Shown here: positions 1-64,000 of the stretch, in pieces
How the letters are laid out: the number at the start of each line of letters is the position of its first letter
How positions within the stretch are numbered: position 1 is the stretch's first letter
Assembly: GCA_963779415.1 (NCBI GenBank)
Contig: CAVZYA010000002.1
Coordinates: 1,440,001 to 1,504,000 of the forward strand
Reading direction: 5' to 3'
DNA: 64,000 nucleotides
Source: an uncultured Acidobacteriota bacterium
GTDB lineage: Bacteria > Acidobacteriota > Thermoanaerobaculia > UBA5066
Made by a program: the position numbers and the translations under genes
The notes under the pieces: generated by a model
The model's database searches: none
What the model was told of the DNA's origin: nothing
Seen by the model: the letters and a program-made list of their open reading frames with translations, nothing else

Positions 1-479
1 ACGAGAATTCCCGTGAAGAGGACGACGGAAAGCCGGAGGCTGGCTGGCAGTTGCGACGGGACGAGGGGAAGGAGGGCAAGCATCAGGATCCGGGCCAGGA
101 TTCCGTAAAGCCGGTCCACGACCATCGAGGCGGTTGCGGAGCCGATGGTGAAGTTCGCGCTCCCGTTTGCCAGCGCCACGGCCCGCCCGACGTCGCCAAC
201 CTTGACGGGGAGGAGGTTGTTGAGGAGCTCGCTGGCATAGAGCAGGCGGAACGTCCGCTCGAGAGGGATCGTACCAACGCGCCGAAGCAGGACGTGCCAT
301 CGGACGAGCCGCAGGAACTGCGCCGCCGCCATGAGAGCCACGCCCGAGAGAATGACGAGAACGTCCGCACGAAGCACTCGTGCGGCGACCTCGGGGCCGT
401 CGAACGTCCGCCACCAGAGCCAGAACGCCAAGGCGCCCGCGAGAAGGGCCAGGCCCCCCTTGATCGCGCGGGACGTCAC
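1..479 (-). CDS. Lysylphosphatidylglycerol synthase TM / UPF0104 flippase-like membrane protein (partial, runs off window)
   Basis: Not in ORF track. Manual translation from GTG 479 (GTGA overlap with upstream stop): MTSRAIKGGLALLAG...FLRLVRWHVLL...ELLNNLLPVKVGDVGRA...VVDRLYG, with the RW, N..LP..GD..R and DR motifs of this family. Confidence 0.75.
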   Translation of the reverse strand, partial: MTSRAIKGGLALLAGALAFWLWWRTFDGPEVAARVLRADVLVILSGVALMAAAQFLRLVRWHVLLRRVGTIPLERTFRLLYASELLNNLLPVKVGDVGRAVALANGSANFTIGSATASMVVDRLYGILARILMLALLPLVPSQLPASLRLSVVLFTGIL

Positions 480-1377
480 GGGTGCGGCGCGCCCGTGCCG
501 GACTTCGTGCTCTCGGCGATCGTCCAGACGGCGTAGTTCTTCGATCCTCGCCTGAGATCGCGCAGGGCCTGGAGTCGCGCCACGACCTCCGTCACGACGA
601 GGGCGATCCCGGGGATCCAACGGTCCGGCCTCGGCGCCACGGCGGAGAGCCATATCGGCAGGACGCGCGTGCCCGCGCCGGTCGAGACCGAGTAACCGGT
701 CCGTCGCTTCAGCCAGAGGTGGCCGAAGGCGATCCGCCGGCGCTGGGACATCCACTCCCGAAGGGTCGAGGGGCCGCGGTTGGCGATCAGGGCCTCGGGG
801 ATGTAGACGAGCTTTCCTCCCTGATGCCTGACGACGGCCTCGAGGGAACTCTCGTCCACGGGGCTCTCCTCGTCGATCGACGTGACGAGGGACGAGCGGA
901 CGGCGACGAATTCGCCGAGCTTGGGGCTCCGGCGGGCCATCTGGTCATGGAGATGCCACATGAGTCGGGTCATCCGGTCGGTCAGGGAACGGCCCTCGTT
1001 CTGCGGAACCGGCTGCCCCCGGCCATCCCGACCGCCGGGTCGGCAAACGCCGCGACGATCGCCTCTGTCGCACCGGGGAAGGGGAGAATGTCGGCGCTCG
1101 CGATCAGGATCACGTCCGTGCCACGCGGGCGCGCGACGAGGAAGGTGTTGATGGCCGCCGCCTTTCCGCGCCGAACCGGCTCGGCGATCAGCGTCACTCG
1201 CGCGTCCCGGGCCGAGACCTCGCGGACGATCTCGTCGGTCCGGTCACGGCAGGCGCTGGAGACGACGACGATCCGCTCGATCGGCGCTCCGGCGGGGCGC
1301 GCGGCGAGAAGTACCTCGAGAAGCGGTCCGATCGTCCGCTCCTCGTTGAGCGCCGTGATGCCGGCGACCACGCGCAC
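476..1377 (-). CDS. Glycosyltransferase family 2 (one frameshift near 1015, probably sequencing error)
   Basis: N-half ITALNEERTIG...SSACRDRT...RRGKAAAIN...ASAD in ORF 982..1620; C-half VDE...SQRRRI in ORF 476..973. Adding one base at ggcag|ccggtt joins them (GRPVPQN). Confidence 0.8.
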
Positions 1378-1486
1378 GTTTGTCGAGTGTAGACGAAAGC
1401 TCGAAGGCGGGCGACCCGCCGGCACGGCGAAGGGTGCCGGCGACCTTGACGCTGATCCGAGCCGTGTGAGAACGTCCCTTGTCACC

Positions 1487-2326
1487 TTGCGGACACTTCG
1501 CCGGTCCTCCCTCCTTTCCGGTGCCGCGGCTGCGCTCGCGGTCCTCGCTCTTCTGCAGGCCTGCGCGCGCAGGAAAGAACCCGATCTGCTCGCCCCGCAG
1601 CCCCGCGGAATCGATCTCATCGGGCCTCGCCTTCCCGGCCCTCCGCCGAACGATCTCGTCGCGCGCTACGGCCCGCCGAAGTACTCCCAGTACCTCGAGG
1701 AGCTCATCGCGCGGGACTATTTCAAGGACGAGAAGAAAGGCTTCTTCCTCGACGTCGGTGCCGGCGATGCGCTGTTCAACAGCACCACGGCCTATCTGGA
1801 GAAGAACCTCGAGTGGACCGGGATCGCCATCGACGCGGAGCCGAAGCACCTCGAGAGCTATCTGAAGGAGCGGCGGGGGACGCGATTCTTCGCGTTCTTC
1901 GTCGGGGACAAGGACGGAGAGAACGTCGACTTCTACGTCAACGACCAGGAATGGCGGGACTCGTCAGGCGTGAAGAGCTTCGCGGACTCCCACGGCAAGA
2001 GGCGGGTGATCAAGGTCCCCGAGATCACGCTGAACACGCTTCTTGACCGGCAGGGCGTCCGTCGGATCGACTTTCTGTCGATGGACATCGAGCAGGCCGA
2101 GCCGATGGCTCTGGCGGGATTCGACATTCGGCGTTTTCGTCCACGGCTCGTCTGCATCGAGATGCAGAAAGAGACGAAGGATGCGATCAACGCCTACATG
2201 ACCGAGCACGGCTGGGTCGAGATCGAGAAGTACCTTCAGTGGGACTCGGTAAACGGCTGGTTCATGCCCGGGCCGTCCGTACCGGCCCCGCCCGCCGGGC
2301 GGCCTCCCCCTGCCGCGAAGAGATAG
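1487..2326 (+). CDS. FkbM-family SAM-dependent methyltransferase with putative lipoprotein signal peptide
   Basis: FFLDVGAGD...NST..LEKNLEWTGIAIDA...IDFLSMDIEQAE motifs; N-terminus RR + hydrophobic stretch + LLQAC. Start codon uncertain (TTG 1487). Confidence 0.8.
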   Translation: MRTLRRSSLLSGAAAALAVLALLQACARRKEPDLLAPQPRGIDLIGPRLPGPPPNDLVARYGPPKYSQYLEELIARDYFKDEKKGFFLDVGAGDALFNSTTAYLEKNLEWTGIAIDAEPKHLESYLKERRGTRFFAFFVGDKDGENVDFYVNDQEWRDSSGVKSFADSHGKRRVIKVPEITLNTLLDRQGVRRIDFLSMDIEQAEPMALAGFDIRRFRPRLVCIEMQKETKDAINAYMTEHGWVEIEKYLQWDSVNGWFMPGPSVPAPPAGRPPPAAKR

Positions 2327-3639
2327 GCGACGAAACCCGCCAGGAGAGACAGAAGACCGAGGATCGACTCCGTCGGCTTCCGCAGGGCGACGAAGGCCAT
2401 CATCCATAGCGAACAGGCCATGAACAGCGCGGGAGTCACGGGATATCCCCATGTACGGTACGGCCGCGGGAGGTTCGGCTCGCGCCGCCTGAGGACGTAA
2501 ACCCCCATCACGGTCACGAACGAACAGAGCAGTAAGGTGAACTGAAGGAAAATAAGAACGCTTTCGAAGGTTCCGGTCGCCACCATCAGCAGTGTGACGA
2601 GCGTCTGAACGGCGATGGCCGGCCGTGGGGAGCCTCCCTCCGCGCGTCTCGAAAGAAGCTTCAGCCGCGGAAAGTCCTCTCCGACGGCCACCGTTACGCG
2701 CGTCCCCGCCCAGACCATCGAGCTGACGGACGAGACGAGAAGAACGGCAATAACGAGGCCCATCAGAGACCCTCTGACGGGACCGAAAGCCGTCCGAGCC
2801 ACGACGAGGGCGACTTCCACCTGCCCCTTCATGGCGTCACGGGGCGTCGAGAGAAGAAAGAAGGCATTCAGGGCCAGATAGAGGACGAAGACGACGCCGG
2901 TCCCGATCGCGACAGCGCGTGGGACGTTCCGTTCGGGCTCCAGGACCTCGCCCGAGATATACGTCGCGGCGTTCCAGCCCGAGTAGGTGAACATGACGAA
3001 GACCAGCGAGATCGCGAAGGGGGCGCCGAAGAGCGTCCCGATGTCCTCGCCCGTCGGGGCAAAGGTCACCGTTCCGTGCCACGGCACGAACAGCCCGGCG
3101 ACGACGATGACGATGATGGTCGCGACGATCATCACCGTCGTGGTGACCTGGAATCGGCTGCCGAGCCGCAGCCCGCTCCAGTGAACGGCGGTCACCGCCA
3201 GAATCATGACGATTCCCGTGGCCTGCGGCGGGAAGGACGGGAAGAGACCATGGAAGTAACGGCCGAACGCGATCGCCGAGAGAGCGACGGCCGCTGGAAA
3301 GCCGGCGATCATCGAGACCCAACCGGCAAGAAAGCCGACAGGCCGCGAGAAGACACGCCCCAGAAGAACATATTCCCCGCCCGACCTCGGGAAGGCGGCC
3401 CCAAGTTCTGCGTAGGACAGGGCCCCGCAGAAGGCACAGATCCCCCCCACGACCCACAGCAGGAGAAGAACAAACCCGCTCGAGAGAGAGACGACCTGGA
3501 AGCCGAGGCTCGTGAAGACGCCCGTTCCGACCATGTTCGCGATGACCACCGACACCGCCGCCAGCAAGGAGACCCGGGCCCCGGTTCCGTCCGCCGGACC
3601 CGCCGGACGGACCGTCCCGTGTGGCGCCGCGGACGTCAC
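2236..3639 (-). CDS. APC-family amino acid permease
   Basis: ANMVGTGVF, GALSYAELGAAFPRSGGEY, YSGWN, LRRREPNLPRPYRTWGYP; about 12 TM segments; GTGA coupling to the upstream radical SAM gene. Confidence 0.9.
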   Translation of the reverse strand: MTSAAPHGTVRPAGPADGTGARVSLLAAVSVVIANMVGTGVFTSLGFQVVSLSSGFVLLLLWVVGGICAFCGALSYAELGAAFPRSGGEYVLLGRVFSRPVGFLAGWVSMIAGFPAAVALSAIAFGRYFHGLFPSFPPQATGIVMILAVTAVHWSGLRLGSRFQVTTTVMIVATIIVIVVAGLFVPWHGTVTFAPTGEDIGTLFGAPFAISLVFVMFTYSGWNAATYISGEVLEPERNVPRAVAIGTGVVFVLYLALNAFFLLSTPRDAMKGQVEVALVVARTAFGPVRGSLMGLVIAVLLVSSVSSMVWAGTRVTVAVGEDFPRLKLLSRRAEGGSPRPAIAVQTLVTLLMVATGTFESVLIFLQFTLLLCSFVTVMGVYVLRRREPNLPRPYRTWGYPVTPALFMACSLWMMAFVALRKPTESILGLLSLLAGFVAYLFAAGGGRPAGGAGTDGPGMNQPFTESH

Positions 3640-4730
3640 GCGATCCAGTTCCGCACGACGCGTGCGAGCGCCCGGGGCGACATCAGCATGTTCGTGTAGC
3701 TGGCGTTCGCGAGCGGGCAGGCGCATTCGCGGTTGTAGACACTTCGCCGGAACCGGTCGGCCTCGGGGGAGAACCAGACCTTCCCGAAGTCGTACCCGTT
3801 CTCCCGGAGGCCGCCGACCGACTCGGCGCGGATGCAGCACCCCCAGACGTACCCGTCGGGCGCGATCTGCGCCGAGGCCCATCCCGCGTAACAGGGGATG
3901 ATCTGCTCGCGCTTCTCGAGGTACTCCTTGACGAGCTGGTAGTACTCGAGCCGGAAGCTCTCGACGAGGCGCCCCATCGGGTGCGGGGAACGGTTTCGCC
4001 TCATCTCCCCGATCAGATAGTCGGCCGCGGCGGCGTACTCGGCAGCGCTCGGGGTGATCTCCTTGCCGATCGTCTTCAGCTCGACCCGCTCCTCGGCCAC
4101 CTCGGTGATGTACGAATCGGGCTCCAGCTTCTTCAGCTCCCTGTGGATCTCGGGGAGCCGGCCGACGTTGTGCGTGCTGATGACGGTGTGGATGCCGACC
4201 GTGACGTGAGGGTTCGACTTCTGGAGCGAGAGCGCCAGCTCCCGCGTCGCCATCATCTTCGTCCAGTTGTCCCGGGCGCCACGGATCTCGTCGTGCCGGG
4301 TCCCGATGTCGTCGAGCGACAGGTTCAGGATCAGCTTCGAGCCGCGGCTGGCCTCCACGATGCCCGGGAGCTGCTTCTCGATCTGCCTGGTCAGGAGCCC
4401 GTTCATCGGGAGGTTGATGATCTTCGGCCTGAGGATTCCGCGGATCAGGGCGAAGAGCTGCGGCAGGTCCGACCGGACGAACTGGTCGCCACCGGAGACG
4501 GTCACCCAGATCGGGACCCCCTCCATCGAGCGGAAGGTCCTCTCGTACTCGTCGAGGGTGAAGTCCGGCACCTTCTTCTGCCAGATGTCGCACGTCTTGC
4601 AGCGGGAGGGGCAGGTGTACGTGACGCTGACCGTCAGGTTGACAGGAAGGAGTCGGGGCCGGCCGAACCGGTGGAAAGCCCGGTAGAGCGGCAGCTTCAA
4701 GACGAGGGGCCACCGGTCGAAGGCGTTCAT
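3636..4730 (-). CDS. Radical SAM / SPASM-twitch domain protein
   Basis: CPSRCKTC (CxxxCxxC), SGGDQF, C-terminal CYAG...GYVWGCC...CACP cysteine cluster. Confidence 0.9.
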   Translation of the reverse strand: MNAFDRWPLVLKLPLYRAFHRFGRPRLLPVNLTVSVTYTCPSRCKTCDIWQKKVPDFTLDEYERTFRSMEGVPIWVTVSGGDQFVRSDLPQLFALIRGILRPKIINLPMNGLLTRQIEKQLPGIVEASRGSKLILNLSLDDIGTRHDEIRGARDNWTKMMATRELALSLQKSNPHVTVGIHTVISTHNVGRLPEIHRELKKLEPDSYITEVAEERVELKTIGKEITPSAAEYAAAADYLIGEMRRNRSPHPMGRLVESFRLEYYQLVKEYLEKREQIIPCYAGWASAQIAPDGYVWGCCIRAESVGGLRENGYDFGKVWFSPEADRFRRSVYNRECACPLANASYTNMLMSPRALARVVRNWIA

Positions 4731-4755
4731 TGCGCGCTCGGGCTGCGGACCGCCC

Positions 4756-5587
4756 TCACAAAGGCGAGCCCCACTCGTTCCACGACTCCCACCCCTTCTT
4801 GATCGGGCGCTTCGGCTCCTTCGGCTTTCCGGGGAGGAAGATCCGGCACCAGAAGGGGCGGGCCACCCCTTCGAGGACGCGCCCCGAAGAGATCTTCGAG
4901 GTCCCTTTGCGGCGCTCCACGAAGAGGATGTTCGTCTCGGCGAGCTGCCCCGACGCGTGCCAGATCCGGTATTTCATCTCGATCTGGTAGGCGTAGCCCG
5001 ATGATCGAAGGTTCTCGAGCCCGATTCGCTTGAGCATCTCGACCCGGTAGCAGCAGAAGCCGCTCGTCAGGTCGTCGCATCGGAACGCCCGTGACGATCC
5101 GGGCGTAGATGTTCGCGAAGGCCGAAAGGAGGACACGGCGGAGGGGCCAGTTGAGGACGCTCACGCCATACAGGTAGCGCGAGCCGACGACGACGTCGGC
5201 GTCGTGGGACATATCGAGCAGGAGGGGGAGGAAGTCCGCGGCGTGCGAGCCGTCCGCGTCCATCGAGACGACGCGGCTGAACCCCTTTTCCATCGCCCAT
5301 GCGATCCCGTCCTTGTAGGAGCCCGTGAAGCTGCGTGGAGGCCGCCGCCGAATGAGGTGGAGCCGGGGGTAGCGCGCCCGAAGGGAGTCGACGGCGTCGG
5401 CCGTCCCGTCCGGCGAGTCGTCGTCCACGACGAGGAGGGACGTTTCGGGGAGGATCCTGAAGACGGCCTCGACGTGGTCGGCGATCGTCTCGGCCTCGCG
5501 GAAAGTGGGCGAGACGATGAGCGTCTCGCGGGACACGGACGCGACGCGCGCGAGCCTCTCGGGAGAGAAGGGAGCCGCGAGATCCAC
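4756..5587 (-). CDS. Polyprenol-phosphate mannose synthase-like GT2 (frameshift near 5075)
   Basis: PTFRE, VDDDSPDGT, MDADGSH, VVGSRY in one frame; DLTSGFCCYR, GYAYQIE, FVERRKGTSK in the next frame. Confidence 0.85.
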
Positions 5588-5634
5588 GGAACGGAATGAT
5601 ATGCGACGGCATGGCAAGATCCCCCCGGAAAGCC

Positions 5635-6096
5635 ATGCTCACGATCCGCCGCGCCACGCCCGCCGATGCCGAGGGGATCGCCGTCTTCAACGAGGCGATT
5701 GCCCGGGAGACGGAGGGAAAGACGCTCGACCCGGCGACGATCCGCTCGGGAGTGCGGGAGATTCTCGGGCGGCCCGACCTCGGCTTCTACCTCGTGGCCG
5801 AGGAGGGGGGCATCTTCGTGGGCCAGCTGATGATCACGTTCGAGTGGAGCGACTGGCGGAGCGGGCTCTTCTGGTGGATCCAGAGCGTCTTCGTCCCCCC
5901 GGAGCATCGCGGACGAGGCGTCTACCGGGCGCTTCACGCGCGGGTCCGCGATCTGGCGCTGGAGGCCGGGGGCGTCTGCGGCCTCAGGCTCTACGTCGAG
6001 AAGGAGAACGCCAGCGCCATGGAGACTTACCGGCGCCTCGGGATGCACGAGACGTACTACCGGCTCTTCGAGGAGACGTGGGAGGGAAAGCGTTGA
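5635..6096 (+). CDS. GNAT family N-acetyltransferase
   Basis: IRRATPAD, EWSDWR, VFVPPEHRGRGVYRAL, LYVEKENASA. Confidence 0.9.
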   Translation: MLTIRRATPADAEGIAVFNEAIARETEGKTLDPATIRSGVREILGRPDLGFYLVAEEGGIFVGQLMITFEWSDWRSGLFWWIQSVFVPPEHRGRGVYRALHARVRDLALEAGGVCGLRLYVEKENASAMETYRRLGMHETYYRLFEETWEGKR

Positions 6097-7235
6097 AGAA
6101 GATCGCCGTCCTCGGGACGGGGCTCGTCGGCTCGCTCATGGCGAAAGAGCTTGCCGCGGACGGCCGTTTCGAGGTGACGGCGCACGACCGTGACGAGCGG
6201 GCGCTTGGCGCGCTCGCGGGGCGTCCCCGTCTCGCCACACGGAGGTCGGACCTTTCGGATCCGGCCGAGGTCTCTCGGGCGGCGTCGTCGGCCGACGTCG
6301 TCGTCGGGGCCGTCCCCGGCCTCCTCGGGCACGCGGCGCTCCGCGTCGCGCTCGAAGCGAGGCGGCCGATCGCCGACATCGCCTTCGCCCCGGAAGACCC
6401 TCTTGCGCTCGACCCGCTCGCGAAGAGGGCGGGCGTTCCGGCGATCGTCGACTGCGGCGTCTCGCCCGGCCTCTCGAACCTCGCCGCCGGGCGGGCCGAG
6501 AGCCTCCTCGACGAAACGGAGTCGATCGCCATCTACGTCGGAGGCCTCCCTATTCCCCGGACGAGACCGTTCGAGTACCGGATCGTCTTTTCGGCCACGG
6601 ACGTGATCGAGGAATACACGCGGCCGGCCCGGATCAGGGAGAACGGCCAGGTCGTCGTCCGTCCTGCCCTCTCGGAGCCCGAGGAGGTCGTTGTCGCGGG
6701 AATCGGGACGCTCGAGGGCTTCAACACCGACGGGCTCCGGACGCTCCTTTCGACATCGAAGGCGCCGAACGTCCGGGAGAAGACCCTTCGCTATCCCGGG
6801 CATGCCGCGCTGATGCGGGTCCTTCGGGACGCCGGCTTCTTTTCCGAGAGTCCGGTGGACCTCGGGGGCGTTCGCGTCGCCCCGAGGGCCCTGACCGAGA
6901 AGCTGCTTTTCGACGCGTGGCGGCGGCCGGAGGGGGAGGAGGAGTTCACGTTTCTCCGCGTCGTCTGCCAGGGGAGGTCCGGCGGGCGGCGGGTGACGCT
7001 GACGTACGACCTCCTCGACCGGACGGACCGCGCCACGGGCGCAAGCAGCATGGCGCGGACGACCGGTTTCCCGTGTGTCGTCGCGGCCGGCTGGCTTGCC
7101 GAGGGGCGTTTCGCCGAGCCGGGGGTCTTCCCGCCCGAGCGGCTCGGGCGGCGGCCCGACCTCTGGGGCGCCATGCTCGAAGCCCTCGCCGCGCGGGGGG
7201 TTTCGTTCACGGAGAGCCGCTCGGAGAGCGCGTGA
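6093..7235 (+). CDS. Saccharopine dehydrogenase / lysine 6-dehydrogenase family protein
   Basis: VLGTGLVG Rossmann motif, DCGVSPGLSN, TLRYPGH, MARTTG; TTGA overlap with the GNAT gene. Confidence 0.88.
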   Translation: MKKIAVLGTGLVGSLMAKELAADGRFEVTAHDRDERALGALAGRPRLATRRSDLSDPAEVSRAASSADVVVGAVPGLLGHAALRVALEARRPIADIAFAPEDPLALDPLAKRAGVPAIVDCGVSPGLSNLAAGRAESLLDETESIAIYVGGLPIPRTRPFEYRIVFSATDVIEEYTRPARIRENGQVVVRPALSEPEEVVVAGIGTLEGFNTDGLRTLLSTSKAPNVREKTLRYPGHAALMRVLRDAGFFSESPVDLGGVRVAPRALTEKLLFDAWRRPEGEEEFTFLRVVCQGRSGGRRVTLTYDLLDRTDRATGASSMARTTGFPCVVAAGWLAEGRFAEPGVFPPERLGRRPDLWGAMLEALAARGVSFTESRSESA

Positions 7236-9181
7236 GAGGGATCAAGAACCCGATGGGTGGGCTCCCGAACGGGGAACGGGGCGCGCGCCGCGACCGGTCT
7301 GACGCGCCGAAGCTCTCGAAGGGGGAGCGGCTCGCCGCCCTCCTTCCGGACATCTGGGCGCTCGTCCGTCCGCGACGGGGCCTTCTCGGGGTCGGGCTCG
7401 TCCTGATGGCCGTGAACCGGGTCTCGGGCCTCGTCCTTCCGGCCTCGACGAAGTTCCTCATCGACGACGTCATCGGCAAGGGGCGCCGGGAGATGCTCCT
7501 GCCGCTCCTCGGCGGCGTCCTCGCCGCGACCGCGATTCAGGGGGTCACCTCCTACGCCCTGACGCAGCTCCTCTCGAAGGCCGCGCAGAGGCTCATCGCC
7601 GACATGCGGCGGAAGGTACAGGAGCACATCGGGCGTCTCCCGGTCGCGTTCTACGACGCGAACAAGACCGGCACCCTCGTCTCCCGGATCATGAGCGACG
7701 TCGAGGGGGTCCGGAACCTGATCGGGACCGGCCTCGTGGAGTTCGCGGGAGGCATCCTGACGGCGGCGATCTCGCTCGTCGTCCTCTTCCGGATCTCGGC
7801 CTCGATGACGCTCCTCGCCTTCGCGATCCTTCTCGGCACGGGGCTCGCCCTTCAGCGCGCCTTCGGGACGATCCGGCCGATCTTCCGCGAGCGGGGGAAG
7901 ATCTACGCCGACGTGACGGGGCGCCTCACCGAGTCGCTCGGCGGCGTCCGCGTCGTGAAGGGGTACCACGCCGAGGCGCGCGAGGCGTCCGTCTTCTCGT
8001 CAGGCGTCCAGAAGCTCCTCGACAACGTCCTGAAGACCCTGACGGCGACCTCCTTCATGAGCCTCACGTCGACGCTCCTTCTCGGCGTCGTCGGGGCGGC
8101 CGTGATGTTCCTCGGGACGCGCCAGATCCTCGCCGGGACGCTGACCCTCGGCGGGTTCTTCACCTACTCCCTCTTCCTCGGATTTCTCGTGGCGCCGCTC
8201 TTCCAGGTCGTCGCGATCGGGACGCAGCTGACCGAGGCGCTCGCGGGCCTCGAGCGGACCCGAGAGATCCTCCGCGAGCGGCCCGAGGACGAGGACCCCC
8301 GTCGGACGGCCGCGCTTTCCGGGATCCGCGGGCGCGTCGTTTTCGAGGAAGTCCGATTCCAATACTCGGAGGGGAAGGAGGTCCTCAGGGGGATTTCCTT
8401 CGAGGCCGCGCCGGGGACGGTGACGGCGCTCGTCGGGCCGTCCGGAGCGGGGAAGTCGACCATCATCGGCCTCGTCGCGGCCTTCCACGTCCCGACGGGG
8501 GGGCGCGTCCTCGTGGACGGCACCGATCTCGCGGAAGTCCGGCTCGGGTCGTACCGGACGCACCTCGGCGTCGTCTTGCAGGAGTCGTTCCTCTTCGACG
8601 GCACCATCCGCGAGAATGTCGCCTTTTCGAAGCCCGACGCGACGGAGGAAGAGATCCTCGCCGCGTGCCGGGTCGCCCGGGTCGACGAGTTCGCCGAGCG
8701 GTACGAGAAGGGGTACGACACGGTCGTCGGCGAGCGGGGCGTGAGGCTGTCGGGAGGACAGCGCCAACGGGTCTCCATCGCCCGGGCTCTCCTCGCCGAC
8801 CCGCGGATCCTGATCCTCGACGAGGCGACCTCGTCCCTCGACTCGGAATCGGAGGCGCTCATCCAGCAGGGACTCGCCGTCCTGATGAAGGGACGGACGA
8901 CGTTCGTCATCGCGCACCGCCTCTCCACGATCCGGAAGGCCGACCAGATTCTCGTCGTGGAGGACGGCCTTCTCGTCGAGCGCGGAACCCACGAGTCGCT
9001 CTACGAAGCCGGGGGACGCTACTTCGAGATGTACACCAGGCAGCACGGGCTCGAGCGGAACCTCTTCCTCGCTCCGGGCGAGGGGGACGCCGGGGCTTCA
9101 CCGGAGACCGCGGCCGAGAACGGGCCGGACGAAGGGGGCGGCCTGCGCGACGCCATCGGCCTTCTTCGCAGCGGGCGGTGA
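7232..9181 (+). CDS. ABC exporter, fused permease/ATP-binding (MsbA/MdlB-like)
   Basis: TM domain followed by GPSGAGKS, LSGGQRQR, ILDEATS, IAHRLST. Confidence 0.93.
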   Translation: MRGIKNPMGGLPNGERGARRDRSDAPKLSKGERLAALLPDIWALVRPRRGLLGVGLVLMAVNRVSGLVLPASTKFLIDDVIGKGRREMLLPLLGGVLAATAIQGVTSYALTQLLSKAAQRLIADMRRKVQEHIGRLPVAFYDANKTGTLVSRIMSDVEGVRNLIGTGLVEFAGGILTAAISLVVLFRISASMTLLAFAILLGTGLALQRAFGTIRPIFRERGKIYADVTGRLTESLGGVRVVKGYHAEAREASVFSSGVQKLLDNVLKTLTATSFMSLTSTLLLGVVGAAVMFLGTRQILAGTLTLGGFFTYSLFLGFLVAPLFQVVAIGTQLTEALAGLERTREILRERPEDEDPRRTAALSGIRGRVVFEEVRFQYSEGKEVLRGISFEAAPGTVTALVGPSGAGKSTIIGLVAAFHVPTGGRVLVDGTDLAEVRLGSYRTHLGVVLQESFLFDGTIRENVAFSKPDATEEEILAACRVARVDEFAERYEKGYDTVVGERGVRLSGGQRQRVSIARALLADPRILILDEATSSLDSESEALIQQGLAVLMKGRTTFVIAHRLSTIRKADQILVVEDGLLVERGTHESLYEAGGRYFEMYTRQHGLERNLFLAPGEGDAGASPETAAENGPDEGGGLRDAIGLLRSGR

Positions 9182-9304
9182 GATTGGCCCGCGGGCGGCC
9201 GGAAGCCGGGGCTCCGGCCGGGCCGGGCCTGATTCGGATGCCTCATGGGGTCGGACGCGTCTCTTCGCTACCTTTTCCGTGATACCGAAAGGGAGGTTCC
9301 CGCC

Positions 9305-10225
9305 ATGAAGATCCTGATCGCCGATGCCTTCGACGAGTCCCTTCCGAAGAAGCTGGCCCCCTTCGGCGACGCCACGAGCGACATGACGCATCTGGCCGAA
9401 GCCGAAGTCCTCCTCATCCGCTCGAAGACGAAGGTCACGAAGGAGTTCCTCGTCGGCGCCCCGAAGCTGAAGCTCGTCATCCGCGGGGGCGTCGGCCTCG
9501 ACAACGTCGACATCGAGACGTGCCGCGAGAAGGGGATCGAGGTCAAGAACACCCCGCGGGCCTCCTCGGTCGCCGTCGCCGAGCTGACGATGGCCCTCAT
9601 GCTCGCCGTCCCGAACCGCCTCATCGAAGGGCACAACTCGATGAAGGAGGGGAAGTGGATGAAGAAGGAGCTGAAGCGGACCGAGCTCTATGGCAAGACG
9701 CTCGGCCTCCTCGGCGCCGGCCTCATCGGAACGGAGGTGGCGCGCCGCGCCCTCGCCTTCGGAATGAAGGTCGTCGCGTACGACCACTACATCCCGAACC
9801 ACGCGCTCGCAGAGCTGATGGACGAGCCCGAGGAGCTCTACGCCAAGGCCGACTACATCAGCATCCACCTCCCCCTGACCCCCGAGACGCGGGGGATGCT
9901 GAATCGGCAGGCGTTCGCCCAGATGAAGAACGGCGTCGTCATCGTCAACACGGCCCGCGGGAAAGTGATCGCGGAAGAGGACCTCGCCGAGGCCCTCAGG
10001 AGCGGCAGGGTCGCGGCCTACGCGACGGACGTCTACCAGTCCGACCCGCCGGACCCGAAGAGCCCGCTCCTCGCGGCCCCGAACGTCATCCTGATGCCGC
10101 ACGTCGGCGGCTCCTCCCGGGAGAACCTCCTCCGGATCGGCGAGAACGTCGTCGAGCTCCTGAAGAAGTGGACGAAGCAGGCCGTCAAGACGCCGGCCGA
10201 GACGGGGGCCGTCGCCGGGCGCTGA
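9305..10225 (+). CDS. D-isomer 2-hydroxyacid dehydrogenase, SerA-like without ACT domain
   Basis: RGGVGLDNVD, LLGAGLIG, NTARG, PHVGGSS; RBS GGGAGG upstream of ATG 9305. Confidence 0.88.
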   Translation: MKILIADAFDESLPKKLAPFGDATSDMTHLAEAEVLLIRSKTKVTKEFLVGAPKLKLVIRGGVGLDNVDIETCREKGIEVKNTPRASSVAVAELTMALMLAVPNRLIEGHNSMKEGKWMKKELKRTELYGKTLGLLGAGLIGTEVARRALAFGMKVVAYDHYIPNHALAELMDEPEELYAKADYISIHLPLTPETRGMLNRQAFAQMKNGVVIVNTARGKVIAEEDLAEALRSGRVAAYATDVYQSDPPDPKSPLLAAPNVILMPHVGGSSRENLLRIGENVVELLKKWTKQAVKTPAETGAVAGR

Positions 10226-10248
10226 GAGGGATCCCTTCATTCCTCGGG

Positions 10249-10279
10249 CGGCGGTCCTTTCGGGGCCGCCGTTTTCTTT
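10249..10279 (+). terminator. Rho-independent terminator
   Basis: GC stem cggcggtcc/gggccgccg followed by ttttcttt, just after the dehydrogenase stop. Confidence 0.75.
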
Positions 10280-10294
10280 CGGACTGCCGCCATA

Positions 10295-11866
10295 ATGAAA
10301 CCGGTGCCCGATCCGATCCTCCTTCGCGAATGGACGCCGGAAGGCGACGCGGCCGCGTTCGAAAGGCTCAAGGGCCGGATGGTGGACGTCTGGAAGACGA
10401 TCGGCGGCAACACCGGGGAGTCGGCGTATACGTCCGTCGTCGTGCCGTCGCTGACGCTCGACCAGGAGGAGCTGCGGAAGATCCCCGGAGCGGCGTTCTA
10501 CGAGGAGCGGCTCCTCTTCCTTCTCATGCGCCTCCGGAACCCGCGCGCGCGCCTCGTCTACGTCACGTCGCAGCCGGTCCACCCGCTCGTCCTCGAGTAC
10601 TACCTCCAGCTTCTCGCGGGAATTCCGGCCAGCCACGCCCGGTCGCGACTGACGCTCCTCTGCGCCTACGACTCCTCGTCCCGATCCCTCACCGAGAAGA
10701 TCCTCGAGCGGCCGCGCCTCCTCGAGCGGATTCGCGCGGGGATCCAGGACCCGTCGCGGGCCTTCCTGACCGTCTTCAACTCGACGCCTTTGGAACGGCG
10801 CCTCGCGGTCCTTCTCGGTATTCCTCTCTTCGGCTGCGACCCGGCGCTCATGAGCGTCGGGACGAAGTCCGGCAGCCGGAAGGTCTTCGTCGAGGCGGGA
10901 ATCGCGGTCCCGGCGGGCTTCGAGGAGCTTCGGACCCCGGCTGACGTCGTCCTCGCGCTCGCGGAGCTGAAGAGGATCCGGCCCGGATTGAAGCGGGCCG
11001 TCATCAAGCTGAACGCGAGCTTCTCCGGCGAAGGCAACGGCGTCTTCCGCTATCCGCCGGAGGAAGAGCCCGACGCGCTCGCCGAGGCCCTCGCCCGCCT
11101 CGAGTTCCCGCTCGTGGCCGAGACCTTCGAGACCTTCTTCTCGAAATTCGGCCGGATGGGGGGCGTCGTCGAGGAGTTTCTCGAGGGGGAGGAGCGCTCC
11201 TCCCCGAGCGCGCAGCTCCTGATCGAGCCGAACGGCAAACCGGTCCTTCTCTCCACGCACGACCAGATCCTCGGCGGCCCGGCCGGACAGCTCTACCTCG
11301 GGTGCCGGTTCCCGGCGCGGCAGTCCTACCGGCGCGAGGTCGGGGAGGCGGGGCTCCGGGTGGGGGAGGTCCTCGCGCGCAAAGGGGTCATCGGACGGTT
11401 CGGGATCGACACGATCGTCCACCCGGCCCCGGGGCGCGGGTGGGAGGTTTTCGGCGTCGAGGTCAACCTCCGGAAGGGGGGAACGACGCACCCGTTCCTC
11501 GCCCTCCAGTTCCTGACCGGGGGATCCATCGAGCGGGAGACGGGGCTCTTCATGACGCCGTCGGGCCACCCGAAGTACTACCGCTCCACCGACACCCTCT
11601 CCTCCCCGCGCTATCGCGGTCTCCTCCCCGAAGACCTGATCGAGATCCTGACGGCCAACTCCCTCCACTACAGCCCGATCACCGAGACCGGCGTCCTGTT
11701 CCACATGATCGGGGCGCTCTCGCAGTACGGGAAGGTCGGCCTTACCGTGATCGGCAACTCGCGCGAGGAGGCCGAGACCCTCTACGCGGACACGCTCACG
11801 ATCCTGGACCGGGAGGCTTCGGCGGGACGAGTGGCAGGCGTTTCCGCGGGCATGCCCCCGGAGTGA
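10295..11866 (+). CDS. PGM1-related peptide ligase (pre-ATP-grasp + ATP-grasp)
   Basis: VVVPSLT, YEERLLFLL, KSGSR, SGEGN, LSTHDQILGG, EVNLRKGGTTHP motifs typical of PGM1-like carboxylate-amine ligases. Confidence 0.8.
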   Translation: MKPVPDPILLREWTPEGDAAAFERLKGRMVDVWKTIGGNTGESAYTSVVVPSLTLDQEELRKIPGAAFYEERLLFLLMRLRNPRARLVYVTSQPVHPLVLEYYLQLLAGIPASHARSRLTLLCAYDSSSRSLTEKILERPRLLERIRAGIQDPSRAFLTVFNSTPLERRLAVLLGIPLFGCDPALMSVGTKSGSRKVFVEAGIAVPAGFEELRTPADVVLALAELKRIRPGLKRAVIKLNASFSGEGNGVFRYPPEEEPDALAEALARLEFPLVAETFETFFSKFGRMGGVVEEFLEGEERSSPSAQLLIEPNGKPVLLSTHDQILGGPAGQLYLGCRFPARQSYRREVGEAGLRVGEVLARKGVIGRFGIDTIVHPAPGRGWEVFGVEVNLRKGGTTHPFLALQFLTGGSIERETGLFMTPSGHPKYYRSTDTLSSPRYRGLLPEDLIEILTANSLHYSPITETGVLFHMIGALSQYGKVGLTVIGNSREEAETLYADTLTILDREASAGRVAGVSAGMPPE

Positions 11867-11889
11867 CCGGGAGAGTCCGGAAGAGATAA

Positions 11890-11912
11890 GGGCCCCCGGA
11901 AACCGGGGGCCC
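11890..11912. terminator. Perfect GC hairpin between convergent genes (probable terminator)
   Basis: gggcccccgg-aaa-ccgggggccc, 10-bp stem. Confidence 0.7.
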
Positions 11913-11935
11913 CGTCGACTCGATATCGAAAAGAC

Positions 11936-12571
11936 CTACTTCTTCTTCTTGGCGGGAGCCTTGGCAGGCTTGGCGGCCGGCGCGGCGTGAGCCGCCGGAG
12001 GGGCGCTGATCGTAAGTGACGTCGTGAGCTCGGCGGCCTTTTCCTTGATCGCCTTTGCCTTCTCGACGGCGGCCATCGGGTCGGCGGCTCCGACGGCGGT
12101 GGCCTCATCCCACATCTTCTTGATGTCGGCCAGGCCCGCCTTGGCGGCGTCGAGCTTGGCGGCGTCCATCCCCTTCGGGAGCTTCTTCATCGCGGCGAAC
12201 GAGGCGACTTTCTCCTCGACCGCCTTGATGGCCGCCGGAACGGAGGCCGAGATGTCCGCCCACGTCTTCGTGTACTCGTCCTTCTTGGCCTTGGCGGCGT
12301 TTGTGGCCTCGGTCGCCTTGCCCGGGATGGCCTGGGCGGCGGCGATGGCCGCGGCGTAGTCACCCTTTCCCAGCTTGTCCTTGGCGTCCTTGAGGCTGTC
12401 GCTCAGGGCCTTCCACTGGTCGGGAACGAACTTCTCGACCATGGGCTTGGCCGCGGTCACGGCAGCGTCGGCAGCCTTGAAAGCTTCCTCTGCGGGGCCC
12501 TTCTGGGAGCAGGCCGTCGTGAGGACGGCGACGGCGGCGACGAGAGCGAGGGAAGTCAGGATTCGGCGCAC
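11936..12571 (-). CDS. Ala/Lys-rich helical lipoprotein of unknown function
   Basis: GTG 12571 after AAGGAG; signal peptide ending LTTA-C; AKP-rich basic C-tail. Confidence 0.8.
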   Translation of the reverse strand: MRRILTSLALVAAVAVLTTACSQKGPAEEAFKAADAAVTAAKPMVEKFVPDQWKALSDSLKDAKDKLGKGDYAAAIAAAQAIPGKATEATNAAKAKKDEYTKTWADISASVPAAIKAVEEKVASFAAMKKLPKGMDAAKLDAAKAGLADIKKMWDEATAVGAADPMAAVEKAKAIKEKAAELTTSLTISAPPAAHAAPAAKPAKAPAKKKK

Positions 12572-12644
12572 GGAATTCTCCTTTCGGTTCTTTGGCGGAA
12601 GGCCCGGAATGACCGGGCCGGGAAGCCGCGAAATCGGCGGAAAA

Positions 12645-12673
12645 ACGGTATTGAACCCGGGGCCGTCTGTCAA
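12645..12673 (-). promoter_or_regulatory. Sigma70-type promoter for the lipoprotein gene
   Basis: Minus strand TTGACA-17 nt-TACCGT. Confidence 0.6.
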
Positions 12674-12748
12674 GGTTCCATTGACGGTTCACGACCTCCA
12701 TTTGAATCATGGTTTCCTCGTTTCCCCGCCCCCTAGCGTCCCGGCGGC

Positions 12749-13912
12749 ATGCGGTTCCTGCCGCTCGTTCTGAAGAACCTCTTCCGCAAGAAGACGCGAA
12801 CGCTTCTGACGATCGCCTCCATTCTCTTCCCTCTCCTCGTGATCGCCTTCCTCGGTACCTTCCTGAAGGCACTCCGCTTCGCCGATCCCGCCCGGAAGGG
12901 TTACTTCCGGGTCGTCACCCGTCACAAGGTCGGCCTGACGACTCCGATTCCCGTCGCCTGGGCCCGCCGGATCGAACCGCTTCCGGGCATCCTCGCGGTG
13001 ACCGTCCTCTCCCCGTTCCGGGGGATCTACCGCGACGAGAGCGCCGGGAACGTCTTCCCGCGCTTCGCGGCCGACGCCGCGACCTTCTTCCCGGTATTCG
13101 ACGACGCCGTCCTCGTCGAAGGGAGCGCGGAGGCGTGGCGGAGGGACCGCGCCTCGGCGCTCGTCGGCGAGCGGCTCATGCAGAAGTACGGCTGGAAGCT
13201 CGGGGATCGCGTCGCGATCCGCGGGACGCTCTACCCGGTCGACCTCGATCTCGTGATCGCCGCCGTCTACCGCCTCCCCTACGAGACCTCGGGCTCCATC
13301 TTCTTCCACCGTGAATACCTCGAAGAGGCGTGGCCGCCGTTCCGGGGGGAGGCCACGACGATCTGGGCGCGCGTGAAGGACAATGCCGCCGAGGCGCGGC
13401 TCCCCGCCGAGATCGACGCTCTGTTCGAGAACTCGCCCTTCCCGACGAAGAGCGACAGCGAGAGCGCCTTTCTGACCGGCTTCGTCCAGCTCCTCGGGAA
13501 CGTCCAGCTCCTTCTCGTCTCTCTCGGCGTCGTCCTCGTCCTCGTCATCGTCCTCGTCGCCGCCAACACGATGGCGATGTCGACGCGCGAGCGCGTCGTC
13601 GAGATCGCCGTCATGCGGACACTCGGCTACACGCGGACGAAAGTGGTCCTCCTGATCCTCGCCGAGAGCCTCGTCATGGCGCTCGTCGGCGCCGCGGTCG
13701 GCCTCGGCCTCTTCGCCGCGGGGTTCACGTCTCTCCAGAAACGGCTCCTCGACACGCGGCTCTCCCAGTTCGCGGCCGGGATGAGGATCTTTCCGGAGGT
13801 GCTCGCCCTCGCCGTCGGTACGGCCCTTCTCATCGGCCTCCTCGCGGCGCTCGTCCCCGCCCTCCGTGCGGGGCAGCGGAAGATCGTCGACGGGCTGCGA
13901 TTCACGGGGTAA
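12749..13912 (+). CDS. MacB/FtsX-like ABC transporter permease
   Basis: KNLFRKKTRTLLT, periplasmic domain, ANTMAMSTRERVVEIAVMRTLG, 4 TM pattern. Confidence 0.88.
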   Translation: MRFLPLVLKNLFRKKTRTLLTIASILFPLLVIAFLGTFLKALRFADPARKGYFRVVTRHKVGLTTPIPVAWARRIEPLPGILAVTVLSPFRGIYRDESAGNVFPRFAADAATFFPVFDDAVLVEGSAEAWRRDRASALVGERLMQKYGWKLGDRVAIRGTLYPVDLDLVIAAVYRLPYETSGSIFFHREYLEEAWPPFRGEATTIWARVKDNAAEARLPAEIDALFENSPFPTKSDSESAFLTGFVQLLGNVQLLLVSLGVVLVLVIVLVAANTMAMSTRERVVEIAVMRTLGYTRTKVVLLILAESLVMALVGAAVGLGLFAAGFTSLQKRLLDTRLSQFAAGMRIFPEVLALAVGTALLIGLLAALVPALRAGQRKIVDGLRFTG

Positions 13913-13915
13913 GCG

Positions 13916-15616
13916 TCAGTCGGCGCGCCTCGTCCCCGGCCCCAGCACCGGCCGGCCGGGGCGCGCGGAGGTGATCTTCCCGCCGTCCACGACGAGCTGG
14001 CCGTTGACGGCGACGTACGGCATCCCCTCGCAGTAGTGGAACGGGTCGGCATAGGTCGACACGGCCTTCACGCGGGCCGGGTCGAAGGCGACGAGGTCGG
14101 CGTAGAGGCCCGGGACGACGAGGCCGCGGTCCCGGATCTGCGCCCGCGCCGCGGAAAGCGACGTCATCTTACGGACCGCCTCCTCGAGCGGAAGGCGCTG
14201 TTCGTCGCGGACGTATGTCCCGAGGATCCGGGCCGTCGAGGCCCATCCGCGCGGGTGCGACTTCTCCTCCGAGAAGATGCCGTCGGTCGCCGACGCGCCG
14301 GAATCGGTGCAGAAGGCGACGAGCCGGCTCTTCAGGGCGGCGCGGACGTCGTCGTCGCTCATGCAGAAGAGGATGCCGCCCGAGTTCGCGCGGTCGGCGA
14401 TGACGAGGTCGATCAGGGCGTCGCGCGGATCCTTCCCCTCGGCCTTTCCGATCTCCTCGAGTGTCTTCCCCTCGTACTTCTTCAACGCCGGGTTCAGCAC
14501 CGACGTGACGAGGACGCCGGTGGCGCCCCCCGAGCCGTACCACTGGTTTTCCCAGGCGTCGGAGTCCAGGGCCATGTCCCGTTTCACCCGCTCGCGGACC
14601 GCGGGGTCCGCGAGGCGCGCCAGGAGCTTTTCCGTCCCCCCTTCGCGGACCCACGGCGGAAGGTTCGCGTCGAGGCCGTTCATGGCGGCCGTCCACGGGT
14701 ACTGGTTCGCGGCGACGTCCAGCCCCTCCGCGCGCGCCGCCTCCAGCCGGGCGAGAATCGCCGGCATCTTTCCCTGGTACCTTCCCGTCGTCTTCAGGTG
14801 CCAGATGTTCGCCGGGATCTTCGCCTCGCGGGCGATCCGGAAGACCTCGTCGAGGGAGGCGTCGAGCCGGTTTCCCTCCGACCTCTGGTGGGTGAAGTAG
14901 ACGCCGCCGTAACGCGCGGCGACCTTCGCGAGGGCGATGATCTCCTCCGTCGAGTTGTAGATGTCGGGGACGTACTGGAGCGACGTCGAGACGCCGAGGG
15001 CGCCCTCCTCCATCCCTTTCGCCACCTCGCGCTCCATGGCGGCGAGCTCGGCGGGCGTGGCGCGCCGGTCTTCCTTCCCGATGACGAGATCCCGGATCCC
15101 GCCGAGGCCCACGAACGTGCCGAGGTTGATCGTCGGCGGGCTCTTCCGGAAGCGGGAGAAGTAGCCGGCCAGCGTGGTGAAGTCGGGACGGACGCCGTAC
15201 CGCTTCCAGACCGCCTCGCCCTCCTTCAGCATCCGCTCGTTGACCGGCGCGATGGAGGCCCCCTCGCCGGTCACCTCCGTCGTGATTCCCTGCGTGATCT
15301 TGGAGGCGGCGCGGGGGTCGACGAGGACGTTGTATTCGGACTGCCCGAGGAGGTCGATGAACCCGGGGGAGACGACGAGGCCCGAGGCGTCGATCCGTCG
15401 CCGCGCTGCGGCCTTGCGCGCCTCGGGGAGGATCCCGACGGCCGCAATCCGGTCTCCCCGGACGGCGACGTCGGCGACGAAGAGGGGTGCCCCGGTGCCG
15501 TCCGCCACGCGGCCGTTCTCGAAGACCAGATCGTCCCGGTCGGGAGGGGCTGCCGCGCCCGAAAGAAGCAAAAAGGCCGCGGCAGAGGATGCCACGGCCG
15601 AAAAAATACGCTTCAT
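13916..15616 (-). CDS. N-acyl-D-amino-acid deacylase (amidohydrolase), signal peptide
   Basis: VADGTG, VVSPGFID, QGITTEVTGEG, HPRGW, AVRKMTS, ADLVAFDP. Confidence 0.88.
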   Translation of the reverse strand: MKRIFSAVASSAAAFLLLSGAAAPPDRDDLVFENGRVADGTGAPLFVADVAVRGDRIAAVGILPEARKAAARRRIDASGLVVSPGFIDLLGQSEYNVLVDPRAASKITQGITTEVTGEGASIAPVNERMLKEGEAVWKRYGVRPDFTTLAGYFSRFRKSPPTINLGTFVGLGGIRDLVIGKEDRRATPAELAAMEREVAKGMEEGALGVSTSLQYVPDIYNSTEEIIALAKVAARYGGVYFTHQRSEGNRLDASLDEVFRIAREAKIPANIWHLKTTGRYQGKMPAILARLEAARAEGLDVAANQYPWTAAMNGLDANLPPWVREGGTEKLLARLADPAVRERVKRDMALDSDAWENQWYGSGGATGVLVTSVLNPALKKYEGKTLEEIGKAEGKDPRDALIDLVIADRANSGGILFCMSDDDVRAALKSRLVAFCTDSGASATDGIFSEEKSHPRGWASTARILGTYVRDEQRLPLEEAVRKMTSLSAARAQIRDRGLVVPGLYADLVAFDPARVKAVSTYADPFHYCEGMPYVAVNGQLVVDGGKITSARPGRPVLGPGTRRAD

Positions 15617-15661
15617 CGTTCGGATCCCGTCTCCCGGAGACCGTCGGGAGAAGTCAGTGGC

Positions 15662-15907
15662 TCAGGGATTCTTCGGGCGGGCCTCATTCACCCGGATCGT
15701 GCGCCCGTCGTGCTGGGAGCCGTTGAGCGCCTGCATGGCCTTTTTCGCGTCCTCGTCACCCATCTCGACGAAGCCGAAGCCCTTCGAGCGGCCCGAGTCG
15801 CGGTCGACGACGACGGTTGCGGACTGGACAGCCCCGTACGCTTCGAAAAGGGAGCGGAGGGAGGAGTCGTTGACCCCGTACGAGAGGTTTCCCACGTAGA
15901 GCTTCAT
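15662..15907 (-). CDS. RRM RNA-binding protein
   Basis: RNP2 LYVGNL, RNP1 KGFGFVEM, VNEARP. Confidence 0.95.
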   Translation of the reverse strand: MKLYVGNLSYGVNDSSLRSLFEAYGAVQSATVVVDRDSGRSKGFGFVEMGDEDAKKAMQALNGSQHDGRTIRVNEARPKNP

Positions 15908-16022
15908 TCCCAGAATCCTTTCGCGGCCGGCAACACTCCGGCCCTCCTACAGACTAACATGGAGCGGGGGGCGGGGCCTTTCCTCGTGGAGCGGTACTCT
16001 CTCGGGGCGGAAGGAGAAGGGG

Positions 16023-16778
16023 ATGAGGCTCGGTATCGCATTTCTCGCCACGATGCTCCTCGGCGCCGGCGCGTCCAGGGCGGAGACCGTGGACCAGATC
16101 GTCGAAAAGAACATCGAGGCGCGGGGAGGGCTCGCGGCGCTCAAGGGGATCCGGAGCCTCCGGATGACGGGCGTCGTCTCGATGGGGCCGACGTCCGAGA
16201 TCGGGCTGGTGATGGAGTTCAAACGGCCGAAGATGGTCCGGCAGGAGTTCTTCGCTCAGGGGAAGACGGGAGTCGCCGCATTCGACGGGACAGTCGGCTG
16301 GCAGGTCCTGCCGTTCGCCGGGAAGACCGTCCCCGAGCGGATGAACGCGGACGAACAGAGGGAGCTGGAGGAACAGGCGGACGTGGAAGGGGATCTCGTC
16401 GACTGGAAGGCGAAAGGAAGCCAGGTCGAGCTGCTCGGCCGCGAGACTCTCTCCGGGGTCGAGACGTGGAAGCTCCGCGTGACGCTCAGGTCGGGGACGG
16501 TCCAGACCCTCTGGCTCGACCCCGGCTCGTTCCTCGAGATCCAGCGCGAATCGAAGCGGAAGATCGACGGGAAGGACGTCGAGTTCGTCTCCACGATGGG
16601 TGACTACCGGGAGGTCTCGGGAATACGCTTCCCCTTCCTCGTGGAGAGCCGGGTCAAAGGGGCGACGAACGGACAGAAGATCACCCTTCAGACGGTCGAC
16701 GTGAACGTTCCCGTCGACGACGCCCTCTTCCACATGCCCGGGCCGAAGCCCGTCCCCGCGGCCGCGTCGGGGAAATGA
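16023..16778 (+). CDS. Secreted LolA-like / outer membrane lipoprotein-sorting protein
   Basis: Signal peptide; IVEKNIEARGG, AFDGTVGW, DYREVSGIRFPF, NVPVDDALF. Confidence 0.7.
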   Translation: MRLGIAFLATMLLGAGASRAETVDQIVEKNIEARGGLAALKGIRSLRMTGVVSMGPTSEIGLVMEFKRPKMVRQEFFAQGKTGVAAFDGTVGWQVLPFAGKTVPERMNADEQRELEEQADVEGDLVDWKAKGSQVELLGRETLSGVETWKLRVTLRSGTVQTLWLDPGSFLEIQRESKRKIDGKDVEFVSTMGDYREVSGIRFPFLVESRVKGATNGQKITLQTVDVNVPVDDALFHMPGPKPVPAAASGK

Positions 16779-16827
16779 GGCCGTGACGGGCGCCCGGCGC
16801 GCCGCCGGTCCATAATCCCGCTTCGTC

Positions 16828-18057
16828 ATGGCACAGATAAGACCGTTCCCGAACGGCCGGCCGCCGAAAGCGATCGCCTCCCGCGTCGCCTCCGTCCCGT
16901 ACGACGTCGTCGACACGAAGGAAGCCCTCGCGCTGGCCGAGGGGAATCCGGTCTCTTTCCTCCATGTCTGTCGTCCCGAGATCGACCTCCCCCCGGCGAC
17001 CGACGTTCATGCCGACTCGGTCTATGCGAAAGGGCGCGAGAACCTCGACCGCTTCTACGCCGACGGGACGCTCGTCGCCGACTCGACGCCACGCCTCTTC
17101 GTCTACCGGCAGACGTGGCGCGGCCGCAAGCAGGACGGCGTCGTGGCCGCCTGTGCGGTCGACGACTACGACTCGGACGTCATCAAGAAGCACGAAAAGA
17201 CGCGTCCTGACAAGGAAAACGACCGGGTCCGGCACCTTCTGACGCAGTCGGCCCACGCCGAGCCTGTGTTCCTGACCTACCGTGCCGACGCCGCGATCGA
17301 CGCCAAGGTCCGCGAGGTCACGTCGCGCGCGCCCGAATACGACTTCGAGGCTCCGGATGGCGTCCGCCACACGCTCTGGATCGTCCCGGAGGGAGAGAAC
17401 GTCTTCTTCGTCGAAGCCTTCGCGAGGGTGCCGCTCCTCTACGTCGCCGACGGCCATCACCGGACGGCTTCGGCATCGCGGGCGCGTGCCGCGCTCCGCG
17501 AGAAGGATCCGAAGCTTCCCGCTGATCACCCGGTGAACTGGTTCCCCGCAACGATCTTCCCGGACCGCGAGCTCGCGATCCTCCCGTACAACCGGGTCGT
17601 GAAGGACCTCGGCGGGAAGTCGCCGGGCGAGTTCCTGGCCGCGGTCGGGGGAGCGTTCCGGATCCGGCACGGCGAAGGGGCGGAGCCGAAGGGGAAAGGG
17701 GACGTCCGGATGTACTTCAGCGGAGGGTGGCACCGGCTCGAGCCGATCGCTCCCGTCGACGCGCGGGACCCGATCGGCTCGCTCGACGTCTCCGTCCTGC
17801 AGGACCGGCTTCTCGCCCCGGTGCTCGGCGTCCTCGATCCGCGCACGGACAAGCGGATCGACTTCGTCGGCGGGATCCGCGGGACGGCGGATCTTGCGGC
17901 GCGGGTCGACTCGGGCCGGGCGGCGGTCGCCTTCTCGATCTTTCCGACGACGGTCGCCGAGCTGATGGCGATCGCCGACGCCGGCGCGATCATGCCGCCG
18001 AAGTCGACCTGGTTCGAGCCGAAGCTGCGCTCCGGGCCTGTTCGTCCACGTTTCTAG
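16828..18057 (+). CDS. DUF1015 family protein
   Basis: PYDV, KKHEKT, YVADGHHR, MPPKSTWFEPKLRSG; the last residues may be frameshifted (LFVH lies in the +1 frame). Confidence 0.9.
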   Translation: MAQIRPFPNGRPPKAIASRVASVPYDVVDTKEALALAEGNPVSFLHVCRPEIDLPPATDVHADSVYAKGRENLDRFYADGTLVADSTPRLFVYRQTWRGRKQDGVVAACAVDDYDSDVIKKHEKTRPDKENDRVRHLLTQSAHAEPVFLTYRADAAIDAKVREVTSRAPEYDFEAPDGVRHTLWIVPEGENVFFVEAFARVPLLYVADGHHRTASASRARAALREKDPKLPADHPVNWFPATIFPDRELAILPYNRVVKDLGGKSPGEFLAAVGGAFRIRHGEGAEPKGKGDVRMYFSGGWHRLEPIAPVDARDPIGSLDVSVLQDRLLAPVLGVLDPRTDKRIDFVGGIRGTADLAARVDSGRAAVAFSIFPTTVAELMAIADAGAIMPPKSTWFEPKLRSGPVRPRF

Positions 18058-18066
18058 GGGGATGCG

Positions 18067-19272
18067 ATGAAAGTTCTGGTGGCGGACAAGTTCGAGGCCG
18101 CGGGTCTCGACGGGCTCGCGGAGCTCGGGTGCGAAGTCCTCTACGAGCCGAAGCTCGAAGGGGAGTCGCTGGGCCTTAGGCTCGCGGAGGCTCGTCCGGA
18201 GGTCCTCGTCGTCCGGTCGACGAAGGTGACGGCGGCGGAAATCGGGAAGGCTTCCTCTCTCGCCCTGATCGTCCGCGCGGGGGCCGGCGTCAACACGATC
18301 GACCTCGCCGCGGCGTCGGCGCGGGCCATCGCCGTCTCCAACTGTCCCGGAAAGAACTCCGTCGCCGTGGCCGAGCTGGCCTGGGGGCTGATCCTCGCCC
18401 TCGACCGGCGGATTCCCGAGCAGACGCGCGACCTCGCCGCCGGCGTCTGGAACAAGACGGAGTACGGGAAGGCGAAGGGGATCGCGGGCCGGAAGCTCGG
18501 CGTCGTCGGCGTCGGGGCGATCGGGACGGAGGTGATCCTCCGCGCGAAGTCCTTCGGGATGGAGGTCCTCGCCTTCAGCCGCTCGCTCGACGCCTATGCG
18601 GCCGCCCGGCTCGGCGTGACCCGATCGGCGTCGCTCCTCGACCTCGCCCGCGAGAGCGACGTCGTCTCCGTCCATCTCGCCCTCACGAAGGAGACGAGGG
18701 GGCTCATCGGCCCCGGGTTCTTCGAGGCGATGAGGGACGGCGCCCTCTTCGTGAACACGAGCCGCGGCGAAATCGTCCAGCAGGCGGCCCTCGAGGCGGC
18801 GATCGAGAAGAAAGGGATCCGTGCCGGCCTCGACGTCTTCGAGAGGGAGCCGTCCGGAGGGACGGGAGCCTTCGAGGACCCGATCGCGAAGAGGCCCGGT
18901 GTCATCGGGACGCACCATTGCGGCGCGTCGACGGAGCAGGCGCAGAACGCCATTGCCGCCGAGACGGTCCGGATCGTCGAGGCGTTTCTGAACTCGGGAG
19001 AGGTCCCGAACGCGGTGAACCTCTCTGACCGGACCCCGGCCACCCACCTTCTCTCGATCCGGCACCGCGACCGGGTCGGCGTCCTCGCCCACATCTTCGC
19101 CGTCCTGAAGGAGGCGGGGATCAACGTCGAGGAGACCGAGAACGTCGTCTTCGCGGGGGCCGAGGCGGCCTGCGCCCGGATCCAGATCGACCGGGCGCCG
19201 GACCCGGACGTCGTGTCGAAGATCGAGACGGGGAGCCCCGACATCTTCTCGGTGACCCTGACGCCGATCTGA
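18067..19272 (+). CDS. serA: D-3-phosphoglycerate dehydrogenase with C-terminal ACT domain
   Basis: [35 protein letters not shown] motif HRDRVGVLA. Confidence 0.85.
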
Positions 19273-19309
19273 GCCGGCGGGCGGAAGAGGACGGAGCCTC
19301 GACGACACG

Positions 19310-21637
19310 ATGACCAGGCGCAAAGGCGCGGCCGCCCCGGGCGGCCAGCCTCCCCTTCCGTTCGACGCGGAGACGCCGCTCCCCGAGGAGGTCCGGCGCC
19401 GGTACCTCAACTACGCCCTCTCCGTGATCACGTCGCGCGCCCTTCCCGACGTCCGGGACGGCCTGAAGCCCGTGCAGCGACGGATTCTCTTCTCGATGTT
19501 CCAGAACCTCCACCTGACTCCGGACGCCAAGTTCAAGAAGTGCGCGACCGTCGTCGGCGACGTCATCGGGAAGTACCACCCGCACGGCGACGTCGCGATC
19601 TACGACGCCCTCGTCCGGATGGCGCAGCCCTTCACGCTCCGCGCTCCGCTCGTCGACGGTCACGGCAACTTCGGCTCGCTGGACGGCGACGCGGCCGCCG
19701 CGTACCGGTACACCGAGGCGCGCCTCCAGCCGCTCGCCCTCGAGCTTCTCTCGGAGATCCGGAAAGGGACGGTCGACTGGCGGCCGAACTTCGACGGCGT
19801 CCACAGCGAGCCGATCGTCCTTCCGGCGCGCTTTCCGAACCTCCTCGTCAACGGCGCGACGGGGATCGCGGTCGGCATGGCGACGTCGATCCCGCCGCAC
19901 AACCCCGTCGAGGTCCTCGACGCCGCCATCGCGGCCATCGACGACCGGGAGGCCGATCCGCTCCGGACGGTCCGGGGGCCCGACTTCCCGACGGGAGGGG
20001 TTCTCCTCGCGTCGAAACGCGAGCTGCGGGCGATCTACGAGAGCGGGCAGGGGACGCTGAAGCTCCGGGGGGACTACGCGGTGGAGGAAGGGGCGCGCGG
20101 CGCCCGGACGATCGTCGTCACGTCCATTCCCTACGGACAGGAAAAGGCGAACCTCGTCGCGCGGATTGCGGACGTCATCATCAACCGGAAGCTCGCGGCC
20201 CTCCTGGACGTCCGCGACGAGTCGACGGACGACGTCCGGATCGTCCTCGAGATCCGGCGCGACGCCGACCCGGCGCTCGTCATGACCTACCTCTACCGGC
20301 ACACGCCGCTGGAAACGACCGTCCCGGTCAACCTGACGGCCCTCGTCCCGACCGCGAGCCCGGAGGTGGCCGAGCCGCAGAGGCTCTCCCTGAAGGCGAT
20401 CCTCCGGCATTTCCTCGACTTCCGCTTCGAGACGGTCCGGCGCCGCTTCGAGTTCGAGCTCGAGGAGCTGCGCCGCCGGATCCATCTCCTCGAGGGCTTC
20501 GTCCTCATCTACGACGCCCTCGACGAGGCGATCCGGATCATCCGGAAATCGGACGGGAAGGCGGACGCGGCGGAGAAGCTCAAGAAGCGCTTCGGCCTCG
20601 ACGACGAACAGGCGGACGCGGTCCTCGAGACGAAGCTCTACAAGCTGGCACGGCTCGAGATCGACGCGATCCGCGCGGAGCTCCGCGAGAAGACCGCCGA
20701 GGCCGCCCGGCTCGAGGCGATCCTGAAGTCGAAGGCGAAGCTCTGGGGCGTCGTCCAGCGCGAGCTCGTCGAGCTGCGCGGGCTCCTCGACCGGGAGAAG
20801 CGCCGGACGCAGGTGGCCGCCTCGGCGGAGGAGCCCGAGTACGACGCCGAGGCTTTCATCCAGCACGAGGAGACGTTCGGGATCGTCTCGGCCGACGGAT
20901 GGCTGAAGCGCCAGCGGGAGCTGAAGGACCCCTCTTCGACGCGCCTCCGGGAAGGAGACAGCGTCCTCGCCGTCCTTCAGGGCTCGACGAAGGAGGCCGC
21001 GGTCCTCTTCTCGAACCGCGGAACGGCGTACGTGCTCCGCCTGAACGACGTTCCGCCGTCGACGGGCTACGGCGAGCCGGTGCAGAAGCTCTTCCGGTTC
21101 GGCGACGGTGAGCGGGTGGTGGCCGCGCTCTCCCTCGACCCCCGGATCACGCCGGAGAAGAACGTCGTCGCGCTCGCGGCGACCCGGAAGGGGTTCGTCT
21201 TCCGCTTCTCTCTCGATCCGCTCCGGGAGATCACGACGCGCTCCGGGCGCCGCTACGGCAAGCCGGCGCCGGATGACGAGATCCTCTTCGTCGGGGTCTG
21301 CGAGAAGAGGGACGTCGTGGCGATGGCGTCGGAGCAGGGGCGCGCGATCCTCTTCTCTTCCGGGGAGGTGCCCCTCCTCGCGGGTCCCGGCAAGGGGGTC
21401 ATCGGCCTGAAGCTCCAGGCGGGAGACCGCGTCGTCGCCGCCTCGCTCTTCGGGGCCGACGAGAAACGGGCCGTCCTCACGCTCGTGACCGAGAACGGTA
21501 CCGAACACACCGTCACGCGGCGCTACGAGGTCGTCGGCCGCGGCGGCCGCGGGTTCCACCTGATCAAACGGGGCCGGCTCGTCCGGTGCATCCCGCCTCC
21601 CGTCGCGCTCGTAGATCAGTCGGGAAAGGAATCGTGA
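19310..21637 (+). CDS. Type IIA DNA topoisomerase subunit A (ParC-like; no GyrA box seen)
   Basis: [37 protein letters not shown] catalytic Tyr, GIAVGMAT, beta-pinwheel C-terminal domain. Confidence 0.93.
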
Positions 21638-22485
21638 TGGAGGTCGTCCTCGCCGAGAAGTACGGGTTCTGCGCCGGGGTTCGCGTCGCGGACAAGCTGG
21701 TGCGTCTCGCGGCCGCCAAGGGGCAGTCCGGGGCCATCCTCGGACAGGTCGTCCACAACGAGAGCGTCGAGGCCGAGATGGCGCGCCTCGGGTTTCCGAC
21801 GGTCGAAAAGCTCGTCGACGCGAAGCCGCACGAGAACCGGATCGTCTTCTCCGCGCACGGAGTCGCCCCCTCGGTCCGCGCCGAGGCGAAAGCGATGGGG
21901 CTCTCCACGATCGACACGACCTGCAAGTTCGTGACGGACATCCACACCGAGGTCACGCGCTCTCTGGCCGCCGGGTACTTCATCGCGATCATGGGGCAGC
22001 GGACGCACCGGGAGGTCCTCGGCTACACGCACGACCTCGATCCGTCGTCCTACGGGGTCTTCTACGGCCTCGAGGAGGTGACGGCTTTCGACTGGTCGCG
22101 GCATCCGAAGGTGAAGGTCGTCTTCCAGACGACGCTCAATGCCGACAACTTCGCGGCGCACGTGGAGGAGATCGGCCGGCGCGGCGTCGAAGTACGCGTC
22201 GCCGACACGATCTGCTACGCGACGAAGGAAAACCAGGAGGCGCTGCGTGCCCTCTGCACCGACGGGACCGTCGACGTCATCGTCGTCATCGGCGGGAAGC
22301 ACAGCAAGAACACGAAGGAGCTGGCCCGGATCGCCGAGGCGTTCAAGAAGACGATCTTGATCGGGACCGTGGCCGAGCTCGACCCCGCGGCCCTCGCGGG
22401 CGCCCGGAAAGTGGGCGTGACGGCGGGCGCCTCGACGCCCGAACACGACATCGAGGCCGTCCTGGAGAAGATCCGGGGCCTCTGA
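21637..22485 (+). CDS. ispH: 4-hydroxy-3-methylbut-2-enyl diphosphate reductase
   Basis: GFCAGV, VHN, SAHGV, DTTC, DTICYAT, TAGASTP; TGATG coupling to the topoisomerase gene. Confidence 0.92.
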   Translation: MEVVLAEKYGFCAGVRVADKLVRLAAAKGQSGAILGQVVHNESVEAEMARLGFPTVEKLVDAKPHENRIVFSAHGVAPSVRAEAKAMGLSTIDTTCKFVTDIHTEVTRSLAAGYFIAIMGQRTHREVLGYTHDLDPSSYGVFYGLEEVTAFDWSRHPKVKVVFQTTLNADNFAAHVEEIGRRGVEVRVADTICYATKENQEALRALCTDGTVDVIVVIGGKHSKNTKELARIAEAFKKTILIGTVAELDPAALAGARKVGVTAGASTPEHDIEAVLEKIRGL

Positions 22486-22504
22486 GACGGGATGAGGCGC
22501 CCGC

Positions 22505-24286
22505 CTACATCGAGCTCGTGTCTCCCGGTTTGGGCTCTGCGGGCGGATCCGGAGCGGCGCGAAGGAGGCGCGGCGCCACGATCAGCGCGGCCCCATAGAC
22601 CAGGAACGTGAAGAGGAGCGTGGCGGGACGGCCGCGCATCAGGTCGAACAGGACGATTCGGAGGCCGCCGACGAGGAGCAAGGGGTAGACGAGGAACCCC
22701 ACCGGGGCCGCGAAGCGCTTCCGCCGGAGCCGGGCGAGGAGGACGGCGGCGGCCGAGATCGTGATCGTCCGGAGGGCCGAGCCTCCTCCAGGATCACCCT
22801 CGCCGAAGAGAATCCGCTCGAGCGTCCCCTCGAAGATCGTGGCCAGATCGAGAACGGCGATCGTGCCGACGGCGACGGCCGGGATGTCCTGGCGCCAGCG
22901 GAACGTCCCCGGCGCGAGGCGCGAAGCGAGGATCGCATACGCGACGAGGGCGGCCGCCAGGGCGGGGAGAAGGGCCGCGAGTGCCGGAGCGGCCTCCGGG
23001 AACGCTTCGCCCAGGAGGAAGCGGGAGGCGCCGGGGAGGAGGCCGGCGGCCAGCGAGCTGGCGGCGACGAAGACCGCCGTCTGGGCGGCGCGGGTCTTTC
23101 GGGGAATCCTGAGCAGTGCAAGAGCGGCCCCCACGGCGGCGAGGGACCAGAACGCCGCGCGGTAGGGCTCGGGGATGGCCAGGAACCCTCCGGCGACGAC
23201 GAGGACGGCGCCCGTCGTCGTCTGGAGCGAGGAGACCTGCCGGGAGACGGGCCGAAGCGCGTCGAGCGCGAAGAGGAGGACGGCGGCCGCGAGGACGGCG
23301 ACACCTAGCGCAACGGGAGAGACTCCGACGCGAGGACCGATCAGGGCTGCGGCTCCGACCCCCGCGAGGACGCCGAGGGAGGGCTGGACGAAGTCGAAGA
23401 GCTCCGGGTCGGCCTTTCGGACGACGGTCCGCCAGAGGGTCAGGGCGAGGCTCAGGACGGGGAGCGTCACGAGAAGGGCGACGAGGGGAGCGATGGAGAC
23501 GGAAGCCCAGCTCTCCGGAAGGCTCCCGGCTCTGCCGGCGATGAACGCCGCCGTCAGTGCCAGGAAATCCGCCGCGAGGGCTCCCGGCCACGCCAGCCCC
23601 GGCCAGCCCCGAAGCGTCGCCACCGCGACCCCGATCGCTCCGGTGTAAAGAAGGAGCGCGAGGACGGCTTCGAGGGCGAAGCTCGAGACGAGGATCGCGA
23701 AACCGGCGCCGACGATCCCGAACACGGCGAGTCCGGCCGCCGTGGGGAGCCGACGGCGTACCGCTGCGGCGAGGAGCAGGGTGCCTGCGGCGCCGAGAAC
23801 GACGACGCCCGTCCCGGGGCTGAAGACGCCGAGGCGCGTCGTCGCTTCCCACGCGAGAGGAGAGGCGACGGCGGTCGTGACGGCCGCGTAGGCCGTTGCG
23901 AGGTGTCGGTCGCCGGTCGCGGCGGCCCGGTCGGTGAGGAAGAGCAGGACCGCCGCATAGAGAAGGCCGAGGGCGACCCCGATCTCCGCGGGAAGCACGT
24001 GCGCGTCCGTCAGGGCGCGGAAGACGTAGGCGCCGCCGAGAAGGACGAGCCCGCGGCCGGCGAGAGCCATGAGTCCGGGAAGCTCCGTCCCGGAGGCTTG
24101 TGGCGGGAGGGGCTCGAGCCGTGAAGCCTCCGGAGCGTCTGGCGGAGCCGCGACGGTGACGTGCGCCGGCGCGTTCTCCACCGGGACCGTCCGTTCTTCG
24201 AGCATGGCGACGCGCGCCTCGAGCGCGCGGAGCGTCGCGCCGAGCTCCTCGACCTTCGCCGTCATCCGTTCGACGGGGTCGTCCAT
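22505..24286 (-). CDS. Polytopic membrane protein with N-terminal coiled coil (DUF2339-like)
   Basis: LRALEARVAMLE coiled coil, Pro-rich linker, then many TM helices. Confidence 0.65.
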   Translation of the reverse strand: MDDPVERMTAKVEELGATLRALEARVAMLEERTVPVENAPAHVTVAAPPDAPEASRLEPLPPQASGTELPGLMALAGRGLVLLGGAYVFRALTDAHVLPAEIGVALGLLYAAVLLFLTDRAAATGDRHLATAYAAVTTAVASPLAWEATTRLGVFSPGTGVVVLGAAGTLLLAAAVRRRLPTAAGLAVFGIVGAGFAILVSSFALEAVLALLLYTGAIGVAVATLRGWPGLAWPGALAADFLALTAAFIAGRAGSLPESWASVSIAPLVALLVTLPVLSLALTLWRTVVRKADPELFDFVQPSLGVLAGVGAAALIGPRVGVSPVALGVAVLAAAVLLFALDALRPVSRQVSSLQTTTGAVLVVAGGFLAIPEPYRAAFWSLAAVGAALALLRIPRKTRAAQTAVFVAASSLAAGLLPGASRFLLGEAFPEAAPALAALLPALAAALVAYAILASRLAPGTFRWRQDIPAVAVGTIAVLDLATIFEGTLERILFGEGDPGGGSALRTITISAAAVLLARLRRKRFAAPVGFLVYPLLLVGGLRIVLFDLMRGRPATLLFTFLVYGAALIVAPRLLRAAPDPPAEPKPGDTSSM

Positions 24287-24309
24287 CTCCCGTCCTCGCC
24301 CGCTTGGGC

Positions 24310-25494
24310 TTACGAGGCGACCTTTGCGTTCTCCTCCTCCCACGGCGGGAGGAGCTTGATGAGGACCCAGAGAATCCCGAAGGGGAGGAGCAGGAAGACG
24401 ATCGCCGCCAGGAGCCCTTCGCGCGTGGCGAACGCCATCTTGTACGTCGTGTAGCCGAGGAAACTCTTCGAGAAGAGCTGCCCGCCGATGACGACGTTCC
24501 AGCGCATGGCGAAGATGCCGATGAGCGTGAGGACCCCGGCGAGGACGTAGAGCCCCTTCCGTGCCTGCTCGGTCAGCTTCACGACCTGCGTGAAGGCCAA
24601 GAGGCCGATCGGGACGATCGTGCCGAAGACGATCTGGATCAGGACCTGCGACGTGTAGAGCCGTGTCCGGACCATGAAGTCGAGGCTCTGGAACGACTCG
24701 TCCGCCTCGTAGATCCGGTGGATGAGGTCGAGCATCTCGATCGAGAAGTCGATCAGGAAGGCATAGAGGAGATACCGGGCGATCGTGTCGACGCACGGGA
24801 TGTCGATCTCGATCCCCTTCAGGAAGCAGACGGCCATGTACATCAGGAGGACGAGGGCGATGCCCGAGACGATGGCCGAGAAGAGGAAGACGATCGGCAT
24901 GACGGGGGTCGACCACCAGGGGTTCGCCTTCACCGACCCGAAGATGAAACCGACGTATCCGTGCAGGAAAAAGGCCGACGGGATGCCGACGATCGTGATG
25001 AAGTGCCCGAGCCTGTCGTCGATCCTCAGCGACTCCTCGCTGATGTTGTCGACGCCGAGCGTGAGCGCCTTGTAGAGCGTCTTCTTCCACCCCGTCTCGG
25101 AGCGCGACTTCAGGACGATCTCCTTCCGGTAGTCGAGCCAGATCTCGAGGAGGAGGACCGCCATGAGGTACCAGAGATAGACGAAGCCGAACATCGCCAT
25201 CGCCGAGGTCGTGTGGGGCGTCAGGTACATCTCGTAGGATCGCTCGGGGTGTCCGAGGTGGAGCTGCAGCGGCAGGGGGGCGACGAGGAGGAAGGCGAGC
25301 GCCGTCAGGAGCGCGAGCCGGTAGGTCGGCTTCACGGCCTGGACGTTGAAGACCCGCTCGAGCGACGCGAGGATGAAGGCGCCCGCGACGAGGCCGGTGA
25401 TGAACGGGTAGAGGACGATCAGGATGCTCCACTGGAGCTCGACCTCGTTGGGGTACATGTACCCCTGGACCGCGGAGAGAAGGGCTTCCTGCAT
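24310..25494 (-). CDS. NrfD/PsrC-family quinone-interacting membrane subunit
   Basis: WSILIVLYPFITGLVAG, HLGHPER, SAMAMFG, HGYVGFIF, RWNVVIGGQ. Confidence 0.92.
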   Translation of the reverse strand: MQEALLSAVQGYMYPNEVELQWSILIVLYPFITGLVAGAFILASLERVFNVQAVKPTYRLALLTALAFLLVAPLPLQLHLGHPERSYEMYLTPHTTSAMAMFGFVYLWYLMAVLLLEIWLDYRKEIVLKSRSETGWKKTLYKALTLGVDNISEESLRIDDRLGHFITIVGIPSAFFLHGYVGFIFGSVKANPWWSTPVMPIVFLFSAIVSGIALVLLMYMAVCFLKGIEIDIPCVDTIARYLLYAFLIDFSIEMLDLIHRIYEADESFQSLDFMVRTRLYTSQVLIQIVFGTIVPIGLLAFTQVVKLTEQARKGLYVLAGVLTLIGIFAMRWNVVIGGQLFSKSFLGYTTYKMAFATREGLLAAIVFLLLPFGILWVLIKLLPPWEEENAKVAS

Positions 25495-25498
25495 CGTC

Positions 25499-26260
25499 CT
25501 ACCTCACCGTCCCGTCGAGATTGCTGTAGTAGACCTTCGCGCCGGTCGCCATGTGCGGCTTGAGGACCTGGACCATGTGGTTCCGGAGGAACCCGTGGAC
25601 CGGATCGTTCGGGTCCTTCAGGTCGGCGAGCTGACGGGCGCCGGTCGGGCAGGCTTCGCAGCAGGCGGTCGTCAGTCCCTTCGTGATCCGGTGATAGCAG
25701 AGGTTGCACTTGTCGGCCGTGTTCGTCACCGGATTGAGGTACCGGCAGCCGTAGGGGCAGGCCTGGATGCAGTAGCGGCAGCCGAGGCAGTAGCTCTTGT
25801 CGACGAGGACCGCCCCGTCGGGGGTCTCGAAGGTGGCGCCCACGGGGCAGACCTGCGTGCAGGGGGAGTGAGCGCACTGGTTGCAGAGCTTCGGGACGAA
25901 GAAGCTCTTGGCGCCGTCGCCGGCGGCGTATTTTTCCGGGAAGCCGTCGTAGCCGCCGTTCGGGGAGTCGACTTCCGGGTGCTCGGACCATCCCCCTTCG
26001 ACGTGGTACCGCTCGACCCAGGTCCGGAAGTAGAAGGGCTCGAGCGGGACGTCGTTCTCGGCCTTGTCCGCCCGGACGCAGTTTCCGCAGCCGATGCACT
26101 TCGAGATGTCGATCATCATCCCCCAGTAGTGGTCCGCCATCCGGTAGGCGGGCTCCATCTCCTTGCCGGACTCGGCCGCTTCCAGGAACGCGGCCGCGGG
26201 CGCCGTGACGAGGAGGATCTTTCCGGCCGTGAGAAGGAAATCGCGGCGGTCCGAGGTCAT
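25499..26260 (-). CDS. NrfC/PsrB/DsrO-like 4x[4Fe-4S] protein with Tat signal
   Basis: SDRRDFL Tat motif; CIGCGNC, CNQC..PC...CP, CLGCRYCIQACP, CNLC...CCEACP. Confidence 0.92.
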   Translation of the reverse strand: MTSDRRDFLLTAGKILLVTAPAAAFLEAAESGKEMEPAYRMADHYWGMMIDISKCIGCGNCVRADKAENDVPLEPFYFRTWVERYHVEGGWSEHPEVDSPNGGYDGFPEKYAAGDGAKSFFVPKLCNQCAHSPCTQVCPVGATFETPDGAVLVDKSYCLGCRYCIQACPYGCRYLNPVTNTADKCNLCYHRITKGLTTACCEACPTGARQLADLKDPNDPVHGFLRNHMVQVLKPHMATGAKVYYSNLDGTVR

Positions 26261-26727
26261 GACTTCGGCTCCTTGTCGGGGGCGTGCGAGGCGTGACATC
26301 CGTGGCAGTCGCCGCCGTCGAAGTGCGTTTTCGGGTCGATCTGCGGGAACTTCTTCGGCTTGGCCACGTTCGCGAGGTGGCACCGGACGCAGAGCGTCCT
26401 CGGCTCGGGCTTCGTCGGTTTCAGGGAGGACGAGTCCTCGGCGTGCCGGGCGAGGGCTCCGTGGCAGGCCTCGCAGCCGATTCCGGCGTGCTTGCCTCCG
26501 GCCAGCTCGTCCCTCTTGTCCGTGTGACAGTCGCCGCAGAGGCTTCGCCCGGCGAAGGCGACCGGCCGGGCCCGGTTGTCGGCGAGCGCCCCGGCGCGGT
26601 AGTGCCCGTAGAGGCCGAAGCTCTTCGGGACGAAGAGCGCCCGGGCGAGAACGAAGAGGACGAATCCCGCCGCGAACAGTGCCGCCACCCGGACAAGGTG
26701 TTCCTTGTCCCTGAAGAACTTTTGCAT
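26257..26727 (-). CDS. Membrane-anchored tetraheme cytochrome c
   Basis: N-terminal TM; CGDCH, CEACH, CVRCH, CHGCH. Confidence 0.9.
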   Translation of the reverse strand: MQKFFRDKEHLVRVAALFAAGFVLFVLARALFVPKSFGLYGHYRAGALADNRARPVAFAGRSLCGDCHTDKRDELAGGKHAGIGCEACHGALARHAEDSSSLKPTKPEPRTLCVRCHLANVAKPKKFPQIDPKTHFDGGDCHGCHASHAPDKEPKS

Positions 26728-26788
26728 GATGGCCGGAGTTTTAAGAGAAGTGCCTGGCCCGCGCCATCCTCAAGCCGATCCAGCCGGG

Positions 26789-26804
26789 TGATGCACTTGC
26801 ATCA
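26789..26804. promoter_or_regulatory. Palindromic operator-like site
   Basis: TGATGCA-CT-TGCATCA in the intergenic gap upstream of the tetraheme cytochrome. Confidence 0.45.
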
Positions 26805-26866
26805 GGCGACGAGGCGGCTCCGGCGTCCGCGCCCCGATCGGGGCACGGACGCCCAGGGGCGGGCTG

Positions 26867-29800
26867 TCAGCGTTTGAAGCCGGTCTGGCGGTCCACCTGC
26901 CGGATCCGGAGATAGAGGAGCAGGGCGAAGACCGAGATGAAGGCCGTCGCGAGAAGGAGGCCGTTGCGGCGGAAGCGGTACTCGCTCCAGACCTTCGCGG
27001 TCCCTTCCCTGAGCTGGGTGATGCTCCGGCCCGCCGCTTCGGAATTCCGGAGGAAGTCGCTCCGGTCGAACGTGTGGATGCCGAGCCGGGTCTTCCGCAT
27101 GGCGTCGCTGACCGAGCTGGCCTGGAACCGGAGATCGTCCACGTCGAACCCCCGCTCGGCGAGACGGTCGATCTCCTTGCCAAGCGCCGCCGAGTCGCCG
27201 GCGAGGCCGGTGATCGTCGTGTAGAAGAGGGCCGCCGTCTCGATGCACTTCGGCTGGCCGTACTTCTGGTGGCAGTCGACACAGAGGGCCTTCGGTCCGG
27301 GCGCGAGCATCGCGTCCGTCGGGGCGGCGATGAGGTGGTTCCCGTGGCAGGTGGCGCACTCGGGCCAGCCGTGCTTGTCGAACGCCTTCTTGTGCGGGCT
27401 TCCGTCGAAGAAGGCGCCGTTTGCGGAGTGGCAGGTCCGGCAGACCTGCGAGACGTAGGACGTCTGGGGCGGCGTCGCGGCGTGGTTCCCGTGGCAGCTG
27501 TTGCAGGCGGGCGCCCCCTTGTCGTGCTTCTTGAGAAGGGCGATTCCGTGAACGCTCCGCGAGGTACTTGTCGAGCTGGTCGGTCGGGATCGGCGTCTTG
27601 CCGTCGTCGAGGGTGTACCCCTTCATGTAATCGGCGTTCGCATGGCATCGGCCGCAAGTCGTCGGGATGTTCTCCCGATAGACGAGGGAGACAGGGCTGT
27701 CGGGGCCGCGGATCCCGTGGACGCCGTGGCAGCTGATGCACTGCGCGACCTTGGAGTCCTTCTTCCCGAAGAGGAGCTGCCCGTGGCGGCTCGTCCGGTA
27801 CTTCACAAGCTGGTCGACCGGGAGGGACGGGTTGTAGTCCCTCATGAAGTCGCTCGAGGAGTGGCACCGGGCGCAGAACTCCGGAATCCAGGTCCGGTCC
27901 TTCGTCCGGACCTCGGACTTGGGCCACCGCTTGTAGATCTCCGGGGACATCTCCGTGTCGGTCGGCTTTCCGCCGTGACAGCCGGAGCACATCAGCCCCT
28001 TGCGGAAATGAACGTCGTTGACGACCTGGGCGAGGTCGAGGTGCCCCTGGGGACCGCTCCGGTCCTCGCGGATCCGGAAGAGGATCTCGTCCGGCATGTC
28101 GGGGTTCGTGTGGCAGAGGACGCAGTTGTCCGAAAGGACCAGCTCGGTCTTCCGGTCGTCGAGGTCGAGCGAGAGAAGAGTCGCGAGGTGGGCCGGGGAG
28201 CCGATCATTCCCGAGGCGGCGGCCGCAAAGAAGAGCTGCTGCGCGTGGCTCGGAAGCTCGCGGAAGTGGGTGCGGGCCTTTTCGGAGAGGACCGGTTTTC
28301 CCTTCTCCTCCGCGAGGAAGAGCTTCTGGAATCCCTCGGGCCAGGTGGTCTCGACGACGTGGCCCGGGCGCCGAGGCGGCGGGCGCGGCAGGGGCCGCGG
28401 GGGTGGCTTTCTCTTCGCCCCGGGCGGGTGAGGGGATCGCGAGAGCGGCGGCGACGAGGAGCGCCGCCGCGGCGGCGCTGCCGCGGCGCGTGAAGCGGTA
28501 GAGCCCCCAGAGGGCGAGGGCCACCGCGGAGAGCGCTCCCGCGGCGAGCCAGCTGACGTGGGCGAACCCGTTCAGGAGGGCCTGCAGGAGGACGGCCGCC
28601 GTGAATGCGAAGGCCGTGTGGCGGAAGCGCCAGCGGCGGAAGGCGCTCACGGCGATGCCGAGGCCGAGGATCCAGAAGGCCGCCGTCCGCGCGATCACGG
28701 CCGCGAGGGCCGGATCCGCGGCCGGGTCCTTTCCTTTCGGCACCACGACCCCGATGTCCCACGCCTTGAGCGTCAGGAGCCCGATGAAGAGGAGCCCGGC
28801 GACGCCGAGGTCCGTGAAGCAGGGGCTCGGCTTTCCCTTCGCCGCGTTCCGGTCGAGAAGCGGCACGAAGAAGGCGATTCCCATCAGGACCGTCGAGAGG
28901 AGGAGGCACGCCTGCGGTCCCTCCATCCCGAGGATGTGCGCCGGGAACTCCCGGAGCATCTGGTAGACCCAGAGGAAGTACCACTCCGGCTTGATCCCCG
29001 GGTAGGCGGGCTTCAACGGGTTCGCCTTGTCCCCGAGCGCCCACTCCATCCCCGGAATGCCGGGCCCGAAGGGGAGGACGACGGCGAGGATGGCGAGGAG
29101 GTTCAGGCAGAGGACCCAGAGGAGGAGGTCCCGGAGGGCGAAGTTCGGGAAGAAGGGCATCCCCTTCCCGCGGGGCGCCTCGCCTTCGTGGCCGAGAGGC
29201 TCGGCCATTCCCTGCCGCTGGACGAAGAGGAGGTGGACGCCGATGAGGCCCGCGATGACGAGCGGAAGGATGCAGACGTGGAGGGCGAAGAAGCGGTAGA
29301 GCGTCTGGACCGAGACCTCCTCGCCGCCCCGCATCACGCGGAGGAGCCACGGGCCGACGAGAGGAACGGACTTGACGGAGTCGGTGCCGACCGCCGTCGC
29401 GAAGTAGGAAAGCTCGTTCCACGGGAGGAGGTAGCCCGAAAAGCCGAATCCGAGGACGAGCCCGAACATCAGGAAGCCCGTGTACCAGGTCAGCTCGCGC
29501 GGCTTCCGGTAGGCCTTCACGAAGAGGATGCTGAAGAGGTGGACGAGGACCGAGAGGCTCATCAGGTGGGCCGACCAGCAGTGGATCGACCGGACGAGCC
29601 AGCCGAACGGCACGTGGCCGACGAGGTATTTCATCGACTCGTACGAAGTGTTCTCCCCGACCTCGTAGTTCATCAGGAGGAGGATTCCCGTCACGATCTG
29701 GACGGTGAAGAAGAAGAGGGAGACGCCGCCGAAGTAGTACCAGACGGTGGAGTGCCCGCCGAGGGGAATCTCCTTGTGCCGGAGGAACTCGACGAGACCG

Positions 29801-29889
29801 GAGAGCTGGAACCGCTCGTCGAGGGCCGTCCAGAGCCGTCGCGGGAGGCCGGCGGGGCGGCGGGGGCCGGCGTGGCGCTCACGCGGCAC
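26867..29889 (-). CDS. Cytochrome b (Rieske/cytb complex) apparently fused to a nine-heme cytochrome c with C-terminal TM; frameshifts near 28370 and 27560
   Basis: Four heme-b His, GYLLPW, PEWY. After frame correction: CVLCH, CSGCH, CARCH, CISCH, CGRCH, CNSCH, CRTCH, CATCH, CVDCH. No stop codon between the cyt b and cyt c parts. Start may be GTG 29882 or 29889. Confidence 0.8.
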
Positions 29890-30358
29890 CTCCCGACCGG
29901 GAGATCGTGACGGTGCCCTTCAGGTCCCCCTCCACCGCGAAGGCCGCGAGCGGCCGCGGGGGCGGCCCGGAGATGACGTGCCCGTCGAGGGCGAACTTCC
30001 CGTTGTGGCAGGCGCACCAGATCAGGGCGTCCGCCGGGACGTACTGGACCGTGCATCCCTCGTGCGTGCATTTCGCGGAGAGCGCGACCAGCTTTCCGTC
30101 CTTCTTCTTCACGACGATGACGCGGTCCGTGCCGATTCGCGTGATCAGGGAACCGGCGCCCGCGAGCTCCTGCTTCTGGGCGTCGGTCAGCGTGACCGAG
30201 TTCGCGCCCCCCGCCTCTTTCAGGGGCGTGAGATACCGGATGACGGGGTAGACGACGGCGAGGGCCCATGCCACGAAGCTCATGCCGAGCAGGGCGTCGA
30301 GCCAGCTCCGGCGTGTCACGGATGCCGGAGTGTCGAGCGGACGAAGATCACCTTCCAC
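29879..30358 (-). CDS. Rieske [2Fe-2S] subunit with Tat signal
   Basis: TRRSWL + TM; CTHEGC and CACHNG boxes; GPPPRPL. Confidence 0.93.
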   Translation of the reverse strand: MEGDLRPLDTPASVTRRSWLDALLGMSFVAWALAVVYPVIRYLTPLKEAGGANSVTLTDAQKQELAGAGSLITRIGTDRVIVVKKKDGKLVALSAKCTHEGCTVQYVPADALIWCACHNGKFALDGHVISGPPPRPLAAFAVEGDLKGTVTISRSGGAA

Positions 30359-30450
30359 CGGGCGCCTCCTCGCGGCCGCGCGGCGGCCGTTCCTGGATTG
30401 ACGGCGGAGAGTAACGCGGCCGGGGCGGGAACGGGAAGCGGGCGGTCGCC

Positions 30451-30804
30451 CTAGCGTCTCCGGGAGCGCCCGAGGACGGCGTCGGCCTCGGATTTCGCGC
30501 TTCGCTCCACCTCGCCGCAGACGATCGAGCAGATCTTCTTCAGCGTCGGGTCGGAGATGGCGTAGACGGTCCGCGTCCCCTCCTTCCGGCGGGAAAGGAG
30601 GCCTGCCGCGTGAAGAAGGGCGAGGTGCTTCGAGACGTTCGCCTGTGTCCCGCCGACGTGGTCGAGGATCTCGTTCACCGAGGCGGGGCCTTCGAAGAGG
30701 CGCTCGAGGACCCGGAGGCGGGTCGGCTCGCCGAGGGCACGAAACCGGGCGGCCACGCGGTCCCGTGCCGCCTCCGAGAGGACGAGCCCCCCTTCCGTTC
30801 CCAC
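30451..30804 (-). CDS. ArsR/SmtB family transcriptional regulator
   Basis: FRALGEPTRLRVL, QANVSKHLALL, RRKEG..VY; C-terminal CSIVC. Confidence 0.9.
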   Translation of the reverse strand: MGTEGGLVLSEAARDRVAARFRALGEPTRLRVLERLFEGPASVNEILDHVGGTQANVSKHLALLHAAGLLSRRKEGTRTVYAISDPTLKKICSIVCGEVERSAKSEADAVLGRSRRR

Positions 30805-30875
30805 CTCGTCAATATGGGCAAGGAGCGCGGCTACGTCAATCGCGGAAGCGCGGGAGGCGAGAACGGACGCGCAGG

Positions 30876-30894
30876 AGAGGCCCGACGGGCCCCT
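30876..30894 (-). promoter_or_regulatory. Putative bacterial SECIS hairpin
   Basis: mRNA AGGGGCCC-GUC-GGGCCUCU; G-first apical loop 19 nt downstream of the in-frame UGA at 30906-30908. Confidence 0.6.
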
Positions 30895-30899
30895 TGGCG

Positions 30900-31109
30900 T
30901 CACCCTCACGTGAAGCGGCCGGAGCCGCCGCACGAGGACGACCCGCCGCCTCCCGTCCCCGAGGACGAGGTGGCGAAAGCGGAGAAGAGCTTGAGGACCG
31001 AGGTGGAGCCGCAGGCAGGACATTCCGGCGGCGGACCTTCGTCCCGGACGCTCCGGATCTCCTCGAAGCGTTCCCCGCACTCCCGGCAGACATACTCGAA
31101 CATCGGCAT
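30900..31109 (-). CDS. FmdB-family zinc-ribbon protein, probable selenoprotein (UGA at 30906-30908 read as Sec, true stop 30900-30902)
   Basis: MPMFEYVCRECG...CPACGS; RBS GGAGGA; ends SSCGGSGRFT-TGA-GGG-TGA. The CDS itself is well supported; the Sec reading is inferred. Confidence 0.8.
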
Positions 31110-31123
31110 CGGAATCCTCCGTC

Positions 31124-31408
31124 TCAGGCGCTGGCGGCGTCGACGCCCCAGGTGATCATGTGCGCACGTTCCGCCGCCGGGCACTCGGACCGGACGGCGT
31201 CCCGAACCCGTCCCACCTCGTCGTCCTCGAGCAGCGTGAAGATTACCGCCGAGGTCTTCGGGAAGGCGGCCGAGCCGAGGCGGGGCCCGGTCGTTCCGAT
31301 CCCGACGGCCTTCGGGATCTCGGTGAAGCCGCGGACTCCCGCGCGCGAGAGGATCACCTCGATCTCCTCCTTGCAGGCTTCGTCGACGAGGATCATGAGG
31401 AGCTTCAT
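31124..31408 (-). CDS. PII-like small protein (PG0541-type, transporter-associated)
   Basis: MKLLMILVD...GVRGFTEIPKAVGIGTTGPRLGSAAFP, a GlnB-like pattern; ATGA coupling to DUF2892. Confidence 0.7.
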   Translation of the reverse strand: MKLLMILVDEACKEEIEVILSRAGVRGFTEIPKAVGIGTTGPRLGSAAFPKTSAVIFTLLEDDEVGRVRDAVRSECPAAERAHMITWGVDAASA

Positions 31409-31598
31409 GCGGTCTGGTCCCTCACCCCGGTCTTCCGGAGGATCGCCATCATCGGGCACCACCTCGTGAAGGCCGACTGGAAGAGGTTCAGGCCGACGAA
31501 GGCCGTGAAGAGGTAGAAGGCGGGGTGGACCCATGTGCCGAGGGCGACGGAGAGGACGACGAAGAGGCCGGCGATCGCGCGGAGCATCTCGTTGACGT

Positions 31599-31602
<4 letters not shown>
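31405..31602 (-). CDS. DUF2892 / YgaP-like membrane protein
   Basis: 65 aa, two TMs, [17 protein letters not shown]. Confidence 0.88.
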
Positions 31603-34878
<3,276 letters not shown>

Positions 34879-34882
<4 letters not shown>

Positions 34883-35949
34883 TTCGCGGCCTCCGTCACC
34901 GGCGCCCCGTCGGCCGGAAGGGTCTTGAGCGAGACGAGGACCTTCTCGCCCCCGGAGAGGCCGGAGAGGATCTCGATCCTGCCGTCGCGGGCGTCTCCCG
35001 TCGTCACGGCCCGGGAGCGCGCCTTCCCTTCGGCGTCGCGGATGACGACCATCGAGAGGCCGCCGGTCCGGAGGACGGCGCCTTCGGGGACGAGGACGGT
35101 CTTCCGCTTTCCGGCATCGAGGAAAGCGCGGCCGGTGAGGCCCGAAGCGAGCGGCGCGCCCGGCAGCTCGATCTTCGCGGTGAACGTGTGGCTCGCCGGG
35201 TCGGCGCCGGGAGACATCTCGACGACGACGCCCGCCATCTCCGCCGGGGACTCCGTCGATCCGGACCGGGATGCGCTGCCCCGTCCGGAGTCCCGACGCC
35301 TCCGCGGTGGAGGCGGGGACCGGGACGACGAGTCGCCGGCCCGCGGCCGACTCGAGCATCACGAGCGGACGGCCCGGCGCCGCGAAGTCGCCCGGATCGA
35401 CCATCCGCGCCGAGATCCGTCCCGCGAACGGGGCGGCGACGCGCGACTCGCGCGCGACGGACGAGGCGGCCTCGACGGCCCCCTCCCCCTGCTGGACGGC
35501 CCCCTTCGCCTGCTCGTACTGCATCCGCGCCATGTCCAGCTCCAGCTCCGAGGCCGAGCCGGACTTCACGAGGGCCTGGTAACGCTGGTGATTCCGCTCG
35601 GCGAGGGCGAGGGCGGCGCGCGCCTGCGCGAGGGCCCCCTTCGCCTGAGATTCCTGCCCCTTCGCCGTCGCGGGGTCGATCTCCACGAGGACGTCTCCCG
35701 CGGACGACGGAATCGCCCGGCTTGACCGGGACGGAGACGACGTTCGCCATGACGCGGCTCGAGATGGCGGCCGTCTTCGCGGCCTCGACCGTCCCGTAGA
35801 GCTCGACGCGGTCCGCGAGGTCGGCGGCTTCGGCCGTCGCGACGGCCGACGTGACCGGGCGCGGGCGCCGTCTCCTTCGCCTCGTGCTTTCCGCCGCACG
35901 CGGCGGCCGAAAGGGCGATGGCGGCGAGCGCGGTTCTCCAGAGCTTCAT
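34879..35949 (-). CDS. RND membrane fusion protein (lipoprotein); about three frameshifts
   Basis: LSAAAC lipobox; lipoyl-like VKPGD, APFAGRI, VPEGAV, IEILSGLSGGEKV spread over several frames. Confidence 0.82.
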
Positions 35950-35966
35950 TCGTTCCTCCGTATTCC

Positions 35967-37315
35967 TCAGGGCAGGACGCTCTCGGGGCGCCGGCCGGCC
36001 TTTGCCGCGAGGCGCAGGACGGCGGCGTGCGCCTCGGCGCGCGCCACCAGCTCCCGCGTCTCGGCCTCCCGCCGTGCCGTCGTCGCGTCCAGAAGGTCGA
36101 GCATCTTCACGACGCCCGACCGGAACCTCTCGTCCGTGATCCGCTCGGTCTCGCGGGCGGCCTCGAGCGCCTTCCGGGCGCCGTGGCGCTCCGCGCCTCG
36201 GCGGTCCGGGCCTCCTCGAACGCCTGCCGGACCTCGAGGCGGACCCCTTCTTCGAAGCGGGCGACGTCCTCGCGGCCGGCGCGCGCCTCCTCGCGTGCCG
36301 CGATCGCGGCCGCGTGGTCCGAGCCCCCGGCGAAGACGTTCCACGTCGCGACGGCCATGAGGGCCCCGTTCGTCCCGCTCGACCCGAAGACGTGCTCGCC
36401 GTAGAGCTCGCCCCGCGCGACGAACGCGAGCTTCGGCCAGTAGGGCGCCTTCCGGACCTTCTCCTCGAGTTCCCCTGCCGCGAGCAGCTTCTGCGCCGAG
36501 ACGAGGTCGGGGCGCGAGGCCGCCGTGTCGAGCCAGGGCCCGACGGGTCCGTCGAGCGGGAGGGGATCGGCGAGCGGCGCGAGAGCCCAGGTCGCGTCCC
36601 CCGGCGCCCCGAGGCGGAAGGCGAGGTTCGCGTTCGCGATCCGGACGCGCCCGTCGGCTTCCTCGACGAGGTCGTCGATCCGCGACAGCTCGACCTCGGC
36701 CCGGAGGAGCTCGGAGCGGACGAGCATCCCCTGCTCGACGTAGTTCCGGGCGAGGGCGACGTGGGCCGCGACCGTCTCGCGGGCCTTCTTCAGGAGCGCG
36801 GCGTACTCCTCGGCCTGCGCGACCATCACGTAGGCCTCGGCGGCGGCGAGGGCGGCGGCGTTCCCGGCCCAGTCGGCCGTCTGGCCCGCCGCGGCCGCCG
36901 CGAGCTTCGCCTGGTCGATCCGCGTCGAGAGCTCGCCCCCCGTGAAGAGGGGGAGGGCGATCTCGGCCCGGGTGATCCCGGCGTTGATCGGGGCCGGGCT
37001 GTTCGGGTCGCTCTGGACGAAGTCGGGGAAGGAGAAGGTCCCCTGGTTCAGCTTCAGGGCGAAGACCTCGGCGGGATTGTCCGTCCGCGTCCAGAGGGCG
37101 GTCAGGTTGAGCGAGGGGAGACGGAACCCCTTCGCCTGCGACGCCCGGGCCTCGGCCGCCTGCTGGCGCGCGCGGGCGGCCGTCACTTCACGGGCGTTCT
37201 GGCGGGCGCGTGCCATGGCGCCGGAGAGCGTGAGCGTCTCCCCGGCCGCGGCCGCCGGAAGGGAGGCGAGGAGCGCGAGGAGCGTGAGAAGAGCGGGTGT
37301 TCTTGCCGTCGTCAT
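35967..37315 (-). CDS. TolC family outer membrane protein; frameshift near 36185
   Basis: Signal peptide, LPLFTGG, YVEQGMLVRSELLRAEV, WNVFAGG, ERFRSGVVKMLDLLDA. Confidence 0.85.
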
Positions 37316-37351
37316 CGGGCCTCCGGAGGGGTCTCCCGGAAAACGTCAGCT

Positions 37352-37379
37352 AATATAGCTATATAGTTATAAATGTCAA
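37352..37379 (-). promoter_or_regulatory. Sigma70 promoter with overlapping palindromic operator
   Basis: Minus strand TTGACA-16 nt-TATATT; near-perfect 18-bp inverted repeat TATAACTATATAGCTATA (37354-37371); AT-rich island in GC-rich DNA. Confidence 0.75.
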
Positions 37380-37396
37380 GTCGGGCAGCCCGGCCC

Positions 37397-38104
37397 TCAG
37401 GCCGGGTCGTTCAGAAGGGTGCCCAGGCGCGTCACGACCCGGCTCCCCTCGTCGCGGTCATACGGGCGCGCATAGAAGCTGGAGAGGTCCATCGGCTCGT
37501 GGATCCGGATCCGGCACTTCTTGAAGAACTTGCCGGGGAGCTGCCTGTGGAGAAGGAGCTTGCGGAACCCGTCGACGCGGACCGGCACGGCGATGGCCTT
37601 CGTCCGGTGGAGGATCTGGGCGATCCCCTTCCTCAGAGGCGCCCCCGGCTGCGTCGTCCCGGAGGGGAAGTGGAGAAGCCACCCCCGCTCGATCGCCTCC
37701 TCGACGCGCGCCACCCCCTCGAGGTCCACCGGGCGGCTCACCTCCTTGCCCCCTTCGCGGAAGGAGCGCCGGAAGGTGACGCCGCCGGCCTTCGTGAAGA
37801 GGACGGTGAGGAGGTTCTTCTTCATCGTCTCCTCGGCGGCGGAGAACCGGAGATAGGGATCCTCGAGGTCGTAGCCGTGCTTCACGTAGAGGATGTCGAA
37901 GAAGGCGATCGCCTCCATGAAGTAGGTCTGGTGGTTCGAGAGGAAGACGACGCCGGTCCGCGGCAGCCGCTCGAGAAGGTCGTCTCCCTCCACCCGCACG
38001 TGGTTCACGAGCCGGAAGTAGGGAAGCGTGAACCCGACGCCGAAGCTCAGGATCAGACCGTGGCGGATCCACCGGTCGGAGAAGACGTTGAAGAGGCCGG
38101 ACAC
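37397..38104 (-). CDS. Lysophospholipid acyltransferase (PlsC family)
   Basis: SNHQTYFME (HX4E variant of HX4D), HFPSGT, AVPVRVDG. Confidence 0.8.
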   Translation of the reverse strand: MSGLFNVFSDRWIRHGLILSFGVGFTLPYFRLVNHVRVEGDDLLERLPRTGVVFLSNHQTYFMEAIAFFDILYVKHGYDLEDPYLRFSAAEETMKKNLLTVLFTKAGGVTFRRSFREGGKEVSRPVDLEGVARVEEAIERGWLLHFPSGTTQPGAPLRKGIAQILHRTKAIAVPVRVDGFRKLLLHRQLPGKFFKKCRIRIHEPMDLSSFYARPYDRDEGSRVVTRLGTLLNDPA

Positions 38105-38185
38105 GAATCGGAGATTCTAGAAGAGATGCCTTCCCCCGGTGCCTTAGACCTCTCGCAGAAATCGGCCATAATCGACTCCAAAGAC

Positions 38186-40021
38186 GTGACCGAAGCGCTT
38201 CCGGCCCGGACCCTTCTCGACTACTTTCGCCATGCCGCCTCGAGCGGCAAGGCCGATCTTCTCGTGCAGAAGATCGAGGGCTCGTGGCGGCCGATGTCGG
38301 CGGATGGATTCGCCGAGCTGACCAAAGGGCTCGCGCTCGGGCTCGCACTTCTCGGGGTCGACCGTCACGACCGCGTCGCGATCCTCTCCGAGAACCGGCC
38401 GGAGTGGGCGGCGACCGATTTCGCGACGCTCGCGCTCGGTGCCCTCACGGTGCCGATCTACACGACCTATCTCGCGCCCCAGGTCGAGTACATCCTCCGG
38501 GATTCCATGGCGAAGGTCGTCGTCGTCTCGAACGCCGTGGAGCTGCAGAAGGTCCTCGACGTGCGCCAGCGTTGCCGGGATCTGGACCACATCCTCGTCG
38601 TCGAGCCCGCCGACTGGAGCGCGGGGAAAGCGACGCCCCTCGCGGACGTCGTGGCGAAAGGCCTTTCCGCCCTCGCCGTCGATCCGAAAGCCTTCGACGA
38701 GCGGGCCGACGCGCTCGTCGCCTCGGACTGGGCGACGATGATCTACACGTCCGGGACGACGGGCGAGCCGAAGGGTGCCGTCCTGACGCACGAGAACTTC
38801 GTCGCGAACGTCTCGATCTGTTCGACGCTCTTCGACGTGACGCCTTCGGACGTCGCCCTCTCGTTTCTCCCGCTCGCGCACGTCTTCGAGCGGATGGTCG
38901 ACTACCTCTACTTCTCCCGCGCGGCGACGATCGCCTACGCCGAGTCGATCGAGAAGCTCTCCGAGAACTTCCGGGAGGTGCGCCCGCACTGCTTCGCGGC
39001 CGTGCCCCGCGTCTACGAGAAGATGCTCACCCGCGTCCAGGGCGCCGTCGAGCAGGCGCCGGCGCTCCGCCGGAGGATCTTCGCGTGGGGCCTCCGGACC
39101 GGGCGCGACCGGCTTCTCATCGAGGAACGGGGGGAGAGCCCCGGCTTCTTCCTCCGCCTGAAGGCCCGCCTCGCCGATCGCCTCGTCTTCTCGAAGATCA
39201 AGGAGCGCCTCGGCGGCCGCTTCCGCTTCGCGATCTCGGGGGGCGCCCCGCTCGCGAGGGAGGTCGCGGAGTTCTTCTGGGCGGCCGGCGTCCGTGTCTA
39301 CGAGGGGTACGGCCTGACGGAGACGAGCCCCGTCCTCACCTGCAACCGGCCCGGCGAGTGGCGTCTCGGCAGCGTCGGCCGCCCCGTCCCGGGCGTCACG
39401 CTGAGGCTCGCGCCGGACGGCGAAGTGCTCGCGAAGGGGCCGAGCGTCATGTCCGGAGGTTACTGGCGCAAGGCCGCGGAGACCGAGACGGTCTTCGACG
39501 AGGAGGGCTGGTTCAAGACCGGCGACATCGGGACCTTCGACGAGGACGGCTACCTGACGCTGACCGACCGGAAGAAGGAGATCCTCGTCAACGCCTACGG
39601 AAAGAACGTCGCGCCGGCGCCGATCGAGGCCGCGTTGAAGATGGTCCGCTACGTCTCGTCGGCCGTCCTCGTCGGAAACCGCAGGAAGTTCCTCTCGGCC
39701 CTGATCGTGCCGAACTTCGACCGGGTCGAGGCGTGGGCGCAGGAGAACGGCATCTCGGTCGAGCGCCGCGAGGAGCTGCTCGCGCATCCGAAGGTTCGTT
39801 CCCTCTTCCGGCAGGCCCTCGACATCGTGAACGGCGACGAGCCGCACGAGCGCCAGATACGCGCCTTCGCGCTTCTTCCCGAGGACTTCACGATCGACGG
39901 CGGCGAGCTGACGCCCACGCTCAAGGTCAAACGCCGCGTCGTGGACGAGAAGTTCCGTGCGGTGATCGACCGGATGTACGCCGATGCCGAGCATTCCGCC
40001 GGGGCGGAAGCCGACGCCTGA
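38186..40021 (+). CDS. Long-chain fatty acid--CoA ligase (AMP-dependent synthetase)
   Basis: YTSGTTGEPKG, GYGLTETSP, WFKTGDIG, DRKKE, ELTPTLKVKR. Confidence 0.93.
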   Translation: MTEALPARTLLDYFRHAASSGKADLLVQKIEGSWRPMSADGFAELTKGLALGLALLGVDRHDRVAILSENRPEWAATDFATLALGALTVPIYTTYLAPQVEYILRDSMAKVVVVSNAVELQKVLDVRQRCRDLDHILVVEPADWSAGKATPLADVVAKGLSALAVDPKAFDERADALVASDWATMIYTSGTTGEPKGAVLTHENFVANVSICSTLFDVTPSDVALSFLPLAHVFERMVDYLYFSRAATIAYAESIEKLSENFREVRPHCFAAVPRVYEKMLTRVQGAVEQAPALRRRIFAWGLRTGRDRLLIEERGESPGFFLRLKARLADRLVFSKIKERLGGRFRFAISGGAPLAREVAEFFWAAGVRVYEGYGLTETSPVLTCNRPGEWRLGSVGRPVPGVTLRLAPDGEVLAKGPSVMSGGYWRKAAETETVFDEEGWFKTGDIGTFDEDGYLTLTDRKKEILVNAYGKNVAPAPIEAALKMVRYVSSAVLVGNRRKFLSALIVPNFDRVEAWAQENGISVERREELLAHPKVRSLFRQALDIVNGDEPHERQIRAFALLPEDFTIDGGELTPTLKVKRRVVDEKFRAVIDRMYADAEHSAGAEADA

Positions 40022-40039
40022 AGTCCTCCCCGTTCCCGT

Positions 40040-41104
40040 CTAGAAATTGATCCCCACGGCCGGGCCGTGCCACTCATGGTGGATCAGGTCGTACCGGTAG
40101 CCGATCGACGTGAACGGCAGGCGGATGTACTCGAGGATTCCGAGGATCGCTTTCTTCCAGAACCTGTCTCTCTTCAGGCCGAGGCCTTCCGCGATCGGGA
40201 CGAGGTTGAGGCTGACCTCGAACCCGATGTTCTGCTGTCGCTCCTCCGGCGGGTGGATGTGGTAGCCCTGCGTGTCGTACCGGAGCGAGAAGAGAAAGAA
40301 CCGCGCCGCCCCCGGCTTCGGCACTCCGACGCGCGGCAGGAAGCCGGCGAGCTTCAGGTCGAGCGTGAAGACCTGATTCGAGTAGTCGTTCGCGTTGTTC
40401 GGAGGATCGAGGGGAACCTCGGGGGGCGGAAGGTTCGGCTGGACGAATCCGAAACGGACCCCGACCGTGTCGCGAAGGCCCAGCGCCGAGACGCCGAACG
40501 AAGCGAGCGACCCGACGGCGTCGGCCGCGAGATCCTGCCACGAGAAACCGTAATACGTGTAGCCGTCGCCCACCTCCACGAGGAGGCCCGTGGCGAACGA
40601 GGCGACGGCGCCGAGGATCTTCGACGCCATCGGCGAGTTTCCGAGGCCCCGGAACGCCTGCTCGCCCGCGTCCTGCCCGATCCACGAAAAGACGATGTGG
40701 GACGCCTTGTCGGCGCCTCCCGTGTAGGTGTCCGAGGCGAAAAACCCCTCGTTCGTGACGTGGAACGGCCGGCGGTCGTGGGAGCTCCAGAACCCGAGGT
40801 GCGTGACGACCGAGAAGCCGACCGGGAATCCGGCCGTCAGAAGGACGTTCTTCTCCCAGAGCGGCATTCCCGCTTTCGGCGGCGCGGGAGACGCCGCGGC
40901 GGGTTCCAGGGTGAACCCCGCCCGGAACGCTCCGGGTCTCTCCGCAAAGAGAGCGGCCGGGCCGCACGGAACGGGCTCGGCCCCCGTGCAGAGGCCCGGC
41001 GCGACCGGGCTCGCGGACCACGAGAGGGCGCCGGCGGGAGCGGCGAGAAGAGCGAAAGCGGCCAGAGAGGCGGAAATCCGGACCGGGTGAGATACGGGCA
41101 TCAC
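40040..41104 (-). CDS. DUF2279/YfiM-like exported protein
   Basis: GADKASH, VEVGDG, GFSWQDLAADAVG motifs; signal peptide. Confidence 0.7.
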   Translation of the reverse strand: MMPVSHPVRISASLAAFALLAAPAGALSWSASPVAPGLCTGAEPVPCGPAALFAERPGAFRAGFTLEPAAASPAPPKAGMPLWEKNVLLTAGFPVGFSVVTHLGFWSSHDRRPFHVTNEGFFASDTYTGGADKASHIVFSWIGQDAGEQAFRGLGNSPMASKILGAVASFATGLLVEVGDGYTYYGFSWQDLAADAVGSLASFGVSALGLRDTVGVRFGFVQPNLPPPEVPLDPPNNANDYSNQVFTLDLKLAGFLPRVGVPKPGAARFFLFSLRYDTQGYHIHPPEERQQNIGFEVSLNLVPIAEGLGLKRDRFWKKAILGILEYIRLPFTSIGYRYDLIHHEWHGPAVGINF

Positions 41105-41118
41105 GTCGTCGGCCGGCC

Positions 41119-42234
41119 CTACGTCGAAGTCTTCCGGAAGCGGAAGACGGCCACGCCGATGATGACGACGGTGTAGACGACGAGCGCGGCGACCGGCTCC
41201 CGGAGGTCGGCAAGGCCGGCGCCCCGAAGGACGATGCCGCGGATCACCTCGATGAAGTAGCGGGCGGGGATGAGATAGGTGACGAGCTGGAAAGCCGGCG
41301 GCATCCCTTCGATCGGAAAGACGAAGCCCGACAGGAAGACGAACGGCAGCAGGAAGAAGAACGACATCTGCATCGCCTGCATCTGCGTCTTCGCGATCGT
41401 CGAGACGAGCATGCCGAGGCCGAGGACGGCGGCGATGAAGACGAGCCCCACGCCGTAAAGACCGGCCAGGCTTCCCGCGATGGGGATCGCGAAGACGAAG
41501 CGCATCAGGACGAGGACGAGCGTGAGCTGGAAAAGGCCGATCAAAAGGAACGGCAGGATCTTCCCGAGGATCAGCTCGAAGCGGGTGAAGGGGGTCACCT
41601 GGAGCTGCTCCAGCGTGCCGCGCTCGCGTTCCCGGACGATGGCCATGGCCGTGAACTGGATGAGGGTGAAGGTCAGGAGGATGGCGATGAGGCCGGGGAC
41701 GATGAAGGTCGGGGTCCTGAGGTCCGGGTTGTACCAGGCGCGGACCCGGAGATCGACGGGAAGCGCGCCCGCCGCGGCGCCGGATTGCCGGGAGAGCGCG
41801 GCGACGGAGAGCTGTGTCGTGACGCCTCCTGCGACGGCCATGGCCTGACTCGAGACGACGGTGTCCGAGGCGTTCACGGCCAGAAGGGCGCGGGCCGGAG
41901 CCCCGCTTCGCAGGTTCTTTCCGTAATCCCGGTCGATGACGAGGCCGACCGAGGCGCGGGCGGCGTCCAGCTCGCGCTCGATCGCGGCGAGGGAGTCGAC
42001 GTGGCCGACGACGCGGAAGTAGTCGCTCGCGGTCAGCTTCGCGACCAGCTCGCGGCTCTCGAAGCTCCGGTCCTCGTCGAGGACGACCGTCGCGAGGTGC
42101 TTGACGTCGAAGTCGATGGCGAAGCCGAAGATGAGAGTCTGCATGAGGGGGATCACGACGATCATCCGGAGCGTGACGCGGTCGCGCGAAAGCTGCAGGA
42201 ACTCCTTCCTGACGAGGGCGAGGAGGCGTCTCAC
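41119..42234 (-). CDS. ABC-2 type transporter permease
   Basis: KEFLQLSRD, WYNPDL, RERERGTLEQL, LSGFVFPIEGMP. Confidence 0.92.
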   Translation of the reverse strand: MRRLLALVRKEFLQLSRDRVTLRMIVVIPLMQTLIFGFAIDFDVKHLATVVLDEDRSFESRELVAKLTASDYFRVVGHVDSLAAIERELDAARASVGLVIDRDYGKNLRSGAPARALLAVNASDTVVSSQAMAVAGGVTTQLSVAALSRQSGAAAGALPVDLRVRAWYNPDLRTPTFIVPGLIAILLTFTLIQFTAMAIVRERERGTLEQLQVTPFTRFELILGKILPFLLIGLFQLTLVLVLMRFVFAIPIAGSLAGLYGVGLVFIAAVLGLGMLVSTIAKTQMQAMQMSFFFLLPFVFLSGFVFPIEGMPPAFQLVTYLIPARYFIEVIRGIVLRGAGLADLREPVAALVVYTVVIIGVAVFRFRKTST

Positions 42235-43346
42235 GCGACCCTCTTCCGGAACTTCAGCGCCGCCGCGCCGACGATGACGACGGCGTAGAAGAGGAGGAAG
42301 GCCACGGGCCGCCACATCTCTCCGAGGCTGGCGCCGCGGAGGACGATCCCCCGAATCACCTCGATGAAGAAGCGCGCCGGGACGAGATAGGTGATGAGCT
42401 GGAAGACCCGCGGCATTCCGTCGATCGGGAAGACGTACCCCGACAGGAAGACGAACGGGAGCAGGAAGAAGAAGGAGAGCTGGATCGCCTGCATCTGCGT
42501 CTTCGCGACCGTCGAGACGAGCATTCCGAGGCCGAGGACGCAGAAGATGAAGACGATCCCGGCCGCGTAGAACCCGGCGACGCTCCCGGCGATCTCGATG
42601 TCGAAGACGAAACGCATGAGTCCCGTGACGAGCGTCAGCTGGAAGAGGCCGATCAGGAGGAAGGGGAGGATCTTCCCGACGATGAGGCCCAGAGGCGAGA
42701 CGGGCGAGAGCTGGAGCTGCTCGAGCGTGCCGCGCTCCTGCTCCCGGACGATCGCCACGGCCGTGAAGGGGATCAGCGTGAAGGTGAGGATGAGGGCGAG
42801 GAGGCCGGGGATGACGAAGGTGGCGGTCCGGAGGTCCGGGTTGTACCAGGGGCGAACCCGGAGATCCACGGGCGGCGCGGAGCCCGTCCACTTCGCCCTC
42901 CTCATCAGGATCCCGGAAGAGAGCTGGCGGGCGATGCCGGACGCCACCGCGATGGCCTGGGAGGAGACGACGTTGTCGGAGCCGTTGACGACGAGAAGAG
43001 CCCGCGCCGGCGTACCGCGCCGAAGGTCCTTTCCGTAGTCGCGGTCGATGACGAGGCCGACGGAGGCACGGGCGGAATCCAGCTCGCGCCCCATCTCTTC
43101 CATCGAGCCGGCGTATTTCACGATGCGGAAGTAGTCGCTGGCCGTCATCTTCGCCACCAGCTCGCGGCTCTCGTACGAGCCGCTCTCGTCCACGACGACG
43201 GTCCGGAGGTGCTTGACGTCGAAGTCGATGGCGTAGCCGAAGAGGAGCGTCTGGAAGATCGGGATGAAGAAGATGAGCCTCACCGTGATCGGATCGCGCC
43301 TGAGGTGGACGAACTCCTTCCAGACGAGGGTGAGGAGGCGCTTCAC
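42231..43346 (-). CDS. ABC-2 type transporter permease
   Basis: KEFVHLRRD, WYNPDL, REQERGTLEQL, LSGYVFPIDGMP. Confidence 0.92.
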   Translation of the reverse strand: MKRLLTLVWKEFVHLRRDPITVRLIFFIPIFQTLLFGYAIDFDVKHLRTVVVDESGSYESRELVAKMTASDYFRIVKYAGSMEEMGRELDSARASVGLVIDRDYGKDLRRGTPARALLVVNGSDNVVSSQAIAVASGIARQLSSGILMRRAKWTGSAPPVDLRVRPWYNPDLRTATFVIPGLLALILTFTLIPFTAVAIVREQERGTLEQLQLSPVSPLGLIVGKILPFLLIGLFQLTLVTGLMRFVFDIEIAGSVAGFYAAGIVFIFCVLGLGMLVSTVAKTQMQAIQLSFFFLLPFVFLSGYVFPIDGMPRVFQLITYLVPARFFIEVIRGIVLRGASLGEMWRPVAFLLFYAVVIVGAAALKFRKRVA

Positions 43347-44296
43347 GGGGCGGCCCCCGACAGGCTTTCCGCCCGCTGACGGGCCAGCGAGACGAAGACG
43401 TCCTCCAGCGACGGCTCCGCGGGGGCGGGCGTCCCCGTCCGCGAGAGGAGGTGCATCGTGGCCTCGCCGGCGCCCCGGCGCGAGACGGCGCGAAGGCGCG
43501 TGCCGAAGAGGTAGGCATCCTCCAGCGCGGCGTCGCCGCGGACGGCGGCGAGAGCGGCGAACGGCTCGGCCCCGGCCGCCACCTCGAAAAGGCGCCCGGC
43601 CAGCGCCTCCTTGAGGGAGGTGGGCGTCCCCTCGGCGATCAGCTCGCCGTCGAGGATGAAGGCGAGGCGGTCGCACTGCTCCGCCTCGTCCATGTAGTGC
43701 GTCGTGACGAGGACCGTCATGCCGCGTCCGGCGGCCAGCTCGTAGATCAGGCCCCAGAAGACGCGCCGCCCCTTCGGGTCGACGCCTCCGGTCGGCTCGT
43801 CGAGGAAGAGAAGCTCGGGCTCGTGAAGAAGCGACGCCGCGAGGGCCACGCGCTGGCGCCAGCCGGTCGAGAGCGTCTCGGTCAATTCCGGGAGGAGCTT
43901 CTCGAAGCCGAGCCGCGCCGCAAGCTCGCCGATCCGCCCGGAGAGCTTCTCATTCGAGAGGCCGTAGGCCGCACCGAAGAACCGGAGGTTCTCCTCGACG
44001 GTCAGGTCGAGATAGAGGGAGAACTTCTGGCTCATGTAGCCGAGGCGCGCCTTCCAGCGGTCGGTGTCGCGGACGACGTCGAGACCGCCGAGACCCGTCA
44101 CCGTGCCGGCCGAGGGCGCGAGAAGCCCGGTCAGCATCCGGATCGTCGTCGACTTCCCCGAGCCGTTCGGGCCGAGGAAGCCGAAGACCTTCCCGCGCGG
44201 AATGTCGAAGCTGACGTTCTTCACGGCGACGAAGTCGCCGAATCGGCGCGTCAGGCCCCGGACGGTGACGGCGGCCGCAGCCCCGGCGCCGTTCAC
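43343..44296 (-). CDS. ABC transporter ATP-binding protein
   Basis: GPNGSGKS, LSTGWRQR, FLDEPTGGVD, TTHYMDEAE. Confidence 0.93.
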   Translation of the reverse strand: MNGAGAAAAVTVRGLTRRFGDFVAVKNVSFDIPRGKVFGFLGPNGSGKSTTIRMLTGLLAPSAGTVTGLGGLDVVRDTDRWKARLGYMSQKFSLYLDLTVEENLRFFGAAYGLSNEKLSGRIGELAARLGFEKLLPELTETLSTGWRQRVALAASLLHEPELLFLDEPTGGVDPKGRRVFWGLIYELAAGRGMTVLVTTHYMDEAEQCDRLAFILDGELIAEGTPTSLKEALAGRLFEVAAGAEPFAALAAVRGDAALEDAYLFGTRLRAVSRRGAGEATMHLLSRTGTPAPAEPSLEDVFVSLARQRAESLSGAAP

Positions 44297-45180
44297 GCGG
44301 GCTCCTCTCCGGCGAGGACGAAGACATCCTCGAGCGAGGGCGCGATCCGGCGAATGTCGTCGGCGGAGGCGAGCCCTTCGAGCGCCTTCCGGATTTCCCT
44401 TTCGAAGAAATCTCCGGTGGTCTCTCTCCCCCTCGCATGCAACCTCGTCCCGAACAGCGACACGTCGTCGACCGACGGGACGTTGGCGAGCCGCGCCCGG
44501 ACGGCGAGGCGGTCGTCCGTCCGGATCTCGACGAGGGGACGCGGGTACGAGGCGAGGATCTCGTCTCGCGTCCCGACGGCGGCGAGGCGCCCGCGGTCGA
44601 GGAAGCCGATCCGCGTCGCGTATTCGGCCTCGTCCATGTAAGGGGTCGAGACGAGGATCGTCAGCCCTTCGGCGTGGAGCTGGTTCAGGAGCAGCCAGAA
44701 CTCGCGCCGCGAGACGGGGTCGACGCCGGTCGTCGGCTCGTCGAGGAGGAGGAGGTCGGGCCGCGTCAGGAGGGCGGCGATGAGAGAGAGCTTCTGTTTC
44801 ATTCCGCCGGAGAGCGCGCCCGCGAGCCGGTCGCCGATGCCCGACAGCCCGACGCGCGAAAGGAGAGAGGCCGCGCGCCGCTTCGCCTCGGCGTCAGGGA
44901 TCGCGTACATCCGGGCCCGGAGGAGGAGGTTCTCGTCTACGGTGAGGTCTTCGTAGAGCGAGAAGCGCTGCGGCACCATGCCGAGGGTGCCCCCCTTCTC
45001 GACGCGGACGGAACCGCTCGTCGGGGCGAGGAGCCCCGCGACAATCCGGAAGAAGGTCGTCTTTCCCGCACCGTCGGGGCCGATCAGGGCGAAGAGTTCG
45101 CCCCGCTCGACGACGAGATCGATGCCATCGAGCGCCGCCACGGCGCCGAAGCGCCGCGTGAGCCCCCTCGCGACAATCAT
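44293..45180 (-). CDS. ABC transporter ATP-binding protein
   Basis: GPDGAGKT, LSGGMKQK, LLDEPTTGVD, STPYMDEAE. Confidence 0.93.
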   Translation of the reverse strand: MIVARGLTRRFGAVAALDGIDLVVERGELFALIGPDGAGKTTFFRIVAGLLAPTSGSVRVEKGGTLGMVPQRFSLYEDLTVDENLLLRARMYAIPDAEAKRRAASLLSRVGLSGIGDRLAGALSGGMKQKLSLIAALLTRPDLLLLDEPTTGVDPVSRREFWLLLNQLHAEGLTILVSTPYMDEAEYATRIGFLDRGRLAAVGTRDEILASYPRPLVEIRTDDRLAVRARLANVPSVDDVSLFGTRLHARGRETTGDFFEREIRKALEGLASADDIRRIAPSLEDVFVLAGEEPA

Positions 45181-46181
45181 TTCGCCGGTGTCGCTGTCGT
45201 CGCGGCCTGGACGGCGACTTCCGCCGGCTGCCCCGGCACGAGCGGGTCGCTCCAGCCGCCGTCCAGGTCCACCTTCGCCGCGTAGACGAGGTTCACTCGT
45301 TCGCGGCGCGTCTCCACCGGCTTCGGCGTGAACTCGGCGTCGGGGGAGATCTCGGTGACGCGGGCCGGGAAGCGCTTTCCGGGGAAGGCGTCCACGGTCA
45401 CCTCGGCGGTCTGTCCCTGTTTCACGCGCCCCATCTGCGTCTCGGGAATGAAGCTGCGGACGTAGAGCCGGTTCGCGAAGCCGAGCGTCAGAGCGGGTTG
45501 TCCCGGGCCGAGGAGAAGGCCCGGCTCGGCCATTCGGTGGAGGATCACGCCGTCGGCCGGGGCGCGAATCTCGCTCTCTTTCGCGACCGTCTCCGACTGT
45601 TTCAGGACGCTCTTCGCCCGGTCCACGTCGAACCCGGCCTGTTCGGTCTGGTATTTCCGGAATCCCTCGCGCAAGAGTTGCAGGCGATCTCGCGCCATCT
45701 TCTCGCTCGCCGCCGCCCGTTCCCATGTCGTGCGGGCGGTGTCCGCGTCATGCTCCGTTCCCACTTTCTTTGAAAGCAGGAAATTCTGGCGCTCCAACTC
45801 TTTTCTTGCGAGCTCCACGGCGGCCTTTTTGTCGACGACGTCCGCCTCCGCCTGTGCGATTTCGGCCTCGCGGCTCCCGGACTGAAGGTCCTGGTACCGG
45901 GCCTGGCTCGATTCGAGGCCGCGCCGGTCGCGCTCGACGGCAAGGGCGGTCTCGCCGAGGTCGAGCGTGACGAGGAGGTCACCCGCCTTCACACGGTCCC
46001 CCTCGCGTACCTTCACCTCGAGGACGCGCCCGGCCACCTTGGGCGCGAGATCGACGGTGGGCGCCTCGAGGCGCCCGTTCAGCCGGATCGTGCCCGCTTC
46101 GTCCTTCCTTGCGCAGCCTCCGGCAGCCGCTGCGAGCAGGGCGGCGAGGATCAATGTCGGGACGGCGCGCTGCGGTTTCAA
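45177..46181 (-). CDS. HlyD family secretion / membrane fusion protein
   Basis: AAGGC lipobox, VAGRVLEVKVREGDRV, IRAPADG, AEFTPK. Confidence 0.9.
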   Translation of the reverse strand: MKPQRAVPTLILAALLAAAAGGCARKDEAGTIRLNGRLEAPTVDLAPKVAGRVLEVKVREGDRVKAGDLLVTLDLGETALAVERDRRGLESSQARYQDLQSGSREAEIAQAEADVVDKKAAVELARKELERQNFLLSKKVGTEHDADTARTTWERAAASEKMARDRLQLLREGFRKYQTEQAGFDVDRAKSVLKQSETVAKESEIRAPADGVILHRMAEPGLLLGPGQPALTLGFANRLYVRSFIPETQMGRVKQGQTAEVTVDAFPGKRFPARVTEISPDAEFTPKPVETRRERVNLVYAAKVDLDGGWSDPLVPGQPAEVAVQAATTATPAK

Positions 46182-47806
46182 TGGCCACCTCCCTCGGCGG
46201 CGAACGCCGCGGCGTCGCCGGTGATTCGGATCCCCCGCTCCTCGAGGAGCGTGCCGGTCGAGCGGGCGAGCGCGGTCAGCGCGATCCGGTAGTCGGTGAG
46301 GGCGGAGGTCTCGGTGACCTCGGCCCTCGCGAGGTCGTTCTGCCTCGTCAGGACGAAGAAGTTCGTCGAGAGGCCGGCGGCGAAGCGGTCGGTCTCGGCC
46401 TCGAGCTGCGTCCGTGCCGCCGCGAGGCCGGCTCGCGCGGCCTCGATCCGCTGCGTCGCGGTGTCGAGCCCCAGGATGGCGTTCCGGACCTCCACGGCCA
46501 CGCGCTGCCGTGTCTGGTCGTAGCTCGTCGCGAGCTGGCGCTTCCGGGCCTCCGCGATCACGGCGTCGGCTCTCGCCGACCGGTTTCCGATCGGCAGGGC
46601 GAGGGCGAGGCCGACGAAGGCGTCGGGGAACTCGTTGCTCCCGATCGTCCCGAAGGACGTTCCGAGGTTGCCGGTGAGCCCCGCGGGGATGGTGATGGGG
46701 AGGCCGCCGATCGCGATGATGTCGGGATTCGGGGTGCCGGCGAGGCCACGTCGGCCGTAGGAGGCGACGAGGTCGAGCTGGGGCTTGACCCTCTCCTTCG
46801 CCGCCTCGATCTCGACGTCCTGCCGCGCCACGAGGAGCGAAACGTCCTTCAGCTCCGGGCGCCTCTGCTCGGCCTCGGCGAGAGCGGTGTCGAGGTCGAC
46901 GCTCCTCCGTTCGGCGTCGGGAGAGTCCGTCGGCTCGACGGTCCCGCTCCAGAGCGGATCGCGGGCGTCGCCGAGGACGAGGAGCTTCAGGACGAGCTCG
47001 GACTGCTCCGCCTGCTCCTCGGCCGAGAAGAGCTCCCCCTTCCTCCGTTCCACCTCGGCGATCGGCTCGGCGAGGTCCGACTCCGGCCGGACACCCGCGT
47101 CGATCCGCACCTTCGTGTCGGCCCTCTGCTGTTCGGCGAGCGCAACGCTCCTCAGCGCCACGTCCACCGTTCGGCGCGCCGCCACGAGCCTCCAGTAGGC
47201 GCGTTCCACGTCGGCGACGGTGTCCGAGACCGTCCGTCTGAGCGACGCCTCGGAGCGGTCCTTGTCCAGCTTGGCGATCCGGATCGCCCGGCGGGCCGGG
47301 TCGATTCTGAGCCCCTGGAGGAGCGGCTGTCTCAGCTCGATCGAAAAGCCGGTGTTGTACGCGGGCGTCAGGAGGGCGAAGAAGCTCTGGGCCGTGTCCT
47401 TCCCGAGGATCCCCGTGACGGCCACCGTGCCGCCGGTCGGAAGGAGCTGCGAGAGCGAGACCGACGACGCGAGGTTCGTGTAGCTCGGGCCGAGGTCGGG
47501 CGCGATCGCCCCCGAGAGCGCCGTGTTCATGGCGTCGGTGTGGTCCCGGTAGCTCGCGCTCAGCCTGAAGCCCGGATCGTACGAGCCGTCGGCCCGGTCG
47601 AGCGTGGCGCCGGCGATCCGGAACGAGTCCCGTTCGATGGCGATGTCGTGGTTCTTCGCCAGGGCCATCCTCGTCGCATCGTAGAGCGAGAGCGGAACTC
47701 TCGCCTGCGGCTCCTCGGCCGCGACGGGGAGCGCCGCGAGGAGGGCGAGGAGCGCGGCCGCCGGGGCGAGCGGCGCAGGGAGACGAGGCGACGCGATCAT
47801 GCTCAT
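46178..47806 (-). CDS. TolC family outer membrane protein
   Basis: Signal peptide, QLLPTGG, QPLLQG, RFAAGLSTNFFVL. Confidence 0.88.
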   Translation of the reverse strand: MSMIASPRLPAPLAPAAALLALLAALPVAAEEPQARVPLSLYDATRMALAKNHDIAIERDSFRIAGATLDRADGSYDPGFRLSASYRDHTDAMNTALSGAIAPDLGPSYTNLASSVSLSQLLPTGGTVAVTGILGKDTAQSFFALLTPAYNTGFSIELRQPLLQGLRIDPARRAIRIAKLDKDRSEASLRRTVSDTVADVERAYWRLVAARRTVDVALRSVALAEQQRADTKVRIDAGVRPESDLAEPIAEVERRKGELFSAEEQAEQSELVLKLLVLGDARDPLWSGTVEPTDSPDAERRSVDLDTALAEAEQRRPELKDVSLLVARQDVEIEAAKERVKPQLDLVASYGRRGLAGTPNPDIIAIGGLPITIPAGLTGNLGTSFGTIGSNEFPDAFVGLALALPIGNRSARADAVIAEARKRQLATSYDQTRQRVAVEVRNAILGLDTATQRIEAARAGLAAARTQLEAETDRFAAGLSTNFFVLTRQNDLARAEVTETSALTDYRIALTALARSTGTLLEERGIRITGDAAAFAAEGGGH

Positions 47807-48510
47807 GTGTGTTCTCCGGATCGAAGCCGTCCGTGCCTGCGCCCACGCCGGCCGCCGGCGCGGCGCGAGGGCGCCGCATCCGGCGCGAAGGCGTTCAGAA
47901 GGTTCTTCGTGAGATCCGCGAGGAAGCGGTCGTTGTCGAGCGCCTCCAGGCCCTCCACGACGTTGTGGCGGCCCATCGCGGCCCGAACGGGACGTGACGC
48001 GCGGAAGAAGATGATCGGGCTGATCACCGAGAGGTACGCGAAGAACGGGTGGACCCGGCGGAAGACGCCCTCCCGCGCGCCCTGCTCGAGGATCCGGCGC
48101 AGATTGAAGAAGACGCGGGCCATCAGGCGGAGGGTGTCCCGGCCGAGGTGGTGGGCGCCCTCGGCCATCTCGCGCATCATGATCGGCGGCAGGTAAGGCC
48201 GGGCGTCGGCCTCCGCGCTGATGGCTGCGACGAACGCGGCGATCTTCCCTTCGGCGCCGGCGGAAGAGCTCGCGATCGTCGCGGTGCGCTCGCCGATCGA
48301 GGCGAAGACGGCGCGGAGGATCTCGACGTAGAGACCCTGCTTGCTGCCGAAGTGGTAGTAGATCATCGCCTTGTTGATGCCGGCGCGTCCGGCGATGGCG
48401 TCGACCGAGGCGCCCGCGAAGCCGTGGAGCGCGAATTCGTCGCTCGCGGCGGAAAGCAGCGCGTCCTTCGATCCGAGGCCCCGGGGTTTCGTCCGTGTCG
48501 TGCGTTTCAT
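47803..48510 (-). CDS. TetR family transcriptional regulator
   Basis: FALHGFAGASVDAIAGRAGINKAMIYYHFGSKQGLY HTH. Confidence 0.93.
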   Translation of the reverse strand: MKRTTRTKPRGLGSKDALLSAASDEFALHGFAGASVDAIAGRAGINKAMIYYHFGSKQGLYVEILRAVFASIGERTATIASSSAGAEGKIAAFVAAISAEADARPYLPPIMMREMAEGAHHLGRDTLRLMARVFFNLRRILEQGAREGVFRRVHPFFAYLSVISPIIFFRASRPVRAAMGRHNVVEGLEALDNDRFLADLTKNLLNAFAPDAAPSRRAGGRRGRRHGRLRSGEHT

Positions 48511-48519
48511 GGTGCCGCC

Positions 48520-48573
48520 GGTCCGACCGGTCAAACTAACTATTTATTTAACGCCGCGGCCGCCGCCTGTCAA
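48520..48573 (-). promoter_or_regulatory. Promoter/operator of the TetR efflux operon
   Basis: TTGACA (48568-48573, minus) followed by AT-rich TTAAATAAATAGTTAGTT (imperfect inverted repeat) and a GACCGGTC palindrome. Confidence 0.55.
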
Positions 48574-48639
48574 GCGATGCGGAGAGATCAGGAGCCCCGT
48601 GAGACGGAAGGGCTTCATCGAGCCCCCTTCGGCATCGGT

Positions 48640-48933
48640 CTATGGGGCCGAGATCCGGTTCATCGCCCCGGCCAGCTCGAAATCGAGCGCGGTGATCCCT
48701 CCCGCGTCGTGCGTCGAGAGCTCCACCGTCACCCGGTTCCAGGCGTTCGACCAGTCAGGGTGGTGGTCGAGCTTCTCGGCGACGAGGGCGGCGCGCGCCA
48801 TGAAGCCGAACGCCTCGGAGAAGTCGCGGAAGACGAACTCGCGGCGGAGCTTCCCGCCCGCGAGGGACCAGCCGGGGAGGGCGGCGAGGCGCGTCGAGAT
48901 CTCGGCATCGGAAAGGCGTGCGGGGCGCGACAT
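48640..48933 (-). CDS. phhB: Pterin-4-alpha-carbinolamine dehydratase
   Basis: FRDFSEAFGFM, AEKLDHHPDW, STHDAGGIT. Confidence 0.92.
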   Translation of the reverse strand: MSRPARLSDAEISTRLAALPGWSLAGGKLRREFVFRDFSEAFGFMARAALVAEKLDHHPDWSNAWNRVTVELSTHDAGGITALDFELAGAMNRISAP

Positions 48934-48971
48934 GAGAACGATTCTCGCACCGGGAGCCTAGAATGGGCTCG

Positions 48972-50090
48972 ATGCGGATCGCGGTGGCGATGTCCGGAGG
49001 GGTCGACTCGTCCGTGGCGGCCCTGCTCCTTGCACGGCAGGGGGCGGAGGTCGTCGGGCTCTCGATGCACCTCTGGGATCACGACCGCGACGGGACCGGG
49101 GCGGCGGAAGGGCGCTGCTGCACGCTCGACGACCTTTCGACCGCGCGGCGAGCCGCGGAGGCGATCGGCATCCCTCATTTCGTCCTCGACCTGACCGAGC
49201 GGTTCACCGAGGCGGTCGTCAAGCCGTTCGTGACGGGATACCTCGAGGGGCGGACGCCGATTCCCTGCACGGCGTGCAACACGGACGTGAAGTTCACGTC
49301 GCTCCTCGCCCGAGCGGAGGCCCTGGGCTGCGAGGCCGTCGCGACCGGCCATTACGCCCGGATCGAGAAGGACGCGGGAACCGGGGAGGTCCGTCTCCTC
49401 CGGGCGCTCGATCTTTCGAAGGACCAGTCGTACTTCCTCTACGGACTGACCCCCTCGCAGCTTTCGCGGGCGCTTTTCCCGCTCGGCGAGCTTCGGAAGA
49501 GCCGGGTCCGCGAGATCGCGCGCGAGGCGGGGCTGCCGAACTGGAACAAGCCGGACTCGCAGGAGCTCTGCTTCGTCGCGGGAGGGGACGGTCCCGGAGA
49601 GTTCATCCGGAAGGAGGCCGAGGCGCTCGGCATCCCGCTCCCGACCTTCACGGCGGCGCATTCCGGGCCGATCACCGACTCGGAGGGGAACCTTCTCGGG
49701 CGGCATGAAGGGGCATTCGCCTTTACGGTGGGGCAGAGGCGAGGGCTCGGAATCTCGGCGCCCCGTCCGCTCTATGTTCTCGAAGTCCGCCCCGAAGAGT
49801 CGCATCTGCTCGTCGGCCCCGAAGAGGAGCTCTTCTCGCGGACGGTGCCCCTTTCGGACGTCAATCTCCTCGTCTCTCTGCCGCCCGGCGACGCGATTCC
49901 CGTTCTCGCGCGGATCCGATCCCGTCACCCGGAACAGCCGGCGTCGCTCTTTCGCGGACCGGAAGGGGACCGCCTCGTCTTCGAGAAGCCGGTCCGCGCC
50001 GCCGCCCCGGGGCAGTCGGCCGTCTTCTTCGATCCGGAGCGTCCCGAACGAGTGCTCGGCGGCGGGATCATCTCCGGTCGCGGTTTCTGA
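48972..50090 (+). CDS. mnmA: tRNA 2-thiouridine(34) synthase
   Basis: SGGVDS PP-loop, PCTACN, ATGHYAR, KDQSYFL, DSQELCF, TVGQRRG, PGQSAVF. Confidence 0.95.
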   Translation: MRIAVAMSGGVDSSVAALLLARQGAEVVGLSMHLWDHDRDGTGAAEGRCCTLDDLSTARRAAEAIGIPHFVLDLTERFTEAVVKPFVTGYLEGRTPIPCTACNTDVKFTSLLARAEALGCEAVATGHYARIEKDAGTGEVRLLRALDLSKDQSYFLYGLTPSQLSRALFPLGELRKSRVREIAREAGLPNWNKPDSQELCFVAGGDGPGEFIRKEAEALGIPLPTFTAAHSGPITDSEGNLLGRHEGAFAFTVGQRRGLGISAPRPLYVLEVRPEESHLLVGPEEELFSRTVPLSDVNLLVSLPPGDAIPVLARIRSRHPEQPASLFRGPEGDRLVFEKPVRAAAPGQSAVFFDPERPERVLGGGIISGRGF

Positions 50091-50132
50091 TCGGCTTTCC
50101 TCTTTTTCATCCGGTCTTCGTCCCTGCGGCTC

Positions 50133-50161
50133 TTGACTTTTCGAATACTTGCGTCTAACTT
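50133..50161 (+). promoter_or_regulatory. Sigma70-type promoter for the short radical SAM gene
   Basis: TTGACT-17 nt-TAACTT. Confidence 0.5.
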
Positions 50162-50182
50162 ACGTCTTGTCGGGGGTAGCCC

Positions 50183-50836
50183 ATGAGTTCTCGAATCGAC
50201 CAGTCGCCGAACCCTCTTCGACTCGCCAGGGAGTTCATCTCACCGGGGGCGGGGGGACGGCGTGTCTTTACCCTTCTCGTTCCCGGGAGCTGTCGGTACG
50301 GATGCGACTTCTGTCCGATGAGCGCGTCGCGCCAGCTTCCCGACGTATTTCGGACGAGCCAAGGGCTCGCGCGGCTCTTCCTCGCGGCGTTTCGCCGCGG
50401 TCTGTGCGACGGACTCTTCTTGTCGGCAGGCATTCCCCGCCAACCCGCGCGCTCCATGGGGAAGATCCTCGAGATCGTCGAGCTTCTTCGCGTCCAATAC
50501 GGATTCCGTGGATATATCCACGTCAAGACGGTGCCGGGGGCCCAGCCGGGGCAAGTGCAGAAGCTCGTCCACCTCGCCGATCGGGTCTCGTCGCATCTCG
50601 AGCCGGCGTGCCGGAATGCGCTTCTCTCGAACCCGGCCGGGGCGCTGCCAAAAGGGCTCGAGCTTTTTGCGACGCCGGAGGCCGCCTCGCGCGAGCTGCG
50701 CGAGGCCCTTGCCGCTTCGGCCCGCAGGGCTCCCGGGCCTCTTCCACCGGCAGGGCTGACCGGGCAAAGGCTGGGGCAACTCCCTCTGTTTGGAGCTCGA
50801 AGGCCTTCTCCTGCAGAGGATTACGCATCGAGGTGA
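50183..50836 (+). CDS. Short homologue of the putative DNA modification/repair radical SAM family (TIGR03916-like N-terminal half)
   Basis: CRYGCDFC, GLFLSAG, FRGYIHVKTVPGA, ADRVS.HLE; only 217 aa; QLPLF near the C-terminus. Confidence 0.75.
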   Translation: MSSRIDQSPNPLRLAREFISPGAGGRRVFTLLVPGSCRYGCDFCPMSASRQLPDVFRTSQGLARLFLAAFRRGLCDGLFLSAGIPRQPARSMGKILEIVELLRVQYGFRGYIHVKTVPGAQPGQVQKLVHLADRVSSHLEPACRNALLSNPAGALPKGLELFATPEAASRELREALAASARRAPGPLPPAGLTGQRLGQLPLFGARRPSPAEDYASR

Positions 50837-50957
50837 GGGGAACGTGCCGGGAGGTTTTTGTCACGCCGATCGAAGGGGCACCAGGTATCTCCTGAAACCG
50901 AGTCGCTTTCCGGACCGAAAGCCCGCGTCGACAAAGTGATAAAATCCAAGTTTGCTT

Positions 50958-51740
50958 ATGGCGAAGACCAATCCCTCCGCCGTGTCGTCGCTTCTCAGAG
51001 AAATCCGGTCGGCGCTCGAAGCAAAGGCCGATGAGAAGTTTCGTCTGGCCGAATCCGCCCGGCGCAAGAGCCCGCTGAAGTCGCTCGGGGTCCGGACGTC
51101 GGCCGTTCGCGGCGTCGCCCGCGAGATCGGGTTGAAGGGGCGCGGCGAGCTGAACTACGACGCCGCGGTGGCCCTCCTCGATGCCGCCGTCTCGCGGAAG
51201 ACGCGCGAGGAGATCCTCGTCGCGATCGACCTTCTCGAGCGGTTCCGGCGCGAATTCGACGGATCCATCTTCCCGCATCTCGAGAAGTGGAGCATCGCCG
51301 CCGACGACATCGAAGTGGCCGAGGCTCTGGGGATACAGGTGGCCGCTCCGGCCCTGGCACGCGAGCCCTCCCGGATGACACTCGTGAAGAAGTGGGCGCG
51401 CCTCAAAAGCCTCGGCAGGAGGCGGCTCGCCATCCTCGCGGCGTCCGGCCTCGTCACGGACGGCCGGCGCGAGGCCGGGCTCGTTCTCGAAATGTGCGAG
51501 CACCTTCTCGGGGAGGAGAATCCTCTTCTCGTCTCGGCGGTGGCGGGTCTTCTCCGCGACACGACGAAGGTCGATGCGAAGGCGGTGCAGGACTTCCTCT
51601 TCCGCCGCTCGATCGACGGGAACCCGGAGATCCTGAGGGCAGGTTCGGAGAACCTCGACGCGGCGCGGCGTGCCGCGCTGATCGCGAAGCTCGAGGCGCA
51701 GGCGGGCGTCTCGACGCAGCTCGCGGGCGCCGAGCGCTGA
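50958..51740 (+). CDS. DNA alkylation repair protein (AlkD-like HEAT repeat)
   Basis: SLGVRTSAVRGVAR, KKWAR...RRLA, AVAGLLRD pattern; canonical catalytic W/D residues are not obvious. Alternative start TTG 50952. Confidence 0.65.
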   Translation: MAKTNPSAVSSLLREIRSALEAKADEKFRLAESARRKSPLKSLGVRTSAVRGVAREIGLKGRGELNYDAAVALLDAAVSRKTREEILVAIDLLERFRREFDGSIFPHLEKWSIAADDIEVAEALGIQVAAPALAREPSRMTLVKKWARLKSLGRRRLAILAASGLVTDGRREAGLVLEMCEHLLGEENPLLVSAVAGLLRDTTKVDAKAVQDFLFRRSIDGNPEILRAGSENLDAARRAALIAKLEAQAGVSTQLAGAER

Positions 51741-51771
51741 GGCGCCCCGGGGAGCCGTTCCCCTTCGGGGA

Positions 51772-52311
51772 TCAGTCGGGCTTGGTCCGCTCGAACCGGT
51801 CGATCAGCCAGAGCTGGACCGCTTCCTTCCCTTTCTTCGCGACGGCGTCCATCTCCCCTTTCTTCAGCGTCTCCGTGACGTTTCCCTTCGGGTCGAAGAT
51901 CACGACGCCGGGGAAAGGTGCCTTCGGATCGATGCCATAGCGCGCCGGGATCTCGGCGTTCGCGGAGCCGGGCTCGACGTCGATGAAGACGGGAACGAGC
52001 TGCTTGAGGAGCTCGATGTAGAAGCGCCGCTCGAAGATGGCGCTCGCCACCGTTCGGCAGGAGTCGCAGCCGTTGTTTCCGAAGAAGACGATACAGCGGC
52101 GGTTCGACCGCTGGCAGACGTCTCCGTAGTGCTGAAGCGTCAGCTCGCCGTCGGCTTCCACGTCGAAGATCGGGGGAAGCTCCGCCCTGGGAGTCGACGC
52201 GGGAGCGGCCGCGCTCTTCTGGTCCGGCCTTTCGGGCGTCGGGGAAGGGGGCACCGCCGCAGCGGACGCAGCGACCAGAAGGACGAGCGCTGAGGAGGAG
52301 AGTCGGATCAT
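51772..52311 (-). CDS. Exported thioredoxin-fold protein
   Basis: Signal peptide; FGNNGCDSC (CxxC); FPGVVIFDPKG cis-Pro strand. Confidence 0.75.
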   Translation of the reverse strand: MIRLSSSALVLLVAASAAAVPPSPTPERPDQKSAAAPASTPRAELPPIFDVEADGELTLQHYGDVCQRSNRRCIVFFGNNGCDSCRTVASAIFERRFYIELLKQLVPVFIDVEPGSANAEIPARYGIDPKAPFPGVVIFDPKGNVTETLKKGEMDAVAKKGKEAVQLWLIDRFERTKPD

Positions 52312-52355
52312 CTTGAAACCTCGAAAGTGGACGCGTGGCCGGAATCTCCGGGGGC

Positions 52356-52682
52356 TCAGTTGGGCGGGATCCCCTCGCCGCGATCGTCGCGGGGCTGGTC
52401 GAACTCGGTCCGGATCAACCCGAAGTTCTTTTCGTAGAGGGCGACGTTCTGCGCGAGGGCCGAGAGGAGCTGCTTGGCGTGGACGGGGGTGAGGAGGACC
52501 CGGGAATGGACCCGGACGTCGCTCTTTCCGGGGACGACGCGTCCGAAGTCGATGATGAACTCGGCGGGATTGTGGATGATGTTCGCGAAATTCACGTAGA
52601 CGCCGTTCGCGACGGCGTCGTCGATGGAGAACTGCAGCGTTTGAGGAGCGGGAGCGTCGGTCTTGGGGGGATGATCGGACAC
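52356..52682 (-). CDS. DUF3467 family protein
   Basis: ANGVYVNFANIIHNPAEFIIDF...SRVLLTPVHAK...YEKNFG. Confidence 0.88.
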   Translation of the reverse strand: MSDHPPKTDAPAPQTLQFSIDDAVANGVYVNFANIIHNPAEFIIDFGRVVPGKSDVRVHSRVLLTPVHAKQLLSALAQNVALYEKNFGLIRTEFDQPRDDRGEGIPPN

Positions 52683-52744
52683 GAAAACACCTCTTCGCCG
52701 CCTGGAACGGCGTCGCACGAAAGCGGCGCCAGTATAGTAGAGGG

Positions 52745-53632
52745 ATGAGGCCGCACCGCCGGTTTGTCGCCTTCACCGCTCTTTGCGCCGTTCTCTCCGC
52801 GCCTTCACGCGCCGCCGACCTCTCGGCGGCCGACGCCGTGGCCGAGGCGGACCGCCTCTGGGCCGCTCGCGCTGAAGGAGCCACGAGCGGCGAGGTTCCG
52901 CCGGCACGGATCGACCCGGTCATCGCGCTCTGCCGGAAAGCGATCGAACTCGATCCGGAATCTCTCGAGGGACGCTGGCGGCTGATGCGGGCCTTCTACT
53001 TCAAGGGCGAGTACACGACCCGCGTCCCGGAGGAGCAAAAGCGGATCTTCGAAGAGGGGAAGAAGGCCGGCGAGGAGGCCCTTGCCGTCATCCGCAGGAA
53101 AGTCTCCGCGGCGACGGGGCGCCCGGCCGACAAGGAAGGCCCCGTCGCGCTCGCCCCCGCGGCGAAGGCGATTCCGGGCGCGGCGGCCACATTTCTCTGG
53201 ACCGGGATCGACTGGGGGAAATGGGCGCTCGTATTCGGGAAGACCGCCGCAGCGCGGCAGGGGGCGGCCGCGAAGATCCGGGACGACGCCGAGGCCGCGA
53301 TCCTCATCGACCCCGACTTCGAGGAGGGGGCCGGCTATCGTCTCCTCGGGCGCGTCCATCACCAGACGCCGAGCATTCCGTTCATCACCGGGTGGGCCTC
53401 ACGTTCCCAGGCCATCAGGAACCTCGGGATCGCGATCGAGAAAGGCCCGAAGAATTTCTACAACCGGCTCTACTGGGCCGAGGTGCTCCACGACTACGAG
53501 CCGTCCCGCCGGGAGGAGGCGAAAAAGGCTCTCGAGTCGCTGGTTGCCGACACGCCCTCTCCGGCCTTTCTCGTGGAAGATCTGCGGGTCCAGGAGGAGG
53601 CGCGGGAGGACCTCAAGGCGTGGGCGCGCTGA
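52745..53632 (+). CDS. Exported TPR-like helical protein of unknown function
   Basis: Signal peptide; KAIELDP, LIDPDFEEGAGYRLLGR, YNRLYWAE repeats. Confidence 0.6.
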   Translation: MRPHRRFVAFTALCAVLSAPSRAADLSAADAVAEADRLWAARAEGATSGEVPPARIDPVIALCRKAIELDPESLEGRWRLMRAFYFKGEYTTRVPEEQKRIFEEGKKAGEEALAVIRRKVSAATGRPADKEGPVALAPAAKAIPGAAATFLWTGIDWGKWALVFGKTAAARQGAAAKIRDDAEAAILIDPDFEEGAGYRLLGRVHHQTPSIPFITGWASRSQAIRNLGIAIEKGPKNFYNRLYWAEVLHDYEPSRREEAKKALESLVADTPSPAFLVEDLRVQEEAREDLKAWAR

Positions 53633-53663
53633 GGACGCCCGGAGCCGCGTCTAGAATCGTTCC

Positions 53664-54599
53664 GTGAAGACGACGGGAGAACGGGCGCCGCGGAGCCGGA
53701 TGGCGGAGAGGCTTCGCCGCGCCATGGACCGGATCGTCGAGACCGCGGAGAGCCGGTCGGGACTCTCGGCCGTGGACGCCCCCCCCCGGCCGCAGAGAAG
53801 GGAGATCGTCGAGATCCTCCGGATGCTGCAGGAGGTCGTCTTCCCGGGGTATTTCGGCGAGTCGGTCCTCTACCGCGCGAACCTCCGCGACCATCTCGGG
53901 GACACGCTCTTCAGGATCCACATGCGGCTCTCCTCCGAGATCGAGAAGGCCCGGGCACACCTCTCCGACGCGGGAGTCCCGGCCGACGCGGCGCGGGAGA
54001 TCACGACCCAGCTCTTCGAGCGCCTTCCGGAGGTCGCGGACCGCGTCGCCGAGGACGTGGAAGCCGCCTATGACGGCGATCCGGCGGCGACCGGCTGCGA
54101 GGAGGTGATCCTCGCCTACCCGGGCTTCCGGGCGATCTTCACGTACCGGATCGCGCACGAGCTCCATCTCCTCGGCGTGCCGCTCATTCCGCGCATGATG
54201 ACGGAGTTCGCGCATCAGGAGACGGGAGTCGACATTCACCCCGGCGCCCGGATCGGGCGGAGCTTCTTCATCGACCACGGGACCGGGGTCGTCATCGGCG
54301 AGACGACCCGGATCGGGGACCACGTGAAGCTCTATCAGGGCGTCACGCTTGGGGCGCTCTCGTTCCCGAAGGACGAGCGGGGTCGGCTCATCCGCGGGAC
54401 GAAGCGGCACCCGACGGTGGAGGACGGCGTCGTCGTCTACGCGGGCGCCACGATCCTGGGCGGCGAGACCGTCATCGGGAGCGGGAGCGTGATCGGCGGC
54501 AGCGTCTGGCTGACGACGTCCGTTCCGCCCGGGACGCGGGTCACCCTCGAGGGGTCCCGGCCGAAGTTCGAGACGCGGAAGCCCCCGGCGCGGCCCTGA
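53664..54599 (+). CDS. cysE: Serine O-acetyltransferase
   Basis: GDPAA, YPGFRA..YRIAH, DIHPGARIG, IDHGTGVVIGET, QGVTLG, KRHPT. Confidence 0.92.
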   Translation: MKTTGERAPRSRMAERLRRAMDRIVETAESRSGLSAVDAPPRPQRREIVEILRMLQEVVFPGYFGESVLYRANLRDHLGDTLFRIHMRLSSEIEKARAHLSDAGVPADAAREITTQLFERLPEVADRVAEDVEAAYDGDPAATGCEEVILAYPGFRAIFTYRIAHELHLLGVPLIPRMMTEFAHQETGVDIHPGARIGRSFFIDHGTGVVIGETTRIGDHVKLYQGVTLGALSFPKDERGRLIRGTKRHPTVEDGVVVYAGATILGGETVIGSGSVIGGSVWLTTSVPPGTRVTLEGSRPKFETRKPPARP

Positions 54600-55090
54600 A
54601 GCGACGAACCGACTCACCCGAGACGACGCGCGCCTCGCAAAGGAGCCGTGCCACGCTCTTCCGGAGACCTGGGACGACGCGCCGCGGCGCGAGGTCCGAG
54701 AGCGGCGCGAGGACGAAGAGGCGCGTCGCGAGGCGCGGATGGGGGAGAACGAGATCCTTTTCCCGGCGGAGGCTGTCGCCGTAGAGAAGGAGGTCGAGGT
54801 CGAGCGCGCGGGGCCCGTTCGGGACGCCGGGCCTCCGGCCGGCGGCCCGCTCGAGGCTTTGCATCCGCGCGAGGAGAGCGCGGGGCGCGAGGCGTGTCCG
54901 TCCCGCGAGAACGGCGTTGACGAAATCGGGCTGCGGAGGGCCGCCGACGGGGCTCGTCCGATAGAGGGGCGAAAGCCGCGGCCTCTCGATCCAGCGCGCC
55001 AGGGCGCGCGCGGCACGCCGCACGGCGAGGGCGGGGGCGCCCACGTTGGCGCCGAGGCCGATAGCGACGAAGACGGGACGCGCGGGAGGC
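54541..55090 (-). CDS. folK: 2-amino-4-hydroxy-6-hydroxymethyldihydropteridine diphosphokinase (start codon unclear)
   Basis: IGLGANVG, QPDFVNAV, GPRALDLDLL, LPHPR...RLFVLAPL. Confidence 0.88.
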
Positions 55091-55093
55091 GCG

Positions 55094-55420
55094 TCAGTAC
55101 TCTTCTTCGTCGCTTTCGGCGGCCTCGAGCGGTCCGGCCGTGTCGAGGGGGAGCTCCTCCTCGTCGTCGAGCCGCTTGACGGCCTCCTCGGGCTCGGCTC
55201 CCGCGTCCTCCTCTTCGCGCGGCCGCTCGAAGAGATCGGGATCGGCGAACTCGTCACGTCGCGCGCGGCGGGCCGCCGCGAGCATGACGGGCGACGTCGG
55301 CTGCGGGGGAGCGTCCTTCTGGTCGGCGTGGCATTTCGGGCAGAGGACCGGAGTCTTCTTCAGGTCGTAGAACTTCGCTCCGCACTTGTAGCAGTCGTGT
55401 TTCTGTCCGAGCTCCGCCAT
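55094..55420 (-). CDS. FYDLN-acid zinc-ribbon protein (TIGR02300-like)
   Basis: ELGQKHDCYKCGAKFYDLKK..CPKC plus acidic tail; RBS GAGGA. Confidence 0.88.
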   Translation of the reverse strand: MAELGQKHDCYKCGAKFYDLKKTPVLCPKCHADQKDAPPQPTSPVMLAAARRARRDEFADPDLFERPREEEDAGAEPEEAVKRLDDEEELPLDTAGPLEAAESDEEEY

Positions 55421-55502
55421 CAATTCCTCAAAGGCGGGCGGAACATAGCACCCGGGTTTGAGAGGGTCAACGCGGATCGGGCCCTTAAACTCCCGCTCTG
55501 CG

Positions 55503-56669
55503 ATGTCGGCCCTCCTCGCCTTCGAACGGCTCGTCCGGGACCGGGAGACCGCGGCCCGTCGCGGCCGGCTGACGCTCGGGCACGGAACCGTCGAGACCCC
55601 GGCCTTCATGCCGGTCGGGACGGCCGGGAGCGTCAAGGCGGTCGCGTGGGAGGACGTGGAGCGCGCCGGCGCCCAGATCGTCCTCGCCAACACCTACCAC
55701 CTGATGCTCCGGCCCGGCGGCGACGTCATCCGGCGGCTCGGGGGTCTCCACCGCTTCACGGGGTGGACGAAGCCGATCCTGACCGACTCCGGCGGCTTCC
55801 AGGTGATGTCTCTCGCCGGCAAGCGGAAGATCCGCGAGGACGGGGTGACCTTCCGAAGCCATCTCGACGGAAGCGAGCACCGGCTCACGCCCGAGCGAGC
55901 GATGGATCTTCAGCTCGGCGACTTCGGCGTGGACGTGGCGATGGTCCTCGACGAGTGCACGCCTTACCCCGCGACCCGGGAAGCGGCGCGCGCTTCGATG
56001 GAGCGGACGCACCGCTGGGCGGTTCGCTCGCTCGAGCGGCGCGAGGAGATCCGCGGCCGCGGGGAGGGCTCCGCCCGGACCCCGCTCCTTTTCGGAATCG
56101 TGCAGGGAGGGATGTACGAGGCCCTTCGCGCGGAGAGCGCGGCGACGCTCGCCGCCCTTCCGTTCGACGGGATCGCCTCGGGCGGGCTCTCGGTGGGGGA
56201 GCCGAAGGACCAGATGCGGGCGATGGTCGCGACGACCGGGCCACGCCTCCCCGAGGAGCGGCCCCGCTACCTGATGGGGGTCGGCCGGCCGGACGACCTG
56301 ATCCACGCCGTGGCTCACGGATTCGACCTCTTCGACTGCGTCCTCCCGACGCGAGCGGCGCGGCACGGCCTCCTCTACACCTCCGAAGGGACGCTCGTCA
56401 TCAAGCACGCCCGCTACCGGGAGGACCCGGCGCCGCCCGACCCGGCCTGCGGCTGCGCGACCTGCCGGCATCACTCGCGGGCCTACCTTCGACACCTCTT
56501 CCTCTCGGGGGAGCCGTCGGCGGCGCTTCATCTGACGGTCCACAACCTGACCTCGATCCTTGACTTGATGCGTCGAATCCGTGAGGCTCTCGCGAACGGC
56601 GAGTTCGCGACGTGGTCCGCAGCGGCGGCCGCGCGCCTCTCGTACGACGACCGAAAGGACGCGACATGA
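55503..56669 (+). CDS. tgt: tRNA-guanine transglycosylase
   Basis: TPAFMPVGT, ANTYHL, TDSGGFQ, GIVQGG, PRYLMGVG, FDCVLPTR, CGCATC...HN zinc site. Confidence 0.96.
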   Translation: MSALLAFERLVRDRETAARRGRLTLGHGTVETPAFMPVGTAGSVKAVAWEDVERAGAQIVLANTYHLMLRPGGDVIRRLGGLHRFTGWTKPILTDSGGFQVMSLAGKRKIREDGVTFRSHLDGSEHRLTPERAMDLQLGDFGVDVAMVLDECTPYPATREAARASMERTHRWAVRSLERREEIRGRGEGSARTPLLFGIVQGGMYEALRAESAATLAALPFDGIASGGLSVGEPKDQMRAMVATTGPRLPEERPRYLMGVGRPDDLIHAVAHGFDLFDCVLPTRAARHGLLYTSEGTLVIKHARYREDPAPPDPACGCATCRHHSRAYLRHLFLSGEPSAALHLTVHNLTSILDLMRRIREALANGEFATWSAAAAARLSYDDRKDAT

Positions 56670-57001
56670 CGCTCGCCCTTCTCCAGCAGGCGGCCCCCGG
56701 GCCGGGCGGCCTCGGCCAGACGCTGACGGGCTTTCTCCCGATCCTCTTCGTCTTCGCCATCTTCTATTTCATCCTCCTCGCCCCGATGCGCAAGCAGCAG
56801 AAGAAGACGAAAGCGATGCTCGCGGCGCTGAAGAAAGGGGACCGGGTCCTGACGACGGGCGGCATCTGCGGCACCGTCGCGCAGATCGAGGATGCCTGGG
56901 TCTGGGTGAAGATCGCCGACACCGTCAAGGTCAAGATGGCCCGGAGCGCCATCACCAGCCTGGTCGAGGACGGCGAAGCGCCGAAAGAGTCGGCCGCCTG
57001 A
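56666..57001 (+). CDS. yajC: Preprotein translocase subunit YajC
   Basis: FYFILLAPMRKQQK, LKKGDRVLTTGGI. Confidence 0.93.
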   Translation: MTLALLQQAAPGPGGLGQTLTGFLPILFVFAIFYFILLAPMRKQQKKTKAMLAALKKGDRVLTTGGICGTVAQIEDAWVWVKIADTVKVKMARSAITSLVEDGEAPKESAA

Positions 57002-57033
57002 AGAGCCGGACAGGCGGCGGACGGAGCGCGATC

Positions 57034-58248
57034 GTGCCTTCGGGAGCGCCCCTCGTTCTCCTCCAGACCTCCGACTGGCACGTCGGCTCGCCCCTGACCA
57101 GCGGCGCCCTCGCGTGGCCCGCGGACCTCCGGTCGCGGCGGCGCGAGGAGGTGGACGGCGCGGCCGAGCGCGCGGTCCGGGCGGCCCGTGCGGCCGGCGC
57201 GGACCTCCTCGTCGTTCCGGGCGATCTCTGGGATGCCGAGAGCGTTCCTCCGTCGTCCGTTCACCGGATCCTCGAGGCGCTGGCCTCCTTCGCGCCGCGG
57301 CCCGTCTTCATCGCGCCGGGGAACCACGATTTCGCCGGCCCCGGAGGCTTCTACGACCCGGCCGTCCTTTCGGCGCTCGACATGCGGCCGTGGCCGGAAA
57401 ACGTCATTGTCTTCCGCGACGGGGATTGGACGGCCGTTCCCGTTCCGGGACGGGAGGACGCGGTCGTCGTGGGCCGCGCGTTCCTCTCGCCGGCCGCCGT
57501 GGACGAGCGCCCGCTCGCGGCGCCTCCCCCGCGACCGGAAAGGGCTCACTCGCTGCTACTTCTCCACGGCTCGCTCGAGAGCTACCCGGGGGCGGACGCG
57601 CCCCGCGGCGGGAAGAGGACCGCGCCCTTCACCCGCGACGAGCTTCTCGCGGCGGGATTCTCGTGGGCGGCGCTCGGCCACCATCACCATCTCCACCTCG
57701 TGACGGACGGAGGCGGCGTGCCGCGCGGCGGCTATTCCGGCTCTCCCGCGGGGCGCGGGATCGACGAGACGGGTCCGCGCGTCTTCCTGAAGGTGACCCT
57801 CGTTCCGGAAAGAGCCCCGGCCGTCGAGGCGATCCCCTCCGACGACCGGACGCTCTTCGACCTCGGGGTGGACGTCGACGGTCTCGAGTCGGAGGCGATC
57901 CTCGAGAAGGTGGAGGCGGCTCTTTCGGAGGCGGGGGCCGGGCCGCCCGACGTCGTCCGGATCACGCTCACCGGGGTACAGCCGCACGGCGCGCGTCCGG
58001 TGTCGGCGCTCGCGCCCCTCGCGGGGCGTCACGCGCATCTCGTCCTTCGTGACGCGACGGCGCCTTCGCCTCCGGAGGATCCGGGGACGCGGGCGACGGC
58101 CGAGGGACGGTTCTACGCCGATCTGGCGGCGCGGCGGTCCGCGGCCCCGGACGATGCCTCGAGGCGGGTCGTCGATCTCGCCCTCCGCCTTGGGCGCGAT
58201 GCGCTCGCCGGCCGGTCGGTCCGGCCGCCGGAGCCGGAGCGCGGATGA
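57034..58248 (+). CDS. SbcD/Mre11-like metallophosphoesterase nuclease (YhaO-like)
   Basis: SDWH, PGDLWD, PGNHD, LLHGS, ALGHHH, YSGSP.GRGIDETG. Confidence 0.88.
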   Translation: MPSGAPLVLLQTSDWHVGSPLTSGALAWPADLRSRRREEVDGAAERAVRAARAAGADLLVVPGDLWDAESVPPSSVHRILEALASFAPRPVFIAPGNHDFAGPGGFYDPAVLSALDMRPWPENVIVFRDGDWTAVPVPGREDAVVVGRAFLSPAAVDERPLAAPPPRPERAHSLLLLHGSLESYPGADAPRGGKRTAPFTRDELLAAGFSWAALGHHHHLHLVTDGGGVPRGGYSGSPAGRGIDETGPRVFLKVTLVPERAPAVEAIPSDDRTLFDLGVDVDGLESEAILEKVEAALSEAGAGPPDVVRITLTGVQPHGARPVSALAPLAGRHAHLVLRDATAPSPPEDPGTRATAEGRFYADLAARRSAAPDDASRRVVDLALRLGRDALAGRSVRPPEPERG

Positions 58249-61120
58249 GGATCGAGCGGATCCGGATCGCGGGATTCGGCCCCCTCGCCGGTGTCGATCT
58301 CGACTGGCCCGAAGGGCAGCTCCTTCTCGTCCTCGACGGGAACGAGCGCGGGAAGACGACGCTCTGCGAGGCGATCGTCGCCGCCCTCTATGGGCTGCCG
58401 CGCCGCCGGGGGGGAGTGAAGAGCCTTCGCGACCTTCGTCGCCCGCACGGCGGAGCGCCCCTTCGCGTCGGACTCGATCTCTCGGCCGTCGATCGCCGCT
58501 GGTCCATCGACCGCGATCTCGAGAAGGGGACCCTCCGTGTCGTCGACCGCGACCGGGGGGTCGAGGCGACGCGGGAGTTTCTCCGTTCGCAGGGGCGGGA
58601 CGTCTTTGGCGAGAGCGTGACGGGAGGGCTCTCCGAGCCGCTTTTCCGGGCCACGGCCTACGTCGCCCAGAACGTCCTCGACCGCGACCGTCTCGACTCC
58701 TCCCTCACCGTCGAGCTGGCGCGGATCGCCGACACGGGAGGGGGCGAGGCCTCGGTCGTTCGCGCGCTCGCGCTTCTCGAGGCCGTGCGGAGGGAGATGC
58801 CGGACGCGCGGACGGGCGCGACGGTCTCGATCGAGACCGAGATCGCGCGCCTCGGGAAGAAGGGGGAGATCCTTCAGGCGGAGCGGGCGCGGCTCGCCTC
58901 GCTTCGTCATTCGGCGGCCGAAGCCTCGGCGCGGCTCCAGGCGGCGACGCGCCGGCGGGACGCGGCCCGCGCACGGGCCGAGGTCGCCGCGCTCGCCGTC
59001 GTCGAGGCCGAGCGCCGGTCGCTCTCCCGGAGGCTCGCCGCGCGGAAGGCGGCGCGCGAGGCGCTCGCGGCCGCGGAGGCCGAGACGTCGGCACTGGCGC
59101 CGGATGCCGAGACCCTTCCGGCGGCGCGCCTTTCGGCGATCGACCGGTTGCGCGCCGAGCGCGGGGCCCGTCCCGAGGCGCTTCGCGTCCGCGCGCGAGG
59201 CGCTCGCCGCGGACGAAGCGCGGCTCTCGGAGCGGCGCGCCGTGAACGAGCGGCGGCTCTCGCCCGCCCTCTTTCTCTCTCCCGAGGATCGCGAGACGGC
59301 GCGGCGGCTCCTCGAATCGGCGCCCCGCGCCGCGGAAGAGCTCGCGGCGACGGAGTCCGACGTGGAGGGCGAGTGGCAGGAGCTCCGGCGCTCCGGCGTC
59401 GCCGACGAGCTGCGACGGCTCGAGGCTCTCTCGCCCGAGGACCGTCGGTTCGTGGCCGGAGCCGACGAGGAACGTTCGTCTTTCGAGCTCGAAGGGGTCC
59501 GGCTCGACCGGAAGGTGGCCGAGGGGAAGACCGAGATCTCGATTCTCCTCGCCGAGCGGCGTGAGCGCGTCCGGCAGGCCCGATGGCTCTCCGGAGGCGC
59601 GGCCGTCTTCATCCCGGTGGCGGCCCTCCTCGCGCTCTCGTCCGCGCCGACGGCCCTCGCGATCGCCGCGTCCGCCGCGGCCGTCATTCTCGGCGTCGCC
59701 GCCGCGTTCGCCTGGATCTCCGGCCAGCAGCATCGGCGCGACGACGAGGAACGGCTCCAGGCCGTCGACGAGTCGAACCGGCAGGCGGCCGCGGACGCAC
59801 GTCACCGGCTCTCCGAGCTGAGACAGCGCCTCGACCAGGTGGCCCGCCTCGCGGGACTCGGGGACGGCGTGGCGCTCGTGAAGGTCCTCCGCCGGGTCCG
59901 GTCGGTGGAGGATTCCAGGAGGCGGCTCCTCGAGAAGAAGGCTAGGCAGGGCGCCGCGGCCGAACGCTGCGCCCGGATCGACCTCGAGCTCGCGTCGCTG
60001 GCCGGCCCGCTGGGGCTCCCTCCGGGCTTCCCGGGAGCCGAAGCGACCTCCCGGGCGCTCGCCCTTCTCCGGGAAGTCGAGGAGGCGCTCGCGGAGGAGC
60101 GGACGTCGGCCGAGCGGACGGCTCGCGAAGGGGAGCGGCTCGCGGCCGAGAGCGACGAGATCGCACGGATCGAGGCGCGCCTTCGGGAGGAGCTTCATGC
60201 GGCAGGCATTCCTCCGGACCTCTCCCTTCCGGAGGCCCTTGCCGCGGTCGAGGTCTCCCGTCGCCGGCTTGCCCGCCGGGCCCGGCTTCTCGAGGTGGAG
60301 ATTCCGGCCCGGCGCGAAGCGGTGGACGAGGCGGAGATCTCGCGCCTCGAGGAACGCCTCGCCGCGCTCGAGGCCGAGCTTTCGGAGCGGAGAGGGACGG
60401 AGTCCCCGGCGGGAGCGGACGTCGAGCCGGAAGAGGCCCGGCGGGAAGCCGAAGAGGCTCGCGAGGCCCTCGAATCCGAGGAGTCCGCACTCCTCGACGG
60501 CCGAGCGCGAGCTCGCCGCCGCGGCGCGCGAAGGGGGCGAACGGGCCCGGGAGACCGAGGAGGGGCTCGCCGAGACGGAGGCGCTTCTCGACCGGGCGGT
60601 CCTCTTCCGCGACGCGGTAGACCTTGCCTTCGGCGCGCTGACCTCCTCGGCGGCTGCCGTGTACGGCGACTTTCGTCGCGGTCTCGCCGAGGCCTCGCGG
60701 GCGATCCTCGAATCGTGGCGCGTTCCCTGGGCGGCCCTCGAGTTCGGCGACGACCTCTCCGTTTCGGCCGTGGCGGCGGACGGGCGCACCTTCACGCAGG
60801 CGGAGATCGACGGGGCATTCTCCACGGGCGCCCGCGAGCAGCTCCATCTCACGGCTCGGCTCGCCGTCCTCCGCTACCTCGGCGCCGGCGGAACCGGAGT
60901 GCCGCTCCTCCTCGACGATCCCCTCACGGGGACGGACGACGAGCGCTTCGCCGCGGTGATGGAGTTCCTGATCTCGCGCGTCCTTCCCGAGCGGCCGGTC
61001 CTCCTCGTCTCCTGCCACCTCTGGCGACACGAGAGGCTCCGTGCGGCGCTTCCGCCGTCGTCGGCCGGGCGGCTCGCCGTCGTCCGGCTCCCCGGGCCGG
61101 TGGAGCGGGCGGCCGTTTGA
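58245..61120 (+). CDS. SbcC/Rad50-like SMC ATPase with central TM hairpin (YhaN-like); frameshifts near 59185 and 60495
   Basis: IRIAGFG, Walker A GNERGKTT, Q-loop YVAQ, long coiled coil, signature FSTGAREQL, Walker B LLLDDP, SCH. Confidence 0.83.
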
Positions 61121-61265
61121 TGCCGCGGCGGTTGCCGCCCGGAAGGTGTTCCCGTAGACTCCCGCGGTTCGCCCGGGGAGACCCGGCCTTATCCTCGCGG
61201 CCCGGAGACGGGGCGGTACCGAAGCCGCCGCGGTCCCTTCGGGCCCGAACCCGGAGGTTCCGTCC

Positions 61266-62898
61266 GTGCAAAAGCCTGTCGGTTGGCGCATCGCCCTGAC
61301 GCTGGCGGTTCTCGCCGCCTCCATAGCCGCGTACTGGTGGCGGGGCCACGAAGCGCTCAGGAAGTCGCCGCTCGCCCCGCCCGATCCGAGCGTCTCGGAC
61401 GTCCTCAGGAGCGGGCTCAAGCTTGGGCTCGACCTCCGGGGCGGCATCCACCTCGTCATGCAGGTCGTGACGGCGGATGCGCTTCGCGTCGAGGCACAGG
61501 ACGTCCTCGAGCACGTGAAGGACGAGGCGGGCAAGCGCGGCATGACCGTGAGCCCGGCCGGCCCGCGCGGACGCCGGCGGGTTCACGCTCAAGATCGACG
61601 AGAAGACCGAGACGGCGAAGCTGCGCGACCTGCTAAAAGCCTCGCTTCCGCCGAACGCGTGGGACGTCTCCGAGCGAGGGCGCGAGTGGAAGGTCTCCCT
61701 CAAGGACGCCGAGAAGATGGCGATCGAGGATCAGGCGGTGCGCCAGGCCGTCGAGACCGTCCGGAACCGCGTCGACGCCCTAGGCGTGGCCGAGCCCTTC
61801 ATCGGCCGGCAAGGGACGGACCGGATCCTGATCCAGCTCCCGGGAGTCGACGACCCGGCCCGAGTGAAGGAGATCATCGGGACGACCGGCCTTCTCGAGC
61901 TGAAGCTCGTGGACGAAAAGGGAGGGCCGTATCCGACCGCCGAGGCTGCCGCGGCCGCGTACGGCGGGACGATCCCGGCGGACCTCGTCGTCGTCGAGGG
62001 CTTCAGCGAGGATGCCGAGGCGCGGACGCGGACGACGGTCTACTATGTCCTCCGGAGGGCCTCGGTCATCACGGGGCGCGACCTGAAGAACGCCCGCGTC
62101 GGTCGCGACAAGTTCAACCAGCCCGCCGTCGAGTTCTTCCTGAACGCGGCCGGCGCCGTGAAGTTCGGGGACGCCACGGGGCGGAACGTCGGCAAGCGCC
62201 TCGCCATCGTCCTCGACAACCGCGTCCAGTCGGCCCCCGTCATCAACAGCCAGATCAAGGACACCGGCATCATCGAGGGGAACTTCACGCCCGACCGGGC
62301 GGAGGCGCTCACGCTCGTCCTGAAGTCGGGCGCCCTCCCGGCCCAGATGATCAGCCTCGAGGAGCGGACGGTCGGGCCGTCGCTCGGCCTCGACTCCATC
62401 CGTCAGGGGATCCTCGCCGCGATCGTCGGGATGGTCCTCGTCTTCATCGCGACGGTCCTCTACTACCGGCTCGCCGGCGTGAACGCCGTCATCGCGCTGA
62501 TCCTCAACGCCGTCATCCTCCTCGGCGCCATGGCGTGGATCAACGCGACGCTGACGCTCCCCGGCATCGCCGGCTTCATCCTGACCATCGGCATGGCGGT
62601 CGACTCCAACGTCCTGATCTTCGAGCGCATCCGCGAGGAGATGGACGGCGGGAAGGCCCCGAAGGCCGCCATCGACCTCGGATTCAAGCGCGCCTTCGGC
62701 ACGATCATCGACACGCACGTGACGACGATCTCCGCCGCCGCCTTCCTCTTCCAGTTCGGCACCGGCCCCGTCCGGGGGTTCGCCGTCACGCTCGTCATCG
62801 GCCTCGCCGCCTCGATGTTCACCGCCGTCTTCGTGTCGCACCTCCTCTTCGACCTCGTCTACGGGTCGAAGCCGAAGGTCGAGACGATCTCCATCTGA
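61266..62898 (+). CDS. secD: Protein translocase subunit SecD; frameshift near 61565
   Basis: LKLGLDLRGG, RNRVDALGVAEP, VGPSLG, LTLPGIAG, GMAVDSNVLIFERIREE, GPVRGFA. Confidence 0.93.
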
Positions 62899-62909
62899 AG
62901 GAAGGGCCC

Positions 62910-64000
62910 GTGCGTCTCTTCAAGAACACCCAGATCGACTTCCTCGGAATCAAGTGGTGGATGATCGGGCTCTCGACCGCGCTCGCCATCCTCGGGGCCA
63001 TCTCGCTCGTCGCTGCGGGGAGGACCGCGCCTCGGCATCGACTTCACGGGCGGCGCGCAGCTCCTCTACGCCTTCAAGGACCGTCCCGACGAGAACCAGA
63101 TCCGGAAGATCGTCGAGGCCGCCAACGTCAAGCTCGACTCGGCCCAGCGGTTCGACAAGGCCGAGAAGAACGAGGTCCTTCTCCGGATCCCGATGGATCA
63201 GAAGGAAGGGCGCGACGTCCGGGGCGAGGTGACGATCGCCCTCTCGAAGGCGATGTTCCCGCAAGGGGCGGAGCCCGGCGCCTTCGACCTGAACGTGAAC
63301 GGCGGCGACCTTCTCCTCGCCCGGCTCCTCTCGGAGGACCCGGAGAAGCTCGCCTCCCGCTCCGGCGTCGATCCGAAGACGGAGTACCAGAAGACCGTGC
63401 AGGCGATCATCGCGGCGCGCTCGTCCAAGGGGCTGTTTCACTCGATCGACGAGGTCGCGTCCGTGCCGGGGGTGTCGCCCGCCGTCGCGAGCTGGCTCAA
63501 GGAGAAGACGCTCGTCGGTCCCTTCACGCTCCTCCAGGCCGAGAACGTCGGTCCGCAGGTCGGGCGGGACCTCCGGCGGCAGGGGCTCTGGGCGATCGCG
63601 CTTTCGTGGGGGGCGATGCTCCTCTACGTCGGCGTCCGCTTCCGCTCCGCCTCCTTCGGGACGGCCGCGGTCGTCGCGATCATCCACGACACCTGGATCA
63701 CGCTGGGGCTCTGCTCGATCCTCTCCGTCGAGATCTCGCTCACGGTCGTCGCGGCCTTCCTGACCCTGATCGGCTACTCGATGAACGACACGGTCGTCGT
63801 CTACGACCGGATCCGGGAGAACCTCCAGAAGACGCGGAAGAAGCCGCTCACGGCGATCGTCAACGAGTCGATCAACCAGACGCTCTCCCGGACGGTCCTG
63901 ACCTCGGGCCTCACCTTTCTCGTCGTCGTCGCCCTCTTCTTCCTCGGCGGCGAGGTGCTGCGGCCCTTCTCCTTCGTGATGCTCGTCGGCATCATCATCG
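62910..64000 (+). CDS. secF: Protein translocase subunit SecF with inserted HhH domain (partial; frameshift near 63015)
   Basis: Manual translation: LGIDFTGG, VGPQVGRDL, IIHD, LIGYSMNDTVVVYDRIRE, NQTLSRT. Confidence 0.92.
   Translation, partial: MRLFKNTQIDFLGIKWWMIGLSTALAILGAISLVAAGRTAPRHRLHGRRAAPLRLQGPSRREPDPEDRRGRQRQARLGPAVRQGREERGPSPDPDGSEGRARRPGRGDDRPLEGDVPARGGARRLRPERERRRPSPRPAPLGGPGEARLPLRRRSEDGVPEDRAGDHRGALVQGAVSLDRRGRVRAGGVARRRELAQGEDARRSLHAPPGRERRSAGRAGPPAAGALGDRAFVGGDAPLRRRPLPLRLLRDGRGRRDHPRHLDHAGALLDPLRRDLAHGRRGLPDPDRLLDERHGRRLRPDPGEPPEDAEEAAHGDRQRVDQPDALPDGPDLGPHLSRRRRPLLPRRRGAAALLLRDARRHHH

Follow-up and report, generated by a model that had tools for sequence, protein, structure and literature searches.

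A zinc-ribbon protein of the FmdB family with a putative penultimate selenocysteine and a SECIS-like hairpin in its 3' untranslated region

One locus in the window, a 64,000-nt stretch of DNA from an uncultured Acidobacteriota bacterium, raises the question of whether a UGA near the end of a short zinc-ribbon gene is a stop codon or a codon for selenocysteine (Sec). The gene lies on the minus strand and, read directly, gives MPMFEYVCRECG...CPACG...SSSCGGSGRFT followed by TGA-GGG-TGA, the ending that an earlier note on this DNA had described. Gene callers end the ORF at the first UGA, and the last two residues of the proposed product are lost. The same note had expected standard annotation to truncate the protein in this way, and the database entries agree: among 26 hits, all 24 close homologues with the same tail end at ...RFT, including the predicted product of the window gene itself. 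As judged from the gene and its relatives, the first UGA is very probably read as Sec, and the gene in all likelihood encodes a 69-residue selenoprotein with the tail motif Cys60-x7-Sec68-Gly69 (Table 1).

The protein is a member of the FmdB family. It matches TIGR02605 with 66.9 bits (cut-off 31.3) and PF09723 with 55.4 bits (cut-off 34.4), and the signature of the family, an MPxYEY..CxxCG...CPxCG ribbon, is present at its N-terminus. NCBIfam release 20 contains no fitting model besides TIGR02605, and a profile search of the PDB revealed nothing closer to the protein than generic zinc fingers. Ribbon positions 8, 11, 30, and 33 are all Cys codons, and codon 68 is the sole in-frame UGA ahead of the terminator. 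An AF2 model, made with an alignment of 52 sequences and with Sec entered as Cys, is confident for the ribbon (block pLDDT of 84, 86, 76, and 89 for residues 1-40) and disordered for the tail (56, 49, and 52 for residues 41-69).

Table 1. Features of the locus, in window coordinates
Feature	Coordinates	Strand	Basis or remark
ArsR/SmtB-family regulator, downstream	30451..30804	-	GTG start at about 30804 (inferred); NF033788 85.1 bits, PF01022 match
SECIS-like hairpin, 3' UTR	30876..30894	-	8-bp stem, GUC loop, 11-nt spacer from first UGA
Second UGA, putative true terminator	30900..30902	-	One Gly codon past the Sec codon; 5 nt to the stem
GGG (Gly) codon between the two UGAs	30903..30905	-	
UGA, putative Sec codon	30906..30908	-	37 of 38 tail-defined loci have TGA as their first stop
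Gly/Ser-rich flexible tail, residues 45-69	30903..30977	-	Cys60 (30932-30930), Phe66, Sec68, Gly69; conserved in alignments
Zinc-ribbon domain, residues 1-44	30978..31109	-	CxxC at 8-11 and 30-33; Pfam and NCBIfam matches
Full CDS as proposed	30900..31109	-	69 codons with Sec 68 and Gly 69, plus terminating UGA
Ribosome-binding site GGAGG	31116..31120	-	6 nt ahead of the ATG at 31109; read from the sequence
PG0541-family P-II-like transporter-associated protein, upstream	31124..31408	-	NF045581 55.3 bits (cut-off 45)
YgaP-like transmembrane protein (DUF2892 type)	31405..31602	-	PF11127 50.5 bits
RND efflux pump, several frames in the assembly	31599..34870 (limits approximate)	-	ORF list, ACR_tran matches

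Beyond the two UGAs, a 5' arm (30894-30887) and a 3' arm (30883-30876) form 8 pairs, one of them G-U, around a GTC loop (30886-30884). The stem and loop had been placed by the earlier note 19 nt past the first UGA and 13 nt past the second, and these distances, counted to the loop, are right. The 11-nt spacer is the optimum for the UGA-to-SECIS distance in E. coli. Taken by itself, the hairpin exceeds chance only slightly (MFE z = -1.85; of 500 dinucleotide shuffles, 21 are equally stable), and its weight comes from the comparison with other loci, not from its own stability. The hairpin is not a repeated element, as a genome-wide look for its strict motif (4.36 Mb) gives this one place.

In the proposed mechanism, SelB with Sec-tRNA(Sec) would bind the hairpin starting 11 nt past the first UGA, and Sec would be inserted there. 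The second UGA, one Gly codon on and 5 nt from the hairpin, would be too near for this and would terminate translation, leaving the SECIS wholly in the 3' untranslated region. Recoding itself would then most likely be the ordinary bacterial mechanism, the unusual part being the penultimate Sec together with a fully untranslated SECIS. That the bacterial machinery accepts such a geometry is indicated by pET-TRSTER, an engineered mammalian thioredoxin reductase produced in E. coli, in which, according to the accessible part of the report, a penultimate UGA, a Gly codon, a stop, and a 3'-UTR SECIS are arranged as here and are functional; the minimal SECIS of that construct has a GGUC loop (PMC3834832). 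The construct differs in being artificial and a flavoprotein, whereas the arrangement in the window is natural and belongs to a 69-residue zinc ribbon with a Cys 7 residues upstream of the Sec. If it is read as proposed, the window gene would be a natural counterpart of a design engineered for recombinant selenoproteins in E. coli.

The genome contains the means to insert Sec. Of the components that the earlier note had proposed to look for, selA (439.7 bits in a profile search of the genome), tRNA-Sec (66.1 bits; called SeC with anticodon tca by ARAGORN), and selD (347.8 bits) are clearly present; the full length of selB (C2:454618-456515) can be traced, but across three consecutive frames, owing to two 1-nt insertions. 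An absence of selAB/selC, which the earlier note had named as speaking against Sec, is not what the genome presents. Other genes of the genome serve as internal controls. An in-frame TGA is found in selD, which reads ...SAG-TGA-ACK..., and one is found in fdhA (1363.5 bits). A UXX-star family 1 selenoprotein gene at C1:1577518-1577752 (NF041114, 102 bits; cut-off 72) contains two TGA codons in frame, and its product ends ...GGA-Sec-Gly-Ile-stop. The hairpins of selD, fdhA, and the UXX-star gene place a GUC loop 17, 19, and 17 nt past the UGA, respectively; in the FmdB gene, the GUC loop lies at 19 nt. When the whole genome was scanned for a TGA followed by a GUC-loop hairpin, 60 places were found, and only those in fdhA, the FmdB gene, and the UXX-star gene are convincing.

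FmdB matches occur in every one of 40 related genomes, from which 30 loci were taken, and 19 of these were parsed by script and make up the counts given here. Sixteen of the 19 end in [R/G]F[T/S]-TGA, then one or two codons, and then a stop, while the other three have different tails. The second stop of the 16 is TGA at 12 loci, TAG at three, and TAA at one. The codons between the stops specify Gly, Ala, Ser, or Met, and synonymous forms (GGG, GGT, and GGC) are found right after the first TGA. A hairpin of the form GGGGCCC-G(U/G)C-GGGCCCC is present at 15 of the 16 loci, L030 being the one that deviates, and at L045 the stem carries a compensatory change of G-C to A-U. SelB scores above the cut-off in 37 of the 41 genomes of this set; the tallies for the relatives include the unpublished genomes G025 and G030.

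A wider sample was obtained by scanning genome contigs with N-terminal peptide patterns only, which confirmed 562 relatives and returned 80 loci. These were classed by the protein tail alone: 38 loci have a Cys at most 12 residues from a terminal [F/Y][T/S/G/R] and are called tail-type here, and 42 have other tails. According to their record titles, the tail-type loci belong to Acidobacteriota, Chloroflexota, Armatimonadota, and Deltaproteobacteria/Desulfovibrio. One locus with the tail, L094, is from a Thermoanaerobaculum MAG and reads ...SSGFS-TGA-GGT-ATC-TAG; both Thermoanaerobaculum and Holophagales have cultured isolates. Their first stop is TGA in 37 cases and TAG in one; at the other-tail loci it is TGA in 32, TAG in six, and TAA in four. 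In GC-rich genomes such as these, TGA is in any case the most frequent stop, as the 32 of 42 other-tail loci illustrate. A second in-frame stop follows within three codons at 35 of the 38 tail-type loci (37 within seven codons) versus 7 of the 42 others. Within three codons, this second stop is TAG (16), TAA (11), or TGA (8) at tail-type loci and TGA (3), TAG (2), or TAA (2) at other-tail loci. Five of the seven other-tail loci with a near second stop (L077, L090, L093, L100, and L126) look like further Sec-tail variants.

The search for hairpins required a stem of 5 bp or more and a loop that contains G and begins 13-25 nt past the first stop. Such a hairpin is found at 36 of the 38 tail-type loci (with a stem of at least 6 bp at 30) versus 11 of the 42 other-tail loci and 16% of shuffles, these last two being the controls for a pairing that is partly by construction, as the best stem was chosen for each sequence. 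Stems were scored by script, sequence by sequence; a MAFFT alignment of the 3' regions left the hairpins out of register. The loops at tail-type loci start 15-24 nt past the UGA, with a mode of 18. The commonest are GUC (9), GGUC or GGUCG (8), and CGUGN (9, composed of CGUGU 5, CGUGA 2, and CGUGC 2), and GGUC or GUC loops account for 17 of the 36 scored hairpins when four GGUCG are counted in. The inner stems are of 18 distinct kinds, and every stem position shows several types of Watson-Crick pair. Folding energy alone gives a modest separation (median z of -1.06 versus -0.18; Mann-Whitney p = 2.6e-4, computed on non-independent loci). Because the loci are phylogenetically related, all of these counts overstate independence. 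The observation that the earlier note had named as speaking against Sec, homologues that end here with TAA or TAG and lack a hairpin, is not what the tail-type loci present.

The distribution of SelB is consistent with this pattern. For the 38 tail-type loci, the genome has a SelB above the cut-off in 32 cases and SelB fragments in five; the sole genome without SelB is that of L086, which is the single TAG locus and has no second stop. Across a sample of the phylum, SelB is found in 229 of 301 genomes. Among the 150 of 583 matches to the read-through profile that are listed, which make up the phylum view, those that read through the TGA to the end of the model come from SelB-positive genomes. 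The two exceptions are the genome of the window itself and G399 (86% complete), where an N-terminal SelB-like fragment sits at the edge of a contig; these tallies include the unpublished genomes G025, G168, and G270. Two SelB-negative genomes, G147 (99% complete) and G193 (79% complete), have other tails, and the FmdB locus of a third, G132 (100% complete), was left out of the tail comparison.

A Cys form of the tail had been predicted by the earlier note, and it was not found. A phmmer search at E <= 0.001 gave 3478 representative clusters (50% identity). In 81 of the best 150 of these, the sequence stops precisely at [F/Y][T/S/G/R] following a Cys (FT 32, FS 30, FG 14, and FR 5), and none of the 150 ends in [F/Y][T/S/G/R]-C-x. 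Cys is likewise absent from the Sec position in the 26 parsed of 27 further loci and in 26 database hits.

An ordinary stop and a loss of Sec decoding are the readings that compete with Sec at the first UGA. If the first TGA were an ordinary stop, the protein would end ...RFT and the hairpin would be a terminator or an mRNA-stabilizing stem. The use of TGA by a majority of the control loci would fit such a stop, as would the position of the hairpin where a transcription unit ends, immediately ahead of a -35/-10-like box that lies 5' of the ArsR gene and is conserved in L023-L025, and the missing Cys homologue among the 150 best representatives. This reading is nevertheless very improbable. It is opposed by the excess of near second stops at tail-type over other-tail loci, by the synonymous changes between the stops, and by the order of the stops in genomes of 42-50% GC (L063, L083, and L099), where TGA comes first and TAA second. 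The hairpin argues against it as well, given that the UGA-to-loop distance is fixed within 15-24 nt, that no U-tract is present 3' of the stem in the window, and that the loop is identical to those of the SECIS elements of selD and fdhA in the same genome. The broken selB, on the other hand, could mean that the selenoprotein family is real but that this strain has lost the ability to decode Sec, the product being the truncated form of 67 residues. The two insertions are defined against the intact selB of two congeners, G003 and G007, and rpoB is intact in the assembly, so frameshifts are not general there, which is a point in favor of a dead gene. Such a loss is highly unlikely in the light of the rest of the genome: selD, fdhA, and the UXX-star gene retain both their in-frame TGA codons and intact hairpins, and the RND pump beside the FmdB gene is broken by a 1-nt insertion of the same kind that is likewise specific to this assembly. 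The first insertion site is covered by two public contigs, the longer (651 nt) having 21 other letters and the shorter (151 nt) having 2; in both, a base is missing 3 nt away from the extra base of selB, which restores the frame at that site. The 3-contig assembly also has a CheckM completeness of 92%, versus 99% for G003. The two insertions in selB are thus quite probably assembly errors.

If Sec is inserted at the first UGA, how does the protein relate to known selenoproteins? The statement in the earlier note that FmdB is among the predicted selenoprotein families is correct, but the known examples have Sec in the CxxU of the ribbon rather than in the tail. As given in the accessible part of Zhang and Gladyshev 2008 (PMC2398784), Global Ocean Sampling (GOS) reads yielded two FmdB selenoprotein sequences with a CxxU motif and 807 Cys homologues. 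A 2022 review lists the FmdB motif as U/CxxU (PMC9312934), and a 2026 catalogue of 119 prokaryotic selenoprotein families has, in the part available, one FmdB entry, TIGR02605, with a UxxU motif and 2 Sec from GOS reads (PMC13188914). A C-terminal Sec in FmdB is absent from the accessible text of these three papers (PMC2398784, PMC9312934, and PMC13188914) and was not found by full-text search of the open literature, supplements and subscription papers standing outside this statement. The window protein shares with the GOS proteins the domain family (TIGR02605/COG2331) and, as predicted, SECIS-dependent recoding of UGA. It differs from them in having four Cys ribbon ligands, with no ribbon CxxC Cys replaced by Sec, and in its penultimate Sec, its 3'-UTR SECIS, and the lack of a Cys form among the homologues found.

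The architectural precedent for a C-terminal Sec with a 3'-UTR SECIS is the UXX-star group (NF041114, NF041211, NF041212, and NF047338), whose members have Sec one or two residues before the C-terminus and a 3'-UTR hairpin, as is proposed for the window gene. Their fold is different, being glutaredoxin-like with a second Sec at U-P-H-T, and none of the four models matches the window protein even at E <= 10. In thioredoxin reductase, the C-terminal motif is GCUG, in which Cys and Sec are adjacent. The earlier note had likened the tail to this redox arm, and the likeness holds for the putative penultimate Sec-Gly on a flexible tail; the window tail, however, reads C-G-G-S-G-R-F-T-Sec-G, with the Cys 7 residues before the Sec, and the protein has no flavoprotein domain. 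Because the Cys is not next to the Sec, the analogy is only partial. A resemblance to NF041197, the dual CXXC motif small (seleno)protein, lies in small size, two CXXC motifs, and one Sec. Identity with that family was considered and rejected: the window protein is unmatched, L063 and L071 score 12.6 and 10.9 bits against a cut-off of 40, and the best match in the window's genome (17.4 bits) lies elsewhere than the FmdB gene.

A Sec-tailed FmdB would escape the standard search because its Sec lies 1-3 residues from the end, no Cys form of it was found, and its SECIS is in the 3' untranslated region. The case exposes a blind spot of a search logic that relies on Sec/Cys homology and on a conserved extension past the UGA. 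If the reading is true, a large share of short FmdB-type proteins stand in the databases with their ends cut off immediately ahead of the one selenium atom they contain, and selenoproteome counts would be too low for Acidobacteriota, Chloroflexota, and other lineages.

What the tail might do is suggested by the genes around it. In the window, the order is RND pump, YgaP-like transmembrane protein, PG0541-like protein, FmdB-Sec gene, and ArsR. A neighborhood scan covered 223 greedy ORFs at 53 tail-type loci. RND pumps (ACR_tran) are present at 10 of the 53 loci, DUF302 directly downstream at 7, OsmC at 6, CsoR-type repressors directly downstream at 5, P-II-like PG0541 proteins at 4, thioredoxin and the YgaP-like membrane domain at 3 each, rhodanese at 2, and ArsR at 2 plus the window's own; a Sec-peroxiredoxin is also found in the neighborhood of L065. 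None of these neighbor families had 2 or more matching ORFs in 150 of the 174 ORFs near the 38 other-tail loci, a control drawn mostly from one phylum. As proposed, the flexible arm would cycle between a Cys60-Sec68 selenenylsulfide and the thiol/selenol form, and it would pass on reducing equivalents or sulfane sulfur as part of a module for thiol/persulfide stress under ArsR- or CsoR-type regulators. A redox or sulfur-carrier arm is also what the earlier note had proposed, and it agrees with the gene neighborhood. Such a thiol/selenol redox or sulfane-sulfur relay is the favored function, but only tentatively, as it is drawn wholly from the neighborhood. More broadly, the selenolate arm may carry sulfane sulfur, selenium, or a soft metal between the partners of ArsR/CsoR-controlled stress modules. 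A link of a Cys/Sec arm to regulators of thiol, persulfide, or metal stress would offer a way to probe by experiment what the FmdB family does.

Of the other functions considered for the tail, soft-metal binding by the same arm ranks second and is rather unlikely. The Sec arm would here be a ligand for a soft metal or metalloid (Cu(I), Hg, Cd, or As), and would serve the neighboring RND pump and metalloregulator as chaperone or buffer. This would suit a gene that directly adjoins an RND pump with its PG0541-type partner and an ArsR/SmtB regulator, the recurrence of RND pumps and of CsoR-type "metal-sensitive repressors" at 10 and 5 tail-type loci, and the Cys-rich ends of other FmdB subtypes, which resemble metal sites (CxxC...CxxC-H). 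Against it, the recurrent neighbors are mostly of thiol-redox and sulfur type (OsmC, thioredoxin, rhodanese, and the Sec-peroxiredoxin), and both the ArsR and CsoR families include persulfide sensors. Several families with a C-terminal Sec are suspected metal binders, according to the available part of the 2026 catalogue (PMC13188914), which again favors a metal. The same source lists a selenobacteriocin family with an SGUG motif, which would agree with the tail being a RiPP or selenobacteriocin-like peptide precursor instead of a working arm. No recurrent maturation, export, or immunity genes lie near the 53 loci, where a single radical SAM gene was seen, at L137; the window protein has no NCBIfam match to TIGR04081; and its most conserved part is the folded zinc ribbon. 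The description of TIGR02605 does liken such tails to some bacteriocin precursors. Given the absence of maturation genes near the 53 loci, the precursor reading is exceedingly improbable and was dropped.

The tail also bears on how Sec is used in the family. Support from a Sec/Cys pair, which is usual for selenoproteins, is missing for the FmdB tail; a Cys homologue is customary support and not a mechanistic requirement. It is conceivable, though doubtful, that the Sec-tailed FmdB is an obligate-Sec protein, that it is among the commoner selenoproteins of soil and sediment and has been missed by all catalogues and pipelines, and that it uses selenolate chemistry beyond that of a thiol. Pipelines would indeed miss it, since reading through adds no more than 2-4 residues and the SECIS is not translated. 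Other FmdB subtypes have Cys-rich ends of their own, such as CxxC...CxxC-H, GPCxCGAPxRGxC, and CCGGSCGCG, which are followed by any of the stop codons and have neither a second stop nor a hairpin. From the tails compared, the Cys/Sec arm looks like one of several alternative Cys-based tails and not like a Sec-for-Cys swap at one column.

Differently shaped FmdB tails (..ACLPGG, ..CAPSGGG, ..CGPVT and ..CCQGTST) occur at five of the fetched loci, L077, L090, L093, L100 and L126. Here too a TGA comes after the tail, then 2-3 further codons and a stop, with a hairpin beyond, so that they probably represent additional Sec-tail subtypes. The 150 best-scoring representatives of 3478 FmdB homologue clusters include about 21 with similar tails, ending in C..G(G)(T/S). 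In a separate FmdB subtype, at L144, L148, L149, L155-L157, L160 and L163, the tail closes with a cluster of four Cys, CxxC-x4-5-CxxC followed by H, K or R; the stops are ordinary and a hairpin is absent. The cluster looks like a putative second metal site in place of the Cys/Sec arm.

A genome-wide scan of the own assembly for a TGA with a GUC-loop hairpin downstream (stem of at least 6 bp, 16-22 nt from the TGA) yielded 60 places, among them fdhA, the FmdB-Sec gene and the gene of a UXX-star selenoprotein (see the table). This last gene contains two in-frame TGA codons, the first at U-P-H-T and the second in ...GGA-Sec-Gly-Ile-stop; an 8-bp GUC-loop hairpin lies 17 nt past the last UGA. Peroxiredoxins with Sec at the peroxidatic position are a known family, and the peroxiredoxin at L065 reads ...DFTFV-TGA-PTELS, placing Sec at that position. 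It lies 1.4 kb from the FmdB-Sec gene of the same genome.

Positions of the features
Feature	Location	Strand	Remarks
Conserved box	window 30805-30842	minus	also in L024, L025
selB	own genome, contig C2:454618-456515 (L003)		three frames
RND efflux pump gene	window ~31599-34870	minus	broken, several frames
UXX-star family 1 glutaredoxin-like selenoprotein	own genome, contig C1:1577518-1577752 (= L171:119-352)		NF041114, 102 bits, cut-off 72
Peroxiredoxin	L065:3616-4440	minus	Anaerolineaceae MAG

About 7 nt separate the end of the conserved box (CGATTGACG ... CCCATATTGAC) from the start codon of the ArsR regulator gene, which lies 3' of it. The box probably serves as promoter or operator of the ArsR gene itself, whose mRNA may be leaderless.

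In this assembly, two 1-nt insertions relative to two congeners break the selB frame; at the first of these, the only one that they cover, two public contigs lack one base 3 nt away. Similarly, the RND pump gene carries an own-specific 1-nt insertion (L023:2552) when compared with the congeners G003 and G007. In the ORF list, the cytochrome genes at window 26770-29889 also appear split.
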